Positions 1 through 60,791 of a DNA stretch of 60,791 nucleotides are shown here, piece after piece (the first letter of the stretch is position 1; every line of letters begins with the position of its first letter). The position numbers and the translations under genes were made by a program. The DNA comes from a virus. Lineage: Duplodnaviria > Caudoviricetes. The notes under the pieces are model-generated. The model made no database searches, was not told the DNA's origin, and was given only the letters and a program-made list of their open reading frames with translations. The stretch is from IMG/VR virus record IMGVR_UViG_3300023313_000007, positions 1 through 60,791 of that record. One strand, given 5' to 3'.

Positions 1-47
1 GGGGGGGGGGCCGGGGGCGGATATGTTGTTCTAGTGCTTGTTTATCC

Positions 48-611
48 GTGGAGCAGGAAGATAGCATGTCTGCGGATGGAAACAAAACTAATAATCCAAA
101 ATCGGACTTGGATACTATGCCTAAGACCACTGGCAGGGTACAGCATCTCGATATTGACTCTGAAGGCCATGATATTGCAGGAAGGTTTACAACCAAGGGA
201 AAGACCCTTGGAGCTAGGATGCACAAGCAGCACACGCTTGACGCAGGGGCAGATGTTTCTAGTAGCCAAGATATTACAGTCCCTCCTAGAGGCAGTTGTA
301 TTATTAGCACAGGACTACACCTAGCCATCCCTAACGGGTGTGTTGGCCTGTTATGGTCTAGGAGTGGATTATCAGTTAAGCATAACCTTGAGGTTGGTGC
401 GGGGTGTATTGACTCTGGATATAGAGGGGAGGTAAAAGTACACCTATATAACCATAGTGATGTTTCTTATTCTGTTCATAAGGGGGATAGAATAGCCCAA
501 CTGATAACAATACCAATAAACCTTAACGAGTATATCCAAGTAGAGTCCCTAGATGATACAGAGCGAGGCAATGAAGGTTTTGGGTCTACTGGAGTAAAAA
601 CACCCCTATAA
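48..611 (+). CDS. dut: dUTPase (trimeric type)
   Basis: Motifs DAGAD, SRSGLS, GCIDSGYRGE, GDRIAQL and RGNEGFGSTG; the start may be later (ATG 66). Confidence 0.95.
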   Translation: MEQEDSMSADGNKTNNPKSDLDTMPKTTGRVQHLDIDSEGHDIAGRFTTKGKTLGARMHKQHTLDAGADVSSSQDITVPPRGSCIISTGLHLAIPNGCVGLLWSRSGLSVKHNLEVGAGCIDSGYRGEVKVHLYNHSDVSYSVHKGDRIAQLITIPINLNEYIQVESLDDTERGNEGFGSTGVKTPL

Positions 612-672
612 TTGAAGATATTTAATATTAGGTTACACTAGCCGCCCATACATCTAGTACAGGCGGTTAGTT

Positions 673-1095
673 ATGGAAGTACGGAAGGCAGGAACATGCC
701 CTAAGGGTTGCGGTAGGCCAGCAGGGTTTGAGGTAATATCTACAGAAGTTTGGACAGTTTGTAGCTGTGGCTTTAGAAGACTTAGTTATTCTATGGACGC
801 TAAGGGGGAGATTGTACCCCACCCTTATAAACGACATAACGCTGCCCTCCCAGATGCCTCCACGAAGTTGTACCAGTGCCTTCTAGGAGTACAAGAGCTA
901 GTGGAGATTAACACCTCTGGGGTGGCTCAATATGTACACATGCCATCCGCTGATGTAGCAACAAGATTAGCGACACTTGAGGGTAGAGGGTTAGTGTATA
1001 GAACCACCACCATGCGAGGTATAGCAGGGGGCTCTACATGGGTATTATCTGATGCCGCCATAAGATTATTACCAGAATTACCTAAGGAGGATTAG
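673..1095 (+). CDS. Hypothetical protein, N-terminal Zn ribbon plus probable winged HTH
   Basis: CPKGC...CSCG, then a helix-turn-helix-like segment (TSGVAQYVHM...VATRLATLEGRGLVYR). Confidence 0.55.
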   Translation: MEVRKAGTCPKGCGRPAGFEVISTEVWTVCSCGFRRLSYSMDAKGEIVPHPYKRHNAALPDASTKLYQCLLGVQELVEINTSGVAQYVHMPSADVATRLATLEGRGLVYRTTTMRGIAGGSTWVLSDAAIRLLPELPKED

Positions 1096-1401
1096 ATGGC
1101 TTTAACACTAGGGTTAAATAAGGGGGAACCCCTATTCATTATTATGTCAGAGAATACTAGGGCTATTAGGGTAGCTATAGTAGAGGTTCTAACCCCTACA
1201 AAATTTATAATGTCAGTTCTAGGACTACCTGTTATTATCACTGAAGATAAGGCAGAGCAGATACTACCTAAGGTGTATATTAGTGCGGGGGTAGGAACTA
1301 CAACTTTAGCTAGAGTAGCTATTACTGCGCCTAGAGACATAAAAGTCTATCGAGAATCCGTGTATAGAGAAAAACAAAAGGAGAGTAAATGTATGTACTA
1401 G
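1096..1401 (+). CDS. CsrA/RsmA-like RNA-binding protein with internal insertion
   Basis: N-terminus MALTLGLNKGEPLFI resembles CsrA MLILTRRVGETLMI; C-terminus ARVAITAPRDIKVYRESVY resembles VRIGVNAPKEVSVHREEIY; SD AAGGAGG upstream. Confidence 0.65.
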   Translation: MALTLGLNKGEPLFIIMSENTRAIRVAIVEVLTPTKFIMSVLGLPVIITEDKAEQILPKVYISAGVGTTTLARVAITAPRDIKVYRESVYREKQKESKCMY

Positions 1402-1781
1402 AGGATGTAATTAGAGCTGCCCAGTCAGACCCTAACATGGCAGATTTACATGGTAGGTTTAGGGATATGGCGGAGAAAATTAGAGAGATGGTATCCTCCT
1501 CTGCGCCTATAACCCATAAAGACGGAAACAAGAGGTACATGGATTACATATTCTTAGTAGAGGGTGGCAGAGTGTCCAAGATAACTAAGTTATCTACTAC
1601 CCACCTAAATAGGGTACCAGATAGACCACAGGCCAGTAAGACCTGCACAACCTGTCAAGGTGTAGGTAGCCATACTGCCTATGATGAATGTGAGTATTGC
1701 GGAGCCGTGGCTCCCTATTGTAAGGACTGTGATGAGGGGTGGGTAGCAGTATCAATCCCCTGCCAAGATTGCTGTAAATAG
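1389..1781 (+). CDS. Hypothetical protein with C-terminal CxxCxGxG zinc finger
   Basis: CTTCQGVG, CEYCG, CKDCDEG, CQDC. Confidence 0.55.
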   Translation: MYVLEDVIRAAQSDPNMADLHGRFRDMAEKIREMVSSSAPITHKDGNKRYMDYIFLVEGGRVSKITKLSTTHLNRVPDRPQASKTCTTCQGVGSHTAYDECEYCGAVAPYCKDCDEGWVAVSIPCQDCCK

Positions 1782-1798
1782 CTACAAGGAGGTAGTGT

Positions 1799-3583
1799 AT
1801 GTTTGTATTATCTGGGGGAAATGTCTCCAACCTTAATAACTTTGTGTTACCTGTTATCAAAGGGGTAAAAAATGCTAAAGCCAAGTTTATAACCTTCGAG
1901 GATTATAAAACTATGGCCATTCCCAAGGGGAGTGTCGTCTTAGCTTTAGGTAATAAGTCCTTAGAGCTTCTACAGGACGAAGGAGCTATCCCCAAAAATA
2001 GGGCTATGGCCTCCATGCGAGGGCAGGAGATTGTTTTTAATGGTAGCTCGTGGTTCTTCTCCTATGACCCATATATAATTACACAAGACTATTCCAAGAA
2101 GACTCTAGTAGCTTGGGATATTAAGTTAGCCCTAAGGAAGGAGCTCACAGGTAGTACTGCCCCCGAGGTAGGGACTTATAGCTTTGTCGATGACTGGCAG
2201 TTTTTTATTAAGAAGATTGAGGACACCTATGCTAAGACAGGAAAAGCTGTAGCAGTATGTTGTGACACTGAGACTATTGGGCTAAACCCTTATCTTGAGG
2301 ATAAATGGTTAGAGTCTATACAGTTCTGCTTAGAGGAGGGAGTGGCATACTGTCAGAGGTTTAGAACCTTAGCTAACCAGCCCCTAGTTGGAGATACCAT
2401 CTGGAATCAAATTGACTGGATTCTTAATAGCCCTAAGGTAAAAATAGTTGGAGCTAACTTTAAATATGACCTTCGATGGATGCTTGTTAAATGGGACATG
2501 ACTTGCACCAATTATGCTTTTGACACCACTTTAGTAGGGTCACTATTAGATGAGAATAGGTCTAATAGTCTGGAGACCCACGCTAAGGTGTACACCTCTA
2601 TGGGTGGGTATGATGCAACCATGAATACAACCTATGATAAAGGTAGAATGGATTTAATACCAGATGATGACTTTTTAACCTATTCAGCAGGGGATGTAGA
2701 TGCTTGCCTAAGAGTATATGTTGAACTTAGAAAGGAGTTACTCCAAGACCCTTTTTTAACCCGCTTCTATGTCCGACTCTTACATAGAAGCAATATAGCC
2801 TTTATGGATATGGAGTGTTTGGGGGTATGCTTAGATAAAGAATACCAAGGCTCTTTAGCTTTAGAATTGGAACAGGATAGGCTTAATGTTTCTACAGCTA
2901 TGCTAGAGAAATTACCTGTTAAGTTAAGATTAAAACATGCAGATAATCTGAGTATTAGACCTGCCATATTGAAAGACTACTTTTTCGGGGCTAGAGGGTT
3001 AGGGCTACCCCCCAAACTACTAACAGAAAAGACACAGCAGCCCTCTACAGCCCTAGAGCATTTTATGATGTTCTCTGATTGCCCAGAGGCTACGGAATTT
3101 GTATCCCTGTTAAAGAAGTATGGGAGTGCTGGAAAAACATTGTCTACCTATGTTGTAGGGTTCAATAAGCACCTACAGGCTGATGGTAGGTTTCACCCAG
3201 ATTATATGCTACACAAGGGGGACTATAATGGTGCGGCTGACTCTGGGACGGATACAGGCAGAAGTTCATGTAAGTCCCCTGCATTACAATGTCTACCCGC
3301 AGACGCTGAGGTTCTTACTGACCTTGGAGTAATGCCTATGCTCGACATTATAGAAGGGTGTGAGGGCGGTGTACCCGTACAAGTATTAACCCATACAGGT
3401 GAGTGGAAGCCCGTGGTTGGAACCTACAGGAATGGGGTACAGCCTTTACACGAGTTCACATTAGCCGATGGGAAGACCTTACAGTGTACAGGAAATCACC
3501 CAATACTCACCACTAAGGGATTTATACTTGCAAAAGACATTACCAAAGAGCACACCTTTATGGTGAGGGGGACTAATGAATAG
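1799..3583 (+). CDS. polA: Family A DNA polymerase, N-terminal part (degenerate UDG-like domain, 3'-5' exonuclease, thumb) ending in N-intein
   Basis: Exo motifs CDTETIGL, NFKYDL, YSAGDVDA; PolA motif TGRSSCKSPALQ followed directly by intein block A CLPADAEVLT; SD AGGAGG. Confidence 0.93.
   Translation: MFVLSGGNVSNLNNFVLPVIKGVKNAKAKFITFEDYKTMAIPKGSVVLALGNKSLELLQDEGAIPKNRAMASMRGQEIVFNGSSWFFSYDPYIITQDYSKKTLVAWDIKLALRKELTGSTAPEVGTYSFVDDWQFFIKKIEDTYAKTGKAVAVCCDTETIGLNPYLEDKWLESIQFCLEEGVAYCQRFRTLANQPLVGDTIWNQIDWILNSPKVKIVGANFKYDLRWMLVKWDMTCTNYAFDTTLVGSLLDENRSNSLETHAKVYTSMGGYDATMNTTYDKGRMDLIPDDDFLTYSAGDVDACLRVYVELRKELLQDPFLTRFYVRLLHRSNIAFMDMECLGVCLDKEYQGSLALELEQDRLNVSTAMLEKLPVKLRLKHADNLSIRPAILKDYFFGARGLGLPPKLLTEKTQQPSTALEHFMMFSDCPEATEFVSLLKKYGSAGKTLSTYVVGFNKHLQADGRFHPDYMLHKGDYNGAADSGTDTGRSSCKSPALQCLPADAEVLTDLGVMPMLDIIEGCEGGVPVQVLTHTGEWKPVVGTYRNGVQPLHEFTLADGKTLQCTGNHPILTTKGFILAKDITKEHTFMVRGTNE
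3290..3580 (+). mobile_element. Split intein, N-fragment (IntN, 97 aa)
   Basis: Starts at Cys1 (TGT 3290) CLPADAEVLT; block B LQCTGNHPIL; stop TAG 3581-3583 with no block F/G in frame. Confidence 0.88.
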
Positions 3584-3722
3584 TGATTATGAGGTATCAA
3601 AGAAGGCAGGGTTTAAAGAATCAAAATTAGTAGGCATAAAGAGGGTAGACCCTCAAGAAACATATGACTTAACTATACAAGATAGCCATTCTTTTGTGGC
3701 TAACGATATTGTGGTACATAAT
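3576..3722 (+). mobile_element. Split intein, C-fragment (IntC, 49 aa)
   Basis: Blocks F/G ETYDLTIQDSHSFVANDIVVHN followed by Thr+1 (ACA 3723). Confidence 0.88.
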
Positions 3723-5633
3723 ACAATACCCAAGCATACAAGTTGGGCAAAGCCTTTGCGGAAGGCGTACAATGCCCCAGAGGGGATGGTAATATTATCC
3801 TGTGACTATTCCGCAGGAGAGATGCGGGTGGCGGCAGACTTTGCTAATGAAGAAAATATGCTAAATGCTTTTAATACTGGGGTAGATATTCATTGTGCCA
3901 CCGCAGCAGGATTGATGGGAATGAACCTAGCTGATTTCATGTTACTAAAGGACGCTGACCCCAAAGCTTTTAAGAGCGGTCGCCAAGGCGCGAAGGCTGG
4001 TAACTTCGGCTGCCTTCTAGGGCTATCCTATTGCATTACAGATAAAGGGTCTGTACAGTTGCGTAATATAAAAAAAGACCACAAGGTATGGGACGGGGAA
4101 AACTTTGTCAGTCACGATGGTGTGATTTACCAAGGCGAGCAATGGGTGATAAAGTACCAAGGCTTAGAAGCAACTCCATGCCACAATGTTTGGGTTGAGG
4201 ACGGTACACATGAAGGGAAAAAATGTAGCCTTTACGAGGCCGCCACTAAAAAACTTAACCTTAGAAGAACTAGCCCAAAGATTGAAAGAAAAGGACTTAG
4301 GCACTATAACCCTAGACCTAAGTACTCTACGAAGGGAAAAACGGCACAGAATGGTGGACGGTACTTGCTCCGATTGCGGAGAGACAAAGACCTATTATGC
4401 TTCAAACATAACAAGAGGAATGACCACCACTTGCCGTTGCCAGAGGAATGTAAAGTACCCCAATCTGGTACACGCAAGGGTATTAGGGAATCGTTACGAT
4501 TCTATGGTACAGCGGTGCGAAAGAGATACCCATGTCTCCTCCCACAGATACAAAGGGCGGGGAATAAAATGCCTGTTCAAGTCAAGAGAAGACTTTGTAT
4601 ATTGGGTACTAGAGAATCATTACAGGGACGATTACAAAGGGTTGGAGTTCGACAGGATAGACAACGATGGGCATTACGAGCCAGAAAATTTAAGGCTGGT
4701 ATCCTCGAAAGAGAACAAACGAAACCTGCCCAACAATGTGTACCTAATATACAAGGGGGTTCGGATGTATTGGCAGGATTTCAAAAGTCCTTACAGTCCG
4801 AGAAGAACCCAAGCGTTTGCGAGCAAGGGGATGTCGGGGGAGGATATTATCCTCCGTGCAAAGACATCAGTCCAGAAAAGGTGCAAGAGTTGGAGGCTCA
4901 TGGAATTACGCTTAGAAAAGCTAGGGTCTATGACATCCTAAATGCAGGGGTAAACCACAGATTTACATGCTCTGGGGTATTAGTAAGTAATTGCCTGTAT
5001 GGTATGAGTGCTGGAGGGTATCAAGCCTATGCGGAAGCTACCTACGGTGTTATTATGACTATGCAGGAGGCAGAGGTGGCTAGAGAAAGATTTTTTGGCA
5101 TGTACCCAGCCCTACCAGAATGGCATACTAGAACCAAGAACTTTGCTAGGGCTAATGGGTATGTTCGTTCGCCTTTAGGTAGATTAAGACACCTGCCCTT
5201 AATAACTGCTAGAGATGGGGCTATTAGGTCTAAGGCAGAAAGGAATGCGGTAAACTCCTCAGTGCAGGGTACTTTATCTGACCTTACACAGTTATCCTTA
5301 GTCATCTTGAGGGAGACTTATGGTTTTAAGGACTTACAGCCTCTGATGATGGTGCATGATGATTTAAAATTTTATGTACCTAAAGACGATGCCCTTATGT
5401 GGGCAGATAGGGTATGTAATGTTATGAGTACCCTACCTTTGAAGGAGGAGTTTGATTGGTCTCCTCGTATAACCTTTAATGCTGACCCAGAGGTAGGACT
5501 TACTTTGGCTAGTATGGAAGAACTAGAGACATGCCCTAATTGTGGGGAGCGTAATCTAGTTCATAGGGCTGTAGGAGAGGACTATTGTCTACGCGATTAT
5601 TACACAGGAGATAAACATACATGCGCTCAGTAA
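3576..5633 (+). CDS. polA: Family A DNA polymerase, C-terminal part, with N-terminal C-intein and an internal cis intein
   Basis: After VVHN/T: motif A CDYSAGEMRV; motif B RQGAKAGNFG/CLYG interrupted by an intein; AERNAVNSSVQGT; motif C MVHDD; SD-like GAGGGGG before ATG. Confidence 0.93.
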   Translation: MNSDYEVSKKAGFKESKLVGIKRVDPQETYDLTIQDSHSFVANDIVVHNTIPKHTSWAKPLRKAYNAPEGMVILSCDYSAGEMRVAADFANEENMLNAFNTGVDIHCATAAGLMGMNLADFMLLKDADPKAFKSGRQGAKAGNFGCLLGLSYCITDKGSVQLRNIKKDHKVWDGENFVSHDGVIYQGEQWVIKYQGLEATPCHNVWVEDGTHEGKKCSLYEAATKKLNLRRTSPKIERKGLRHYNPRPKYSTKGKTAQNGGRYLLRLRRDKDLLCFKHNKRNDHHLPLPEECKVPQSGTRKGIRESLRFYGTAVRKRYPCLLPQIQRAGNKMPVQVKRRLCILGTRESLQGRLQRVGVRQDRQRWALRARKFKAGILEREQTKPAQQCVPNIQGGSDVLAGFQKSLQSEKNPSVCEQGDVGGGYYPPCKDISPEKVQELEAHGITLRKARVYDILNAGVNHRFTCSGVLVSNCLYGMSAGGYQAYAEATYGVIMTMQEAEVARERFFGMYPALPEWHTRTKNFARANGYVRSPLGRLRHLPLITARDGAIRSKAERNAVNSSVQGTLSDLTQLSLVILRETYGFKDLQPLMMVHDDLKFYVPKDDALMWADRVCNVMSTLPLKEEFDWSPRITFNADPEVGLTLASMEELETCPNCGERNLVHRAVGEDYCLRDYYTGDKHTCAQ
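4011..4991 (+). mobile_element. Cis intein (327 aa) in PolA motif B
   Basis: CLLGLSYCITDKG start; block B LEATPCHNVW; blocks F/G RVYDILNAGVNHRFTCSGVLVSN then Cys+1; excision restores AKAGNFG-CLYG. Confidence 0.88.
4210..4941 (+). CDS. HNH-family homing endonuclease nested in the +1 frame inside the polA intein
   Basis: CSDCG...TTTCRC Zn motif, YDSMVQRC, YKGRGI, DRIDNDGHYEPENLRLVSSKENKRN; GAGG at 4197-4200 favours ATG 4210 (ORF open from 4186). Confidence 0.85.
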   Translation: MKGKNVAFTRPPLKNLTLEELAQRLKEKDLGTITLDLSTLRREKRHRMVDGTCSDCGETKTYYASNITRGMTTTCRCQRNVKYPNLVHARVLGNRYDSMVQRCERDTHVSSHRYKGRGIKCLFKSREDFVYWVLENHYRDDYKGLEFDRIDNDGHYEPENLRLVSSKENKRNLPNNVYLIYKGVRMYWQDFKSPYSPRRTQAFASKGMSGEDIILRAKTSVQKRCKSWRLMELRLEKLGSMTS

Positions 5634-5824
5634 AATCTAAGGTATATTATGTTGGGCTATCCCTTATGAAGTTTGAGGAACTAGGTATATTGATACATGG
5701 AGAACCTATAAATATTTGCCCCTCTAACATGGAGGGGTTCCTGCCTGTATTTAGTTCTTTAGAAGAAGCGGCTAATGCTGGGTGGGGCAAAGATAGTGTT
5801 AGAGCAATACAATTAAGTGATTGA
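5621..5824 (+). CDS. Hypothetical protein
   Basis: 67-aa ORF with AGGAG SD, overlapping the polA end. Confidence 0.5.
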   Translation: MRSVKSKVYYVGLSLMKFEELGILIHGEPINICPSNMEGFLPVFSSLEEAANAGWGKDSVRAIQLSD

Positions 5825-5911
5825 TTTTACTATAGAATAGGTCTTCAGTAGATATATGAGCTATGTAAAGCTATAGTTTTGCCCATACAACTATTATGTG
5901 TGGGGTTTACT

Positions 5912-7651
5912 ATGGGTTCTAAATCTATTGATGGTGCTAGCAGTGTTACCGTTATAGCATCGAAAGATACAGCAATACGAAAGGCTGACGCAGAGCTTCT
6001 GGGAAGTAATGCCAAAGCTGTAGATGATAGATTTGGGGGACTGTATGCTTCTACTAGCAAGTCGAGAGTAATACGACCCCCTTATGACCCGTCAATTCTT
6101 GAGGGATTAGTACAATCTAATAATACTCTAAATCAATGTATTACCGCTATGGAGGTAAATATTGATGGTACAGGGTATGATTTATATTCTAATGATGAAG
6201 TACCTAAGAAGCTGAGTAACACGGATTTAGACGGTTTCTTTGCTGAACCTTACCCTCAAACCTCTATGCTCACTATTCGTAGGGCTTTGCGTAGAGACAT
6301 TGAAACAACAGGTAATGGGTACTTGGAAATTATCCGTAATGCTACAGGCACTATTGTGATGTTAAATAATATCCCCTCTACTACTATGAGGTTAGGTGCT
6401 CTATCCTCCCCTGTTCCTGCGGAAAAGAGTTTAATCCGAAATGGTAAAAAAGTTACATTAACGGTTACTTTGAGAGAAAGAACTTTTGTCCAAATGGTTA
6501 ATAAATCTGCGGTGTACTTCAAGGAGTATGGGTCTAGCCGCCACATGAATAAGGCTACAGGAGAGTGGTCTGAAGCTAAGGTAGCTGCTAAGGATAGAGC
6601 CACAGAGATACTACATTTTACGGCTGTTAAAGATGGTACCTCCCCCTATGGCGTACCTAGATGGATTAACCAAGTACCATCTGTACTAGGTAGTAGAAAG
6701 GCTGAAGAACATAACTTAGAATTTTTTAATAGTGGCGGGCTTCCCCCAGTGTTAGTTACTATTTCTGGTGGTCGTATGATTGCCGATACTAAGAAAGCCT
6801 TAGAATCTTATTTGAATGGGACAGGCGGAAGCCAGCATAGGGCTGCCATATTAGAGGCTTATTCCTCTGGAACATCTTTAGATTCTGCGGGCTCCGTTAG
6901 AATTGGGGTTGAGAGGTTCGGGGCGGAAAGACAGAACGATTCCATGTTTGAAAACTATGATACTAAATGTGAAGAACGCATAAGGGCTTCATTTAGACTC
7001 CCAGAGTTATATGTTGGGCGTAATAGTGGAAACTTTGCCACTTCAAGAGCTTCATCTATGTTAGCAGAGTCACAGGTATTTAACCCAGAAAGAGGGGAGT
7101 TTGATGAAGTCATAAACCTTACCATTATGAAAGAATTAGCTGATGGTAAATATTCCTACGCTTCTCGTAAAAACATCCCCAAAGATGGTACCTTACAAAT
7201 GAAGGGTATAGCTGTAGCTAGAAGTACAGGTGCAGTAAATCCTAAGAATATTGTAGAAACCATAAGTGAAGTAGCTGGGCTTAAATTAGAGTTTGATGCA
7301 GACCAATTAGCTCAAACTGTAGAGAAGAATAAAACCAGTGCCTTAGATGCTATGGCAGGTCTTAATTCATTAGATGCAGGCAAAGGGCAAGACACGCCAA
7401 AACCAGATGCAGCCATTAAGAAGATGGATAAGTCTACTCTAGCTAAAGAGTGGGGAGACTTAGCCTTGGACGAGTCTACCTTAGACCTTGCGGAACAAGT
7501 GGAGCTTAGAGGTATCGTAGAGGGTAATGGTCTCGTTGATGATGCGGAGTTCAGAGGTCAGATTGCTAGCCATGTATTCCCCGATAACCAAGATGATTTG
7601 GAAGGGGCGGCAGATATAGCTTGTATCCTAGCAAGTGTAGCCTCGGCATAA
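5912..7651 (+). CDS. Portal protein
   Basis: DIETTGNGYLEI, EILHF, YGVPRW, FFNSGGLP motifs; first gene of the head module; ATG 5912 preferred over TTG 5879. Confidence 0.9.
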   Translation: MGSKSIDGASSVTVIASKDTAIRKADAELLGSNAKAVDDRFGGLYASTSKSRVIRPPYDPSILEGLVQSNNTLNQCITAMEVNIDGTGYDLYSNDEVPKKLSNTDLDGFFAEPYPQTSMLTIRRALRRDIETTGNGYLEIIRNATGTIVMLNNIPSTTMRLGALSSPVPAEKSLIRNGKKVTLTVTLRERTFVQMVNKSAVYFKEYGSSRHMNKATGEWSEAKVAAKDRATEILHFTAVKDGTSPYGVPRWINQVPSVLGSRKAEEHNLEFFNSGGLPPVLVTISGGRMIADTKKALESYLNGTGGSQHRAAILEAYSSGTSLDSAGSVRIGVERFGAERQNDSMFENYDTKCEERIRASFRLPELYVGRNSGNFATSRASSMLAESQVFNPERGEFDEVINLTIMKELADGKYSYASRKNIPKDGTLQMKGIAVARSTGAVNPKNIVETISEVAGLKLEFDADQLAQTVEKNKTSALDAMAGLNSLDAGKGQDTPKPDAAIKKMDKSTLAKEWGDLALDESTLDLAEQVELRGIVEGNGLVDDAEFRGQIASHVFPDNQDDLEGAADIACILASVASA

Positions 7652-7655
7652 ATCT

Positions 7656-8459
7656 ATGGCTATTTCTATAAAGAGTTTTCTAGTGCTAGAAAAAAGCCTT
7701 ACTAGAAAAACAATGGCAGTCATTCTTCAGCAACTAGAATCAGATATTATTAAAATAATAGAACTTTTAAACTCTGGTGATTATACCGAAGCCTCGGTAT
7801 TACTAGAGTCCTTATCCCTACCCAATATACCTACAGGGTACTTAGGGGTCATAGGGGCTTCTGCGGTGGTATTTGGGGCGAGTGGAGTAACCCCTAAGGT
7901 AACTAGGTCATCTCTGGTTAAAAACCAGCCTAGTGCGAATATAGAGGGTCTAACAGCTCTAACTGAACGCATGATAATGGAGATGACGGATAAAGCTGTA
8001 AAAAAGAAACTGCAAGGGGCTATATTATCTAGTATAAAAACAGGCTCAGAGGTATCTTTAACGGACATCCTTACTGAGATAAAGAAGGTTACAAAGAATA
8101 TCTTAGTGTCCGCCAATAGTCTGCATGTCTCTAGGATGGCCTCTTATGGGTTTTTATTAGAAGCCACTGATAAAGGTATTACTCATTACCGTAGGTCAGC
8201 CCAACTAGATGATAGAACTTGCCCTATCTGTGCTTTGTTAGATGGGAAGAAGTTTAGTGTGGCCTCCACGCTAGCAAGGACTCATACCGCCTTAAGTGCT
8301 GAGACCCCAGACGACTTGAAATATCTAGCCCCATTCCCAGACACCTCAAAAGCAGGGGTAGAAAGAATGACAAAATTAACCAATGACGAAATATCCTCTG
8401 AAGGGTTGGAAACCGTGCCTAGCCATTTTAGGTGTAGATGTGTATTGGTTAAGGTGTAA
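7656..8459 (+). CDS. Head morphogenesis / minor capsid protein (SPP1 gp7/MuF-like)
   Basis: DDRTCPICALLDGK and PSHFRCRC motifs; directly after portal. Confidence 0.85.
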   Translation: MAISIKSFLVLEKSLTRKTMAVILQQLESDIIKIIELLNSGDYTEASVLLESLSLPNIPTGYLGVIGASAVVFGASGVTPKVTRSSLVKNQPSANIEGLTALTERMIMEMTDKAVKKKLQGAILSSIKTGSEVSLTDILTEIKKVTKNILVSANSLHVSRMASYGFLLEATDKGITHYRRSAQLDDRTCPICALLDGKKFSVASTLARTHTALSAETPDDLKYLAPFPDTSKAGVERMTKLTNDEISSEGLETVPSHFRCRCVLVKV

Positions 8460-8467
8460 CAACTATT

Positions 8468-8486
8468 CTTGCACTCCGAGTGCAAG
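8468..8486. repeat. Dispersed palindrome CTTGCACT-CCG-AGTGCAAG, copy 1
   Basis: Perfect 8-bp inverted repeat, intergenic; near-identical copies at 16377 and 48020. Confidence 0.85.
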
Positions 8487-8529
8487 GATTTCTTGCAGCC
8501 CTTACTAGGTGCTTGTACCTTCCAACCCT

Positions 8530-9108
8530 ATGACTATTAAATGTACTACTATAACTAAGTCTGACCAAGAATTACAGATAGTGTATGGGGAAGTGTACGC
8601 CCCCAATGTCCCCGATTCTGACGGAGATTTTATGGATATTGAAACCATAAGAAAAGCCGCCCATAAATTTATACAAAATAATAATACCCATAACATAGAT
8701 AAACAGCATGAGAATGAACTAACAGGGTCTTATGTAGTTGAATCATTTATTGCCAGAAAGGGAGACCCCGATTTTATAGAGGACGCATGGGTAGTAGGGG
8801 TTCATATCCCAGACCCAACGCTATGGGATGAAATTAAGAAAGGCGAAATTAACGGGTTCTCTATGGAAGCCTCCGTTAGAGGAACTGCCACCACTTTAGA
8901 ACTAGAAATACCAGATGTTATTACAGGCGGAACAACAGAAACTAATGAACATACACACAAGTTCTTCGTCAAATTTGCCGAAGACGGAACATTCCTTGGA
9001 GGGTACACAGATGACCACCAAGGACATACGCATACAATTACTTACGGAACGGAGACAGGTGAATCAGAAGGACATAAGCACTTATTTAGCTTCGTGGAGG
9101 CCATGTGA
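8530..9108 (+). CDS. XkdF-like prohead serine protease with His-rich C-terminus
   Basis: IVYGEVYAP, DSDGD, IRKAAHKF, IDKQH, VVESFIA, IKKGEINGFSMEA; tail HTH/GHTH/GHKH. Confidence 0.8.
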   Translation: MTIKCTTITKSDQELQIVYGEVYAPNVPDSDGDFMDIETIRKAAHKFIQNNNTHNIDKQHENELTGSYVVESFIARKGDPDFIEDAWVVGVHIPDPTLWDEIKKGEINGFSMEASVRGTATTLELEIPDVITGGTTETNEHTHKFFVKFAEDGTFLGGYTDDHQGHTHTITYGTETGESEGHKHLFSFVEAM

Positions 9109-9148
9109 GTAGTTGTATAGTTAATAATGTGGATATACGATTGCCGCA

Positions 9149-10273
9149 ATGAAGATAAAAATGGACGCAAGAAAATTAGAGGATGTGGATGTATCCTTTG
9201 TTTCATTAGTGAAACGGGGAGCTAATCGTATCCCTTTTAGAATCATTAAATCACAGGAGGAAGATATGTCACTAGACTTAGGAAGTCTGTTTAGGGCTAA
9301 AAAGGCAGAGGCACCACAAGTCTTAGCCGTAGTTTTAGACAGTGAATCAATCAATACTGATACTGTAAGAAAATTAGAGGAAAAAGGATATGCTAGGCAA
9401 GAATCTGAAGTAGGTGCTACAAGTGTGGTATTCAAGCAAGAAGATTATGCGTCTGACTCTGCTGTGGTAGATATGGGCGAAGGCTGTGCTGTAGTATTAT
9501 CTACAGTTAAAAAGTCCTTCTATAGCTACCCAGACGGAACTAACTTTGATGACAACTTAGCTAAAGGGTCATTTTTTCCTTCTGTAGACATGGCACAGGA
9601 TATTTTAGAAGAAACCATTGCTAATATTATGTATGACAGCGGTGTTGCAGTCCAAGCAAAAACACAAACTTTAGGGGAGGCGGTAGATTCCTTTAAACAA
9701 TATGTTTTAGCCTTGTCGGAAAAATTACCTGCCTCTGCGTTTGAATTGGCAAGTTACATTCGTATGGAACCAGACTCCCAAGATGCAGTTGAAGTATCTG
9801 TAGAGGCTTCAGTAGAAGTGGCTAAAGACGAAGATGCTGTAACTGATGTTCCTAAGGAGGAAGACATGGTAACTAAGATGGATAAACACCAAGGTACTAT
9901 TGAGGGCTTGGAAGAAGAATCTGAAGCAGAGGTTATTGAGAAATCAGTAGATGCTCCTGTGGAAGACCCTCAAGTACAAAAAGAAGAATCTAGTGAAACT
10001 GCTGTTGATGAAAGCTCTAAGGAGTTGATGTCTACAGTCACTAAGATGGCTGGAATGTTGCAAGACCTACAAGGTAAGATTGATACTCTAACACAGGGTA
10101 ACACTTCTTTAGTAGAACAAGTAGAGAAAGCGGAAGCTACTGCTGCATCTGCATTAGAGGCTGTTCAAGGCTCTGTTATCGCAAGTGTTAAAGGTGTAGA
10201 TGAAAGTGTTGAAATCACTAAATCTGAATCTGTAAGCACTTATGATGGCACAGCTTTAGATGCCCTCGGTTAA
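9149..10273 (+). CDS. Capsid scaffolding protein
   Basis: N-terminal VSFVSLVKRGAN motif, very acidic coiled-coil body, located between protease and major capsid. Confidence 0.65.
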   Translation: MKIKMDARKLEDVDVSFVSLVKRGANRIPFRIIKSQEEDMSLDLGSLFRAKKAEAPQVLAVVLDSESINTDTVRKLEEKGYARQESEVGATSVVFKQEDYASDSAVVDMGEGCAVVLSTVKKSFYSYPDGTNFDDNLAKGSFFPSVDMAQDILEETIANIMYDSGVAVQAKTQTLGEAVDSFKQYVLALSEKLPASAFELASYIRMEPDSQDAVEVSVEASVEVAKDEDAVTDVPKEEDMVTKMDKHQGTIEGLEEESEAEVIEKSVDAPVEDPQVQKEESSETAVDESSKELMSTVTKMAGMLQDLQGKIDTLTQGNTSLVEQVEKAEATAASALEAVQGSVIASVKGVDESVEITKSESVSTYDGTALDALG

Positions 10274-10296
10274 TAAAAAAGGAAAAGGAGACTTTT

Positions 10297-11283
10297 ATGT
10301 CAAATAGTAACTTGATTCAAAAGGCTGACTTAGCGGTAGCTGACCTCGCAACAAATGGTGGTCTGTTAAACCCAGAGCAGTCTAATGCGTTCATTCGCAA
10401 GTTGTTGGTACAGCCAACGCTATTAAATGCTACTCGTACAGTAGTTATGAATAGCCCACAAAAAGAAATCAACAAGATTGGTTTCGGTAAACGCATTTTG
10501 CGTGCAGGTGCTTCTGGTGTCCCATTGGCTAACGCAGCTATTGCTGGTGCTTTTGATGGCGTAGCTGAAGCTGCTGCTAGAGCAAAACCAACTACTGAGA
10601 AAGTAACGCTTAATACTAAAGAAGTATTGGCTGAAATTCACTTACCTTATGATGTTATCGAGGATAATATTTCTCGTGGTGTTGTAGGTGTTCAAGGCGA
10701 CTCTGGTGCTACAGGTACTCAAGGTGGCATGAAAGACGCTATCATGGAAATGATTGCTGAACGCGCTGCTTTGGATTTGGAAGAACTAGCTATCCTAGGT
10801 GATGCTACTTCTCTTGACCCATTCTTGGCTCTTAGTGATGGTTATCTTGTTAAAGCTGTTTCTAATGTGGTTGATGCTGGTGCTGCAACAATGAACAAAG
10901 GTATCTTTAAAGCTGGTGTAAAAACTATGCCAGACCAATACCTTCGTAACCGCTCAGCATTGCGTAACTATATCTCTATTGATAATGAAACAGAATATCG
11001 TGACACTCTTGCTATGCGTGAGACAGCATTAGGTGATGCTAACTTGCAAGGCAATAACCGCTTGTACGCTTTCGGTACTGGTATTGAGCCAGTAGCTCTT
11101 ATGCCTGCTAACAGTGGTTTGTTGTGTGACCCACAAAACTTAATCTTTGGTATTCAACGCGATATTTCTATCGAAGTTGAGAAGGATATTAGGTCACGGT
11201 CATATATTATTGTTCTTACCGCTCGTGTAGACTTCGCTATTGAAGAACCTACTGCTGTAGTTAAGTACACTAATATTGCTTAA
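10297..11283 (+). CDS. Major capsid protein (HK97 fold)
   Basis: GGLLNPEQSNAFI, DLEELAILGD, C-terminal ARVDFAIEEPTAVV; strong SD AAGGAG; codon bias of a highly expressed gene; followed by terminator. Confidence 0.9.
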   Translation: MSNSNLIQKADLAVADLATNGGLLNPEQSNAFIRKLLVQPTLLNATRTVVMNSPQKEINKIGFGKRILRAGASGVPLANAAIAGAFDGVAEAAARAKPTTEKVTLNTKEVLAEIHLPYDVIEDNISRGVVGVQGDSGATGTQGGMKDAIMEMIAERAALDLEELAILGDATSLDPFLALSDGYLVKAVSNVVDAGAATMNKGIFKAGVKTMPDQYLRNRSALRNYISIDNETEYRDTLAMRETALGDANLQGNNRLYAFGTGIEPVALMPANSGLLCDPQNLIFGIQRDISIEVEKDIRSRSYIIVLTARVDFAIEEPTAVVKYTNIA

Positions 11284-11314
11284 TAGCTAACCCCTTAGTT
11301 TCTAAGGACTTATA

Positions 11315-11347
11315 GCCCTCTACACCTAACGGTGTGGGGGGTTTTTT
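11315..11347 (+). terminator. Rho-independent terminator after capsid gene
   Basis: Hairpin CCCTCTACACC-TAAC-GGTGTGGGGG followed by a T run. Confidence 0.75.
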
Positions 11348-11413
11348 GTTGATACCTAGTAGGGCAATAAACTAAAAGTTTGACCTACTTGCTGTAATCA
11401 CTATGGTGTACGA

Positions 11414-13054
11414 ATGAAAATGACCAAAAGCACCTACCTCCAATGTTTCCATCTAGTACATGGTGACACTTATGATTATTCCCCCACTAAATACTCTAGG
11501 GCGCATGACTATATCCTTATAAGGTGTAAAACTCACGGTTACTTCTCCCAAAAAGCCTATGCTCACAATCAAGGGCAGGGATGTCCTAAGTGTAAAGGGG
11601 CTAAGATACAAAAGGCTCAAAGGCAATCCTCCGTGGCCGCTGTAAAGGTCTTAGAGGAGGTACACAAAGGAAAATACGATTATAGTAATGTGGAGTACAT
11701 TAACTCCAGCTCTAAGATAGTAATACGATGCCCCCTACATGGAGAATTTACACAGACTTATGCCTCCCACCAACAAGGTAGGGGTTGCCCCCAATGTGGC
11801 AGGGATAAGACTGCTACTAAAGGAACAGTCAATCAAAAAGTCATACTGGATAGGTTTAAGGGTAGGCATGGAGATGTATATGACTATTCGTCTATGGTGT
11901 ACACCTCTGGAAGGACTCCTGTAAAGATACAATGCAGAGAGCATGGAGACTTTTTACAAACCCCTAACGACCATAGCCGAGGGGCAGGATGCCCTCTATG
12001 CAAGGCCAGTAAGCTTAGTAAGTCTCAGCTATTCACCCATGCAGACTGCCTAGCTAAATTCATGGCAGCGCATAATGGCAGGTATAATTATTCTAAGGTG
12101 AAGTATAAAAGGAGTACTGATAAGGTAACTATAATTTGCTCTAAGCATGGAGAGTTTAAGCAAACCCCTGTATCTCATTGGTCTGGCAGAGGGTGCGCGT
12201 CCTGCTCCCACTCTGGAGCTTCTGAGTCTGAACTTAGGTTTAGAGCCGCAGTGCAGTCGGTATATAAAGGCACTATACACTGTGGGGATAAAACCCTCCT
12301 AGATAAAAAGGAATTAGACTTATATCTACCAGAGGTACAATTAGGTATTGAATTTGACGGCACATACTGGCACTCGGGCGATAGGGTTAAATCCAGAAGA
12401 CAACATTTAGATAAATTTAACGAGGCTAGAAGTAAGGGGGTTAGAGTTTTGTTTATTAGGGAGGATGAATGGGATAATAAACCCGAGATAGTCCTCAGTA
12501 TTATCCGTAATGCTACAGGAGGTAATAGTACTAAGATATACGCTCGTAAATGTGAAATTATGGAGTTGGGTACTAAGGATTACCTAGCCTTTTGTAATGA
12601 AAACCATTTACAAGGAGCGGTGGGAGCCTCTAAGAAACTAGGACTATATTACGAAGGTAATCTTGTAGCTTTAGCAGGGTTTTCCAAGAGTTCTAAATAT
12701 GGATATATGCTAGCTAGGTTTTCCGTGAAACTAAATACCTCTGTAGTTGGTGGGCTGAGCAAACTTATGACAGCCTTCGGGGAGCCTGTATATACCTACT
12801 GTGATAAAAGAATGTTCGGAGGGTTAGGATATTTGTCCGCAGGGTTTGAAGTAGTAGAATTTGGTGATACCCCAGATTTATGGTTTACCAAACAGGGCAA
12901 GGTACTTAGTAGGGCTGCTATGACCAAGCCTGCCATGCAAAAAAGATGGGGTATCTTGGAGGAAGGTACGCAAGAATCTATTGCTGCCTCTCATGGGTGG
13001 GACGCTATAAGGTACTGTGGAAATATGCTATTAAAGTGGTATAGACCTAAATAA
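11414..13054 (+). CDS. Free-standing Hef-like homing endonuclease (4 Zn-finger repeats plus Vsr/PD-(D/E)XK-like nuclease)
   Basis: Four repeats Y(D/N)YSxxxY...CxxHGxFxQ...H..GxGCxxC; nuclease motif ELDLYLPEVQLGIEFDGTYWHS; C-terminal ENHLQG...RFSVK...GGLSKL domain. Confidence 0.8.
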   Translation: MKMTKSTYLQCFHLVHGDTYDYSPTKYSRAHDYILIRCKTHGYFSQKAYAHNQGQGCPKCKGAKIQKAQRQSSVAAVKVLEEVHKGKYDYSNVEYINSSSKIVIRCPLHGEFTQTYASHQQGRGCPQCGRDKTATKGTVNQKVILDRFKGRHGDVYDYSSMVYTSGRTPVKIQCREHGDFLQTPNDHSRGAGCPLCKASKLSKSQLFTHADCLAKFMAAHNGRYNYSKVKYKRSTDKVTIICSKHGEFKQTPVSHWSGRGCASCSHSGASESELRFRAAVQSVYKGTIHCGDKTLLDKKELDLYLPEVQLGIEFDGTYWHSGDRVKSRRQHLDKFNEARSKGVRVLFIREDEWDNKPEIVLSIIRNATGGNSTKIYARKCEIMELGTKDYLAFCNENHLQGAVGASKKLGLYYEGNLVALAGFSKSSKYGYMLARFSVKLNTSVVGGLSKLMTAFGEPVYTYCDKRMFGGLGYLSAGFEVVEFGDTPDLWFTKQGKVLSRAAMTKPAMQKRWGILEEGTQESIAASHGWDAIRYCGNMLLKWYRPK

Positions 13055-13070
13055 GCCTTGAAAAGTAAGG

Positions 13071-13099
13071 TTGCCTAGAGTTGTAGGTGGTCTTACTAT
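13071..13099 (+). promoter_or_regulatory. Putative sigma70-type promoter
   Basis: TTGCCT-17 nt-TACTAT upstream of the 13142 gene. Confidence 0.45.
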
Positions 13100-13141
13100 A
13101 CCGCACACATATATGGAATAACTTATATAAGGAGATATATC

Positions 13142-13420
13142 ATGGTAATGAAATCTGTAACTCCCGATACTAATCGGGGAGAAGCTATCAGTGAACTACA
13201 AGGTCTAACAACTATCGTAGTTGCAGGTGCCGCAGCACTAACTAACATTGCAGTAGCTGGGTTGGGTATTAAAGACACTCTACAATCTGTGGTTCAATAT
13301 ACAGGCGGTGTGCCCTCTGTAGTTTTGGACGCAAGTATTACCGCCGCAGGTGTTATCCAAACTGCTGTTACAATTACTACAGGTAACACTTTGGTAGTAC
13401 AGTTTTACAAGAAGCCTTAA
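13142..13420 (+). CDS. Small virion protein, possibly head decoration
   Basis: Ala/Thr/Val/Gly-rich, strong SD TAAGGAG, in the head module and followed by a terminator. Confidence 0.5.
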   Translation: MVMKSVTPDTNRGEAISELQGLTTIVVAGAAALTNIAVAGLGIKDTLQSVVQYTGGVPSVVLDASITAAGVIQTAVTITTGNTLVVQFYKKP

Positions 13421-13436
13421 ATCAATATGAGGTATT

Positions 13437-13465
13437 ATAGGGCTGTGTAGTGCAGCCCTATTTTT
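13437..13465 (+). terminator. Rho-independent terminator
   Basis: ATAGGGCTGT-GTAGT-GCAGCCCTAT followed by TTTT. Confidence 0.65.
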
Positions 13466-13481
13466 ATAATAGGAGAGGACT

Positions 13482-13748
13482 ATGAAATCACTAAAATTAG
13501 TAAATGTAGACAGACTACACATCGAGGATGCGATGTATATTGCAGGCAAAACTTATACAGTATCCCCTGCGGTAGCTGAGATATTGGAAGCCGCTAAATC
13601 TGAAGAAGGTAACGCCTACTTCGCCCCTTCAGAAGATGAGGCTAAACCCTCTAAATCTGTAGAGGCTAAAGCTGAGAAGAAAGAAGAAAAGAAAGAAGAT
13701 AAAGTCAGCAAAGAGTCTAAAGGTTCATCTAAAACTGCAAAAGTATGA
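13482..13748 (+). CDS. Hypothetical protein with Lys/Glu-rich tail
   Basis: SD AGGAGAGG; typical small gene upstream of the head-tail connector. Confidence 0.6.
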   Translation: MKSLKLVNVDRLHIEDAMYIAGKTYTVSPAVAEILEAAKSEEGNAYFAPSEDEAKPSKSVEAKAEKKEEKKEDKVSKESKGSSKTAKV

Positions 13749-13760
13749 TAGGAGGGTGGT

Positions 13761-14366
13761 ATGCCCAGTAGACTTATAAGCACCGACCAATTAGTTATTA
13801 GAACTGGTCAAAGAGATGTTGGAGAAATTACTGATGTCTTGGAAGTAATGTCCTTGGCTGCCACCCTATACCTAGAGGGCGAGCTATTAACTGCGTTTGA
13901 CGCAAATACCGCCACAGATAAATTTTATTCCCAGTACCCCCTAAACCAAGACCATTTAACCCTATCCCTAAACAATGGGTTTATTGATACTGCCTCAGTG
14001 GTGGTTAGCTATGCTGCATCTATGAGAGAGCTAAATACTAATGCTATTGTAGTAGACCCTGCATTATATGATGTAAGCAATGACGGGTTAATCATCCTAT
14101 ATTCTGGTTTAACCTATCCTATGTATTATAAGGTTTCCTATGCCTATGGGTTTACTACCCAAGCAGGGGGACTATATACAGTAACAGAGGTTCCAGAATG
14201 GCTTAAAGAATTAGCCACCCAGTATGTAATATATCGAGTTAATACAATGTCCCCTTTTAGAAAAGTACAAAAAAGCGAGGTTAAATCTGGTGAGCCTGTA
14301 CTATTGCGGTCAATGCTAGAAGCTCATGCGAGAGTGTATCCTCATGCTATTAAACCTATCCTATGA
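13761..14366 (+). CDS. Head-tail connector/adaptor protein
   Basis: VSYAYGF...VPEWLKELA motif; position. Confidence 0.65.
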   Translation: MPSRLISTDQLVIRTGQRDVGEITDVLEVMSLAATLYLEGELLTAFDANTATDKFYSQYPLNQDHLTLSLNNGFIDTASVVVSYAASMRELNTNAIVVDPALYDVSNDGLIILYSGLTYPMYYKVSYAYGFTTQAGGLYTVTEVPEWLKELATQYVIYRVNTMSPFRKVQKSEVKSGEPVLLRSMLEAHARVYPHAIKPIL

Positions 14367-14821
14367 CAGGGAAAACCCTTAATACTGCGAATATTAGAGA
14401 AGCATTATTACGCACAGCCAAGTATGCTAAGAGTTTAGAAGATGTGTCTGACCTTGTACAAGAAGTGGGGAAAATGCAGTTAGAATTTGTTAGGGGAAGG
14501 TTTTTAGAGCAGATAGATTCCAATAATAAACCTTGGGAAGAAAGTGCGGCCTCTAAAAAGCGTAGAAAAAGGGGCGGAAAGCCCTCAACATTATTTGATT
14601 CTGGCAGTCTATTTAGAAGCATCTATGTTAGAACATCTAAGAATCAAGTAACTATAACCAGTAACTCCCCTTATGCTATGCTTCATCATCATGGGGGTAA
14701 GGTTAGATTAGGGAATAAAACCGTAACCTTGCCCGCAAGACCCTTCCTAAATGTAGGGGCGGGAGATAGTAGACTTATAACAAATTTCCTGCGGAAGACT
14801 TTAAGAGAGAGGATTAAATAA
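14363..14821 (+). CDS. Virion morphogenesis protein (Mu gpG / P2 S-like neck protein)
   Basis: LFDSGSLFRSI, YAMLHHHGG, LPARPFL motifs. Confidence 0.85.
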   Translation: MTGKTLNTANIREALLRTAKYAKSLEDVSDLVQEVGKMQLEFVRGRFLEQIDSNNKPWEESAASKKRRKRGGKPSTLFDSGSLFRSIYVRTSKNQVTITSNSPYAMLHHHGGKVRLGNKTVTLPARPFLNVGAGDSRLITNFLRKTLRERIK

Positions 14822-15267
14822 TGGCTGGCGTTAATATCGTATCCCAAGTGGTGCAATCCACTTTAGCAACCCTAAAAACTGTAACATCAGTTAATCCAGA
14901 TGCCTTGTTTTATGTTTATACTGACCAAGACTTTCTAAATAATACTGACCATTACACTTACCCCATAGTAGGGGTGTGGTACGAGGGTATGGCCTCTAAC
15001 CCTAGCTCTAAAGGGGGTAATGGTCTCGCGGCTACTATGAATATAAGCATCTATGTCCTTGGTGCTCCAACCACTTTTTCTAAAACCCTAGAGGATAAGC
15101 ATGATATTACCTTAGTCTTAGATGAAATTAGGACGGCATTTCGCAATACTAGAGCCCCTACTGGACACTTTTGGGAATTTGTGTCTGAAGCCCCTTACCC
15201 TTATGATGAGGACAACAACTTTGTCTATATTCAAAGATGGAGAACTAATGCTATTCTCACAAGTTAG
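14821..15267 (+). CDS. Tail terminator/completion protein (putative)
   Basis: Size and position between neck and tail tube genes; YPIVGVWYEG. Confidence 0.55.
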   Translation: MAGVNIVSQVVQSTLATLKTVTSVNPDALFYVYTDQDFLNNTDHYTYPIVGVWYEGMASNPSSKGGNGLAATMNISIYVLGAPTTFSKTLEDKHDITLVLDEIRTAFRNTRAPTGHFWEFVSEAPYPYDEDNNFVYIQRWRTNAILTS

Positions 15268-15308
15268 TAGGCTAGCTATATCAAAAAGGTGGAGGTAATG
15301 TTGCGACT

Positions 15309-15494
15309 ATGAAAGTTAAACTTATCAAAGAAATAGAGTTTAAGGGTGTTTTATGCCCTATAAACTCCGTAGTAGAGATGAGGGATTCTTCCGCAGAAGT
15401 CCTTATCGCTAATGGTTCTGCTGTAGAAGACATTTCAGCAAAACAAAGCTCTTATAAGGGCAAACATACTAAGAATAATGGAAATAGGAGATAA
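15309..15494 (+). CDS. Small hypothetical protein
   Basis: MKVKLIK...AEVLIANGSA, typical of small genes before tail tube genes; GGAGG upstream. Confidence 0.55.
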   Translation: MKVKLIKEIEFKGVLCPINSVVEMRDSSAEVLIANGSAVEDISAKQSSYKGKHTKNNGNRR

Positions 15495-15496
15495 TC

Positions 15497-16270
15497 ATGC
15501 CTGCAACTAATGGTGTAGTATCAAATTATTACTCGGGGCAAGGCGTAGTTCTGATGGCAAGCAGAGATGCCGCTGGAAACCCTACTGGGTTTACTAATAT
15601 CGGTAACTGTTCTGCTTTATCAGTAGCTATTGCTACTACTGTGGTAGAGCATAAAGAAGCTTCTTCTGGTGCTAGAGGTATTGATTTACGCCTCACAACT
15701 GAAGTAAAGGCATCTGTGAATGTTACAATGGAGAGCTTTAATACTGCCAACTTAGCGTTAGGTCTATACGGCACAGAAACAGCTCAAGCTGGCGCATCTG
15801 TAGTGGCTGAAATCGTCACAGCACCTGCATCCGTATTAACTAACCAAACAGTTGCTTTGGCACATATTGGTGTTAGTGCAGTGGTTGTTAATGGCCCCGC
15901 AGGTACTCCTACTTATGTATTAGGAACAGACTACACTATTAACCCAGAAGTAGGTTCTTTGAATATCTTAGCTACAGGTGCTATCACCGCAGGCGAGTTA
16001 TTGGAAGTTGATTATACCTATGCTGCTTATGACCAAGTAGATGCCTTGACCACTGCACAACCAGAGAGATGGTTGCGTTTTGAAGGCTTGAATACTGCTG
16101 ATGGTAATCGTGCTGTTACCGTTGATGTATTCAAATTTACTGCTGACCCTCTACAAGAGTTAGCTCTTATTGGTGATGCCGTAGGACAGATTCAATTAGC
16201 AGGTGGCGCACTTGCAGATAATACTAAAATCACTGGTTCTAAGTATTTCCGCCAACGCGCTTTGGTATAA
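15497..16270 (+). CDS. Major tail tube protein
   Basis: YYSGQG, IGNCSAL, LRFEGLNTADG motifs; upstream of chaperone and tape measure; no sheath gene seen. Confidence 0.85.
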   Translation: MPATNGVVSNYYSGQGVVLMASRDAAGNPTGFTNIGNCSALSVAIATTVVEHKEASSGARGIDLRLTTEVKASVNVTMESFNTANLALGLYGTETAQAGASVVAEIVTAPASVLTNQTVALAHIGVSAVVVNGPAGTPTYVLGTDYTINPEVGSLNILATGAITAGELLEVDYTYAAYDQVDALTTAQPERWLRFEGLNTADGNRAVTVDVFKFTADPLQELALIGDAVGQIQLAGGALADNTKITGSKYFRQRALV

Positions 16271-16273
16271 TAC

Positions 16274-16302
16274 TTGAAATAGTATTTACTAGGTTATACA
16301 AT
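16274..16302 (+). promoter_or_regulatory. Putative sigma70-type promoter
   Basis: TTGAAA-17 nt-TACAAT. Confidence 0.4.
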
Positions 16303-16305
16303 TTT

Positions 16306-16333
16306 GGGGTTGTCTTCGGGCAGCCCCTTTTTT
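16306..16333 (+). terminator. Rho-independent terminator with cUUCGg loop
   Basis: GGGGTTGTC-TTCG-GGCAGCCCC-TTTTTT. Confidence 0.85.
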
Positions 16334-16376
16334 GTGGGCATGAGTAAAGTACTAAGTAATAATAGATTTGTAATTT

Positions 16377-16395
16377 CTTGCACTTCGAGTGCAAG
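16377..16395. repeat. Dispersed palindrome CTTGCACT-TCG-AGTGCAAG, copy 2
   Basis: Intergenic, upstream of the tail assembly chaperone. Confidence 0.85.
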
Positions 16396-16414
16396 GATTT
16401 AATGGGAGAGGTGT

Positions 16415-16852
16415 ATGGCTTTAGCCGATTTAGTTCAAAAATCAGAGGTTATTAAAGTTGGTGATGCGGGGGAATTTACAGTACATCCCCTAACTGTAGA
16501 AGGACTGGCTGTATTACTAGCCAATCATAGAGAGCAGATAGAATCACTATTCTCTGGCACTGCTGATGTATCTACCCTCATATCTGAAGCCCCAGAATTT
16601 GTGAGCTCTGTTATCGCTATTTCTTCTAGGGAAGAAGGAGATGCCATTTATGATGTGGCTAAGTCCTTGCCTGTCTGTACCCAAGTAATTGCATTAAATG
16701 CTATCTGGGGGCTCACTGTATATGACCCAAAAGAATTCATGGCAGTAGTCCAGCACCTATTGTCATTGATGGGAGTGGAGCAGGAAGAAAACAGCTCGCC
16801 AAACCTCAAGATAACGGAAAAACCAACGGCTACGACTGGAAGCAACAGCTAG
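16415..16852 (+). CDS. Tail assembly chaperone (gpG-like)
   Basis: Lies between tail tube and tape measure; overlapping open -1 frame. Confidence 0.75.
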   Translation: MALADLVQKSEVIKVGDAGEFTVHPLTVEGLAVLLANHREQIESLFSGTADVSTLISEAPEFVSSVIAISSREEGDAIYDVAKSLPVCTQVIALNAIWGLTVYDPKEFMAVVQHLLSLMGVEQEENSSPNLKITEKPTATTGSNS

Positions 16853-17052
16853 TAGAAAATATATCTGAACTTATATCTTGTGGACACTCCAAATCGGAGG
16901 TGATGCAATACACCCTATCTGAAGTAGAAGTGTTTTGTGCTACCGTAAGGGCTAGAAAGGATAGAGAAGGTGTACAAGCTATGCTTTTTCACAGACTAGC
17001 AGCCCACGGCGAGAAAGAAGATATAGATAAGGTTATAAAGGGGTTGCCGTAA
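16726..17052 (+). CDS. gpT-like -1 frame extension of the tail chaperone (programmed frameshift product; not in ORF track)
   Basis: -1 frame open 16726-17052, encoding ...YDWKQQLVENISELISCGHSKSEVMQYTLSEVEVF...GLP*; its stop overlaps the TMP ATG; candidate slippery sites CCCAAAA (16726) and GGAAAAA (16816). Confidence 0.7.
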   Translation, partial: PKRIHGSSPAPIVIDGSGAGRKQLAKPQDNGKTNGYDWKQQLVENISELISCGHSKSEVMQYTLSEVEVFCATVRARKDREGVQAMLFHRLAAHGEKEDIDKVIKGLP

Positions 17053-20000
17053 TGTCAGAAAACTTTGAGATTTCGCTATCCGTAAAATCTACGGTAACTA
17101 AAGATTTACAGCAAGTATCAAAGGCTTTCACCTCCCTATCTGATGCAGTAGACAAAAAAACTAAAGGTATAGCTAATACTTTTAGTAAACTTAAAGCCCC
17201 CATTACGGGGGTTATTAAAGACATTAGAGAAGTATCTAAAGCTGTTTCTAGTATTAAGACTACCAATAACTTAGGCACCCTAGCTACAGACTTAAAAGAT
17301 GTAGGAACTTCTGCTAATAGCATATCTAAACCTTTACATTCTATAAAAACTGAGTTGGGAGGATTAGGTAAAGCGTCTAACCTAGGCTCTCTAAAAACCT
17401 CTGTAGGGTCAGTTAGCACCTCTGTAACTTCCTTGCGAACCAAGGTATCTAATTTATCTGAGGCTATTCGCTCCTTAGGAAAAGGTCACAGCCTTGCCAC
17501 CTTCTCAACCACCTTAACTAAGATAAATAACAAGGTAGGCACCTTAAATACTAAAATGAAGGCTGTTAAAACTGCTTCTAATGGGGCGGCTAAGGCTATT
17601 GATAATGTTGGCAAAGCCTCTTTTGGAAAAACTAAAGATAGTGCTATGGCTTTAGCTGCATCCTTCGGGCAAGCTAAAACATCAATATCTGGGTTAGACA
17701 AGGCTTTAACAGGGATTACTAAAAAGGGTGCGTCTGCGGCCAACTCAATGGAAAAACTGGCGGATGGGGCAGCGAGAGTGTCTCGCACCACTAAAGGTCT
17801 TACTACCGCAGTAGATAGAACCAATAGGTCTGTACGCAAACTCTCATCTAATGAGCGGTTAAATAAGATGGAGAGAGGGCTACAAAATAATCATGCCGCC
17901 GCCCTAGGGTTTAAAGAAGGGATTGACCAAGTAGGCTTCTCATTATTCAAGACACAACAATCTCTAACGCTAATCGCATCCCTTACAGGTGCCGCCTTTG
18001 CCGTATCTAAAGCCTTAGAATTTGGTAGGGCTATGTCAGAGGTAGCAACTTTATTAGACGGAGGAAAAGCTCAACTAAGAGAGTACAAAGACCTCATATT
18101 AGATATGTCTAGGGCTTTAGGGTCTGCGCCTGTAGAAACAACTAAAGCTATGTACAAAGTTTTGTCTCTAGGGGCTAGGGACTCTGCGGAGGCAACGAAG
18201 GCGTTAGCTGTATCCTTGCGAGCAGCTAGGGCAGGAGCTTCTGAATTAGCTCCTACAGTAGAGCTGTTAATGTCTACGGCTAATGCGTATGGTATATCTA
18301 TAAATGATTTAGAGGCGGTTTCAGATACCTATTTTACTATAGTTAAAGGTGGTAATACCACCATGTCAGAATTAGCCACATCTATGTCTGATGTTACCCC
18401 TACAGCAGTAGCTATGGGGGTCTCCTTAGATGAAACGGCGGCATTCCTCCAAACTATGACACTAAACGGGGAAACTACATCTAAGGCTACCAATAAACTT
18501 AGAGGGGTAATGACTGCCTTAATTAAGGATACCCCAGAGCTAAATAAAATATTTAGTGCTACAGGAGGGGCAGAGGCCACTATTAGGACTAAGGGGTTAG
18601 CTGCTGCTATGAAATTAGTGACTGCGGAGACTGGTGGCTCTGTAGCGGCACTTAAATCCCTATTAGGTACAGACGAGGCAGTAGGAGCCTTCACCCTAAC
18701 ACAAGCTGAAAACTACAGGATGCTAGGAGAGGCTGCAACATCCCTAGCGGAAAAAACTGGGGCTATGGCTGCCGCCAATAAAGCATTCCTAGCAGAAGAC
18801 TCTGCCAGATGGGATATAGCCACCAATTCTATCAGTGTTTCTTTAACTTCTATGGGGGAAATTATTGTAAATAATCTACTTCCTACCCTAGAGCTACTAG
18901 CTGAGACTATACAATCCGTGGTAGATGTATTTACTTCTATGCCTATCCTAACTGACCTCATATTTACAGCCTTTAGAGTACTGGTTGGGATTATGGCAGC
19001 TAAACTCATATCTACTATAGCCTCAACAGTCTTAGGCTTTAAGAAACTAGCAGTTGTTGAGGTAGAAGCGGCTGCGGGGGCAAAAGCCTTAACTGTAGCA
19101 TTAGTGCCTGCTGTGGCACCTCTATCTATGGCAGGCAAGGTTGCCAAAGGTGCCGCTATAAGCCTTGCTTCTGTGGTGGGAGTATTTAAAGGACTGTTTA
19201 AAGTAGTCTCCGTATTTTTGAGAGCTAACCTATTAGGTCTTGCACTAACAGGGTTTTTATTCTTAGGGGACGCATTAGATGCCCTAAGAGATAAATTTCC
19301 TATGTTAGCCAAAGCTATTGGTTTGTCTTCCAGAGAGGAGATAGCTGCCCAAGAAGAAAAGGATAGGGTCTACAAGGCTTCACAAGAAACTATTAAGTCC
19401 TATTACAAAGACCATAAGACTGAGTTAATGGCCGATAAGACCCTATATGCAGCGTATGTAAAATACATGAAGGACAAGACTGTAGAAAATGCTGATGCCT
19501 TTCTAACCTTAAAAAGAGCTAAACAGGATGAGGCTAAAGCTAGTATTGCGGCTATAAAATCCAAACATGACGCGGATACTTCTTCTAGCAATGCCCAGTT
19601 AATTAAACAAATAGCTCTATATGGTGTGGCGGCTATAGCTGTGGAGGACTTTGGTAAAAGAGTGGCTGCTGCTGCTAAATCAGAGTTATCAACCTCTTTA
19701 ACCCGAGATAGAAATGCTCTAAAATTTCTTATCACTGACATGAAATCCTTAGATAAAGATACCTACACTACTAAGCTAGTGGGGGATTTGAATATCTTAG
19801 GCAAAAAGTATAAAGGTCTTGCAGATATTGCTAAAAAGGAATTTGCTAATATATCCCTTTCTGCGGGTACTGACCTAGCAAAATTTAAGGATGTGGCTAG
19901 TAACCATTTATCTAAATTTATATCCGATACCAATGCGTATATATCCCAATTAACTACGGTGTATTCCCAAGCTTCCAATAAACTTAAAACTTTGGAGAAT

Positions 20001-21269
20001 GATAGGCTAACAGCAGCTTCCAATGCGGCCTCTGTTATTGCAGGCATAGAGAGCACTTTCTTATCTTCAAATGACCGTGTAGATATTGCTCGTAAAAAGA
20101 GTGCAGGTATAAGTAGGGAACTAGCCAAAGCTAGAGTAGAAGCCGCTAAGTTAGGTGCAACTATAGATACCTCTAAAGATGCTACTGTTAGGCAAAAGGC
20201 TGCTAATGATTTAGAAACCTTAACTAAGAAAACTAAAGCCTTAGTGTCAGCCCAGAAAGCCAGAGACCCTAATGCTTTTAAAGGGCAAGAAGGATTACTA
20301 AAATCAGTAGGGACAGCCTTAATAAAGGCTAATGAATCAAAAGCTAAGTTTGTAGATGCAACTTTTGCCACTAAGCTAACCAAACAGATTAAGTTAGTTG
20401 ATAAACTTAAAGAAAGTATTATTGAAGTTCAGAAAGCTGCTGATAATAGGGAGGTTAATATTAGGCTTAAAATTGCCACGGTGCAGGAAGCAGGTGGCAA
20501 AGGCATAAAACAGATACAAGAAATAATATCTGATATGCAGTCAGAGATAGACGGTGTATCTAATGTAGCTGTGCATGTCCCTATGCGACTAGCGGCTGAA
20601 TCTAAAGACTCTTTAGCGCAAGAGGTATTGCACACCGCTGAGAATTTAAGTTTACAAGATGAAGTAACCGTTAGTGTTACTGCGGGGAAATCTGTAGATG
20701 AATTAACTAAGGAAATTGATGCCAAAGTATTTGAGTCTGCGGGTAGGGTTACGGCTGCCCCTATTAAGGTAGATGCTGAAAAAAGTGCTATGACAGAAAT
20801 GCAAAAGATTAGAGAGAAATTTGCCAGTATGAACCCTATGTTGGTTAAGGTTAAATTTAAATCCCAATTCTCTGAGGGTGGGTTAGTTTCTTCACTGAAA
20901 GCTTTTGCTACTGGAGGGTCTGTATCTGGGGAAGGTACAGGCACAAGCGATTCTATTCCTGCCATGTTATCTAATGGGGAGTTTGTAATGACTGCCGCGT
21001 CTGTTAGGCAGTATGGCCTAGGGTTTATGGATATGGTTAATAATATGTCATTACCTACCCCTGCATTCGCGGCGGGGGGATTAGTAACTCCTCCTGCTCC
21101 TGTTAGGCAACATTTCTCTAGGGGAGGGTCTGTAGCTACAGCACCTGCAAATGATACCGTCAATTTGAACTTAAATGTTGGTGGGGGTAGCTTCGCCGTC
21201 CAAGGAGCACGAGACCAAGTTAATGGGCTTGTTGATGCTCTACGGTCTGTAGGACAAGGTGCATTATGA
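17052..21269 (+). CDS. Tape measure protein
   Basis: 1405 aa, Ala/Lys-rich helical, TP901-like core (GNTTMSELA), hydrophobic middle, C-terminal FATGG...GTGTSDSIPAMLSNGEFV. Confidence 0.93.
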   Translation: MSENFEISLSVKSTVTKDLQQVSKAFTSLSDAVDKKTKGIANTFSKLKAPITGVIKDIREVSKAVSSIKTTNNLGTLATDLKDVGTSANSISKPLHSIKTELGGLGKASNLGSLKTSVGSVSTSVTSLRTKVSNLSEAIRSLGKGHSLATFSTTLTKINNKVGTLNTKMKAVKTASNGAAKAIDNVGKASFGKTKDSAMALAASFGQAKTSISGLDKALTGITKKGASAANSMEKLADGAARVSRTTKGLTTAVDRTNRSVRKLSSNERLNKMERGLQNNHAAALGFKEGIDQVGFSLFKTQQSLTLIASLTGAAFAVSKALEFGRAMSEVATLLDGGKAQLREYKDLILDMSRALGSAPVETTKAMYKVLSLGARDSAEATKALAVSLRAARAGASELAPTVELLMSTANAYGISINDLEAVSDTYFTIVKGGNTTMSELATSMSDVTPTAVAMGVSLDETAAFLQTMTLNGETTSKATNKLRGVMTALIKDTPELNKIFSATGGAEATIRTKGLAAAMKLVTAETGGSVAALKSLLGTDEAVGAFTLTQAENYRMLGEAATSLAEKTGAMAAANKAFLAEDSARWDIATNSISVSLTSMGEIIVNNLLPTLELLAETIQSVVDVFTSMPILTDLIFTAFRVLVGIMAAKLISTIASTVLGFKKLAVVEVEAAAGAKALTVALVPAVAPLSMAGKVAKGAAISLASVVGVFKGLFKVVSVFLRANLLGLALTGFLFLGDALDALRDKFPMLAKAIGLSSREEIAAQEEKDRVYKASQETIKSYYKDHKTELMADKTLYAAYVKYMKDKTVENADAFLTLKRAKQDEAKASIAAIKSKHDADTSSSNAQLIKQIALYGVAAIAVEDFGKRVAAAAKSELSTSLTRDRNALKFLITDMKSLDKDTYTTKLVGDLNILGKKYKGLADIAKKEFANISLSAGTDLAKFKDVASNHLSKFISDTNAYISQLTTVYSQASNKLKTLENDRLTAASNAASVIAGIESTFLSSNDRVDIARKKSAGISRELAKARVEAAKLGATIDTSKDATVRQKAANDLETLTKKTKALVSAQKARDPNAFKGQEGLLKSVGTALIKANESKAKFVDATFATKLTKQIKLVDKLKESIIEVQKAADNREVNIRLKIATVQEAGGKGIKQIQEIISDMQSEIDGVSNVAVHVPMRLAAESKDSLAQEVLHTAENLSLQDEVTVSVTAGKSVDELTKEIDAKVFESAGRVTAAPIKVDAEKSAMTEMQKIREKFASMNPMLVKVKFKSQFSEGGLVSSLKAFATGGSVSGEGTGTSDSIPAMLSNGEFVMTAASVRQYGLGFMDMVNNMSLPTPAFAAGGLVTPPAPVRQHFSRGGSVATAPANDTVNLNLNVGGGSFAVQGARDQVNGLVDALRSVGQGAL

Positions 21270-21646
21270 TAAGTTTAGGTGGGACAGTATTATCCCCTCA
21301 CATGCTTTGGAGCGATGAGTATGACCACTCCCCTGTAGCCCAGTCCAAGAAGATGACTATTGGGGGCAGTATGGTTCTATATAACACCCAAGTTATAGCA
21401 GGGCAGAATATTACTTTGCAGGCATTATCAGATAGAGGTTGGCTGACTAAGGCTATGATAGACTCAGTTAAGGCTATGGCTAGTGTTGTTGGGGCTACTT
21501 ACACTTTGGTGACGCACAATGGGAACTACACAGTAGCCTTTAGGCATTTCGATTCCCCTGCTGTAGTGGCCTCACCTATTTTGGCAAAAGATGTTTATAC
21601 GGCTGATGATTATTTCACCGCCACAATAAAGTTAGTTACAGTATAG
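21266..21646 (+). CDS. Distal tail protein (putative)
   Basis: Directly after TMP; LWSDEY, ITLQA...GWL. Confidence 0.6.
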   Translation: MISLGGTVLSPHMLWSDEYDHSPVAQSKKMTIGGSMVLYNTQVIAGQNITLQALSDRGWLTKAMIDSVKAMASVVGATYTLVTHNGNYTVAFRHFDSPAVVASPILAKDVYTADDYFTATIKLVTV

Positions 21647-21655
21647 GAGTTTGGA

Positions 21656-22654
21656 ATGGCTATTTTAGCAAATGAATTGGTTATGTATAAGGCAGCGTCT
21701 ATGAATGACACCCCTACTAATGGGGGCTTACTAAGTAATGCTGTAGTAACTACCGCAGCAAAAAATAATGTATTTCCCGATGTGTCTCAAGCGGATAAGT
21801 TGGCGGGTGTTACTAACCTAAGAAAAGTATTCTACAAAGTAGATAATGCTGCAAACCTCACCCTTCAAAACCCTTTCGTGTATGTTGAGAAAATTACCAA
21901 CGGCGATGATGCGCTGTATATCCATGCAGGAACAGCTAATGATACCCAAGCCGCTTTAACAGGTACTGAGAGATTATATGGAGCAGGAACTCTTACTAGC
22001 GCAGTTTTAGCGGGGGATACTACCTGTTCTATGTTATTAGAAGATGCAGCGGTAACATCTTTTGCTGATGGAGATTTAGTTAGAATATCTAATCAGCCAG
22101 ATGTAGCTACGGCGGGTACAACAGAGTACCTTACTATTGCAGTGGGTGGGGTATCATTACCTACAGGAAACACCGTTACGCTAACCTTCACTACTGCGTT
22201 TGCTAATGGGTTTGCCTTAGGGGATAAAGTAGCAGCCACTATGCCGTTATCTAATGTAGCTGCTACCGCGACTACCCCCAATATCACCAGTGCAGCAGGC
22301 ACTTTTGCGGGGGTAGCAAACCCTGTAACCCTTAATAACCTAGCTACGATTGATGACACTTGGACTATAGCTTTTACCTCCGCTACAGCCTTTTCAGTGG
22401 TTAGCTCAACTCTAGGTGCTGTAGGTGCAGGTAATACTTCCGCAGACACATCTCCTAATAACCCTGATTATGGTCAGCCTTATTTCACATTACCCTTTGC
22501 AGGGTTTGGGGGTACTTGGGTAAGTGGTGACACCTTAGTATTCACCACCTCATCTGCATCTGCTGCTATATGGTTGAAGAAGATTGTACCTGCTGGTGCT
22601 GCCTCTTTGACAGCAAACACTGCCGTAGTAGCTATTGAAGGTGAAAGTGCCTAA
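21656..22654 (+). CDS. Tail structural protein
   Basis: NGG...NNVFPDVS...RKVFYK N-terminal motif; AIWLKKIVPAGA C-terminus; beta-rich. Confidence 0.65.
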   Translation: MAILANELVMYKAASMNDTPTNGGLLSNAVVTTAAKNNVFPDVSQADKLAGVTNLRKVFYKVDNAANLTLQNPFVYVEKITNGDDALYIHAGTANDTQAALTGTERLYGAGTLTSAVLAGDTTCSMLLEDAAVTSFADGDLVRISNQPDVATAGTTEYLTIAVGGVSLPTGNTVTLTFTTAFANGFALGDKVAATMPLSNVAATATTPNITSAAGTFAGVANPVTLNNLATIDDTWTIAFTSATAFSVVSSTLGAVGAGNTSADTSPNNPDYGQPYFTLPFAGFGGTWVSGDTLVFTTSSASAAIWLKKIVPAGAASLTANTAVVAIEGESA

Positions 22655-23819
22655 TAGCCCCCTCACAGCTTCGGTATCGGCAAGCTTTTCTAAGGCTAGT
22701 GCCAACAAAATAATGACACTGGAGAAGCATGATGCTTCTCCTTCATTAGATACTCAAGAATATGTGCGGCTATACACTACTGCTAATGACCCTATGGTTA
22801 TGGTCAGCTCGGGTAACTTCAAGGCTAGTGGTAGTGGTATTGCTGAGATAACTGAAACTTTGGTGTTTGGGTTCTCTGATACGGTAGCTATATCTAAACC
22901 ATCCGCAGTAGTTACGATTACACAGCTTGGGGATGCGTATGATGGTCTAGGCTCCCCCCTAGCGTCTCCCTCGTTTACTTATGACCCTAGTACCTTAACC
23001 ATTAGGGCTAGCGAAAAAGTATTTGCAGTAGTGTCTGTTACCTACAGCTCTGCATACAGTTTATATCTAGTCACTCTGCCTAATTTAACCGATGATATTG
23101 TCATGGCAGCTATGTCCGTAATAGAATTAACATCTACTACGCTAACCTTGGCAGCGAAAGCCCCCTCTGTGGATAAAGTAGCAGAGGCTACTAGAGTTCC
23201 AATCGAGGTTGTATCTACGGGGTGGGTGTATGACTCTGCGGCAGCTATAGCACAGGCGTATGCAGAGGTATTGGTGTACACTGATACCTCCCCTTCCTTA
23301 GACTTAGTGGCAGGAAGTAAAACCTCGGGCAATCTTAACCCAGAATATTTAACCAGAGATACTGATGTCCCTAGAAGTAGCGTATTGCAGTATTCTAACT
23401 CCTTCTCTGTTCCTGTGGCTGAGCCTGTAACCTCTATATCTTCTTCCTTTGATTATGTATTGGTGGGCGAGATAAGCACCCCCCAAGGAACTATAAATGG
23501 GTTATCCCATTATATTCAGTCAGGGTACAGTTCGGTTAGAGTTGGTGTGTGGGTAGGCACTAACGGAGACAGTAGGTACGATAGGACAATATCCGTATCC
23601 CCAGATGACCAAATAATCTTTGTAAATGGCAAGAGTTATGCGCTACCTGTAACAGCAACTATTATGTATAGCTACGAAACTACGAGATATAGATACAAAC
23701 TTTATTTTGATATGCTTACTACCCCCATACCCCCTATGGGTTTGGGTGTAACAGACAACTTTAGGGGGAGGGCAGGGGTTTTAACCCTTAATCCCCCTAG
23801 TAATTCGGAGAACTCCTAA
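22635..23819 (+). CDS. Tail tip/structural protein
   Basis: Ser/Thr-rich; shares the TETLxF...SKP module with the 25664 and 27238 genes; start may be GTG 22647. Confidence 0.55.
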   Translation: MKVKVPNSPLTASVSASFSKASANKIMTLEKHDASPSLDTQEYVRLYTTANDPMVMVSSGNFKASGSGIAEITETLVFGFSDTVAISKPSAVVTITQLGDAYDGLGSPLASPSFTYDPSTLTIRASEKVFAVVSVTYSSAYSLYLVTLPNLTDDIVMAAMSVIELTSTTLTLAAKAPSVDKVAEATRVPIEVVSTGWVYDSAAAIAQAYAEVLVYTDTSPSLDLVAGSKTSGNLNPEYLTRDTDVPRSSVLQYSNSFSVPVAEPVTSISSSFDYVLVGEISTPQGTINGLSHYIQSGYSSVRVGVWVGTNGDSRYDRTISVSPDDQIIFVNGKSYALPVTATIMYSYETTRYRYKLYFDMLTTPIPPMGLGVTDNFRGRAGVLTLNPPSNSENS

Positions 23820-24097
23820 TGAGTGCGGCTATACGAGACTACACGGAAGTATCTAGGGAATATGGGGTTGTGACTGTGGCAGAGTCGGGGCTATACAGTG
23901 TCGGGTCTCAGCCCGCAGACGAGGCATCATTGAACATAGATTATGTTACTAAGGTAACTTTAGTGGACGCGGCAGGGGCTTCTATAGTACTAAACTTTGC
24001 TGCCCCTCCTGTAGCCATAGGAACTTTACTTATTAAAGAAAATCTTGATGCAAGTGGGTTGGCTAACTTAGCAACCTCTAGGCAGTCTTTCCCTTAA
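23819..24097 (+). CDS. Hypothetical virion protein
   Basis: Translationally coupled ORF in the tail module. Confidence 0.5.
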   Translation: MSAAIRDYTEVSREYGVVTVAESGLYSVGSQPADEASLNIDYVTKVTLVDAAGASIVLNFAAPPVAIGTLLIKENLDASGLANLATSRQSFP

Positions 24098-25606
24098 ATG
24101 GCTACGCTCTATAGTAATTATACCTTATTAAGCCCCTTCTCTCAGATAACAGATTGGAACTTAATAGCCTCTTATAAACAACCTGTGGGAGCATCATACC
24201 CTAATGGTGTTTATACCGTCATAGAGAGTTTAGCCCCTTATTCCGTGCGCGACCCTTATGTAGCTTTTCAATACTACTTCTACCATAGTATAGCTAGAAC
24301 CTTAACCAATGGGAGCACTGCGGTAGCCTCCATAAAAGGTAGAACTACTGCTGACGGGTTAGTGACTACAGACACTACGAACCAAAGCCCCAACACTAAC
24401 TATGGGTTTGATTTAGAGCTTAGATGGATAGACCCTGTAACCTTTGTAGATAATAGGACTTTAGCCTCTGTAGGTATTGCTGAACTTGGGGGTACAGGGT
24501 CACATTATTTACTGGGGGCATGTATTACTGATGCAGGTTATTTGGAAGCCTATGTCTACACCTATAATAGCGTGGGGGAAGTACACCACTTAACTTTATC
24601 TTTAGGAGGGACGGTAGTAGTCTCTCTTTTACCCCTTGCGACAAAAGCTCAAACTGTCCTATCTGTGGCGGGGGGGTATTACACAGGTGCAGGCAAGATA
24701 GAGTCGTACTACACCATTACAAACAGCGTAACTACCTCAGACTTACCTCCCAATGCGCCTGCGGGAACAGCATATACGGACACCAATACCGTTACTACTG
24801 AGGCATACCACTCAGTATTGGCTGGAGGATTGGAAACAAACACTTTAATAGAGACTAATGTAGTAGTTTACACTACGACAGGAGTTACTGGTGGGTCTTC
24901 AAGCACCACTGTCACAGGGGATACCTCCAATGCGATATTTGCGCCAGCCTTAGATATTGCCTTTATAGATAATGAATGGTACATGGCTATTAACCACGGG
25001 GGAGATGTAGCCTTAGCAGGGCTAGGGTCTGACGGTAAAAGTCTTAGGGGGGTAACGACCAAAACTTCGGTGCTGCCCATATTCCCATCTTTTTACCGCC
25101 CTATATTTGGGTATCAACGCCGTTACAATGAATGGTGGGATTCTAGGTCTGATGCTGAGGGGGGTATGATGTTTAGGTTTAAGGGGGTAACTATATCAGA
25201 CTCCCTTCCAGATTATGTACCTAAGATAACTTACAATATAGGGGATGCAGTTACTGGAGGGATAATATGTTTGGTAAATGGTACCCACCTAATACCCCCA
25301 AATCCTAATGTCCCAGAATGGGGTATTAGAGATAAATGGGTCTATTATGGCTACGCAGGATTTCACGGGGCGTTCCAGACCAATGCCACTGTTACGCCTA
25401 TAACATATACTCAAGCTGCATACCTAAACCCAGATAAGGCTGGGGTTTGGGAATCTATCCCAGACCACACATGGAAAGCTGATGCCACAGGGTATAACTC
25501 TGATGTGGCTATTTATAATAGAGCAGATACTCAGTATTATAAAGAATACCCTACTGATGCCGACCCCACAGTTACAGTATCCCCTAGTCAGTTAATGGAA
25601 GTTTGA
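24098..25606 (+). CDS. Tail-associated protein, possible carbohydrate-binding module
   Basis: Tyr/Thr/Gly-rich; YVPKITYNIGDAV...PNVPEW resembles CBM5/12-type motifs. Confidence 0.5.
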   Translation: MATLYSNYTLLSPFSQITDWNLIASYKQPVGASYPNGVYTVIESLAPYSVRDPYVAFQYYFYHSIARTLTNGSTAVASIKGRTTADGLVTTDTTNQSPNTNYGFDLELRWIDPVTFVDNRTLASVGIAELGGTGSHYLLGACITDAGYLEAYVYTYNSVGEVHHLTLSLGGTVVVSLLPLATKAQTVLSVAGGYYTGAGKIESYYTITNSVTTSDLPPNAPAGTAYTDTNTVTTEAYHSVLAGGLETNTLIETNVVVYTTTGVTGGSSSTTVTGDTSNAIFAPALDIAFIDNEWYMAINHGGDVALAGLGSDGKSLRGVTTKTSVLPIFPSFYRPIFGYQRRYNEWWDSRSDAEGGMMFRFKGVTISDSLPDYVPKITYNIGDAVTGGIICLVNGTHLIPPNPNVPEWGIRDKWVYYGYAGFHGAFQTNATVTPITYTQAAYLNPDKAGVWESIPDHTWKADATGYNSDVAIYNRADTQYYKEYPTDADPTVTVSPSQLMEV

Positions 25607-25663
25607 TAATCGACTTAAATGTAGGGTGGTTATAGTGTCGCGTAAAAGTTAGGAGCTACTAAT

Positions 25664-27241
25664 ATGCCAAATTTCTCAAATGTAAATTCCACAGCTCTAA
25701 ACAATGCTGCTGGAGGTGTTGTTAAAGTAGTGGCAGCTACCGCATTGGTATCGGGCATAATGGTAGCCTCATCTATTAACCTAAATTACACTTCAAAAGT
25801 TAGTGCTAGTGTGACCCTTCCACTGGGGGTAACTACCAAAGTGTCGCCCAAGGCAATCACAGTATCCTATGACATCCTTGCAAACATACCTGTAGGTTCT
25901 TCTACTACCTTAGCTATGGGCAGTTCAGTGTCCTCTAGTGTAGCATTAGACTATAGCACCCTCCCTATCGTTAAAAGCAGCGTCACCTTAGACTATAGTG
26001 TCCTCACTAAAGTAACCTCTAGCACCGTAGTAACAGCCAATTCATTAGTACCTGTCAGTGCAGGGGTATCTATGCCCTTTGATACCACAGTACCTGTAGC
26101 CCAATCCATAGCTTTAGTGGCGGACATATTAGCCCTTAACCCTGTGGCTAATGACACCGCATTATCTTGGGTTATGACTTCCCAAGCTTCCGTTAATGTT
26201 ACAAATGCTATACAGCTATTAGTGGGTAATAAGACTATCCCTATTATGTCCGCAGAAGTTAGTGCTGATGAAGGTTCTATGGGTTGGAGAGGTAGCATAT
26301 CCCTAACTAATCCTAATGATTATCTAGCTCTGCCTCTAAACACTCTATTCATCCTAGACCTACAGGGGGAGCAGTACACTTTAGTCGTAGACTCTAAGGG
26401 GGTTAATAGGTCATTCAACCAAGAGACTTATAATATCCAAGGGGTTAGCCCCGCTAACTTACAGTCCAAGCCAAGGGTTGCAGCTTTAACAAGACAGTGG
26501 AATACCCCGACCCTAGCCTCAGCTTTGGTAGGTAGTGTTTACACAGGAGTGATACATTGGAATGCCGTTGATTGGGTTATCCCTGCTAACAGGTATCAAG
26601 TGTCTAATTCTGACCCAACCACTGTAGTAAAATCTATTGCTGCGGCAGTTGGTGCTGTAGTCGATGCTCTACCTAATGGGGATTTGGTGGTTAGACCTAA
26701 ATTCCCTGTATCCCCAGAGAAGTATGCAATAACTACCCCAGCCCACATCTACACAGATTTGGTAGATAACCTGTCTATATCTGAGTCTTACAAAGTGTCT
26801 GCATTTAGTAATGACCTTGTGTTATCAGATGTGTCTTCTAGCTATAGTGATACTGTGGAGTATGTCCCAGACCCTCTAGTGGTAGGAAAAGGTATCCTTA
26901 AAGTGTATTTAACTCCTGTTAGGAGTAACTATGCTGTAAGGACGACCAAGTTTAACATTTCATTAGCCTCTACAGGCACTTCTTTAGAAGCCCATACCGA
27001 GACTATCGAGTTCTTAGATGGGGCAGCTTCTGTGTCTAAACCGATACAATCTATTAGTTCTGTAGTGTGGGGGGATGTTGATTTGGGAGGAGTGACATTT
27101 ATAAATGGAGCTACTAGCTTGTCGTCATTAACAGCTAGTAGCTCTTTAGCCACGGTTACATACACCACAATGGTATCCACCTATAGCGTTACTGGTGGCA
27201 GCTTAGGTGAGAAAGCACAATTCTTAGTAGAGGTGACATGA
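25664..27241 (+). CDS. Tail tip / hub-like protein
   Basis: N-terminal NSTALN motif, Ser/Val repeats, WNAVDWVIP and IAAAVGAVV hub-like region. Confidence 0.55.
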   Translation: MPNFSNVNSTALNNAAGGVVKVVAATALVSGIMVASSINLNYTSKVSASVTLPLGVTTKVSPKAITVSYDILANIPVGSSTTLAMGSSVSSSVALDYSTLPIVKSSVTLDYSVLTKVTSSTVVTANSLVPVSAGVSMPFDTTVPVAQSIALVADILALNPVANDTALSWVMTSQASVNVTNAIQLLVGNKTIPIMSAEVSADEGSMGWRGSISLTNPNDYLALPLNTLFILDLQGEQYTLVVDSKGVNRSFNQETYNIQGVSPANLQSKPRVAALTRQWNTPTLASALVGSVYTGVIHWNAVDWVIPANRYQVSNSDPTTVVKSIAAAVGAVVDALPNGDLVVRPKFPVSPEKYAITTPAHIYTDLVDNLSISESYKVSAFSNDLVLSDVSSSYSDTVEYVPDPLVVGKGILKVYLTPVRSNYAVRTTKFNISLASTGTSLEAHTETIEFLDGAASVSKPIQSISSVVWGDVDLGGVTFINGATSLSSLTASSSLATVTYTTMVSTYSVTGGSLGEKAQFLVEVT

Positions 27242-27753
27242 TGGCAGCATTAACAACTAGCTTGGTAGTAAATTTTGGGGGCAACACCTCTGGGATATTA
27301 AGTGCGGAGATAGACTCAAGACCTACAGGAAGGAATAAGGGTAATACCTCCTTCGTACCATCTGATACTGTATATTTTTTAGTGTACACTACTGCCAATG
27401 TTGCAAAAAACCCCATCACCTTAGATGCCTCTTACGGTGCTCCTTTGAAAGTAGGTACAGGCACAGAGGTCATTACAGAAACCTTAACCTATACTGGCAG
27501 TAATGTAGCAACCACCTCAAAGCCTATTAAGTCTGGCTTCTCTAGTTTGTGGTTAGGGAATAATGTCGGTGCAGTTACTACAAGTAATGAGAATGAGGTG
27601 CGGGTAGCGGTACTAGACCCTCTAAAAAAAGCAGGGGTACTACAGGTAACTTATACCACATCATTTGACATTTATTCTATAGCATCCCCTCTAACTATGA
27701 ATGGTTTGGCTAACTTCTCTATAGTAGTAATTATTAACGGTACAGCCACATGA
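27238..27753 (+). CDS. Tail structural protein
   Basis: TETLTY...SKP module paralogous to neighbouring genes. Confidence 0.55.
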   Translation: MMAALTTSLVVNFGGNTSGILSAEIDSRPTGRNKGNTSFVPSDTVYFLVYTTANVAKNPITLDASYGAPLKVGTGTEVITETLTYTGSNVATTSKPIKSGFSSLWLGNNVGAVTTSNENEVRVAVLDPLKKAGVLQVTYTTSFDIYSIASPLTMNGLANFSIVVIINGTAT

Positions 27754-28052
27754 TGCTGCACGCTATAAGAGGAACTGGCGGGTCTATAGGAACGCCCATA
27801 GTTGAACCCTTATTATCCACCCCATCCGCCGCCTTAGCTAGGGCAGAGTCAGAGTTTGGGACGACTGCCCACGATAAGCAGAAGGTTAATATAACTGCCC
27901 TATACAGGACTGGGTTATCCTTGGGAGACTTGGTAGAGGTGCATGATGTATCCCAAGCAAATTCTTGGAAGGGTAAGTTGCTTAGTATCAGTCATAGGGT
28001 GGATGGTGGAACTCTTGTTAGTCACCTAACCGTGGATAGATTAAATGTCTAA
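27750..28052 (+). CDS. Tail protein (hub C-terminal-like)
   Basis: AALARAE...LSLGDLVEV...ISHRV pattern typical of hub C-termini. Confidence 0.5.
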   Translation: MMLHAIRGTGGSIGTPIVEPLLSTPSAALARAESEFGTTAHDKQKVNITALYRTGLSLGDLVEVHDVSQANSWKGKLLSISHRVDGGTLVSHLTVDRLNV

Positions 28053-28278
28053 CCCCCTACAAGAGCTAGTATCCCTAGTAGCCAAAGAGACTACCTATTC
28101 TGGGGTAGTATCCCTAGTGGCTAAAGGCACTGCCTCAGTAGTTACTGCATCTGGAGTTAAAGAGGTCGCGGTACCTGCTACTACCTCTATATCCGTGGGG
28201 AGTACTGTAACCATATCTAACGGTAATATTACGGGGGTAGTATTAGCAGGGGTTGGAAGTATAACATACACCGTTTGA
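28045..28278 (+). CDS. Small tail-tip protein (OB-fold spike-like, putative)
   Basis: MSNPL start, short beta-rich; position. Confidence 0.45.
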   Translation: MSNPLQELVSLVAKETTYSGVVSLVAKGTASVVTASGVKEVAVPATTSISVGSTVTISNGNITGVVLAGVGSITYTV

Positions 28279-28325
28279 ATACCCGCACTCAAGTGCAAAG
28301 TTAGTACCATTTTTGGAGTTATATC

Positions 28326-31300
28326 ATGGCTAGATTATACAGTAATAACGCATCGACAACCTTGGCATCATATTTACCTGCTACAGCCCGTGCTACTAGA
28401 ATACCTTTAGTAGAGGCTGCTCAGTTCCCAGAGATAGTAATTGGGGGATATGACCAATCTGTCGCTACCCCAACCCCTTTATCCTTAGGGGGTGCCAACT
28501 TAGTAGATTTATGGGAGGACGGCACATCGGGACTGTTCAGTCTTACTGATGCAGGTACATTTTATAAAACTTTCTTAAACAGCAGCAACACTTTATATGC
28601 GCCGTATATACAGTATATAAATGCTAATGGTGATAGCACCTTAGGGTTTGTTAATGGCAACAATGAAATTGTTATCAATCCTTCCTTTATGTCCACTGAG
28701 AGTAGTGGGTATTATCATGCCCCTAGCACTCCGCCAGTTGTAGCACCTTCGAGCATTGCATGGGACGGGACTAACTACATAGGGTCTATTGGGTCTGCTC
28801 TATACTCCAGCCCAACAGGGTTAGACCCTTGGACTCGTATAGCTAGCACCAATACCTTTTCTGTGGCTTCTAAAGGTCTGTACCATTTCCCAGCTTTAGC
28901 TTCCCCTTACATTGCCCTATCTACTGATGCCTCTAAGGTGTATTTCTCTGCTGATACGATTACATGGACAGCCGCAACCACCGCCACCACAGCTACGATT
29001 TATGATATTACGGTGGTAGGGACTACCTTATATATGGTGACTAATGGTTTAGGTTTATGGTCTAGTACTGATAATGGGGCTGTATGGACGCAGGTAGTGA
29101 CAGGAACTACATTTGATACTCAATCCACTTACACTGCCTCCATAGAATCTACAGGCACAGGTATCACTGCCCTAGGAAGGAGCACTGGCAATACCGCCGT
29201 AGGGGTAACTACTACAGATTTAGTAACATGGAGTGTATCGGGATTACCCCCTATACCTTATCTATATGGTCTAACTACCGTAGGGGCTAATCTATTAGCC
29301 TTTGGGGGGAACGCTAATCTAACAGCCCCGTTAGCCTATTACTCTACAGATAGTGGGGTTACTTGGACTGCATCCACCCTACCAGCCGTAGTAGACAGTA
29401 CCTTTATGGGAAGCATGGGTAATCAAGGTGGCACAGCCCAGTACCTAGTAGGTTATTCGTCAGAGGTTTTGAAATCTACAGATAGTGGGGTTACTTGGGT
29501 ATCAGATAAAACCCCTATAACAGGACTTCATAGCCCTAGTAAGGGGGTAATCTTAACTGGAAATAAAGTTTTAGGGCGCACTTTTGGTGCTGCGTTTGAT
29601 TATAAATTTGTGCCAGTATTTACTACTAATACCTTGGTAGGGTCTAACACAGGTAATGGTAAATCTGTAATTTGGGACGCATCTGGCGGGGTATGGCAAG
29701 CCAATACTTACTCCTATGATTATGTTGGAGGTATCATATCTAATGCCCCTGTAGGGGGGTTCACAGACATTATTTGGTCTGGGGCTATAAACCTTTGGAT
29801 TGGCGTTGGTGCAGGGGCAGTAATAGCCACCTCTGCGGATTTGGTGTCATGGACTACTGTAAGTGCTCCTGTTGGAATTACGGCAAACCTATTAAGCCTT
29901 GGGTTTGATAGAGGTGTTTTATTTGCAGGGGGAGTAGCCACATTACTACGCTCTTTTGATGGGGGGCTAACTTGGGAGAATACTACTGCGTCTACTGTGA
30001 TGTATTCGGGGTATAATATAGTAGGTATCCACGGGGATAGGTCTCAGAATAAGATTCTGCTAATACTAGATGTAGTAGGAACACCTAATACTGCCCATGC
30101 CGTCACCGAGATGGGAGAGGACTTTATTACCCTAGGTACTGATACCTCTGGTAATGCTACGGTGCATGTTAAAGGCATTTCTCCAGCGGATACGGTAATT
30201 GTGTATGGGGGTACCTTAATAAAAGACATTGTAATCAGAAACCCTAAGGTACATACATCCTCCATAACTTTAGAAGACCCTGTAACTAAGGATAGAGAAG
30301 TTGTGCAGGTAGATTACCATAAGAATGGGGTAATGTTATTCACTAGAGGAACAGAGGGGACGACAGCATTAGCTTGGAATGCAGGAGTAATCATGGAGCA
30401 GCGCGGAACTAAGACCAGTTTTTCCGCCTTCCCTAGTAGGAGTGATGCCTCTGGTACTGCCGTAGTTTTGGGAGACACTGACCCTCTAAAAAGTATAGCC
30501 AGAAGTGCGGTAGCTTTAGGGTTTGAGGCTTCTAGCCATAGAAATAATACCGTCACAATAGGGTATAGTGCCTATACTGGATATGAGAGGGACATAGCTA
30601 TAGGGGCGCAGTCTTTGGCGTATAATGCTGCGGGGTCTGCGCCAGAGGGGGCTATCGCTATAGGGTATAATTCCTATGGGTACTACTACGCCCCAGTAGC
30701 TATAGGAAGTGACTCCTATGCCTATTCTAATGCTATTTCTATGGGAAACCGAGCTAGGGCAGAAGGGGCATACTCAACAGCTCTAGGGTACCGTTCTAGT
30801 TGTACCAGTGGAAATGCTGTAGCTATAGGCAGTAACAGTGTAAGTGGGGGCAATTCTTCTGTGGCTGTAGGGCGTTCTACCACTGCCACAGGGTATAGGT
30901 CTATATCTATATTAGGTGGAGCAACCTCGGGTTCTCATGCTATAAGTATTGGTGGAGGTGCGTTGGCAGGGGCTTATGATGTGGATGTAGGGAATACCTT
31001 TAAATCTATTGGCGGAGCTTTGGCTATTGGGTCTAGTGTAGTTAATCCTATCCCAGACACTACTAGGTTAGGTGGCGGTATTATGGTACAGCAAAGTAAA
31101 GTCACCACTAGCCATGTTAAGGAGTTTTCTGGGGCAGAAGTAGTCCTAGCTACTGAAAAGCTAGACTTAGTGGCTCTAACACCCCCAGTAGCTACTATTG
31201 TTATCCCTACAGGTGCGGTATTTGTACCATCTAGTGTTATTATTATGGTGGCGGATATGACAGGGGTTCTAACAACTCAAGCTACCGTTGAAATATCTAC

Positions 31301-31505
31301 ATCCACGGACAATATAACCTTTACCCCTCTAGCAGCAGCGGCTTTGACTACAGGACTAACCGCCCCTAGAAAAGTACAGGATATTGCTATACCTCCTACC
31401 ACGGATGCCGTGACATATTTACGAGCTTCGGTAACAGTGGCAGGTTCCGCTACCTTGCTATATACCGCTAGGGTGTATTTTAAGGGAATATTAGTTCAAG
31501 AATAA
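28326..31505 (+). CDS. Tail fibre / receptor-binding protein with BNR (Asp-box) propeller and YadA-head-like repeats
   Basis: SxDxGxTW Asp-boxes (STDNGAVW, STDSGVTW twice, SFDGGLTW); tandem (A/S)(I/V)A(I/L)G repeats; anchor motifs NNASTTLA and TRGTEGTTALAW. Confidence 0.85.
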   Translation: MARLYSNNASTTLASYLPATARATRIPLVEAAQFPEIVIGGYDQSVATPTPLSLGGANLVDLWEDGTSGLFSLTDAGTFYKTFLNSSNTLYAPYIQYINANGDSTLGFVNGNNEIVINPSFMSTESSGYYHAPSTPPVVAPSSIAWDGTNYIGSIGSALYSSPTGLDPWTRIASTNTFSVASKGLYHFPALASPYIALSTDASKVYFSADTITWTAATTATTATIYDITVVGTTLYMVTNGLGLWSSTDNGAVWTQVVTGTTFDTQSTYTASIESTGTGITALGRSTGNTAVGVTTTDLVTWSVSGLPPIPYLYGLTTVGANLLAFGGNANLTAPLAYYSTDSGVTWTASTLPAVVDSTFMGSMGNQGGTAQYLVGYSSEVLKSTDSGVTWVSDKTPITGLHSPSKGVILTGNKVLGRTFGAAFDYKFVPVFTTNTLVGSNTGNGKSVIWDASGGVWQANTYSYDYVGGIISNAPVGGFTDIIWSGAINLWIGVGAGAVIATSADLVSWTTVSAPVGITANLLSLGFDRGVLFAGGVATLLRSFDGGLTWENTTASTVMYSGYNIVGIHGDRSQNKILLILDVVGTPNTAHAVTEMGEDFITLGTDTSGNATVHVKGISPADTVIVYGGTLIKDIVIRNPKVHTSSITLEDPVTKDREVVQVDYHKNGVMLFTRGTEGTTALAWNAGVIMEQRGTKTSFSAFPSRSDASGTAVVLGDTDPLKSIARSAVALGFEASSHRNNTVTIGYSAYTGYERDIAIGAQSLAYNAAGSAPEGAIAIGYNSYGYYYAPVAIGSDSYAYSNAISMGNRARAEGAYSTALGYRSSCTSGNAVAIGSNSVSGGNSSVAVGRSTTATGYRSISILGGATSGSHAISIGGGALAGAYDVDVGNTFKSIGGALAIGSSVVNPIPDTTRLGGGIMVQQSKVTTSHVKEFSGAEVVLATEKLDLVALTPPVATIVIPTGAVFVPSSVIIMVADMTGVLTTQATVEISTSTDNITFTPLAAAALTTGLTAPRKVQDIAIPPTTDAVTYLRASVTVAGSATLLYTARVYFKGILVQE

Positions 31506-31516
31506 GGAGATATGAC

Positions 31517-32329
31517 TTGATTTCATTTCTAGGAGGGCTTCCACGCTCTAGTTCTACGGTGCTGTCGGCATTACTTAACCAAAACCCTGCATTTCATGCT
31601 AGTGGCACTAGCCCTATGGTTGAGTTAATGCTAGCGGCAAGAAAAGTGAGAACCAAATCCATAGACTTTAGGGCTATGGATAAGGGTGAAACAGATAGGA
31701 AGATGGTTAATTCTCTTAGAGGCATACTTAATGGGTGGTATGAGGATAGATGCGAACCCTATTGCTTTGATAAGTGTAGAGGATGGTTAGAGCATTATCC
31801 CTTGTTATGCGCTTTAATGGAGTCTCCTAAGGTCATTGTACCTATACGAGATATACGAGGGGTGGTAGCTAGTATGGAGTCTAGGAGATTAAAAAATCCT
31901 ATGATGGAGACCAAAGGAGGGGATAGCCCTTTTGACGGGGTTACTATACAAAGTAGAGTAGACCAGTACCTCACCAAACCCCCAGTAGGTATTGCTGTGG
32001 AGAGATTATTCGAGGTTTCTAGGTCTGGGGCGTTGAACAATATGTTAGTTATTAGGGCAGAGGATTTAGGACTGAACCCAGAGGCTGAGCTACACAGGGT
32101 TTATGCTTTTTTAGGATTAGAATGGTTTGATGGTCATTACTATGAGGGTATAGCGTCAGCCCCTAATGAACACGACCATGTACATGCCCCCTATGGAGAG
32201 CATACCGTTAGAGATACAGTACAACCCCCTGCGGAGAATTGGGACGAAGTTTTAGGCTCGGATGTTAGTGAGGATATTAAATCTAGGTGTGGGTGGTTTT
32301 ACGAGACCTTCTACCCAGAGAGGTGTTAG
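31517..32329 (+). CDS. Sulfotransferase (PAPS-dependent)
   Basis: 5'-PSB loop GLPRSSSTVL, DKCRGW, 3'-PB IRDIRGVVASM, IRAEDL; TTG start with SD TAAGGAG. Confidence 0.88.
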   Translation: MISFLGGLPRSSSTVLSALLNQNPAFHASGTSPMVELMLAARKVRTKSIDFRAMDKGETDRKMVNSLRGILNGWYEDRCEPYCFDKCRGWLEHYPLLCALMESPKVIVPIRDIRGVVASMESRRLKNPMMETKGGDSPFDGVTIQSRVDQYLTKPPVGIAVERLFEVSRSGALNNMLVIRAEDLGLNPEAELHRVYAFLGLEWFDGHYYEGIASAPNEHDHVHAPYGEHTVRDTVQPPAENWDEVLGSDVSEDIKSRCGWFYETFYPERC

Positions 32330-32331
32330 GA

Positions 32332-32598
32332 ATGGCTATTAAATTTGATTATACAGATAAAGCTGGAGTAGTTCATGTAGGGGCTATTGCTAGAGTAAGT
32401 AGGGTTAGGACTTCTACCAGTGGTATCACTGGGATACTTCTAATCCATGATGCTATTGACCCTACAGGCTCCCCTATAGATAAGATTACTGTGGACATGC
32501 CGTTTACTACTACGGTAACAGGGACTAAGAACTTTGTTAAAAGAGCGTATGAGGCTATCTTAGCAGAAGGTGTATTCCCAAATCCCACCAATATATAG
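32332..32598 (+). CDS. Small tail-fibre-associated protein (putative chaperone)
   Basis: MAI start, NFVKRAYEAI...F C-terminal pattern common downstream of fibre genes. Confidence 0.5.
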   Translation: MAIKFDYTDKAGVVHVGAIARVSRVRTSTSGITGILLIHDAIDPTGSPIDKITVDMPFTTTVTGTKNFVKRAYEAILAEGVFPNPTNI

Positions 32599-32655
32599 GT
32601 TTGAGTTTGGTGATAGGTGGGGATAGCTTTGCCAAAACCCAATTAGGAGATTGTT

Positions 32656-32973
32656 ATGCCTTTAGTAAGTATGGAAACCACCCCATCTATCCCAGTTTAT
32701 ACGATTTTAGACACCCTTAATGCTATTTCTGGAGTAGATGTAAATACTTCTCATGTGTCTGGGTCTCCTTCGGCAGTACAAATAGAGCCAACACCTGCGG
32801 CTACAACGGTAGAAGTGCAGGCTAGACTGTCCCCAACTTCTTCATGGGTGACGATTCAATTAGTAGCAGCAGCTACAGCTACAGCTACAATAGTCCCCTT
32901 TTCTGTTAGATACAATTTCATTAGAGCTATTCGCGTAGGGGCTGGTGATGTTGTAGTTATGGCGCAAGACTGA
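32656..32973 (+). CDS. Hypothetical beta-rich virion protein
   Basis: TVEVQARLS...W...FIRA pattern; SD AGGAG. Confidence 0.5.
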   Translation: MPLVSMETTPSIPVYTILDTLNAISGVDVNTSHVSGSPSAVQIEPTPAATTVEVQARLSPTSSWVTIQLVAAATATATIVPFSVRYNFIRAIRVGAGDVVVMAQD

Positions 32974-33293
32974 TGGCTATTGAGCAGGGAGACCTGCAAG
33001 CAATAGTAGCTATGCTTAGAGATGATAACGATAGGCATAGACGAGAGACTTTAGATGCTGTTAAGACTATGATAAAAAAGCATGAAGAAGCCGAGGTAGC
33101 CTTAATAAAAAAGACTATTCAAGGTGAGCTTCACGAAAGTCACGGAGAAGAACATAAGTTTATCCAAACTTGGATGCACCGTATGGATTCTATGGGTGAC
33201 GGGTTCTTTGCATCCATTGGTAAGAGTCTAGCCACCCTTGTGTTTATTGGTTTTGCAGCAGCAGCCTTAGCATCACTGGGAGGCAACAAATGA
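32973..33293 (+). CDS. Membrane protein, coiled coil plus C-terminal TM
   Basis: LATLVFIGFAAAALASL hydrophobic segment. Confidence 0.55.
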   Translation: MAIEQGDLQAIVAMLRDDNDRHRRETLDAVKTMIKKHEEAEVALIKKTIQGELHESHGEEHKFIQTWMHRMDSMGDGFFASIGKSLATLVFIGFAAAALASLGGNK

Positions 33294-33685
33294 CTCCTAC
33301 TATTATGATATACACTGATTTATTAGTAGTTTTTGCTTTACTGTCTGTGTTATGGCGTATGTCTGTATTCGCTAAGAAAGTGAGCGACCATGTTGTCTCC
33401 TTACAAGGCAGTCCTAATAGAATTATTGAACGCTCCCATCTGTACAATCATATATGGATAGTTGGGTTTGGGTTATTCTCAGTGGTTATATCTATATTTC
33501 TACAGATAGCTCATGTGTATTATCAAGATATTATTCATAACGAAGAAGGCGTGGTTATTCTTGAGACGGTGAATAATATATTCTTAGCCCTAGTATTCTC
33601 CTCGTATGGTATGGCAGTAAAACATATCACTCTTGAGGAGACCGAAGGCACCAGTACTTGTTATTATAAATCAGATAAACAGTAG
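33290..33685 (+). CDS. Membrane protein with about 3 TM helices
   Basis: Three hydrophobic stretches; GGAGG SD. Confidence 0.55.
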   Translation: MTPTIMIYTDLLVVFALLSVLWRMSVFAKKVSDHVVSLQGSPNRIIERSHLYNHIWIVGFGLFSVVISIFLQIAHVYYQDIIHNEEGVVILETVNNIFLALVFSSYGMAVKHITLEETEGTSTCYYKSDKQ

Positions 33686-33764
33686 AATATATTGCTCATA
33701 TAGGTAGGTGCTACTATGGTGGGCGGTAAATAATCGTTACCTTTAAGGTGACTAGGAGAGTAAA

Positions 33765-34184
33765 ATGGCATTACAATATTCAGTAGCAGTAAGAAATGCT
33801 CAGTTAAACGCTTGGGAAGCCACTATTGGTACATCCCCTATCTTTCGTCTTTATGACGGTGTTAATCCAGTAGATTGCGCTTCTGCACCTACAGCTAATG
33901 AGATTGCTAACGGTACACTTCCTGCCGATTGGTCAAACGCAGCAGCTTCTGGTGCTAAGACTATTTTAGGTGGCCCTTTTACAGTTACAGGTCTGGCTGC
34001 CGCAGGTGCAGGTACAGCCGTTTTAGCTTACCGCATTTATGATTCAGCGGGTACTGTTTGCCATGAGCAAGGCACTGTTACCGTTACTGGTTCTGGCGGC
34101 GATATGACTATGGATAATGTTTCTGTAGCTAACGCACAAACCGTTAATGTTAATACTTTGACTCGTACAGCATCTAACGCATAA
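33765..34184 (+). CDS. Virion structural protein (paralogue A)
   Basis: Ala/Gly/Thr-rich, strong SD, own terminator; aligns by eye with 34576..34992. Confidence 0.65.
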   Translation: MALQYSVAVRNAQLNAWEATIGTSPIFRLYDGVNPVDCASAPTANEIANGTLPADWSNAAASGAKTILGGPFTVTGLAAAGAGTAVLAYRIYDSAGTVCHEQGTVTVTGSGGDMTMDNVSVANAQTVNVNTLTRTASNA

Positions 34185-34195
34185 GTATCAAAACT

Positions 34196-34221
34196 AGGGG
34201 GGCTTAGGCTCCCCTTATTTT
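34196..34221 (+). terminator. Rho-independent terminator
   Basis: AGGGGGGC-TTAG-GCTCCCCT followed by TATTTT. Confidence 0.7.
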
Positions 34222-34239
34222 ATATAGTAAGGGGTTATT

Positions 34240-34575
34240 ATGTTTGCTTTTGTTGGGCAGTTAATCCGCAATAACTCATTCACTGTGAAGAAAGTTCGCA
34301 GGGCTTGGGCTACGCGAAAATCAATGAACAAGTTTAGAAATACACATACAGAATGTGAATGGTGTGGTAGGGCTAATAGACTACAGGTTCACCATATCAT
34401 ACCAGTGAGTGTGTCCCCAGATTTAGCAGGTAATCCCAGTAACATGATGATGCTATGTGGTAAGGGCTGCCATTTACGCTTTGGGCATAACGGTGATTTC
34501 CGTTCTCGTTATGTGGATAACATCAAAGACCTATGTTCAGCTAAGCGTGTTATCAAGACAGTTAAGGGGCTATAA
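34240..34575 (+). CDS. HNH endonuclease (small, Zn-binding)
   Basis: CEWCG...LQVHHIIP...NMMMLC...CHLRFGH. Confidence 0.85.
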   Translation: MFAFVGQLIRNNSFTVKKVRRAWATRKSMNKFRNTHTECEWCGRANRLQVHHIIPVSVSPDLAGNPSNMMMLCGKGCHLRFGHNGDFRSRYVDNIKDLCSAKRVIKTVKGL

Positions 34576-34992
34576 ATGGCTTATTCAATTTCAACAGCAG
34601 CAGCTAACACAGTGTTGGATACATTACTTACAAACTTCGCTAATGGAGTGATTGAGGTGAGAGATGGTGTTCGTCCTATCGACAGCGATACAGCAGCGAC
34701 AGGGGTTGTACTCGCTACTATCCCATTGGGTGCAACGCCATTTAATGCGGCTGCATTACGCAGTGCAGCACTTGCTACGCCTGTGAGCGATTTAACAGGG
34801 GATGCGAATGGTAGTGCAACATGGTTTCGCATGTATGACAACGCTGTACTAGCAAATTCTAGTCATATCCTTGATGGTGATGTTGGTATTGTAGGTAGTG
34901 GTGCTGATATGGAATTGAACGACAACTTGGGCGGTACAGCTATCACCACAGCAGATAAGGTGACAGTTGATACAATGGCTGTGTCTGTATGA
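34576..34992 (+). CDS. Virion structural protein (paralogue B)
   Basis: DGVRP...TWFRMYD...GSGADM matches paralogue A DGVNP...YRIYD...GSGGDM. Confidence 0.65.
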   Translation: MAYSISTAAANTVLDTLLTNFANGVIEVRDGVRPIDSDTAATGVVLATIPLGATPFNAAALRSAALATPVSDLTGDANGSATWFRMYDNAVLANSSHILDGDVGIVGSGADMELNDNLGGTAITTADKVTVDTMAVSV

Positions 34993-36503
34993 ATAGTGTC
35001 GAATTAAAGCAGCACATTGCGAGTGCTGAGATGTACTTGCAAGAAGGTAATATGTTTGCAGCAGAGCATGGTTTTAATATCGTGCTTGAGAATGATGCAG
35101 ATAATAAAGATGCTTTGGTTGGGCTTGCTCATATTGCTCATGCGAATGGGCATGACACTACAGCTAGGGCGAACAAGCTTCTTGAGTTGTACGGCGATGA
35201 ACCACCTGTTGTAGCCGTATGTGGTACATTACTTGATGACAGAGAGTTAATAGCACGCTCATACAATATGAATTGTAAAGATGCGAATGTTGCTATTGCC
35301 TATGCAAAGATATTGATTTCAGAACATCGTTCAGTTGATGCTTCGATTGTGCTTAAAGAGATTGGTACAGGTGATAACTTAGAACTCAAGCTTGCAGTGG
35401 CAGAGTTATTGGTTGAGTGCTCAGAGATTGAAACATCATGCAAGCTGCTTGAGACTATTCTCAAAGAACGCCCCGATAGTTGGATTGCATATTGCCATGC
35501 CTTGCCGTTATTCGACCATGCAAAGAATGACACATGCAACGCCGATACAGTGAAAGCTATTATTGCTCGACTGTCTACACCAAAGGATAAGCTACCTATG
35601 CTAACCAATGGCTTAGGACGCTTGCTTGATAAGCGTGGTGATGTTGACGGTGCTTGGAAAGCTTACGATGCGTCTAACGCGATTGTGAAGCCTTTACGCA
35701 CTAACTATCCAGACTATCGTGCCATCGAAGAACGCTATGAGAAAACATTTACAGCAGACTTCTTTGATGAGTTGCCTAAAGCTTCTGATAGTCCAATGAT
35801 ATTTGTGTTTGGTATGCCGAGAAGTGGCACAACATTAACTGAGCAAATCTTGGGCAAGCATTCGGATATTACAGCGTTGGGTGAATTGATGGCTGTACCC
35901 AAGTCGGGCAACATTTTTGGTGAGTTGTGGCAGCAGGGTAGTGACGATGTTCCTGCAAACCCCGACGAACTGGCAGAGCAATATCTTAAAGAGCATGTTC
36001 GTTCATTCGATACAAAGTATGCAGTGGATAAGATGCCTGCAAACTTCAAGTTCATTCCATTGATTTATGCAATGTTTCCTAACGCCAAGTTTGTTTATTG
36101 TAAGCGTGATGCTTTGGATAATTGCTTCTCGTGTCTGACTACACTGTTTGCTAATCGGCATGACTATAGCTTTGACCAAGTTGAATTGGGGAAAGAATAC
36201 AACCATCATCTATGGCTCATGCACAAGTGGCGTGAGTTGTTGCCGCGTGGAACTATCCATCAAGTCAATTACGAAGATATGGTTGCAGACCAAGAGGGCA
36301 CGACACGCAAGCTTCTTGACTACATTGGTGTGGATTATGAAAAAGATTGTAAGGACTTTCACACATTGAAACGCAATGTGCGTACGGCTTCATTGGCACA
36401 GGTTGTAAAGCCTATGTACACAACAAGCGTGAGCCGCGCAGAACCCTACAGAAAATACTTAACAGATTTAATTGAGGTGCTTAATGCCAACTCCAAGATT
36501 TAG
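34989..36503 (+). CDS. TPR-repeat sulfotransferase
   Basis: N-terminal TPR-like helices; FVFGMPRSGTTLTEQIL, DKMPANF, RDALDNCFS, YEDMV, VRTASLAQV. Confidence 0.92.
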   Translation: MNSVELKQHIASAEMYLQEGNMFAAEHGFNIVLENDADNKDALVGLAHIAHANGHDTTARANKLLELYGDEPPVVAVCGTLLDDRELIARSYNMNCKDANVAIAYAKILISEHRSVDASIVLKEIGTGDNLELKLAVAELLVECSEIETSCKLLETILKERPDSWIAYCHALPLFDHAKNDTCNADTVKAIIARLSTPKDKLPMLTNGLGRLLDKRGDVDGAWKAYDASNAIVKPLRTNYPDYRAIEERYEKTFTADFFDELPKASDSPMIFVFGMPRSGTTLTEQILGKHSDITALGELMAVPKSGNIFGELWQQGSDDVPANPDELAEQYLKEHVRSFDTKYAVDKMPANFKFIPLIYAMFPNAKFVYCKRDALDNCFSCLTTLFANRHDYSFDQVELGKEYNHHLWLMHKWRELLPRGTIHQVNYEDMVADQEGTTRKLLDYIGVDYEKDCKDFHTLKRNVRTASLAQVVKPMYTTSVSRAEPYRKYLTDLIEVLNANSKI

Positions 36504-36834
36504 AACAAGAGCCGAAGTCCGTACAGCTTATCCACTAGCACAGTTGTTTGATGATTTGGTTGTGTATATTACCAATAGCAAACTTGAGAATGCAAAGTCG
36601 CGCACTGTAACCAAGACACAACTAAAGAACTTCGTTAAGGCTGCTAAGGCTTACGCACTAGGTACACCAAGCGGTAAGCTTGATAGGTATGATGTGTTCA
36701 GTGTCCTTTTTCAAGAAATTGATAAATGTACAAATGGCAAACCAACAACAGGTGTAGCAAGTATTCTACATACATGGAATTTAGACAAGGATACGGTGCT
36801 ATATATGTTCAGTTCGTATTATGGGGGTAAATGA
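36484..36834 (+). CDS. Hypothetical protein
   Basis: GAGG SD before ATG 36484; coupled to neighbouring genes. Confidence 0.55.
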   Translation: MPTPRFRTRAEVRTAYPLAQLFDDLVVYITNSKLENAKSRTVTKTQLKNFVKAAKAYALGTPSGKLDRYDVFSVLFQEIDKCTNGKPTTGVASILHTWNLDKDTVLYMFSSYYGGK

Positions 36835-38216
36835 TGGCTAAGTATTTTGGTATTGTAGGTGCAGCAGCAACAACACTGATGCCAGGCTTTGTAACTCCTG
36901 GCGCGGCAACACCCAAGACTGCAAACACAGCCCTTACAAAGAACGCGGCATGGAAAGACCATCTTATCCTTGCACCAACGCAGAACACAGCTTTAACCGC
37001 TCCTGCAAATGCAGGTGGGGGTATGACTGTATCCTCGACAACACAGCTTATGAGTGGTATTGCAACAGGTGCAGCAACATTCTATTCGGTGGGTAGTTTC
37101 TGTTTGGGTGCTGCATATACGAAGGCAACTAAAGTACAGATTGATAAGTTTCGTGGTTCATTAAAACGCTCTGCAAGTCATAAGTATTTCATTGATGCTT
37201 ATTCAGTAAATGGTGCAGGTACAGCTTCAACGCGAGTTGCTTCTGTTCAGTTGGGAACATACGCAGGTAGCCCATCTGGTTGGCTTAATCCTTCTGCAAG
37301 TTTCACGCCGAACTCAACTAAAGTTGTAACTGTTCCCGCAGGTGGGCATTTAGTTATGCGTGCAGTGGGGAATGGCGGCACATCAAGTGGCATTAAGTTC
37401 ACTACAGGTTGGACAGCAGGGCGTTTACAAGCAGCATATATCCTAATCACTACAGAAACCGCAGCCGTGACAGGTGACCCGAATGTTATCCGTGACCGCT
37501 ATAACGACAGTGCAGGCAACCCAGTTCCAGATGGTGTAAAGGTGTATGAGTATGATGCTTCGACTATGCAGCCAACAGGTAATGTAGGTGTGATTGGTGG
37601 TGCAGCAGTAGGTGTTCCCGACCCATTGATTGCACCTACTGCTACAGGTGTGGGTGAGGTTGTGTTCACGCATACCGTTGCAGACTTAACAGAGTATTTT
37701 TATGTTATCCCCGACATGGCGAATGGTGTTGCTTGGGCAGCTACAACAGCCGTTGCATTGGGTGCTAAGATGAACCCTGCCAATGTGGGCAAGCTTACAG
37801 CAGTGTGTACGGTTGCAGGTACGACAGGAGCAACAGAGCCAGTGTGGTTTAATCTAGGCTTGGTTAAAGGTTCAACGGTTGTTGATGGTACAGTGACTTG
37901 GACAATGGAAGATACAGAAACAATCTGTACGGCAAGTATTCTGTCTCGTCAACAATGGCATTGGACTACAGGTAAGGCAGTGTTAAATGCTTCTGATGCA
38001 GTAGCCGCAGGTAGAAACACAAACGATTACCTCTACCCACTAATAGCTGATGAGTTGTTATATGCTTATTGTACAACAAGTGGCACAACAGGGGCTACAG
38101 AGCCAACATGGGCATCATTACTAGCAACAGCAGGTAGTGCAGCCGCATTGGTTGGAACACTTGTAACTGATGGCACTGCGGTGTGGACAATAGGTATAGA
38201 GAGTGAGTATCAATAA
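36831..38216 (+). CDS. Fibre/appendage protein with two CTxxGTTGATEPxW repeats
   Basis: CTVAGTTGATEPVW...DGTVTWT and CTTSGTTGATEPTW...DGTAVWT. Confidence 0.6.
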   Translation: MMAKYFGIVGAAATTLMPGFVTPGAATPKTANTALTKNAAWKDHLILAPTQNTALTAPANAGGGMTVSSTTQLMSGIATGAATFYSVGSFCLGAAYTKATKVQIDKFRGSLKRSASHKYFIDAYSVNGAGTASTRVASVQLGTYAGSPSGWLNPSASFTPNSTKVVTVPAGGHLVMRAVGNGGTSSGIKFTTGWTAGRLQAAYILITTETAAVTGDPNVIRDRYNDSAGNPVPDGVKVYEYDASTMQPTGNVGVIGGAAVGVPDPLIAPTATGVGEVVFTHTVADLTEYFYVIPDMANGVAWAATTAVALGAKMNPANVGKLTAVCTVAGTTGATEPVWFNLGLVKGSTVVDGTVTWTMEDTETICTASILSRQQWHWTTGKAVLNASDAVAAGRNTNDYLYPLIADELLYAYCTTSGTTGATEPTWASLLATAGSAAALVGTLVTDGTAVWTIGIESEYQ

Positions 38217-38623
38217 TGGCTATTTGGTATGCTAGACAACAGGGGAACGCAGCAGGTGGTTGGAGTGCTGCAAACCCTGCCGCTCAAGGTGGGCTTCTAG
38301 CTAACGCTAGCGGCTCGCTTGGATTATTTGGGGGAGTGGCTACTGCCGTGGTTATCCCTCCTGTAGCTAGGACTATAACTGTAGTATTGTATGACCATCT
38401 AGGGTCCTTATTACTAGGGCAGGACTGTAAAGTTATGCAGCCTACCGCATCTGGGTCTTCTGAGGTTACTATAGGTCTGTCTACCTCAGACCTTACTACA
38501 GGGGTGCTATCATTCACTAGAACTATACCCCCCACAGACCATGTACCTTTATATTTCACAGGGGCATACAGTGTGTTAGGTGTTGAGTACACCTACCGCT
38601 CTGAAATGCTGACACCCGCGTAA
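38216..38623 (+). CDS. Hypothetical virion protein
   Basis: Coupled ORF; N-terminus GWSAANP resembles GNWANP of the next gene. Confidence 0.5.
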   Translation: MAIWYARQQGNAAGGWSAANPAAQGGLLANASGSLGLFGGVATAVVIPPVARTITVVLYDHLGSLLLGQDCKVMQPTASGSSEVTIGLSTSDLTTGVLSFTRTIPPTDHVPLYFTGAYSVLGVEYTYRSEMLTPA

Positions 38624-41600
38624 TGGCTATCGGTGATGGATTTTTTCGCAACCCTAATAATGGGGTTGCAGGTAATGGCAACTGGGCTAACCCTCAGCAG
38701 CTAAATACAGGTAATGCCGCTTTAAGTGCTGACAGTTCCTCCACACAAGCAGGGGATGTTAGTTCTTTAGCATTAGTAGTCGCCACAGTTGCGTCTATAG
38801 TATCAGTACAGGCTGGTGATATATCTACTGCGGTTGCAGCTAACAACCCTATTCATAGTGGCGTATCTTCCCAACAGCAAGCAGATATATCCTCCGCAGC
38901 AGCGAGTCTAAGTTCCATTGGATTGGTGGTATCGGCACAATCTGGAGATACCTCCCTAACCGTAATTGCTAATATTGCTAAAGGGGGGCTAGTACTAACC
39001 CAAGCAGGTAATACCAGTCAGACTGCCGCTACCTTAACCCCAGCATCTATAGACATAAGCACTGCCCAGACTGGTGATATATCTAGCTTAGGAAGCACCA
39101 GTACACCCACAGCTACTGTAATATCAACCCAATCTTCTGATATTGGTTCTGCATCCTTAGTAGTAGGGGTTACTTCTGGTGTTGTAGCCTCCACCCAAGG
39201 AGGGGATAATAGCTCTATTTTAGCCTCATCGGGGGCGGTAAATGTAGTATTAAACACTACTCAAGCAGGGGACAATTCTAGTGAGACTGCATCGACACTA
39301 ATCCAATCTGGTGTAGTTATACCTCAATCTGGGGATACTGCTAGTATCGTATCATTAGCCCAGCCAGTTAATGCTGCCAGCACTCAAGTGCAAGGAGCGG
39401 ATGCTAGTGTTATTGTAGGGGGCAATACCCCATCCCTAGACCAAGGGTTATCACAAGGGGCAGACACCACAGTAATAACCACCACTACTGCAACAGTTCT
39501 TGCTAACTTAAATATCACTCAAGCAGGGGATAGTTCTTCTGAGAGTGCTAGTGTTATTACCCAGTCTGGTCTTGTCGCTACCCAGTCCTCAGACACCTCA
39601 GTTGCCACCGCCACCAATAGTCAAACTGCAATATCTTTGGTAGCTGCCCAGTCGGGGGATACCCCTTTCAGTGCTGCCTCTAGCCATGTAGTTGTTACTG
39701 CCTCTAGCTTTCAAGTAGGGGACACGGCTACTGCGTCAGCCTCTAGCACTAATAATATAAGTTCTACAGCCCTACAAGGCGGTGATTATTCTTCTGAGTC
39801 TGCGTCCACCATCATCCAGTCTGGGGTTTCTAATATTCAGTTGGGAGATACAGGTACAGCTACGGTAACAGCTCCTTTAACCCAGCTAACTATAGATAGT
39901 CTTCAAGCAGGGGACTCTAGTGTTGCCTCCGCCACTATCTTTACCCCCAGTAATTTTTCTGGATTATCTGGGTGGTTGGATGCTGCGGCAATCCCTGTAG
40001 GTGGTCTAGGTACTGATGCCGTTCCCCCTATGGCTGCTAACTCACAAGCTGGGGTATTTGTATCTTCATCCTCCAGTACTACCCAAGCTTTTACCGCCTT
40101 TGATGATGATGTCTTAACTGCTTGGACATCTTACGCTTATTCTGCAAGCTATTATGTGCAAGTAGACTTTGGTGTTGTCACGCCTATAGCCGCCGTTACG
40201 ATTTCGTTACAAGGTACTTATAGAACTCCTAAAGACTTTACGATACAAGCTTATAACCCTACCACTTTAGTATGGGACATTTTACACTCAGTTGTTGGGG
40301 ATACTTCTGCATGGGTAGCCTATACCACTAAGACTTTCACTTTCAATACTGTAGCCAATGGGTACACTAGATTTAAGTTAGATGTCACAGGTAATAACAA
40401 TTATTTAGGGTCTAACTCTACTACTATTTCAGAGTTGGAGTTCTTATCTCCAGTCGGTTTGACTGATGGTGATGGGGTGGCTACTTGGGTAGGCTCGGGA
40501 GGGACTCCAGATGCAACACAAGCAACGGTATCGCTACAGCCTAAGTTTTATACTGACCAATTAAATGGTCTTCCTGCGGTAAGGTTCACATCTTCTGCCT
40601 TAAATTCCCTAATACCGTTTAATACTCAGAGTATGGAGTTTTTCTTTGTACAGCGTAATAACGCGGGGGCATACAGAGGACTTACCTTAACCGACAACGC
40701 CGTAACGACTAACCAAGTGTATAAAACATTTGATGCAGGGCTATGGAGTGATGCTAATGGGTTAGTGTACCACCTTGGTGACGGTACGAACTTTGTAAGT
40801 AGGTCATACACCCCCAGAGCTGCCATTGCTGAGGCTACCCCTAATGTATGTAACATATCTTTGGGAGCTGGGTTAGCCAAGTTATTCCACAATGGGGTGG
40901 AATCTGTATACCCCTATTATGATACCTTACAATCTACAGGTAATCTTAGGGTAGGGGATTTAACTAACTCAAATAGGCATGATTTACACGAGATTATTAT
41001 TTATAATCGCACTCTTTCTCAAGCTGAGAGGGATACCGTAACAACTTATCTATATGGTAAATGGCTAACAGGTGCCACGATAACAAATATAGCTAGCCAG
41101 CAGGGGGGAGACACCTCTAATGCTAATATCGCTGCTATAGACCAGACTGGATTGGTGTCCTTGTCGGCAGGGGATGTTGCTAGCACTACGGCAATGCCAG
41201 TTATTGTTGCTCTGTCCTCCGCAGTTCAAGCAGGCGACACCAATTTGGGAGCATTATCTCAAATAGGGGTAGGGGGGATAGCCTCTGCCCAGATTGGAGA
41301 TGTTGGTATCACTCATGCACCAGTCTCAGCATTGGTCGCTATAGCTATAAGTACCCAAAGTGGAGATACCTCCTTAGAGGCTGCCGTCACAGTAGCCCAA
41401 GCTGGTGTGGTGTCTGTGTCTGGAGGGGATACTGCTAACACTACGGCGTTAATAAGTTCGCCTAATGCTGAGGCAATTTCCACTCAGTTAGGAGACATAG
41501 TAAATACTTCACTAAGTCTTCAAGCATTAGCAGGGGTTACGGCTACACAGGCGGGGGATTCATCTATCACCCTAGTAGCTAGCCGCTCATCGGCTGTTGT

Positions 41601-42735
41601 TATAGCCCAACAAGGGGCTAACACTAGCCTCGAAACCTCTAAGGTTATTGTTGATGCAGGGGTTGTAAGCACTCAAGCAGGGGATTCTAATAGTACGGTA
41701 TCCTCACTATTATCTTCTGTAGCTATAACCTCTGTAAGTTTAGGGGATATAGGCACTATTACGGCTACCCCTAGCACCGCAGCAGGCATAGCTACCCCTC
41801 AAGGGGCTGATGTAAGCTCAGAGACTGCTACAGCTATAGCGCAATTAGGTGGTGTCTCTACTCAGTCCTCAGATACTACTGTTATTGCTACCATTTCTGG
41901 AGCCGTTATAGCAGGAGCGCAGGTAGGAGATGCCTCAATAGTAATTGGCTCACCTATCGGCTCTATAGCTATGGTTGCCGCCCAATCTGGGGACACTTCA
42001 ACTGCCTATATAGCTAGTGGTGTAGATGCTTCTATAAACACCGTCCAAGCAGGTGATGGGGCTTCTGAGACTATCATTGCCCTTGTACAAGCGGGCATAG
42101 TGTCGGTGCAGGCAGGGGATAGTACTTCTATCTCAGCATATTTCAGATTAAGTGCTAACAATGATGCTACCCAAGCAGGGGACACCTCTGTACTTACATC
42201 CTACAGCTCTAATACGATAGGAGTTAATAGCACTCAAGCAGGGGATGTATCTACAGAATCCTCAACTACTGTTTCTCAAGCAGGAAGTATATCTACAGCA
42301 CTGGGGGATATTTCTACCACCGTTGCAGTAAATACTACTACCTTAGGGGGCAGTGTACCCCAAGCTCCAGACACCAGTGAGACTACGGTCTTAGGTGTAT
42401 CTGGCGCACAAGGGGTACAGACACAGTTAGGGGATATTGCCACCGAATCGGCTAATGCCATTGTACAAGCTGGCGTTGTCACTATTCAACAAGGGGATAC
42501 CTCGGCATCATCCGCTGCCCACTTTGGAAATGAACTTATTGCAGCACAAGCAGGAGATATATCTACAGATTTGTCTGCTACTTCTCAAGCAGTGTCCCGT
42601 GAGATTATTACCCTTATAGCACCTATAACAGAGCTTGTTTGGCAGTCTTCTTACATAAAAGAGTCGGAGGGTCTAACCTCCGCCGTAACAGAGCAGGTAG
42701 AGTTTATAGCCCCTGCATACATAAAGGTGGTTTAA
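38623..42735 (+). CDS. Giant repeat filament protein (about 43 QxGD repeats) with central LamG/ConA-like and F5/8C (discoidin)-like domains
   Basis: ~22-aa periodic xxQ(A/S/G)GD(T/S/I)S repeats; central GWLDA...LNGLPAVRF...EIIIYNRTLS; AFDDD...W...VQVDFG...PKDFTIQA...ISELEF. Confidence 0.75.
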   Translation: MAIGDGFFRNPNNGVAGNGNWANPQQLNTGNAALSADSSSTQAGDVSSLALVVATVASIVSVQAGDISTAVAANNPIHSGVSSQQQADISSAAASLSSIGLVVSAQSGDTSLTVIANIAKGGLVLTQAGNTSQTAATLTPASIDISTAQTGDISSLGSTSTPTATVISTQSSDIGSASLVVGVTSGVVASTQGGDNSSILASSGAVNVVLNTTQAGDNSSETASTLIQSGVVIPQSGDTASIVSLAQPVNAASTQVQGADASVIVGGNTPSLDQGLSQGADTTVITTTTATVLANLNITQAGDSSSESASVITQSGLVATQSSDTSVATATNSQTAISLVAAQSGDTPFSAASSHVVVTASSFQVGDTATASASSTNNISSTALQGGDYSSESASTIIQSGVSNIQLGDTGTATVTAPLTQLTIDSLQAGDSSVASATIFTPSNFSGLSGWLDAAAIPVGGLGTDAVPPMAANSQAGVFVSSSSSTTQAFTAFDDDVLTAWTSYAYSASYYVQVDFGVVTPIAAVTISLQGTYRTPKDFTIQAYNPTTLVWDILHSVVGDTSAWVAYTTKTFTFNTVANGYTRFKLDVTGNNNYLGSNSTTISELEFLSPVGLTDGDGVATWVGSGGTPDATQATVSLQPKFYTDQLNGLPAVRFTSSALNSLIPFNTQSMEFFFVQRNNAGAYRGLTLTDNAVTTNQVYKTFDAGLWSDANGLVYHLGDGTNFVSRSYTPRAAIAEATPNVCNISLGAGLAKLFHNGVESVYPYYDTLQSTGNLRVGDLTNSNRHDLHEIIIYNRTLSQAERDTVTTYLYGKWLTGATITNIASQQGGDTSNANIAAIDQTGLVSLSAGDVASTTAMPVIVALSSAVQAGDTNLGALSQIGVGGIASAQIGDVGITHAPVSALVAIAISTQSGDTSLEAAVTVAQAGVVSVSGGDTANTTALISSPNAEAISTQLGDIVNTSLSLQALAGVTATQAGDSSITLVASRSSAVVIAQQGANTSLETSKVIVDAGVVSTQAGDSNSTVSSLLSSVAITSVSLGDIGTITATPSTAAGIATPQGADVSSETATAIAQLGGVSTQSSDTTVIATISGAVIAGAQVGDASIVIGSPIGSIAMVAAQSGDTSTAYIASGVDASINTVQAGDGASETIIALVQAGIVSVQAGDSTSISAYFRLSANNDATQAGDTSVLTSYSSNTIGVNSTQAGDVSTESSTTVSQAGSISTALGDISTTVAVNTTTLGGSVPQAPDTSETTVLGVSGAQGVQTQLGDIATESANAIVQAGVVTIQQGDTSASSAAHFGNELIAAQAGDISTDLSATSQAVSREIITLIAPITELVWQSSYIKESEGLTSAVTEQVEFIAPAYIKVV

Positions 42736-42736
42736 T

Positions 42737-43015
42737 ATGGCTAAGGTTTATGCAGGGGATATTGGAACGCTTATACGGTTAGATGTTGGCACAGATGTTA
42801 CAGGGTCAGTCGTTGAAATACGGGTAGATTTTGAAGGCTCTAGCTTGACATGGGCAGCCACTGCAAATGGTAACTTTGTAGAGTATGTCACTAAGGGAGA
42901 TGCTACAGATATAGCCTCAGCAGGTAAGTACAAGCTACAGGCGCATGTTAATAAGGGTGCTTGGATTGGTTTGGGGGAGACCGTCACATTAAAGGTGTAT
43001 GGAGCTTTCAGATGA
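42737..43015 (+). CDS. Small BppU-like/Ig-like structural protein
   Basis: GDIGTLI...YVT...AGKYKLQAHV pattern. Confidence 0.5.
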   Translation: MAKVYAGDIGTLIRLDVGTDVTGSVVEIRVDFEGSSLTWAATANGNFVEYVTKGDATDIASAGKYKLQAHVNKGAWIGLGETVTLKVYGAFR

Positions 43016-43458
43016 AAATAATCCTAGTAGAGGGCAAAACAACTTGGGTCGGGCGGATTATAGATTGGGTGACTAATTCTAAATATAGTCATGCAGGTAT
43101 TGTAATAGGAAAGACTTTCTATGATGCCTCAGAGTCTAGGGGGTCAGTAGGGTCAGACCATACCGTTAAGGATTACCAAGGAAGGGGTATGAAGGTCTAT
43201 GATTTGGGAAAAACAGACCCTAGGACTATCGCTTGGATAAAAAGCCAAGTAGGAAGGGATTATGATTATGTGGGTATTATTGGGTGGATATTTAATTATC
43301 AACGAAATAGTAATGTTTACTGTTTTGAGTGGGTATTAGAAGCCTTGTGTATGGATAGGTACGGTTCTCCAGAGTACGGATGGGGGTCAGTAGGTGCTAA
43401 TGATATAACCCACTTCCTTGAGGCGTACCATAAAGATGCAAAGATAAAGGAGCTATGA
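43012..43458 (+). CDS. Permuted papain-like (NlpC/P60, YiiX/YebB-type) amidase
   Basis: SKYSHAGIV (catalytic His first), GRDYDY, YCFEWV (Cys later); GGAG SD before ATG 43012. Confidence 0.75.
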   Translation: MKIILVEGKTTWVGRIIDWVTNSKYSHAGIVIGKTFYDASESRGSVGSDHTVKDYQGRGMKVYDLGKTDPRTIAWIKSQVGRDYDYVGIIGWIFNYQRNSNVYCFEWVLEALCMDRYGSPEYGWGSVGANDITHFLEAYHKDAKIKEL

Positions 43459-44075
43459 TGGCTAACATTGTTTTATGCGCAGGACATACCCCAGAGGCTA
43501 CTGGCGCAGTAAATGCGAAATATAACCTTAATGAATATTCAGAAGCTCTAGTTATTGTTGAATGTATGGTAGATATTCTTAAAGATTTGGATTACCAAGT
43601 AACTACCATGACAGGTAAATTAAGAGATAAAGTTGATTTTATAAATGAGTACAAGCCAGACCTAGCTTTAGATATACATTTCAATGCTGATTATGACCAC
43701 TTAGACCCCTATGATAATGATGATACTAGAGGGTGTGGCTGTATGGTTATGTATTGCCCGAAACAATCTAGGTATGGTGGGGTTGAGCCACTAAACTATA
43801 ATAGGAAAGAACAAGCTATAACTATGTCTAGGGTTATGTCTAATGTTATTAAAGCCAAAGACTTAGGAGGTAGGCAAGGGTGGTACTGGGGTAGTAACCC
43901 TCCTAAAGATAAAGATTATTTCCTACGCAAAACTACATGCCCCGCATTTATACCAGAGCTAGGGTATATAGATAATAATAAGTTTTGTGAAGATTGGCTA
44001 TTAGCTAATAGACATTATGAGTTAGCTGAGGCTATAGTCCGTGGTATTCTAGTTCACTTTGAGGAGGATATTTAG
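43455..44075 (+). CDS. Endolysin, N-acetylmuramoyl-L-alanine amidase (Amidase_3)
   Basis: AGH, E, DIHFNA and PELGYIDN Zn/catalytic motifs. Confidence 0.88.
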   Translation: MMANIVLCAGHTPEATGAVNAKYNLNEYSEALVIVECMVDILKDLDYQVTTMTGKLRDKVDFINEYKPDLALDIHFNADYDHLDPYDNDDTRGCGCMVMYCPKQSRYGGVEPLNYNRKEQAITMSRVMSNVIKAKDLGGRQGWYWGSNPPKDKDYFLRKTTCPAFIPELGYIDNNKFCEDWLLANRHYELAEAIVRGILVHFEEDI

Positions 44076-44345
44076 ATGTCAGAAATTATTAAGGAAGGGG
44101 AAACCCTTACAGATATTGCTTTGGAGTCTTCTAAGTGGAGGCACCGCCGTAGAATGGCGTATGCTTCTATCATAGGTATATTGACTATCGCGGTATTGTC
44201 TTTGGTTCGGTCTTCCTATATCCCAGATGAAAGGCTAACCGCCGCCTCAGATGTGCTTGGTTGGGTGCTAATTGCTCTCGCGGGTATTGTAGTGGCGTAC
44301 TTCGGCAATAATGCTATGGAAGCTTCTATGAAGAAGGGCAAATAG
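44076..44345 (+). CDS. Holin (2 TM)
   Basis: WRHRRRMA then two TM helices, AYFG, basic C-terminus; next to endolysin. Confidence 0.7.
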   Translation: MSEIIKEGETLTDIALESSKWRHRRRMAYASIIGILTIAVLSLVRSSYIPDERLTAASDVLGWVLIALAGIVVAYFGNNAMEASMKKGK

Positions 44346-44690
44346 ATGCCCCACCACCACCACGATGAAGAAGTACCTACCCGTATGGCATGGGTGTCTT
44401 CTACTACAGGAGTTCTTGTGAGTATAAGTACTATGGTAGGGTTTATTGTAGGAGCGTTACTTTGGATGCAATCAACCTTCGTAGATGCCTCGGAATTTCT
44501 TGAGGTACAAGCTTCCATCATACAGATGGAGATAAACGCTTCTAAGAAAGAGTTGAGAGCATTAAAGCGTGAGTATAGAAGGGCTAGCCATAAGGAAAAG
44601 GCTGCACTAGAAGATGATATGGATAAGGTTAAGGACGATATTGCTGAGCATGAGTCCGAAAAAAGGGAGCTATTTGATGCAGCAGATTAA
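44346..44690 (+). CDS. Membrane-anchored coiled-coil protein of the lysis cassette
   Basis: One TM plus charged coiled coil; N-terminal HHHH. Confidence 0.5.
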   Translation: MPHHHHDEEVPTRMAWVSSTTGVLVSISTMVGFIVGALLWMQSTFVDASEFLEVQASIIQMEINASKKELRALKREYRRASHKEKAALEDDMDKVKDDIAEHESEKRELFDAAD

Positions 44691-45036
44691 ATACTACGGG
44701 GTGGAACTATACCACTTCTGTAAACTACACTTAACAGCAGTTTTGGGGGTAATCATACTGATACTGCTATCCATGTTTGGGCGTAAGGCGTTCTTAGTCA
44801 CGCAATTACAATTACGAAATAGACTAAGCGATGCTGCTAAAGATGAAGATGTTATACGAGAGCGTTCTAGGGCTGCGGCTAGAGAGTCAGTGCGTAATTA
44901 TAAGACTCAAGATAAAGTGTCGTCTAAACAACTACACAAGGCTATGGATGCTCAAGAGCAAGCTGCAAGGTTGCACTTACGAAAAGACCCACAGCTTCCA
45001 GATGCTAAGCTACTGGAGTTACTTAATAATGATTAA
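44677..45036 (+). CDS. Inner-membrane spanin (Rz-like)
   Basis: N-terminal TM AVLGVIILILLSMF, then helical periplasmic region; overlaps a lipoprotein gene. Confidence 0.6.
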   Translation: MQQIKYYGVELYHFCKLHLTAVLGVIILILLSMFGRKAFLVTQLQLRNRLSDAAKDEDVIRERSRAAARESVRNYKTQDKVSSKQLHKAMDAQEQAARLHLRKDPQLPDAKLLELLNND

Positions 45037-45466
45037 GGTGTGGTGTATCTTGGGGCTACTATTGAGTGGCTGTGCTTCTATGGATGTAGGCAAGAGGTTA
45101 GATGCGATAAATGCACAACCATACTTGGCTGACTATATAGCGGTTAAACCTTATCAGCATGTTGAGTTAGCTCCGCTGATTAAGATGCAAGATACATCTG
45201 CCTCATCGCTCGTGTTACGGCATGAGCAGCATAAGCTGGATAGGGAGACCGTTAGGAACCTAGACAGTGCCTTAGCTGCCAAGACCAAGCAATTAGAGTT
45301 GCTGCGTGATGCGATGAAAAACATAGAGGTAGCGGACAGGGCTACCCAAAGGTCTAAGGTTCATCTTGAAGCAGCCTTAGAACAAGAGCAGAGGACTGCT
45401 AGTATAAATGACCTAAAACATTCCCTATTTGAGATTATACTAGGTGTACTATTTATCCTAAAATGA
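45029..45466 (+). CDS. Spanin-type lipoprotein with C-terminal hydrophobic segment
   Basis: MIKVWCILGLLLSG/C lipobox; coiled coil; ends LFEIILGVLFILK. Confidence 0.65.
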   Translation: MIKVWCILGLLLSGCASMDVGKRLDAINAQPYLADYIAVKPYQHVELAPLIKMQDTSASSLVLRHEQHKLDRETVRNLDSALAAKTKQLELLRDAMKNIEVADRATQRSKVHLEAALEQEQRTASINDLKHSLFEIILGVLFILK

Positions 45467-45469
45467 TGG

Positions 45470-45498
45470 TTGACAAGTGATACTAATGGGTGTAATCT
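45470..45498 (+). promoter_or_regulatory. sigma70-type promoter
   Basis: TTGACA-17 nt-TAATCT at the start of the replication block. Confidence 0.65.
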
Positions 45499-45525
45499 CC
45501 CGCTCATAATTAGGAGGGAGTACCT

Positions 45526-46680
45526 ATGCTAACAACAGCCATTGAATCAGAATTACCTATTATTGAAATAACAACCACAGACCTTGTTTATCTTGTAGAG
45601 ACCTTAAATGCCATATTAGGACTACAATTTAGTAGATTTAATCCTGCTGCCCCCATAAAAGAGAAATACACCTATCATATAGGTACCCTAAAATCACCTA
45701 ACCTAGAAGCATTATACCCAAGGTTATTAAAAGCTGGGTGTAGTTTAATTCTAGTTAATTCTGAAGCACCAAGCTTATCTGCTTTTAATGCAGGGTCTAT
45801 AGCTCCTACCGTGGAGGCTTTATGGGAGCTTCTTAAAGACCACATAGGGGAGGATAAGAAAGATGAAACCCTAAATCTTTTAAAAGGTAGTACCTTAAAG
45901 GATGTGGGGGAATATATTAGACTGTCCAAAGGGTTGTATGGAAAAGTAGAGTACCAAGGGTTAAAAGAATTATCCCTTAGAAATACTAGCGTTGCTAAGG
46001 GCGTTGAGAGTGTAAGTACCTTATTAGAATTTTACTCCCCACCACAATCATTACAGGACTGGCTGGAAGTAGATGGTAAATTTTTCAAGGACAGCCCCCA
46101 CAAATCTTTGGTACCTAGAGGTTTAATGTTTTATGGGGAAGCGGGGACAGGTAAAACACTGGGAGCTAAGTATCTAGCCAACACCTTAGGAGTGCCTTTA
46201 TATCGTTTAAATATGGGCGAGATGATGGGCAAATATGTAGGAGAATCAGAGGGGAATATGGAAACCGCTTTAAGGTATGTTATTAAAGAGTCCCCCTCGG
46301 TATTACTTATTGATGAAGTAGAAAAGGTGTTTAATGACAAAGATGATAATGGGGTACAGTTTAGACTACTATCTCAATTATTATGGTGGTTACAAGAGCA
46401 TAATAGTAGTGTTTTAACGATTATGACCACCAATGATTATAGTATCCTCCCCCCAGAATTATATCGAGAGGGTCGGATAGATAAGAAATTCAAATTCAGC
46501 CCCTTAAATGCTTCTGATGCAGACTCTTTCGCAAAAAGGTATTTAACCACCTTAAATATTGTTGAAGGAGGTACTATATCTATTGCCTTACATGAGGACA
46601 GCACTTACACCCCTGCTACAATAGTACAAAGGGTTCTACAGGCTGTTAAGTTATTTATTATTGACAAGGGCGGAGTATAA
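45526..46680 (+). CDS. AAA+ ATPase (Ycf46-like)
   Basis: Walker A GEAGTGKT, KYVGESE pore loop, Walker B LLIDEVEK, SRH PELYREGRID. Confidence 0.88.
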   Translation: MLTTAIESELPIIEITTTDLVYLVETLNAILGLQFSRFNPAAPIKEKYTYHIGTLKSPNLEALYPRLLKAGCSLILVNSEAPSLSAFNAGSIAPTVEALWELLKDHIGEDKKDETLNLLKGSTLKDVGEYIRLSKGLYGKVEYQGLKELSLRNTSVAKGVESVSTLLEFYSPPQSLQDWLEVDGKFFKDSPHKSLVPRGLMFYGEAGTGKTLGAKYLANTLGVPLYRLNMGEMMGKYVGESEGNMETALRYVIKESPSVLLIDEVEKVFNDKDDNGVQFRLLSQLLWWLQEHNSSVLTIMTTNDYSILPPELYREGRIDKKFKFSPLNASDADSFAKRYLTTLNIVEGGTISIALHEDSTYTPATIVQRVLQAVKLFIIDKGGV

Positions 46681-46688
46681 TATAGTCT
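46661..46688 (+). promoter_or_regulatory. Putative sigma70-type promoter
   Basis: TTGACA-16 nt-TAGTCT. Confidence 0.4.
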
Positions 46689-46726
46689 CCCCCATCTTTA
46701 AGTAATACACGGAGGTATTCCTATAA

Positions 46727-47134
46727 ATGATTAACGATAAGAAAGTATCTTATAAAAAAGTTGTAATATGCCCTTACTGTAATGATAAAGCCCTATTAGT
46801 TAGCAGTGAAGTTATTTATGGAACCCATTGGGGGAATATCTGGCTATGTAAGCCCTGTAATGCCTATGTTGGGTGTCATAAGACTGGAGACGGAAAATCA
46901 CCCTTAGGAACCCTAGCTAATAGAGAGTTAAGGTATTACCGACAAACCGCTCACAAAGCCTTTGACCCCCTATGGCTAGGGGATACATCCCCTATGGGTC
47001 GAAAAGAGGCGTACAGTTGGCTCAGTGAGCGATTAGGGACACATAAAAGGGACACACACATAGCTAGGTTCGGCATAGAGCTATGCAAAAGGGTAATACG
47101 AGAAGTAGAAGCTAGAAATACAGGAGATAAGTAA
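46727..47134 (+). CDS. Zinc-finger protein (DUF3268-like)
   Basis: CPYC, CKPCNAYVGCH, PLGTLAN, AHKAFDPLW, HIA. Confidence 0.75.
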   Translation: MINDKKVSYKKVVICPYCNDKALLVSSEVIYGTHWGNIWLCKPCNAYVGCHKTGDGKSPLGTLANRELRYYRQTAHKAFDPLWLGDTSPMGRKEAYSWLSERLGTHKRDTHIARFGIELCKRVIREVEARNTGDK

Positions 47135-47135
47135 T

Positions 47136-48140
47136 ATGGCATATCTGATTGAGGAATCACCTCTAGTAGTGTCCCCAACATTAGCAGTGGTGTTAGGGTT
47201 AAAGAAAGCGCACCTAGTTCAGCAGATACAATACTGGACTACGAAATCAAGTAACATTCAAGATGGGCATACATGGGTGTATAACACCTATGATGAGTGG
47301 TTGGAACAATTACCATTTTATAGTAGAGCAGTATTCTCCCGAGATATTCTAGCATTAGAGGGGCTAGGTGTAGTAATAGCAACATCTAAGTACAATAAAA
47401 TGAAATCAGATAGAACTAAATGGTACCGCATAGATTATGAAAAATTAGAGAATTTGGTTAAAACAACCATAGTATCAAAACGAGACTATCCATCGGCTCA
47501 TAATGAGACTAACGATAGTCTCAAAATGAGTCACTCTAACCATGATACTAACACAGAGACTAACCAAGAGATTACTAAGCGAGCCAATCCTACGGATATG
47601 GCTTTAGAAACTTCTCTAAAGAGTGGTAAGAGAATTAAGAAGAAATTAACAGGTAATAGTTGTGAATCAGTTGTATTACAATTTAGTAAATCTAAAGAAA
47701 AGGATAATAGTAATATTACTCCTAGAACACCTACAGGTATGGGGATGTTTTGGAAAAGAGTATTAGCTGATACCTATGGTATAAAAATGGGTGCAACATT
47801 TTCTAAAAAAGAACTAGGACAATGTAAATTATTACTTGCTCGTATTCCCAGTGATGAACCATGTTTAGAGACTACTATCAAGAATTGGTCATCCTTTGCA
47901 TCTTACTTAGAATCTGAGGTAGGTGTTAAAAATACCCCCAACACACCTGTATTAGGGGTTTTACTTACTTATGCTTCTTACATTGAGGCATGGTACGATA
48001 ATTTTACTACAGATAATTTCTTGCACTCCGAGTGCAAGGATATTGATAACGCAGTACCACCCACTACCGTAGAGTATAAAAAAACTAAGAGCATGACTTT
48101 GGAAGAAATGGAGGCGATAGATGAAGAACTTAATAGCTGA
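47136..48140 (+). CDS. Replication initiator protein (N-terminal winged HTH)
   Basis: PTLAVVLGL...QQIQYW, DGHTWVYNTYDEW, DRTKWYRIDY; internal iteron-like repeats. Confidence 0.8.
   Translation: MAYLIEESPLVVSPTLAVVLGLKKAHLVQQIQYWTTKSSNIQDGHTWVYNTYDEWLEQLPFYSRAVFSRDILALEGLGVVIATSKYNKMKSDRTKWYRIDYEKLENLVKTTIVSKRDYPSAHNETNDSLKMSHSNHDTNTETNQEITKRANPTDMALETSLKSGKRIKKKLTGNSCESVVLQFSKSKEKDNSNITPRTPTGMGMFWKRVLADTYGIKMGATFSKKELGQCKLLLARIPSDEPCLETTIKNWSSFASYLESEVGVKNTPNTPVLGVLLTYASYIEAWYDNFTTDNFLHSECKDIDNAVPPTTVEYKKTKSMTLEEMEAIDEELNS
47468..47534 (+). repeat. Three iteron-like repeats with 23-nt period (candidate origin)
   Basis: CATAGTATCAAAACGAGACTA / CATCGGCTCATAATGAGACTA / GATAGTCTCAAAATGAGTCAC. 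Confidence 0.6.
48020..48038. repeat. Dispersed palindrome CTTGCACT-CCG-AGTGCAAG, copy 3 (inside the initiator CDS)
   Basis: Flanks match copy 2 (TAATTT...GAT). Confidence 0.85.
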
Positions 48141-48738
48141 GGACTCATCCTTACCTCCACATCTTTCAGACCATGTGGCTAAATATCCAGAGTGCTACGC
48201 CTCTAAGGTATTATCCCCCGAAAAACATTACAGATTAGTGTCAGAACTGGAGCATATTGCCTCTGATGCTAATATCCCTAAACATCTGATATACAGTAAG
48301 GCTGCTGATTTCTGTAACACTGATGAGCTACAGTGGGTTAGAGACTACCCTAGTCTTCCTATGGGGTCAGATGGTGGTATATGCTATGTTGGGGGTTGTG
48401 GTGACATAGGGGTACGCATGTTTGCTATGGCAGGTGTTCTTCTCCGTAATTTTATTAGAGCCAGAGTCTTTACCGTGCAAGAAGTGTTAGCTGCGGAGAA
48501 AAGTAATAATCCTATCATAGCAACAGCATTACTTATCCCAAATTTTTATTACACTTCCAAATCTGGGGGCAAAATACCAGACTGGCAAGTTTCTATGCTT
48601 TTAGGGCTACTATACTCCCGCTACGCTAATAGCTGTAAAACTATTATTTATGTAGAGGATTTAAATAGATTAAAAGCTGACTATGGAGAACCTTTTTATA
48701 GTCATATCACTACACACTTCAAGATAATTAAAGGGTAA
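48121..48738 (+). CDS. Degenerate DnaC/IstB-like helicase loader
   Basis: ANIP, LLYSRYANSCKTII similar to DnaC; no intact Walker A; lies between initiator and DnaB. Confidence 0.5.
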   Translation: MKNLIAEDSSLPPHLSDHVAKYPECYASKVLSPEKHYRLVSELEHIASDANIPKHLIYSKAADFCNTDELQWVRDYPSLPMGSDGGICYVGGCGDIGVRMFAMAGVLLRNFIRARVFTVQEVLAAEKSNNPIIATALLIPNFYYTSKSGGKIPDWQVSMLLGLLYSRYANSCKTIIYVEDLNRLKADYGEPFYSHITTHFKIIKG

Positions 48739-48747
48739 GGGGTTTAT

Positions 48748-50991
48748 ATGTCAGCAGGGATGAAATTATTACATAGTATTCTAGCCACAGGCGAAGTTAA
48801 GGGGTTCCTTCAGTTGGGGGTATCTTCTGAGCACTTTGGTGTTAATGAAGTAGACATATACGACACTATCAAGTCTCACATCCAAAAATATGGAACCATA
48901 CCAGCTATCAGCACTATTGAGCAGAAGTATGGCCTTAGCGTGGTTAAACCTGCTGAGCCTACACTGTACTATGTTGACGAGTTAAAGAATAAATATCTAC
49001 ATAGAGAACTTAAAACCTCAATACTTACGGCCAGTAACCATCTCAAAGATATGAACCCATCCGAGGCATTGGAGAAACTAACCTCAGATTTACTATCCCT
49101 ATCTTTAAATGCTAACCAAAATAAGATAATGGATTTTCGTGAGTCTAAAGACATTCTTATGAGCCTATACAAGAAGGCTTTTGCTGATGATGGGTCTTCT
49201 GGTTTGTCTTTTGGTTGGGAATATTTAGATGATATGACAGGAGGGGTTTCTGGGGGCGATGTAGTCTCTATTGTTGGGCGGCCTGCAATGGGAAAAGCCC
49301 AACCATTAACGGCTAAGATAAAGATGGCTAATGGCACTTGGAAGACTATGGGAGACCTAGATATTGGTGATTCTTTAGCCTCTATTGATGGGAGGGAATC
49401 CAAAGTTACAGGGCTACACCCTCAAGGAGACAAGAAAGTATATACTATGGTATTCCAAGATGGAAGAACAACTGAATGTTGTGCAGAACACCTATGGGAA
49501 GTCACATTTCGTAAATGGCAAGAGCCTAGAGTGGTACAAACAAAAGACTTGATAGGGATGTTAAAAAACCCCCAATACAAGAAAAGATTATCCATACGCC
49601 TAGTTTCTGGAGATTTTGGTACAAAGAAAACACCTGTAGACCCTTGGTTGTTGGGATTCCTACTAGGTGACGGGGGGTTCACAGATAGCAGTGTTATGTT
49701 CTCCACAGCAGACCATGAGGTAGTATCCAAAATTAAGAGTATAGTGGGAGAATCTAATGTAGTATTTAGAAGTAATTATGATTGGGCTATTAGTGGATAT
49801 ACTCCTATTATAGAAGCCTTGAGGTACTTTAGATTGTGGGGTAAAAAATCAGAGTGTAAGTTTATCCCTAAGATTTATTTGGAAGGAGACAGAGACACGA
49901 GACTACAGGTCTTACAAGGTCTAATGGATTCTGATGGATGGGTAGAGAAGACGGGGGCAACAGTATTTGCAAGCACTAGCAAAGACCTAGCGGTAGGGGT
50001 TCAAGAGTTGGTACGGTCTTTAGGAGGCATTGCAAAAATACGATATAAAGAGAATAATCATTTAGGTTCTTTTGTAGTTAATCTAAGACTACAAACACCT
50101 AAGGATTTATTTACTCTGCCTAGAAAACAAGACAGGTGTAAGGACAGTGCTAGCCATGCAGGAAAACCATATACCTTGAGTTTAAGGTTAGATGACATCC
50201 TAGAGCAGGTAGCCCCTAAGCCTTGCCAGTGCATCACTGTCAGCCACGCCAGTAGCCTGTATATAACAGATGATTATATTGTCACACACAATACATTCCT
50301 ATTATTATTTATGGCTTTAAACGCTTGGAAGAAAGGGGGGGTGCCTATCCTATTTGTGTCTATGGAGATGAAGCCAGAGGTAATATTCCAAAGGTTAGCA
50401 ACTATGTTTACAGGAGTTCCTTTAACACACCTAATGAAAGGGGATTTATCAACAAAGGATTACAAGGACTTTTTCAAAACTATTACAGGGTTAGTAGACA
50501 ATGACGCTCCATTTTATGTTGTTGATGGTAACTTAAGCTCTACCGCAGAGGATATTTGGGTATTGGGTCGGCAGCTAAAACCAGACGCATTATTTATTGA
50601 TGGGGCTTATCTTGTCCGACACCCAGACACTAGACTAAATAAATATGCGAGGATTGAAGCTAACTGTGAAATATTTAAGACATCTCTAGCAGGAGACTTG
50701 GATATACCTGTGTGCCTGTCTTATCAGTTTAACCGTGAAGCCGTTAAGACCAAGAAAGACGAGACAGCAGGCTTAGAGCATATCGCAGGGTCAGATGCTA
50801 TTGGTCAGCTATCTAGTGTTGTATTGGGGTTAATGCAATCTGAGAATGTGGAAACCTTATCCTCTAGGGTGGTAGATATTCTGAAAGGCCGTAATGGTGA
50901 ACAAGGACAATTTCCTATTCATTGGGATTTTCAAACCATGAATTTCACTCAGAAAAATCCTTTAACCTTAGAGGATATGGATGTGCAATGA
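48748..50991 (+). CDS. dnaB: Replicative DnaB-like helicase with intein in Walker A
   Basis: GRPAMGK/T, VSMEM, FIDGAYL, QFNR, SDAIGQ, LKGRNG. Confidence 0.92.
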   Translation: MSAGMKLLHSILATGEVKGFLQLGVSSEHFGVNEVDIYDTIKSHIQKYGTIPAISTIEQKYGLSVVKPAEPTLYYVDELKNKYLHRELKTSILTASNHLKDMNPSEALEKLTSDLLSLSLNANQNKIMDFRESKDILMSLYKKAFADDGSSGLSFGWEYLDDMTGGVSGGDVVSIVGRPAMGKAQPLTAKIKMANGTWKTMGDLDIGDSLASIDGRESKVTGLHPQGDKKVYTMVFQDGRTTECCAEHLWEVTFRKWQEPRVVQTKDLIGMLKNPQYKKRLSIRLVSGDFGTKKTPVDPWLLGFLLGDGGFTDSSVMFSTADHEVVSKIKSIVGESNVVFRSNYDWAISGYTPIIEALRYFRLWGKKSECKFIPKIYLEGDRDTRLQVLQGLMDSDGWVEKTGATVFASTSKDLAVGVQELVRSLGGIAKIRYKENNHLGSFVVNLRLQTPKDLFTLPRKQDRCKDSASHAGKPYTLSLRLDDILEQVAPKPCQCITVSHASSLYITDDYIVTHNTFLLLFMALNAWKKGGVPILFVSMEMKPEVIFQRLATMFTGVPLTHLMKGDLSTKDYKDFFKTITGLVDNDAPFYVVDGNLSSTAEDIWVLGRQLKPDALFIDGAYLVRHPDTRLNKYARIEANCEIFKTSLAGDLDIPVCLSYQFNREAVKTKKDETAGLEHIAGSDAIGQLSSVVLGLMQSENVETLSSRVVDILKGRNGEQGQFPIHWDFQTMNFTQKNPLTLEDMDVQ
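49297..50292 (+). mobile_element. Class 3 intein (332 aa) with LAGLIDADG endonuclease
   Basis: Ala1 (AQPLTAKI); WCT signature (EHLW, CQCITV, VTHN); Thr+1; LLGFLLGDG and LQGLMDSDG. Confidence 0.88.
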
Positions 50992-51000
50992 CATTACCTA

Positions 51001-51029
51001 TTGACAAGTGATGTAAAGGGTGCTACTAT
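51001..51029 (+). promoter_or_regulatory. sigma70-type promoter
   Basis: TTGACA-17 nt-TACTAT. Confidence 0.7.
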
Positions 51030-51054
51030 TCTCGGCATGGACAAGGAGGTCGCA

Positions 51055-51264
51055 ATGCAATCATCTAACAACATTGATATTACTGCTAACATGAATGAAA
51101 TCGAAAAAGGTATTTATGCCAGTTATTTAGACTGGTTAAATAACTATCTAACTACAGTTAGTTTTGCCGAAGCCAATAACATGGATATTGATATAGCCAC
51201 CCGTATTATTGATTTAGGCCGCTCTATTTTAGTTAGACATGAGAGGGCTCTAGGTAATGAATGA
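51055..51264 (+). CDS. Hypothetical protein
   Basis: AAGGAGG SD; YLDWLNNYLT...FAE motif common in small phage proteins. Confidence 0.6.
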   Translation: MQSSNNIDITANMNEIEKGIYASYLDWLNNYLTTVSFAEANNMDIDIATRIIDLGRSILVRHERALGNE

Positions 51265-51607
51265 CAACACTTTAACCTTACTAAAATCTGAGTTACATAG
51301 GCTAAGGACTAACCCCAGAATACCTACCCAACAGATACCAAATTTTATGCTTATATATATGGAGGAGCTTATGGCCGAAGAAGAAACCTTACTTAACTCA
51401 GAGGCTTACATTTTCTTGAACGAGTGGGCAGAAACTTTTGAACACACTGAGGGTCAGGTCTATGAGCCTAATTTCAAATACCCTAAAATAGTTATAACCC
51501 CCTACTCTCACTATTATCAGTTTTCTGATGGGTCTGTGGTAGTAGTTGAATATGATGGTGTTATGACCCCTCTGCGCGATGTTGGGGATATTAAGGAGAT
51601 GCTTTGA
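51257..51607 (+). CDS. Hypothetical protein
   Basis: Coupled ORF. Confidence 0.55.
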   Translation: MNDNTLTLLKSELHRLRTNPRIPTQQIPNFMLIYMEELMAEEETLLNSEAYIFLNEWAETFEHTEGQVYEPNFKYPKIVITPYSHYYQFSDGSVVVVEYDGVMTPLRDVGDIKEML

Positions 51608-51933
51608 TGTATATAGTCAATATTGATACTTGTGGGGCTTGTGAGGGTGCAGGCCATTGCTCTGACCTATGTACCACATGTAACGGTAGTGGTGAAGGAA
51701 TGTATGATGGTAGTTATTGCTCTACTTGTGGGGGTTCTGGAGAGTGTGACGATACTTGTACTATCTGTGAGGGGTCTGGAAAATCTACACCAGAGCATTA
51801 TTACATTTACAATGTTAATGCTACAGAAGAACAATATGAGGTGTTACCCGAACATTTAGTGAAGTGGCAGCGAGAGCACATATACACAGATGTTGAGTAT
51901 GAAATAGAACTTATACCAGAGCAAGGAGCCTAG
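51604..51933 (+). CDS. DnaJ-type CxxCxGxG zinc-finger protein
   Basis: Four CxxCxGxG motifs; no J-domain. Confidence 0.7.
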   Translation: MMYIVNIDTCGACEGAGHCSDLCTTCNGSGEGMYDGSYCSTCGGSGECDDTCTICEGSGKSTPEHYYIYNVNATEEQYEVLPEHLVKWQREHIYTDVEYEIELIPEQGA

Positions 51934-51934
51934 T

Positions 51935-52234
51935 ATGAAACGAAAAGCAGGAAGATTTGTCCCCATCAAAGATGAAGTTGTTAAAGAGTGGCTCCAGATG
52001 CGTATGAAAGGCATAACTACTACCGTTATCGCTAAAAAGTATAAGGTTAATACCTCTACTGTTATTAGAAAAACGCGGGATATGTTAGGTGGAGCAGATT
52101 TATTTAATAAGAAAACTTCAGTTAGCTCTAAAAGAGCAAGACTTCACCCAATCATGTATGCGTTAGGAAGTTCAAGCGGATGGGTTAGTCGTACAGATTA
52201 TGACTATGGCACTAAATATATGAGTAGGAGTTAA
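51935..52234 (+). CDS. Putative HTH DNA-binding protein
   Basis: GITTTVIAKKYKVNTSTVIRK. Confidence 0.55.
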   Translation: MKRKAGRFVPIKDEVVKEWLQMRMKGITTTVIAKKYKVNTSTVIRKTRDMLGGADLFNKKTSVSSKRARLHPIMYALGSSSGWVSRTDYDYGTKYMSRS

Positions 52235-52236
52235 AG

Positions 52237-52665
52237 ATGAAGCAACATAAACATTGTAAATTGATTAAAGCTTGGGCTGATGGTGCTGAAATTCAATATC
52301 GCAGCCGAATAGATTGGCATAATGCTACTCCACCATATTGGGAGGACAGCTTAGACTATCGCATTAAACCAAAAGAATTTGAAATGACCAAAGACGATTG
52401 GAAGCGTGTGATTGATGAAGGTTTTTATGTGAGGTACAATGGTGTTGCAGAAATAACTAAACTTAATGTTATTTTAGAGCCTGCTGCTTGCGAGGTTGTA
52501 CGCGAAGTTGGATTGCGCCAGCCGCACTTTCAAGGTGATAAACACCCTACAGGCAATGTGATGGTTATTACTAACTACGGCAGAGGTTTGATTGAAGGTT
52601 ATACTGAATTGGCTAGTGATGCTAACTGGGAAAGCGTCACTGAATACATTGTGTTAGGAGATTAA
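52237..52665 (+). CDS. Hypothetical protein (tandem paralogue 1)
   Basis: HKHCKLIKAWADGAEIQ...YRIKP; duplicated downstream. Confidence 0.7.
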   Translation: MKQHKHCKLIKAWADGAEIQYRSRIDWHNATPPYWEDSLDYRIKPKEFEMTKDDWKRVIDEGFYVRYNGVAEITKLNVILEPAACEVVREVGLRQPHFQGDKHPTGNVMVITNYGRGLIEGYTELASDANWESVTEYIVLGD

Positions 52666-52668
52666 ATT

Positions 52669-53118
52669 ATGAAACAACATAAACATTGTGAACTAATTAA
52701 AGCATGGGCAGATGGGGCAGAAATACAAATACTTTACGGCGACAATGACTGGTGTGATTGCAGTAACTCTATATCATGGATTGATAACGCCAAGTATCGT
52801 ATCAAGCCCAAAGAATATGAAATGACCAAAGACGATTGGAAGCGTGTGATTGACGACGGGTTTCTAGTGTATAATTCAGCACGAACAGACTTTGTAGCTT
52901 TTCGTGAGGAAATACTCAGTTACTTAGATACTCCTATTAAGGTTGTACGCCAAGCAGGTATTCGCCAACCACACTTCCAAGGCGATAAACACCCAGAAGG
53001 GTGTACACTTGTTGTTGCTAAATGCGGGGGCTCTTACGATGCTTTTTACGATGAAACTCACTATGCAGGTGATTTGGACTGGTCAGAAGTCACTGAATAC
53101 ATTGTGTTAGGAGATTAA
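52669..53118 (+). CDS. Hypothetical protein (tandem paralogue 2)
   Basis: Shares identical blocks with 52237..52665. Confidence 0.7.
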   Translation: MKQHKHCELIKAWADGAEIQILYGDNDWCDCSNSISWIDNAKYRIKPKEYEMTKDDWKRVIDDGFLVYNSARTDFVAFREEILSYLDTPIKVVRQAGIRQPHFQGDKHPEGCTLVVAKCGGSYDAFYDETHYAGDLDWSEVTEYIVLGD

Positions 53119-53121
53119 ATT

Positions 53122-53523
53122 ATGTTTGATACTTATCAAGTAAGAGCAGTGACAGAGCATGTTACTAGAAAGGTGCATGAACATAGAGCACCAACAGATG
53201 AGTCCGTAAAACTTCTTCGAGAAATGGAAGCGCAAGCTAAATCTGAAGTTGTGGACTCTATTCATCTAAAAGACAACACTTTCGATGCAAAACTCTACAT
53301 CTCAAAAGAGCTTATGTCTCTGCAACGCCGTTACACTATTAGATTTAAGCTAAATAATGAGAAGTTTGAGGTTGTTAAGTTGTTTGATGAGCTTAACTTT
53401 GACGCATTCGATGCTCTTAGTGAAATTCACAAAGCAATGTCCGATAAAATATCGGCTATTATTTTAGATAAATCCATAGGTGACCTTCAAAGAGGCGGTT
53501 TGAAGGTTTCTAGCCATGAATAA
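53122..53523 (+). CDS. Hypothetical protein
   Basis: HEHRAPTDESVKLLREME; SD AGGAG. Confidence 0.6.
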   Translation: MFDTYQVRAVTEHVTRKVHEHRAPTDESVKLLREMEAQAKSEVVDSIHLKDNTFDAKLYISKELMSLQRRYTIRFKLNNEKFEVVKLFDELNFDAFDALSEIHKAMSDKISAIILDKSIGDLQRGGLKVSSHE

Positions 53524-53923
53524 ACAAGAGGTTGAGGTTAATAAAGATAATCTAAGTGGTGCTACCTTAAGTGATGCTAATTTAAGAAACGCTGATTTAA
53601 CAGCCGCTAATCTAATGGGGGCTAATTTAAGACACGCCAATTTAAGACGCACTAATTTAAGACACGCTTGTTTAGAACTATCTGATTTAAGAAATGCTGA
53701 TATACGATATTCAATAGGTAATGGTGATGAGGTAAAAACAATACAAACAGAATATTATCATATTTCATACACCAATAAAGAAATGGCTATAGGCTGCAAA
53801 CAATACACTATTGAGGAATGGTTTAATTTCAGTGATGAAGAATTAAACAATATGGGCTTAATAGCACTTGAGTTTTGGAAAAAGTGGAAACCAATTCTTA
53901 AAAGTATTATGGAGGTTGAATAA
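53516..53923 (+). CDS. Pentapeptide repeat protein
   Basis: A(N/D/T)Lxx repeats, then AIGCKQYTIEEWFNF domain. Confidence 0.85.
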   Translation: MNKQEVEVNKDNLSGATLSDANLRNADLTAANLMGANLRHANLRRTNLRHACLELSDLRNADIRYSIGNGDEVKTIQTEYYHISYTNKEMAIGCKQYTIEEWFNFSDEELNNMGLIALEFWKKWKPILKSIMEVE

Positions 53924-54306
53924 TGAAACATATTTTAATATCAGCAATAATTTACACAGTAGTCTTGTTAATTGTATTCGGCGGAGTGCCACCGTTTTAT
54001 GATTTACCTCCAGTGTTTAGGGTCTTATCGCTAGCGGCGAGTGGTTTACTTATTACTCTTATATATTTCATAATGAAGGGGTTAACTATGAATGGGGAAA
54101 GTGAATTTGAAAAATCGTTTAAGTGCCATACCACAGTTAAGGTCAAGCGGTCTAACAAGCGTGGTTATTTGGTTGAAGCAGTCTGTATGCGTGATGATTA
54201 TACCTTAGAGTTCAATGCGTTTTCTTTTAATAAAGACTTAGATATTGCAGAAGCAAGCGCAATTAAGAAAGCAGAAGTTAGATGCAAGGCTTACACTAAT
54301 GAATAA
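53923..54306 (+). CDS. Membrane protein (2 TM) with soluble C-terminal part
   Basis: Two hydrophobic helices; internal in-frame ATG (MNGES) with its own SD-like GAAGGGG. Confidence 0.5.
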   Translation: MKHILISAIIYTVVLLIVFGGVPPFYDLPPVFRVLSLAASGLLITLIYFIMKGLTMNGESEFEKSFKCHTTVKVKRSNKRGYLVEAVCMRDDYTLEFNAFSFNKDLDIAEASAIKKAEVRCKAYTNE

Positions 54307-54571
54307 ACGAGAAGTGAATATCGAAGCAGCTAAGATGTTAGCTAGTTCGGCATTTCTAGGTATTGCATCTTACAAGTATTCAAAGGTTGACATATTCAAT
54401 AACCCTGCCGACTGCTTAGCAGTGGTGAAGATGTTGAGAGAGCAATATGATGTAGTATCCGAGTCATTTGATGGGCTAGGGTGCTTTGTATTAAACTCAA
54501 AAGGTGGCTATACGCATGTTACTGAGTTCAAAGGATGGCTCCTTACTCAGAAGCTGTTGCTGCGGCAGTGA
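54299..54571 (+). CDS. Hypothetical protein, possibly frameshifted near the 3' end
   Basis: DIFNNPADCLAVV motif; the -1 frame gives a more natural end coupled to the next ATG. Confidence 0.45.
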   Translation: MNKREVNIEAAKMLASSAFLGIASYKYSKVDIFNNPADCLAVVKMLREQYDVVSESFDGLGCFVLNSKGGYTHVTEFKGWLLTQKLLLRQ

Positions 54572-54583
54572 TGGATGTAAGCG

Positions 54584-54781
54584 ATGAATAGCTATGGTGA
54601 TGGGACTAAATACAGAGGTGTTGGCACTACGACATTGGTTGATGGCAACCAAAGCGAGCTTGCATACAGGCTGCTAATTGCACTGCACGATGCAATCAAT
54701 CGACCGAAGGGTGTCGTGCCTGCCAGTGCTGAAGCATTCTATGACCCTCAAACTTACTATGCCGATGTTCTGGAGTGGTGA
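54584..54781 (+). CDS. Hypothetical protein
   Basis: 65-aa ORF, ALHDAINRPKGVVP. Confidence 0.5.
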   Translation: MNSYGDGTKYRGVGTTTLVDGNQSELAYRLLIALHDAINRPKGVVPASAEAFYDPQTYYADVLEW

Positions 54782-54829
54782 TGATATTTGACCTACTGAC
54801 AGGCTAGAGCTTTAAGAAAGGAGGAATAA

Positions 54830-55057
54830 ATGAAATTGTGCAAAGATTGCAAATATAGTATGTATAAACAATGTCACGCCCCTCAGAATTATAAAGACTC
54901 TGTTGATTTAGTTACGGGGGAAAAAGGCCTAGAACTTAGTAGCTTTATAATGTGTGGGGCTCATAGAGAGCTTAATTGGATAGACTCATTACTTTATAGA
55001 AGTTGTGGGAAGCGAGGTAGATGGTTTAAGGCAAAAGAAGATGAGGTAGTAGGTTAG
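54830..55057 (+). CDS. Cys-rich hypothetical protein
   Basis: CKDCKY...C...C...CGKRGRWF; strong AAGGAGG SD. Confidence 0.6.
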   Translation: MKLCKDCKYSMYKQCHAPQNYKDSVDLVTGEKGLELSSFIMCGAHRELNWIDSLLYRSCGKRGRWFKAKEDEVVG

Positions 55058-55088
55058 ATGGACATGCCTAGTATCAAGGAGAAATGAT

Positions 55089-55298
55089 ATGACTAAACAA
55101 GAAGCTGTTAAATTTGCGTTGTATATTTTAGGTGAAGCTTATAGGTCAGACTGGCAATGGGCTGACGGTCGGCAAATGCAGAGTGAATTTGAGTACATTA
55201 GTTCTATTTTTGATATGGACTCAGTGCCAAGTGAAGAAGACATTATGGCTAGGTTCGATATTGATAAAGGTGATTTCGGTTATGGTTGGAAGCTATGA
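55089..55298 (+). CDS. Hypothetical protein
   Basis: AAGGAG SD. Confidence 0.55.
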   Translation: MTKQEAVKFALYILGEAYRSDWQWADGRQMQSEFEYISSIFDMDSVPSEEDIMARFDIDKGDFGYGWKL

Positions 55299-55570
55299 GT
55301 GGTGGACATTTTGAGTACAAACAATATTACATTAGAGATATTGCAGAAACCATTAAAGATGAAATCCTATTGAATGACGACACTGATGAATATGGCGGAG
55401 ACAGGTACAAGTATTCAGATGAAACGATTGCTGAGTTTAAGAAAGGTGTTGCGTTATTAGAGAAGGCTGCAATCTATGCACAGCGCATAGATTGGTTGTT
55501 AAGTTGTGATGATGGGGAGGATAGTTTCCATGAACGATTGAAAGAAGAATTACAGGAGTTAAATAAATGA
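55295..55570 (+). CDS. Hypothetical protein
   Basis: MSGGHFEY...RIDWLLSCDDGEDSF, a recurrent phage family. Confidence 0.65.
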   Translation: MSGGHFEYKQYYIRDIAETIKDEILLNDDTDEYGGDRYKYSDETIAEFKKGVALLEKAAIYAQRIDWLLSCDDGEDSFHERLKEELQELNK

Positions 55571-55722
55571 GAGAAGATTTATTGGAATTATTGCAAGCTA
55601 CAAGCAGGCTAGAAGGATTTGTTATTGCTAAGTCTGGCTTAGAAAGACCTAAACAGGTTGGGGATGACCTAGAATTGATTACTAGAATTGTATTAAAGCT
55701 TATTGATACGGAGGCTAAATGA
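55567..55722 (+). CDS. Small hypothetical protein (51 aa, below ORF-track cutoff)
   Basis: MREDLLELLQ...DTEAK*; AGGAG SD; ATGA overlaps on both sides. Confidence 0.5.
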   Translation: MREDLLELLQATSRLEGFVIAKSGLERPKQVGDDLELITRIVLKLIDTEAK

Positions 55723-56024
55723 ACCACGCAGAAAACACAGCAGTAAAATATCGTTTGGCATTTCCCTATCCAATGGCTCTATGCCAAGATTACACTATCC
55801 AACAATATTCAGAGTTCGAGGGTGTAGCGTCTTATACCGAGTGGCTCAACTCTGTAAAAGAATGCTTACGCACTATCGACAAGCCTATTCAAATGGACGC
55901 TAAGCGTCTTAATCGTAACAAACTTGCAGTATCATTACATAAGCTAGTATCTGAGTTACCAGCATATACAGATGAGGAAGTTATTGAGGCTCTTAATAGT
56001 ATTATTGATGGGGGAGAGCTATGA
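55719..56024 (+). CDS. Hypothetical protein
   Basis: GGAGG SD; coupled ORF. Confidence 0.55.
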   Translation: MNHAENTAVKYRLAFPYPMALCQDYTIQQYSEFEGVASYTEWLNSVKECLRTIDKPIQMDAKRLNRNKLAVSLHKLVSELPAYTDEEVIEALNSIIDGGEL

Positions 56025-56377
56025 ATAAAGAATACCACAAAGCAAAGATTAAGTTCCACTTAGAGAGGATAGCCAAGCATGAGAGAGAGCTTAGAGAATT
56101 AGCTAATAGACGACAGACCACACCCTATCAATCCAAACTAGCCACAGAGGATTTAACCTCTACACCGAAACGAGACCCATACAAAAGCATGTGTAAAAAA
56201 TGCGGAGGGGTTATGGCAAAAGCCTCTTACATTAAAAATACGCCTATACAAGGTTTGGATGATTTTATAGGACAAGATACCACAAATACTAGAGGGCAGA
56301 CCATGCACTATGGAGGTGGAGGCACATTGATTAAGGATGGTATGAAGTGCATACTTTGTGGTTGGAGTACGACATGA
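56021..56377 (+). CDS. Hypothetical protein with C-terminal Zn ribbon
   Basis: CKKCGG...KCILCG. Confidence 0.55.
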   Translation: MNKEYHKAKIKFHLERIAKHERELRELANRRQTTPYQSKLATEDLTSTPKRDPYKSMCKKCGGVMAKASYIKNTPIQGLDDFIGQDTTNTRGQTMHYGGGGTLIKDGMKCILCGWSTT

Positions 56378-56556
56378 CTATAGTTCAGATTGATTATGTA
56401 AAATTTTATGCAATGAGCCAAGAAGACATCTTAGTGTATCTACAGGAGCGAGGGTTTGATGTGGAATTAGACTTCCTAGCCCACCTAGATGAGCAACATA
56501 GAGTTATGGTGTACTCCCAAGAACCACAACATTATGAGGTACCCACTGATGATTGA
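56374..56556 (+). CDS. Hypothetical protein
   Basis: GGAG SD, ATGA overlap. Confidence 0.5.
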   Translation: MTIVQIDYVKFYAMSQEDILVYLQERGFDVELDFLAHLDEQHRVMVYSQEPQHYEVPTDD

Positions 56557-56701
56557 AAATAAAAGAGTATCTGCACGAGCCAATGCCGTCATACATTGGG
56601 CAAAAGAATGGAGCCTTGAATACCCCCAAGCATTAGTTAAATTTAATGCGCAAGATAAGAAATGGGTAAAAAAGCAGGTAAATAGATTTCTGGGAAAGTG
56701 A
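56549..56701 (+). CDS. Hypothetical protein
   Basis: GAGG SD; coupled ORF. Confidence 0.45.
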   Translation: MIENKRVSARANAVIHWAKEWSLEYPQALVKFNAQDKKWVKKQVNRFLGK

Positions 56702-56776
56702 CATGGCCAGACTTAGTTTTCCCCCCTATAAATCTTTTGAATTTACCTAGAGGAGACAGACCTCATAAATATAGGG

Positions 56777-56805
56777 TTGACAAATGATGTTAAACCCTAT
56801 ACCAT
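56777..56805 (+). promoter_or_regulatory. sigma70-type promoter overlapped by an inverted repeat
   Basis: TTGACA-17 nt-TACCAT; ATAGGGTT...AACCCTAT brackets the -35/spacer. Confidence 0.65.
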
Positions 56806-56833
56806 ATCGCACTATAACACGGAGGTAGCACCT

Positions 56834-57259
56834 ATGAGCACTACAACTACTATGAAAGAAGTACAGGTATCTTGCGATACCCCTACAATGCAGACCCTTG
56901 TAGATTCCTACGGGGATATTTCTACGATTATCAAAGCCCATGAGAAGGATAAAGATTATGTAACTGCTAAAGCGGCACTAAAGACTGTAAAGGAGGATAT
57001 TCTTAAAACCCTAACTGTTCAAGATTCAGAACAAGCGGTTCTAAGTGGAGAAGAACACTCCCTAAAGATTGGGGCAAAGACCAAGGTTAGAAAAGTATCA
57101 GATATTTATAAAATTAAGGCTATGCTAGGAGAACAGGCATTTATGTCTTTGGTATCCCTAAAACTAGGAGACTTGGACGATTACCTAACCCCAGAGCAGC
57201 GAGCAGAGGTATTAACAGAGTCATTCTCTGGAGCTAGAAAGATTACAGTAGTATCTTAA
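56834..57259 (+). CDS. Hypothetical protein
   Basis: GGAGG SD before ATG 56834. Confidence 0.6.
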   Translation: MSTTTTMKEVQVSCDTPTMQTLVDSYGDISTIIKAHEKDKDYVTAKAALKTVKEDILKTLTVQDSEQAVLSGEEHSLKIGAKTKVRKVSDIYKIKAMLGEQAFMSLVSLKLGDLDDYLTPEQRAEVLTESFSGARKITVVS

Positions 57260-57263
57260 CTCT

Positions 57264-58229
57264 GTGGATATAAATAAAGTAAAACTTTTATACTCATTGT
57301 TAGGAAGCTCCCCCCCTACGATAAGGGGGGACTGGATAGTAGGAAACTGCGCTTTTGCTAAGTTTAGGCACTCTAGTGGGAAGGACTCAAACCCCTCCTT
57401 TGGGATAAAACTAGAGGCTTCTGGAGTACCTAGGTTTCACTGCTTTAGCTGTAATAGCAGTGGGGATATATTAGACTTAGCTATGGAGTTATCGACATTA
57501 TATAAAGGGGTAAAAACTACACTACCTCTAAAGGGCATAATGGAACTATGTACTGGAGCGGTAGATGATGTTGTATTAACAGAGTCCAGTGTCCCAGACT
57601 ATACCTTAGCCGTAAAAACACCTAAGATAGACTATGACTTCCCAGAATGGTGGCTTGATAGGTTTAGTAAGGTATTAGAGTCTGAACTAGCGTGCGCATA
57701 CCTAGAGACCAGAGAGATTACTGTAGCGGTAGCAGAGGAGTTAGATTTACGCTGGGATGACAGTCAGCGTAGAGTCTGTTTCCCCTATAGAAATTTAGAG
57801 GGACTACTTGTAGGTATGAATGGTAGAGCAATATCAAATACTGCTAAGTTAAGGTATTTTCAGTATTCCTATGAGAGTAATACTAATGTCCATGTTTGGT
57901 ATGGTGAGGATACTATGAATTTAGACACCCCTCTGGTCGTCACTGAATCGGTGTTTGATGCTGCTAGTATAAAAAGAGTGTACTCTAATGTTGTAGCTGC
58001 CTTCTCATGCTCCTTTAGCAAAGAAAAGGCATTAAAGTTAGGGGATGCCTTAGAGATTATAACCCTATTTGATACAGGTAAGGGGGGAGACATAGCTAGG
58101 GCTAATATGAAGAAGTATCTACCGAAGGTGGTAACTCACCAACTTATACCCTCAGCAGACGATGCAGGGGATATGACTGAAGATGCTGTAAGGGATATGT
58201 TAGAACCCTATCTAAAATTAAAAGATTAA
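57264..58229 (+). CDS. DNA primase (Zn finger plus TOPRIM)
   Basis: CAF..H..DSNPSF...FHCFSC; YLETREI; FPY...GRAI; TESVFDA; FD; DAGD. Confidence 0.85.
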   Translation: MDINKVKLLYSLLGSSPPTIRGDWIVGNCAFAKFRHSSGKDSNPSFGIKLEASGVPRFHCFSCNSSGDILDLAMELSTLYKGVKTTLPLKGIMELCTGAVDDVVLTESSVPDYTLAVKTPKIDYDFPEWWLDRFSKVLESELACAYLETREITVAVAEELDLRWDDSQRRVCFPYRNLEGLLVGMNGRAISNTAKLRYFQYSYESNTNVHVWYGEDTMNLDTPLVVTESVFDAASIKRVYSNVVAAFSCSFSKEKALKLGDALEIITLFDTGKGGDIARANMKKYLPKVVTHQLIPSADDAGDMTEDAVRDMLEPYLKLKD

Positions 58230-58233
58230 AAGT

Positions 58234-58262
58234 TTGACAATAGCGGTAACATTAGCTAAAGT
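58234..58262 (+). promoter_or_regulatory. sigma70-type promoter
   Basis: TTGACA-17 nt-TAAAGT; degenerate palindrome TTGCACT-AAC-ACTGCAA at 58271-58287 just downstream. Confidence 0.55.
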
Positions 58263-58344
58263 TTCACCACTTGCACTAACACTGCAAAATAAGCCAAATG
58301 ATTTTGGCATACAAGCTATATGATATAGCATAAGGAGTAGGAAG

Positions 58345-59037
58345 ATGGCAGTTTCATTTTTGAAGAAAGGGGCAGATGCCCAGAAGGTATTGGTTGCGGA
58401 ACAAGCAGCCCAAGATTTACGAGACAAGGATAAAGGAGCCTTTCGTTTTTGGATTCCCAAAGGGGCGGAAACTAGCGTCACTTTCTTGGATGGGGATTTA
58501 GACGAGAATGGACTACTGGATATTCCAGTTTTCTATGAACATAATTTAAAACTTAATGGTAAATGGGGCAATTTATTTGTTTGTACCAGAGATTCAGAAC
58601 CTTGCCCATTATGTGAGACAGGAAACACCCCGTCTTGCTGCGCAGCTTTAACAGTAATTGACCATTCTTCTTATGTGTCCAAGAAGGATAATAAGACCTA
58701 TGCAGATAATGTTAAACTTATGATTATTAAGTCTGGTACTCGTAAGGATTTACAGCGTCTAGCTGTAAAACGACAAGGACTAACAGGATGTACCTTTGAT
58801 GTGTCTCGTAAAAATGAGGACAAGTCACCTGCGGTGGGAGATTTATTCGACTTCAGCCAAAAACTAAGCCCAGAAGACTTAGAGGCTAAATGGGGAGATA
58901 AGTCTAAGCCCTTAGACTACGCAAAAGAGATTGTGTATATGGAGGCAGATGAAATTACTAAGTTATTAGGTATGGATAGCTCACCAGCAATGGCAAGTTC
59001 AGCTAACACCCCCACCTTTAACGATAACGACCTGTAA
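58345..59037 (+). CDS. Single-stranded DNA-binding protein (gp32-like)
   Basis: EH...C...CPLC Zn site, OB-like body, short acidic tail NDNDL; lies next to primase and helicase. Confidence 0.7.
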   Translation: MAVSFLKKGADAQKVLVAEQAAQDLRDKDKGAFRFWIPKGAETSVTFLDGDLDENGLLDIPVFYEHNLKLNGKWGNLFVCTRDSEPCPLCETGNTPSCCAALTVIDHSSYVSKKDNKTYADNVKLMIIKSGTRKDLQRLAVKRQGLTGCTFDVSRKNEDKSPAVGDLFDFSQKLSPEDLEAKWGDKSKPLDYAKEIVYMEADEITKLLGMDSSPAMASSANTPTFNDNDL

Positions 59038-59049
59038 TATAATCCTGTG

Positions 59050-59081
59050 GTTGTGGGGGGAATACTCCCCCACAACTTTAT
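59050..59081 (+). terminator. Hairpin / probable terminator
   Basis: GTTGTGGGGGG-AATA-CTCCCCCACAAC followed by TTTAT. Confidence 0.65.
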
Positions 59082-59102
59082 AAGAATACATGGAGGTATA
59101 TC

Positions 59103-60791
59103 TTGAATAGTAAGACCCCACTTTGGACTGGAGCATGTGCTGTATTTAAGGACACTAAAGCCTTAAGGGATAAACATACCCATATTTCAAGATTTGATGA
59201 TGCGTACACTAATTATAAAGTTAAAGATGGTAATATTTATTTACCTAGAGAGTCCTACCCTATGGGGGAGGATAAGAGATGCACAGGTATGCCTGTGTCC
59301 TACCCAGACCCATTACTAGGGGCTAGGAATAAAGAGCAGGAAAGGTTGTTAGCTGAGAGCTTAAAACTATTCGCAAAGGATGAATCTCATATTCTACAAG
59401 CCTCTACAGGCATTGGTAAGTGTCATGGGGTAGATACCCCTATCCTTATGTATGATGGAACCCTTAAGGTAGTACAGGACATTAGAAACGGGGATACCGT
59501 TATGGGAGCGCACTCTGACCTCAAAGTAGTTTCTGGAGTCACTACAGGAACAGAGAAGATGTACAAAGTTACCCCTACAACAGGAGACCCTTTTACTTGT
59601 AACTCCAGCCATATCCTAAGCCTAAAGTCCTTATCTTGCCCTGTAGAGAATAACACCCTTAATATTAGCCTAAAGGACTACCTAGATACTTCTGATAGTT
59701 TTAAGACAGACTGGAAGCTCTGGAGTACTGGGGTAGAATTTAGTCACAGTACTTCAACCCCTGCTGACCCCTATGCTTTAGGATTGTTACTAACAGGGTG
59801 CAAGACCCAGCACTGTACTCAGTTGTGTGGTACGGAGGTAGTATCTACAGCCTATGCCTACCTAAGCGAGCATACGGCCTCTACTGGGGGCATCCCCTAT
59901 GAATATAAGACCTCCACCAGAGAGACAAGGTTACAGGTACTAGCAGGTATTATTGATATGCTAGGAGCCCCTGTAGGATGCAGTTATACTGTCTATGTGC
60001 CAGACCCTATATTAGCCTCTGATATAGTATTTTTAAGTAGAAGCTTAGGATTATCTTGTGCTATTAGTGCAGCCACTATTACCCTAGATGGAGATGTACA
60101 AGAGATACCTACACTGCTTACCAGAACCCCCCACCTATCTGATGAAGAATACTCCACCACAGCCTTTAAAGTTACAGCTTTAGGAGAAGGGGAGTATTAT
60201 GGTTTTTGCGTACAAGGAGATGGGCTGTACCTATTAGGAGACTTCACCGTAACTCACAATACTTTTTTAGGTGTAACTATTGCTCAATCTTTAGGGTTAA
60301 AAACTCTAATAGTAGTGCCAAAACAAGATATTATGTATCAGTGGAGAGATGCCTGTAAGAAATTTTTAGGACTAAAATCTGAAGATATAGGGTATATACA
60401 GGCAGACACTTGTGATGTCCTAGGAAAGACTATTGTACTTGGGATGGTACACTCCTTATGTAAAGATAAGTACCCCTCACATATTAAAAGGGAATTTGGA
60501 TTAGTAGTCTATGATGAAATACAGGTTATGGGGGCTGAAGGGTTTAGCTCAGCCTGTGGAATGTATAACTCTAAGTACCGATTAGGGCTGTCTGCCACTC
60601 CTTATAGGTCAGATGGGAAAGAGCACATCTTTAAAGAGCATATTGGGGAGATAAAGGTTGTCAGCTCCTCCTTAACTCTAGTCCCTAAGATTATAACTAT
60701 GCCAAGCTCGTTTAAATTGCCTAGAAGGGTTAAAGAAGTTAGAGATAAGTTTACAGGCAGAATGACACGAGTACTAGCCCCTATCCCTGTA
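59103..60791 (+). CDS. SF2 DExD/H-box helicase, intein-containing, truncated by the window end (not in ORF track)
   Basis: TTG start after GGAGG; my translation gives QASTGIGK/T, LIVVP, VVYDEIQ and LGLSATPYRSDG, with no stop seen before the end. Confidence 0.88.
   Translation, partial: MNSKTPLWTGACAVFKDTKALRDKHTHISRFDDAYTNYKVKDGNIYLPRESYPMGEDKRCTGMPVSYPDPLLGARNKEQERLLAESLKLFAKDESHILQASTGIGKCHGVDTPILMYDGTLKVVQDIRNGDTVMGAHSDLKVVSGVTTGTEKMYKVTPTTGDPFTCNSSHILSLKSLSCPVENNTLNISLKDYLDTSDSFKTDWKLWSTGVEFSHSTSTPADPYALGLLLTGCKTQHCTQLCGTEVVSTAYAYLSEHTASTGGIPYEYKTSTRETRLQVLAGIIDMLGAPVGCSYTVYVPDPILASDIVFLSRSLGLSCAISAATITLDGDVQEIPTLLTRTPHLSDEEYSTTAFKVTALGEGEYYGFCVQGDGLYLLGDFTVTHNTFLGVTIAQSLGLKTLIVVPKQDIMYQWRDACKKFLGLKSEDIGYIQADTCDVLGKTIVLGMVHSLCKDKYPSHIKREFGLVVYDEIQVMGAEGFSSACGMYNSKYRLGLSATPYRSDGKEHIFKEHIGEIKVVSSSLTLVPKIITMPSSFKLPRRVKEVRDKFTGRMTRVLAPIPV
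59421..60260 (+). mobile_element. Cis intein (280 aa) with decayed LAGLIDADG domain
   Basis: CHGVDTPILMYDG; CNSSHILSL; YYGFCVQGDGLYLLGDFTVTHN/T; endonuclease motifs degraded to LGLLLTGC and LAGIIDMLG. Confidence 0.88.

Follow-up and report, generated by a model that had tools for sequence, protein, structure and literature searches.

The intein at motif B of the polA gene in this virus is quite probably a two-frame selfish cassette, in which the splicing lobes are encoded in the polA frame and a homing-type nuclease is encoded in the +1 frame of the same DNA. In a usual intein, splicing and homing activity reside on one polypeptide. We analyzed a 60,791-nt stretch of viral DNA (Duplodnaviria; Caudoviricetes; IMG/VR record IMGVR_UViG_3300023313_000007), here called the window, in which this intein (intein 2) spans 4011-4991 on the plus strand. 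Its two-frame anatomy is shared across a family of relatives, and selection in that family differs by frame. From the sequence, we infer that the nuclease would be initiated internally, would cleave and would drive homing, and that the intein would be competent to splice.

The polA gene lies in two plus-strand open reading frames (ORFs), each carrying part of a first intein (intein 1). ORF 1 (1799-3583) encodes the 3'-5' exonuclease, the N-terminal part of the polymerase domain, and the N-half of intein 1 (Pfam DNA_pol_A_exo1, E 3e-17; DNA_pol_A, E 2e-6). ORF 2 (3576-5633, 685 aa) encodes the C-half of intein 1, polymerase motifs, intein 2, and the remainder of the polymerase (DNA_pol_A, E 7e-42). 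Intein 2 is 327 aa long in the polA frame and is inserted between ..AKAGNFG and CLYGMSAGG, such that its excision leaves a continuous host sequence, ..RQGAKAGNFG + CLYGMS.., which is polA motif B. Intein 2 does not break the host gene into two ORFs, as the polA frame has no stop across 3567-5633. A group I intron reading was set aside, given the open polA frame and the intein-type junction residues.

The junctions described in the earlier note were all found: Cys1 at 4011-4013, block B 'TPCH', 'VLVSN' at 4977-4991 with the C-terminal Asn at 4989-4991, and the +1 Cys at 4992-4994. The penultimate His is absent, as that note had also said, and Ser stands in its place; relatives mostly end in LVHN. 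Many active inteins lack a penultimate His. Intein 2 retains the family invariants C1, T55, H58, D308, and N327, plus the +1 Cys; among 52 family members, C1, N327, and the T55 and H58 of block B TxxH were invariant. Pfam intein and Hint models gave no family over 4011-4991 at E≤0.1, while precomputed assignments to PF14890 and PF13403 exist for the relatives P0002 and P0027. We read intein 2 as a class-1-type intein with a HINT splicing domain that would be capable of splicing.

AF2 modeling of the polA-frame product with a 52-sequence alignment gave a confident fold only for two beta-rich splicing lobes. The N-terminal lobe (4011-4280, plus strand; residues 1-90) contains blocks A and B with a pLDDT of 89-97, and the C-terminal lobe (4851-4991, plus strand; residues 281-327) contains blocks F and G, ends in VLVSN, and has a pLDDT of 80-96. 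Between them lies a stop-free, Arg/Lys/Gln-rich filler (4284-4841, plus strand; residues 92-277; 13.4% Arg), which is predicted to be disordered (pLDDT < 50) and lacks secondary structure. The earlier note put this middle at ∼240 aa, but the unstructured part is ∼186 aa. The only conserved motif of the filler, 'RQDRQRWALR', is the DNA of the nuclease core motif read in the polA frame.

The +1 frame over this DNA is open from 4168 and holds a nested ORF (4186-4941, plus strand) of 251 aa from ATG 4186, or 243 aa from ATG 4210, whose stop codon (TAA 4939-4941) sits within block F codons (..ILN..). A stop map showed 10 stops in the +1 frame in 3913-4165, none in 4168-4938, and 6 in 4939-5056; the openness of this frame (4168-4941) is confined to intein 2. 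Frame +2 has 24 stops within the nuclease ORF, and none of the three minus frames is open. The overlap is thus stop-free in two frames as the earlier note claimed, but over ∼774 nt instead of ∼730 nt. This double-frame openness exceeds chance. The polA frame stayed open in none of 20,000 synonymous-codon shuffles of the +1 ORF (12.5 stops expected), none of 20,000 codon-order shuffles (14.7 expected), and none of 20,000 resamplings from the window's codon usage (25.7 expected). Apart from this overlap, open -1 off-frame runs in the 19 long open frames of the window reached 84 codons at most.

A layout of this kind could also be an artefact in which two compensating sequencing or assembly indels displaced an in-frame HNH intein, and homopolymers do occur near the ends of the overlap (A6 at 4218-4223, A6 at 4248-4253, and G5 at 4836-4840). 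We regard this as extremely improbable. Logan's separate assembly matched the window across 3500-5100 with 0 differences and 0 gaps at a mean depth of 27, and an in-frame nuclease would give no reason for the stop-free polA frame seen against the shuffles. Moreover, the nuclease sequence was in the +1 frame in all 79 relatives kept from our survey, which come from different samples (78 full and 1 remnant), and the +1 layout was also present in two deposited phage genomes. Compensating indels, which had been named as grounds for refutation, were therefore looked at and excluded.

These relatives were found by scanning IMG/VR with an alignment as the query, which yielded 523 tblastn-confirmed stretches, from which 79 loci were kept; a related-locus scan with the single +1 protein as the query had recovered no relative. 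A nuclease ORF in the +1 frame together with an open polA frame was found in 78 of the 79 kept loci. In the 72 loci with both splice motifs, there were no polA-frame stops, the +1 open stretch ranged from 576 to 1051 nt, and the +2 frame contained 3 to 30 stops. The +1 ORFs of all 72 matched the window ORF (E 5e-16 to 5e-87), and all 72 inteins were inserted at polA motif B, in host polA genes that are very divergent. Six of the remaining seven loci share the +1 layout, and the seventh (L075) is a mini-intein with a +1 remnant. Over all 69 distinct inteins, the polA frame contained no stops, compared to ∼10.3 expected, and shuffling gave zero stops in 8 of 13,800 cases. An in-frame nuclease was absent from all 79 kept relatives of intein 2, and no split form of intein 2 was present among the loci examined.

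In the protein database, over 100 clusters belong to the family. Copies of the nested ORF lie unannotated in deposited Streptococcus (Javan prophages) and Gardnerella (vB_Gva_AB1) phage genomes; in the two such genomes whose annotation we checked, the records give 'DNA polymerase' only over the nuclease. At the protein level, the cassette apparently also occurs in SF2 helicases. The layout proposed for the helicase inteins is drawn from a single feature, the polA-frame 'RQDRQ' shadow motif, and DNA scans for the helicase-borne relatives P0069 and P0104 returned only polA loci (L081 and L082).

Selection differed sharply between the frames. In 24 close pairs of relatives with at least 92% DNA identity, a set that lies outside the window's own lineage, the median dN/dS was 0.095 for the nuclease frame, 1.36 for the polA frame, and 1.49 for the non-coding +2 control. 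The dN/dS check in both frames that the earlier note had proposed thus found purifying selection in the nuclease frame only. These values support the core of its reasoning, namely, that the +1 frame encodes a separate nuclease and that this DNA, when read in the polA frame, is dispensable filler that splicing would remove. The middle appears dispensable also because the mini-intein relatives L075 and L082 lack it. Across 2,346 pairs, identity in the nuclease frame was about twice that in the polA frame, a comparison that the nuclease-guided alignment favors. Amino acid identity in the polA frame equaled that of the +2 control, and substitutions concentrated at position 3 of the nuclease codons. 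The alignment bias has little effect on the comparison of the polA frame with +2 or on the dN/dS pairs at ≥92% identity.

Most relatives carry recognizable start signals for the nested ORF. In 53 of the 69 distinct inteins, an ATG lies 67 nt past the WDG motif, and an SD-like stretch precedes this ATG in 48 of the 53. In most relatives, both the SD and the ATG lie within splicing-domain codons. The Tyr codon under the family start is TAT in 56 of 66 cases, compared to 390 of 956 (41%) in the flanking extein. The window copy lacks this SD-ATG and has +1 stops at 4147, 4150, and 4165. As a result of these stops, assigning its start to 4186 or 4210 is a guess. The most likely start, judging from the sequence, is ATG 4210-4212 on the plus strand, which follows a putative ribosome-binding site (GAGGA, 4197-4201) at a spacing of 8 nt. 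One metatranscriptome run of the same sample gave no sequence matching this region.

The nuclease could alternatively be reached by ribosomal slippage, with polA ribosomes shifting to +1, for example, at the A6 run at 4218-4223, to produce a fusion of the N-extein, N-lobe, and nuclease. That run lies just downstream of ATG 4210, the family's usual start is absent from the window, and the proteins P0187 and P0150 fuse the N-part of polA in frame with the nuclease. However, slippage would not need a dedicated SD and ATG with the TAT bias described above, and P0187 and P0150 are possibly deletion or frameshift variants. We therefore consider slippage very unlikely and favor internal initiation.

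The closest relative of the window copy is just 57% identical at the DNA level, so the window copy could have been recently inactivated. GenBank phages gave no blastn match for 3500-5700. If the nested ORF were such a relic, no longer expressed or active, intein 2 would be a mini-intein with a long filler. Loss of the canonical start and the three upstream +1 stops fit this possibility, the mini-intein derivatives L075 and L082 indicate that nuclease loss does occur, and the window lineage is without close relatives for measuring selection. Nevertheless, the 251-codon ORF is intact, its product is modeled by AF2 with a pLDDT of 91.7, and a replacement ATG stands behind GAGGA. All listed invariant or near-invariant residues are kept, on a list indexed on the window's own residues, and a dead ORF should gather stops, as frame +2 did. 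On balance, a relic is unlikely, and an intact nuclease gene remains our preferred reading of the window copy.

The +1 protein resembles phage HNH endonucleases. It has 31,433 homologues at E≤1e-3, and its profile matches to 'HNH endonuclease' families (phrog_374, E 7.9e-29; phrog_3377, E 2.6e-21; and phrog_2081) span E 8e-29 to 8e-10; the match to an endonuclease VII profile was only E 0.0014. The motifs claimed earlier for this frame are all there (CxxC...CxC, SMVQRC, YKGRGI, and DRIDNDGHYEPENLR at 4651-4695). Four Cys residues (C61, C64, C83, and C85; 4366-4440, plus strand) form a zinc-ribbon-like motif, and each is either invariant or conserved at ≥90% across 80 sequences. The core motif (4651-4728, plus strand) reads D156-R157-I-D...Y164...N168-L-R170...N180 in the +1 frame. 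The AF2 model, in which residues 21-250 score high, had 95 matches in BFVD at E≤1e-3, to phage HNH endonucleases (best E 2e-12). Pfam, HNH models included, gave no match for the +1 ORF, and Foldseek found nothing in the PDB for the model at E≤1e-3. Among PDB sequences, nothing significant was found with the +1 ORF or the 80-sequence profile (I-HmuI, E 0.82). The best structural match in the PDB was PacI (3m7k_A), with a Z of 6.7, which is in the middling range on the tool's own scale, and an rmsd of 2.5 Å over 80 residues (model residues 90-184); Gme HNH had a Z of 3.2.

The description of this protein as an HNH nuclease holds in that it is HNH-like, but an invariant Arg occupies the canonical position of the catalytic His. 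This residue, R157, lies at the end of the first strand, at the position of the general-base His, and shows no variation across 80 sequences. N168 likewise does not vary, and N180 reaches at least 90% conservation, with the HNH motif placed by sequence pattern only. With an invariant Arg at the canonical His position, the +1 protein need not be an active nuclease and could be a conserved DNA-binding or nicking factor with another phage or element role instead of a homing nuclease. The lack of a significant sequence match to solved HNH enzymes fits this alternative as well. However, PacI is a zinc-bearing beta-beta-alpha-metal enzyme that is active with a Tyr standing in for the catalytic His (PMC5714182), and Y164 is invariant in the family studied here; by analogy, Y164 may replace the His in the same way. 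In addition, the sporadic spread of the element at one site across divergent polA genes, and apparently SF2 helicases, is the pattern of a homing element. We consider a non-homing role about as improbable as loss of function in the window copy, and we retain the homing-type nuclease as the favored interpretation.

We propose the following mechanism. The polA frame encodes a class-1-type HINT domain whose two lobes are joined by the ∼186-residue stop-free disordered filler, and the +1 frame encodes a probable site-specific nuclease of ∼245 aa from the His-Me finger (HNH) superfamily, composed of an N-terminal four-Cys module, a PacI-like core with Arg for the catalytic His and an invariant Tyr, and a C-terminal helical tail that probably binds DNA. 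Ribosomes translating polA would pass through the filler, and splicing would remove filler and lobes together, restoring motif B. Other ribosomes would initiate internally, in the window most likely at ATG 4210 behind GAGGA, and produce the nuclease, which would cut intein-less polA motif-B alleles and lead to homing of the whole cassette. Selection acts on the amino acids of the nuclease and, in the polA frame, against stop codons only. This avoidance of stops needs only that no nuclease codon ending in T precede a codon starting with AA, AG, or GA.

Out-of-frame nucleases in inteins were reported in 1998 (Gorbalenya) and again in 2025-26. Because the architecture is already published, its novelty is lower than the earlier note assumed. 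The polA motif-B intein family is large and apparently undescribed; searches of open-access PMC and bioRxiv turned up no account of a polA intein with an HNH out of frame, and preprint supplements may list some. A bacterial dnaX intein is similar in having a nuclease ORF on the same strand, set between the lobes but read in another frame, an open extein frame, an in-frame middle predicted to be disordered, low omega in the nuclease frame only, and a putative SD upstream. There, the nuclease is a LAGLIDADG enzyme in +2, whereas the window has an HNH-like His-Me finger in +1, in a phage polA motif B. A set of 63 non-canonical inteins in PhagesDB includes phage inteins whose nuclease is likewise in a frame different from that of the splicing domain. 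The out-of-frame type there is in 'frame 3' and matches T4 endonuclease VII (1E7D), a His-Me finger enzyme that, as in the window, is encoded on the strand of the splicing domain; the window family belongs to a different nuclease clade, is in +1, and includes at least 523 IMG/VR loci. The authors of that survey predict that out-of-frame inteins are under-annotated and more common than known.

Other systems share part of this layout. The ShiLan domain in a mycobacteriophage DNA methylase (Arsenault et al. 2025, PMC11855218) has an out-of-frame HNH, a stop-free host frame, and a nested ORF that stops at the very end of the insert. It is without a splicing domain, its filler is thought to be retained, and no RBS was found; in contrast, a bona fide intein encloses the filler in the window, and an SD is present in most relatives. 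In the fractured gene and split intein system (Dassa 2009, PMC2677866), a nuclease gene with its own translation signals occupies the endonuclease position, overlaps the downstream intein part, and lies in phage-like DNA replication genes. The host there is in two ORFs joined by trans splicing, whereas the host frame in the window is continuous and would be spliced in cis. In-frame HNH inteins of phage polymerases similarly place an HNH-superfamily nuclease between two HINT lobes but carry both activities on one polypeptide, an arrangement seen in none of the 79 kept relatives. PacI (PDB 3m7k / 3ldy), the closest solved match to the nuclease core and likewise without the catalytic His, is a restriction enzyme rather than a mobile-element nuclease and has no detectable sequence relationship to the +1 protein.

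We give about even chances to a broader reading, in which intein 2 serves as the type case for an undescribed and very large family of inteins at polA motif B (and apparently in SF2 helicases). The nuclease of this family is out of frame in all 78 full-length relatives examined, and the family would have its RBS and start in splicing-domain codons and use a PacI-like Tyr. If this is true, out-of-frame nesting is not a rare accident that follows invasion but a stable design that succeeds, and the family provides a natural system for studying the origin of overlapping genes where one frame merely avoids stops. Such a family would keep splicing and homing in separate frames of one DNA and discard the filler by splicing. 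The frame-specific dN/dS and the embedded start give large-scale comparative support to a layout known from few cases. Gene callers overlook such nucleases, and inteins of this type will be misfiled as degenerate or mini-inteins. These results are also relevant to models that derive canonical or split inteins from the invasion of inteins by free-standing nuclease genes. The ∼186-residue natural disordered linker, apparently tolerated in cis splicing, may be useful for intein engineering.

The earlier note further suggested that this one gene displays two stages of split-intein origin. This idea is speculation, although it is compatible with the fractured-gene model (Dassa 2009, PMC2677866) and with the split or frameshifted state of intein 1. 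The N-half of intein 1 (3290-3580, plus strand; 97 aa) begins with CLPADAEV and is followed by the ORF stop TAG at 3581-3583. The C-half (3576-3722, plus strand; 49 aa) has a start ATG that overlaps the stop of ORF 1 (ATGAATAG), with a GAGGGGG run upstream, and ends in VVHN, followed by the +1 Thr at 3723; Pfam Intein_splicing matches ORF 2 residues 19-49, within this half. Intein 1 may be either naturally split or frameshifted. Its counterpart in the relative P0002 is contiguous, and loss of one G from the G5 run at 3566-3570 would fuse the two halves into an intein of the same length as in P0002. At intein 1, the second assembly agrees with the window.

The window is a 60,791-base IMG/VR virus record from a tailed phage, and its products include a dUTPase, a family A DNA polymerase (PolA), a portal, a head protease, and a tape measure protein. 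The polymerase occupies two ORFs on the plus strand (1799 to 3583 and 3576 to 5633), the second of which carries a 327-aa intein in motif B (intein 2; 4011 to 4991, plus strand). As the earlier note had described, this intein starts with Cys1, has TPCH as block B, and ends in VLVSN followed by Cys, and every motif listed there for the +1 product is present in its translation. The frame of the polymerase and splicing domain (the polA frame) has no stop across 3567 to 5633. In the +1 frame, a stop-free run from 4168 to 4938 is flanked by 10 stops within 250 nt on its 5′ side and 6 within 120 nt on its 3′ side; stops also interrupt the +2 frame and all three minus-strand frames over the nested ORF (4186 to 4941). 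With the +1 ORF taken as coding, we randomized its synonymous codons by three schemes of reshuffling or redrawing, with 20,000 replicates each, and the polA frame was open in none of them (expected stops, 12.5 to 25.7). The double open frame proposed from the sequence is real and well beyond chance.

An artefact of compensating sequencing indels is unlikely. The same +1 layout occurs in 78 independent assemblies, and a Logan contig covers 3500 to 5100 with 0 differences and 0 gaps (mean depth, 27). That contig comes from the only DNA run containing the stretch, a microbial-mat metagenome; because this run may be the record's source, the contig counts as another assembly but not as independent data.

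The +1 product matched HNH endonuclease families in PHROG (E values of 7.9e-29 and 2.6e-21) and had no match in Pfam. A 1.8-billion-protein library yielded 31,433 homologues at E ≤ 1e-3; the top-ranking ones are ∼250 aa long with 45 to 53% identity. Its AlphaFold2 model (80-sequence alignment; mean pLDDT, 91.7) is weak only in the first 20 residues and gave 95 matches to predicted phage HNH endonucleases at E ≤ 1e-3 (best, 2.2e-12). A Foldseek search of the PDB found nothing; among solved chains, the best match was the HNH restriction enzyme PacI, over model residues 90 to 184 and with a middling Z of 6.7 (rmsd, 2.5 Å; 80 residues). In the family alignment, four Cys are conserved, R110, R157, Y164, and N168 are invariant, and DR stands where the HNH motif normally has DH. 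PacI likewise lacks the usual catalytic His, and a Tyr acts in its place (PMC5714182); by analogy, Y164 may be the counterpart of that Tyr. In the polA frame (AlphaFold2, 52 relatives), residues 1 to 90 and 281 to 327 were modeled confidently (pLDDT, 80 to 97), whereas residues 92 to 277, the middle between the two splicing lobes, had pLDDT below 50 and no secondary structure. Arg makes up 13.4% of this middle. Only ∼12 codons on the 5′ side and ∼28 on the 3′ side are confidently structured in both frames.

We compared the central overlap of 69 distinct inteins (2,346 pairs) in an alignment guided by the nuclease frame. Amino acid identity in the nuclease frame was about twice that in the polA frame in all divergence classes but the closest (DNA identity of 90% and above), where all three frames exceeded 93%. 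The polA frame and the stop-filled +2 frame were equal in identity, and differences were concentrated at third codon positions of the nuclease. Median Nei-Gojobori dN/dS was 0.095 for the nuclease frame, 1.36 for the polA frame, and 1.49 for the +2 control across 24 pairs at 75 to 99.5% DNA identity, none of which includes the window (nearest relative, 57%). Thus, the polA frame of the middle is constrained only to remain open: it had no stop in any of the 69 inteins, against ∼10.3 expected, and zero was reached by 8 of 13,800 shuffles. The earlier note's main interpretation, a nuclease encoded in +1 over polA-frame filler, is in this way supported in the relatives by the dN/dS test that the note itself had suggested.

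Unexpectedly, when the intein portion of the polA-frame product was used as a protein query, over 100 polymerases, together with some SF2 helicases, aligned to the whole intein, including the middle, at 28 to 35% identity. The sole conserved motif in the middle, RQDRQ(Q/R)xxLR, is what the nuclease's DRIDNxGxYxPxNLR gives when read in the polA frame. A scan of IMG/VR matched at least 580 stretches; tblastn confirmed at least 523 of them, from which 79 loci were retained. Both splice motifs were located by pattern in 72 loci; in all 72, the insertion site was polA motif B, the polA frame had no stops, and the +1 ORF was homologous to that of the window (E values of 5e-16 to 5e-87). The +1 frame was open for 576 to 1,051 nt and the +2 frame had 3 to 30 stops. 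Among the seven other loci, which the patterns had missed and which were analyzed by tblastn, six had the same layout and one (L075, 333 to 863) was a mini-intein at the same site, in which only the last 62 nuclease residues remain, still in +1. Another mini-intein at this site, at the 3′ end of a metagenome contig (L082), lacks the middle. Both are consistent with nuclease loss during the homing cycle and with a middle dispensable for splicing. The nuclease was in the polA frame in none of the 79 kept loci. For several database proteins of ∼250 aa, the N terminus (e.g., MTDS... of P0131) is the splicing-domain peptide YDGLTATPDH read in +1; these are therefore nested ORFs too. The earlier note's single-gene case thus extends to a large family in which the out-of-frame nuclease is the norm and not a one-gene curiosity.

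Other database proteins show further arrangements. The SF2 helicases P0069, P0084, P0101, P0104, P0114, and P0116 bear related inteins that align over their full length, including the middle, at the protein level; the polA-frame motif reads RQDRQR in P0069 and a degenerate DRPHQQQR in P0104. In P0187, the PolA N-part and intein N-lobe are fused in frame to a nuclease without the Cys module, after which the protein ends, and in P0150, PolA motif B is joined directly to the full nuclease with no splicing lobe. Possible explanations for these two are a frameshift or deletion, gene breakage, or insertion of a nuclease without an intein.

Of the 69 distinct inteins, 53 have an ATG 67 nt past the WDG motif, where the splicing-domain peptide ..EV(I)TY(D/E)G.. 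supplies it through its Tyr codon and the next G; in 48 of these 53, the K/R-E-V codons before it form an SD-like AGGAGG or GAGG. The Tyr codon at this start is TAT in 56 of 66 cases, compared with 390 of 956 in the flanking extein, a codon bias suggesting that an internal start is selected for. In the window, the family start is absent and the +1 frame has stops at 4147, 4150, and 4165; the candidate starts here are ATG 4186, with no SD, and ATG 4210, 8 nt past GAGGA. Because the model shows no structure in the first 20 residues of the product started at 4186, either would serve. With low probability, the +1 protein could instead come from slippage on the A6 run at 4218 to 4223; internal initiation at an ATG within splicing-domain codons is probably how the nuclease would be made. 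We infer that the cassette is translated, cleaves, homes, and splices.

The earliest out-of-frame or antisense nucleases in inteins reportedly date to Gorbalenya in 1998. A 2026 preprint reanalyzing a cyanobacterial DnaX intein describes a LAGLIDADG enzyme in a +2 ORF with an SD, a disordered in-frame middle, and low omega in the nested frame only, and terms the layout a rarity; the nested nuclease in our family is instead HNH-like and in +1. A preprint on phage inteins reports nucleases read in a frame other than that of the splicing domain, in a set of 63 noncanonical inteins, and its authors predict that such inteins have been overlooked. A 2025 paper (PMC11855218) describes an HNH out of frame within a methylase and without a splicing domain, whereas the window's nuclease lies within an intein. 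In the main texts of open-access PMC and bioRxiv, no polA intein with an HNH out of frame was found to be described. Intein 2 and its relatives are apparently a new, large family of an already described kind of element and not a new kind. Dassa 2009 (PMC2677866) reports split inteins whose halves flank a free-standing nuclease gene, together with a model that connects invasion, in-frame capture, and splitting. A link between intein 2 and split-intein origin is conjecture, and no split form of it was seen among the loci examined.

When GenBank phages were searched by tblastn with the nuclease, 7 among the 40 matches listed fell under a feature annotated as DNA polymerase alone (five Streptococcus Javan phages, PhiSdyV1524, and Gardnerella phage vB_Gva_AB1). 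In vB_Gva_AB1 (MW387018.1, 4521 to 7424; L083) and Streptococcus phage Javan113 (MK448670.1, 1 to 2883; L084), the match is +1 to that CDS and no separate gene is annotated. In Enterococcus phage TJE2 (ON506928.1, 46117 to 46767), the feature overlying a nuclease relative is annotated as a dUTPase-type protein; this could be another nested ORF or a misannotation.

The junction of the two polymerase ORFs falls within intein 1 (3290 to 3722, plus strand), which is divided over them. Its N-half is 97 aa (TAG at 3581 to 3583) and its C-half, from ATG 3576, is 49 aa; the halves share the overlap ATGAATAG, and GAGGGGG lies immediately 5′ of the C-half ATG. Removing one G from the G5 run (3566 to 3570) gives a contiguous mini-intein of the length found in the relative P0002, so intein 1 is either a natural split intein or a one-base frameshift in that run; its bases are identical in the second assembly. 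An in-frame HNH_3 and NUMOD4 intein occupies the same site in P0184. Directly upstream of polA, a 130-aa ORF (1389 to 1781) has a Cys-rich tail with several CxxC and matched nothing in PHROG at E ≤ 1e-5. Among the head genes, a 546-aa ORF (11414 to 13054) matches HNH or homing endonuclease families of PHROG (phrog_559, E value of 1.9e-100; phrog_3339, 2.1e-68) and is a candidate second selfish element in this phage.
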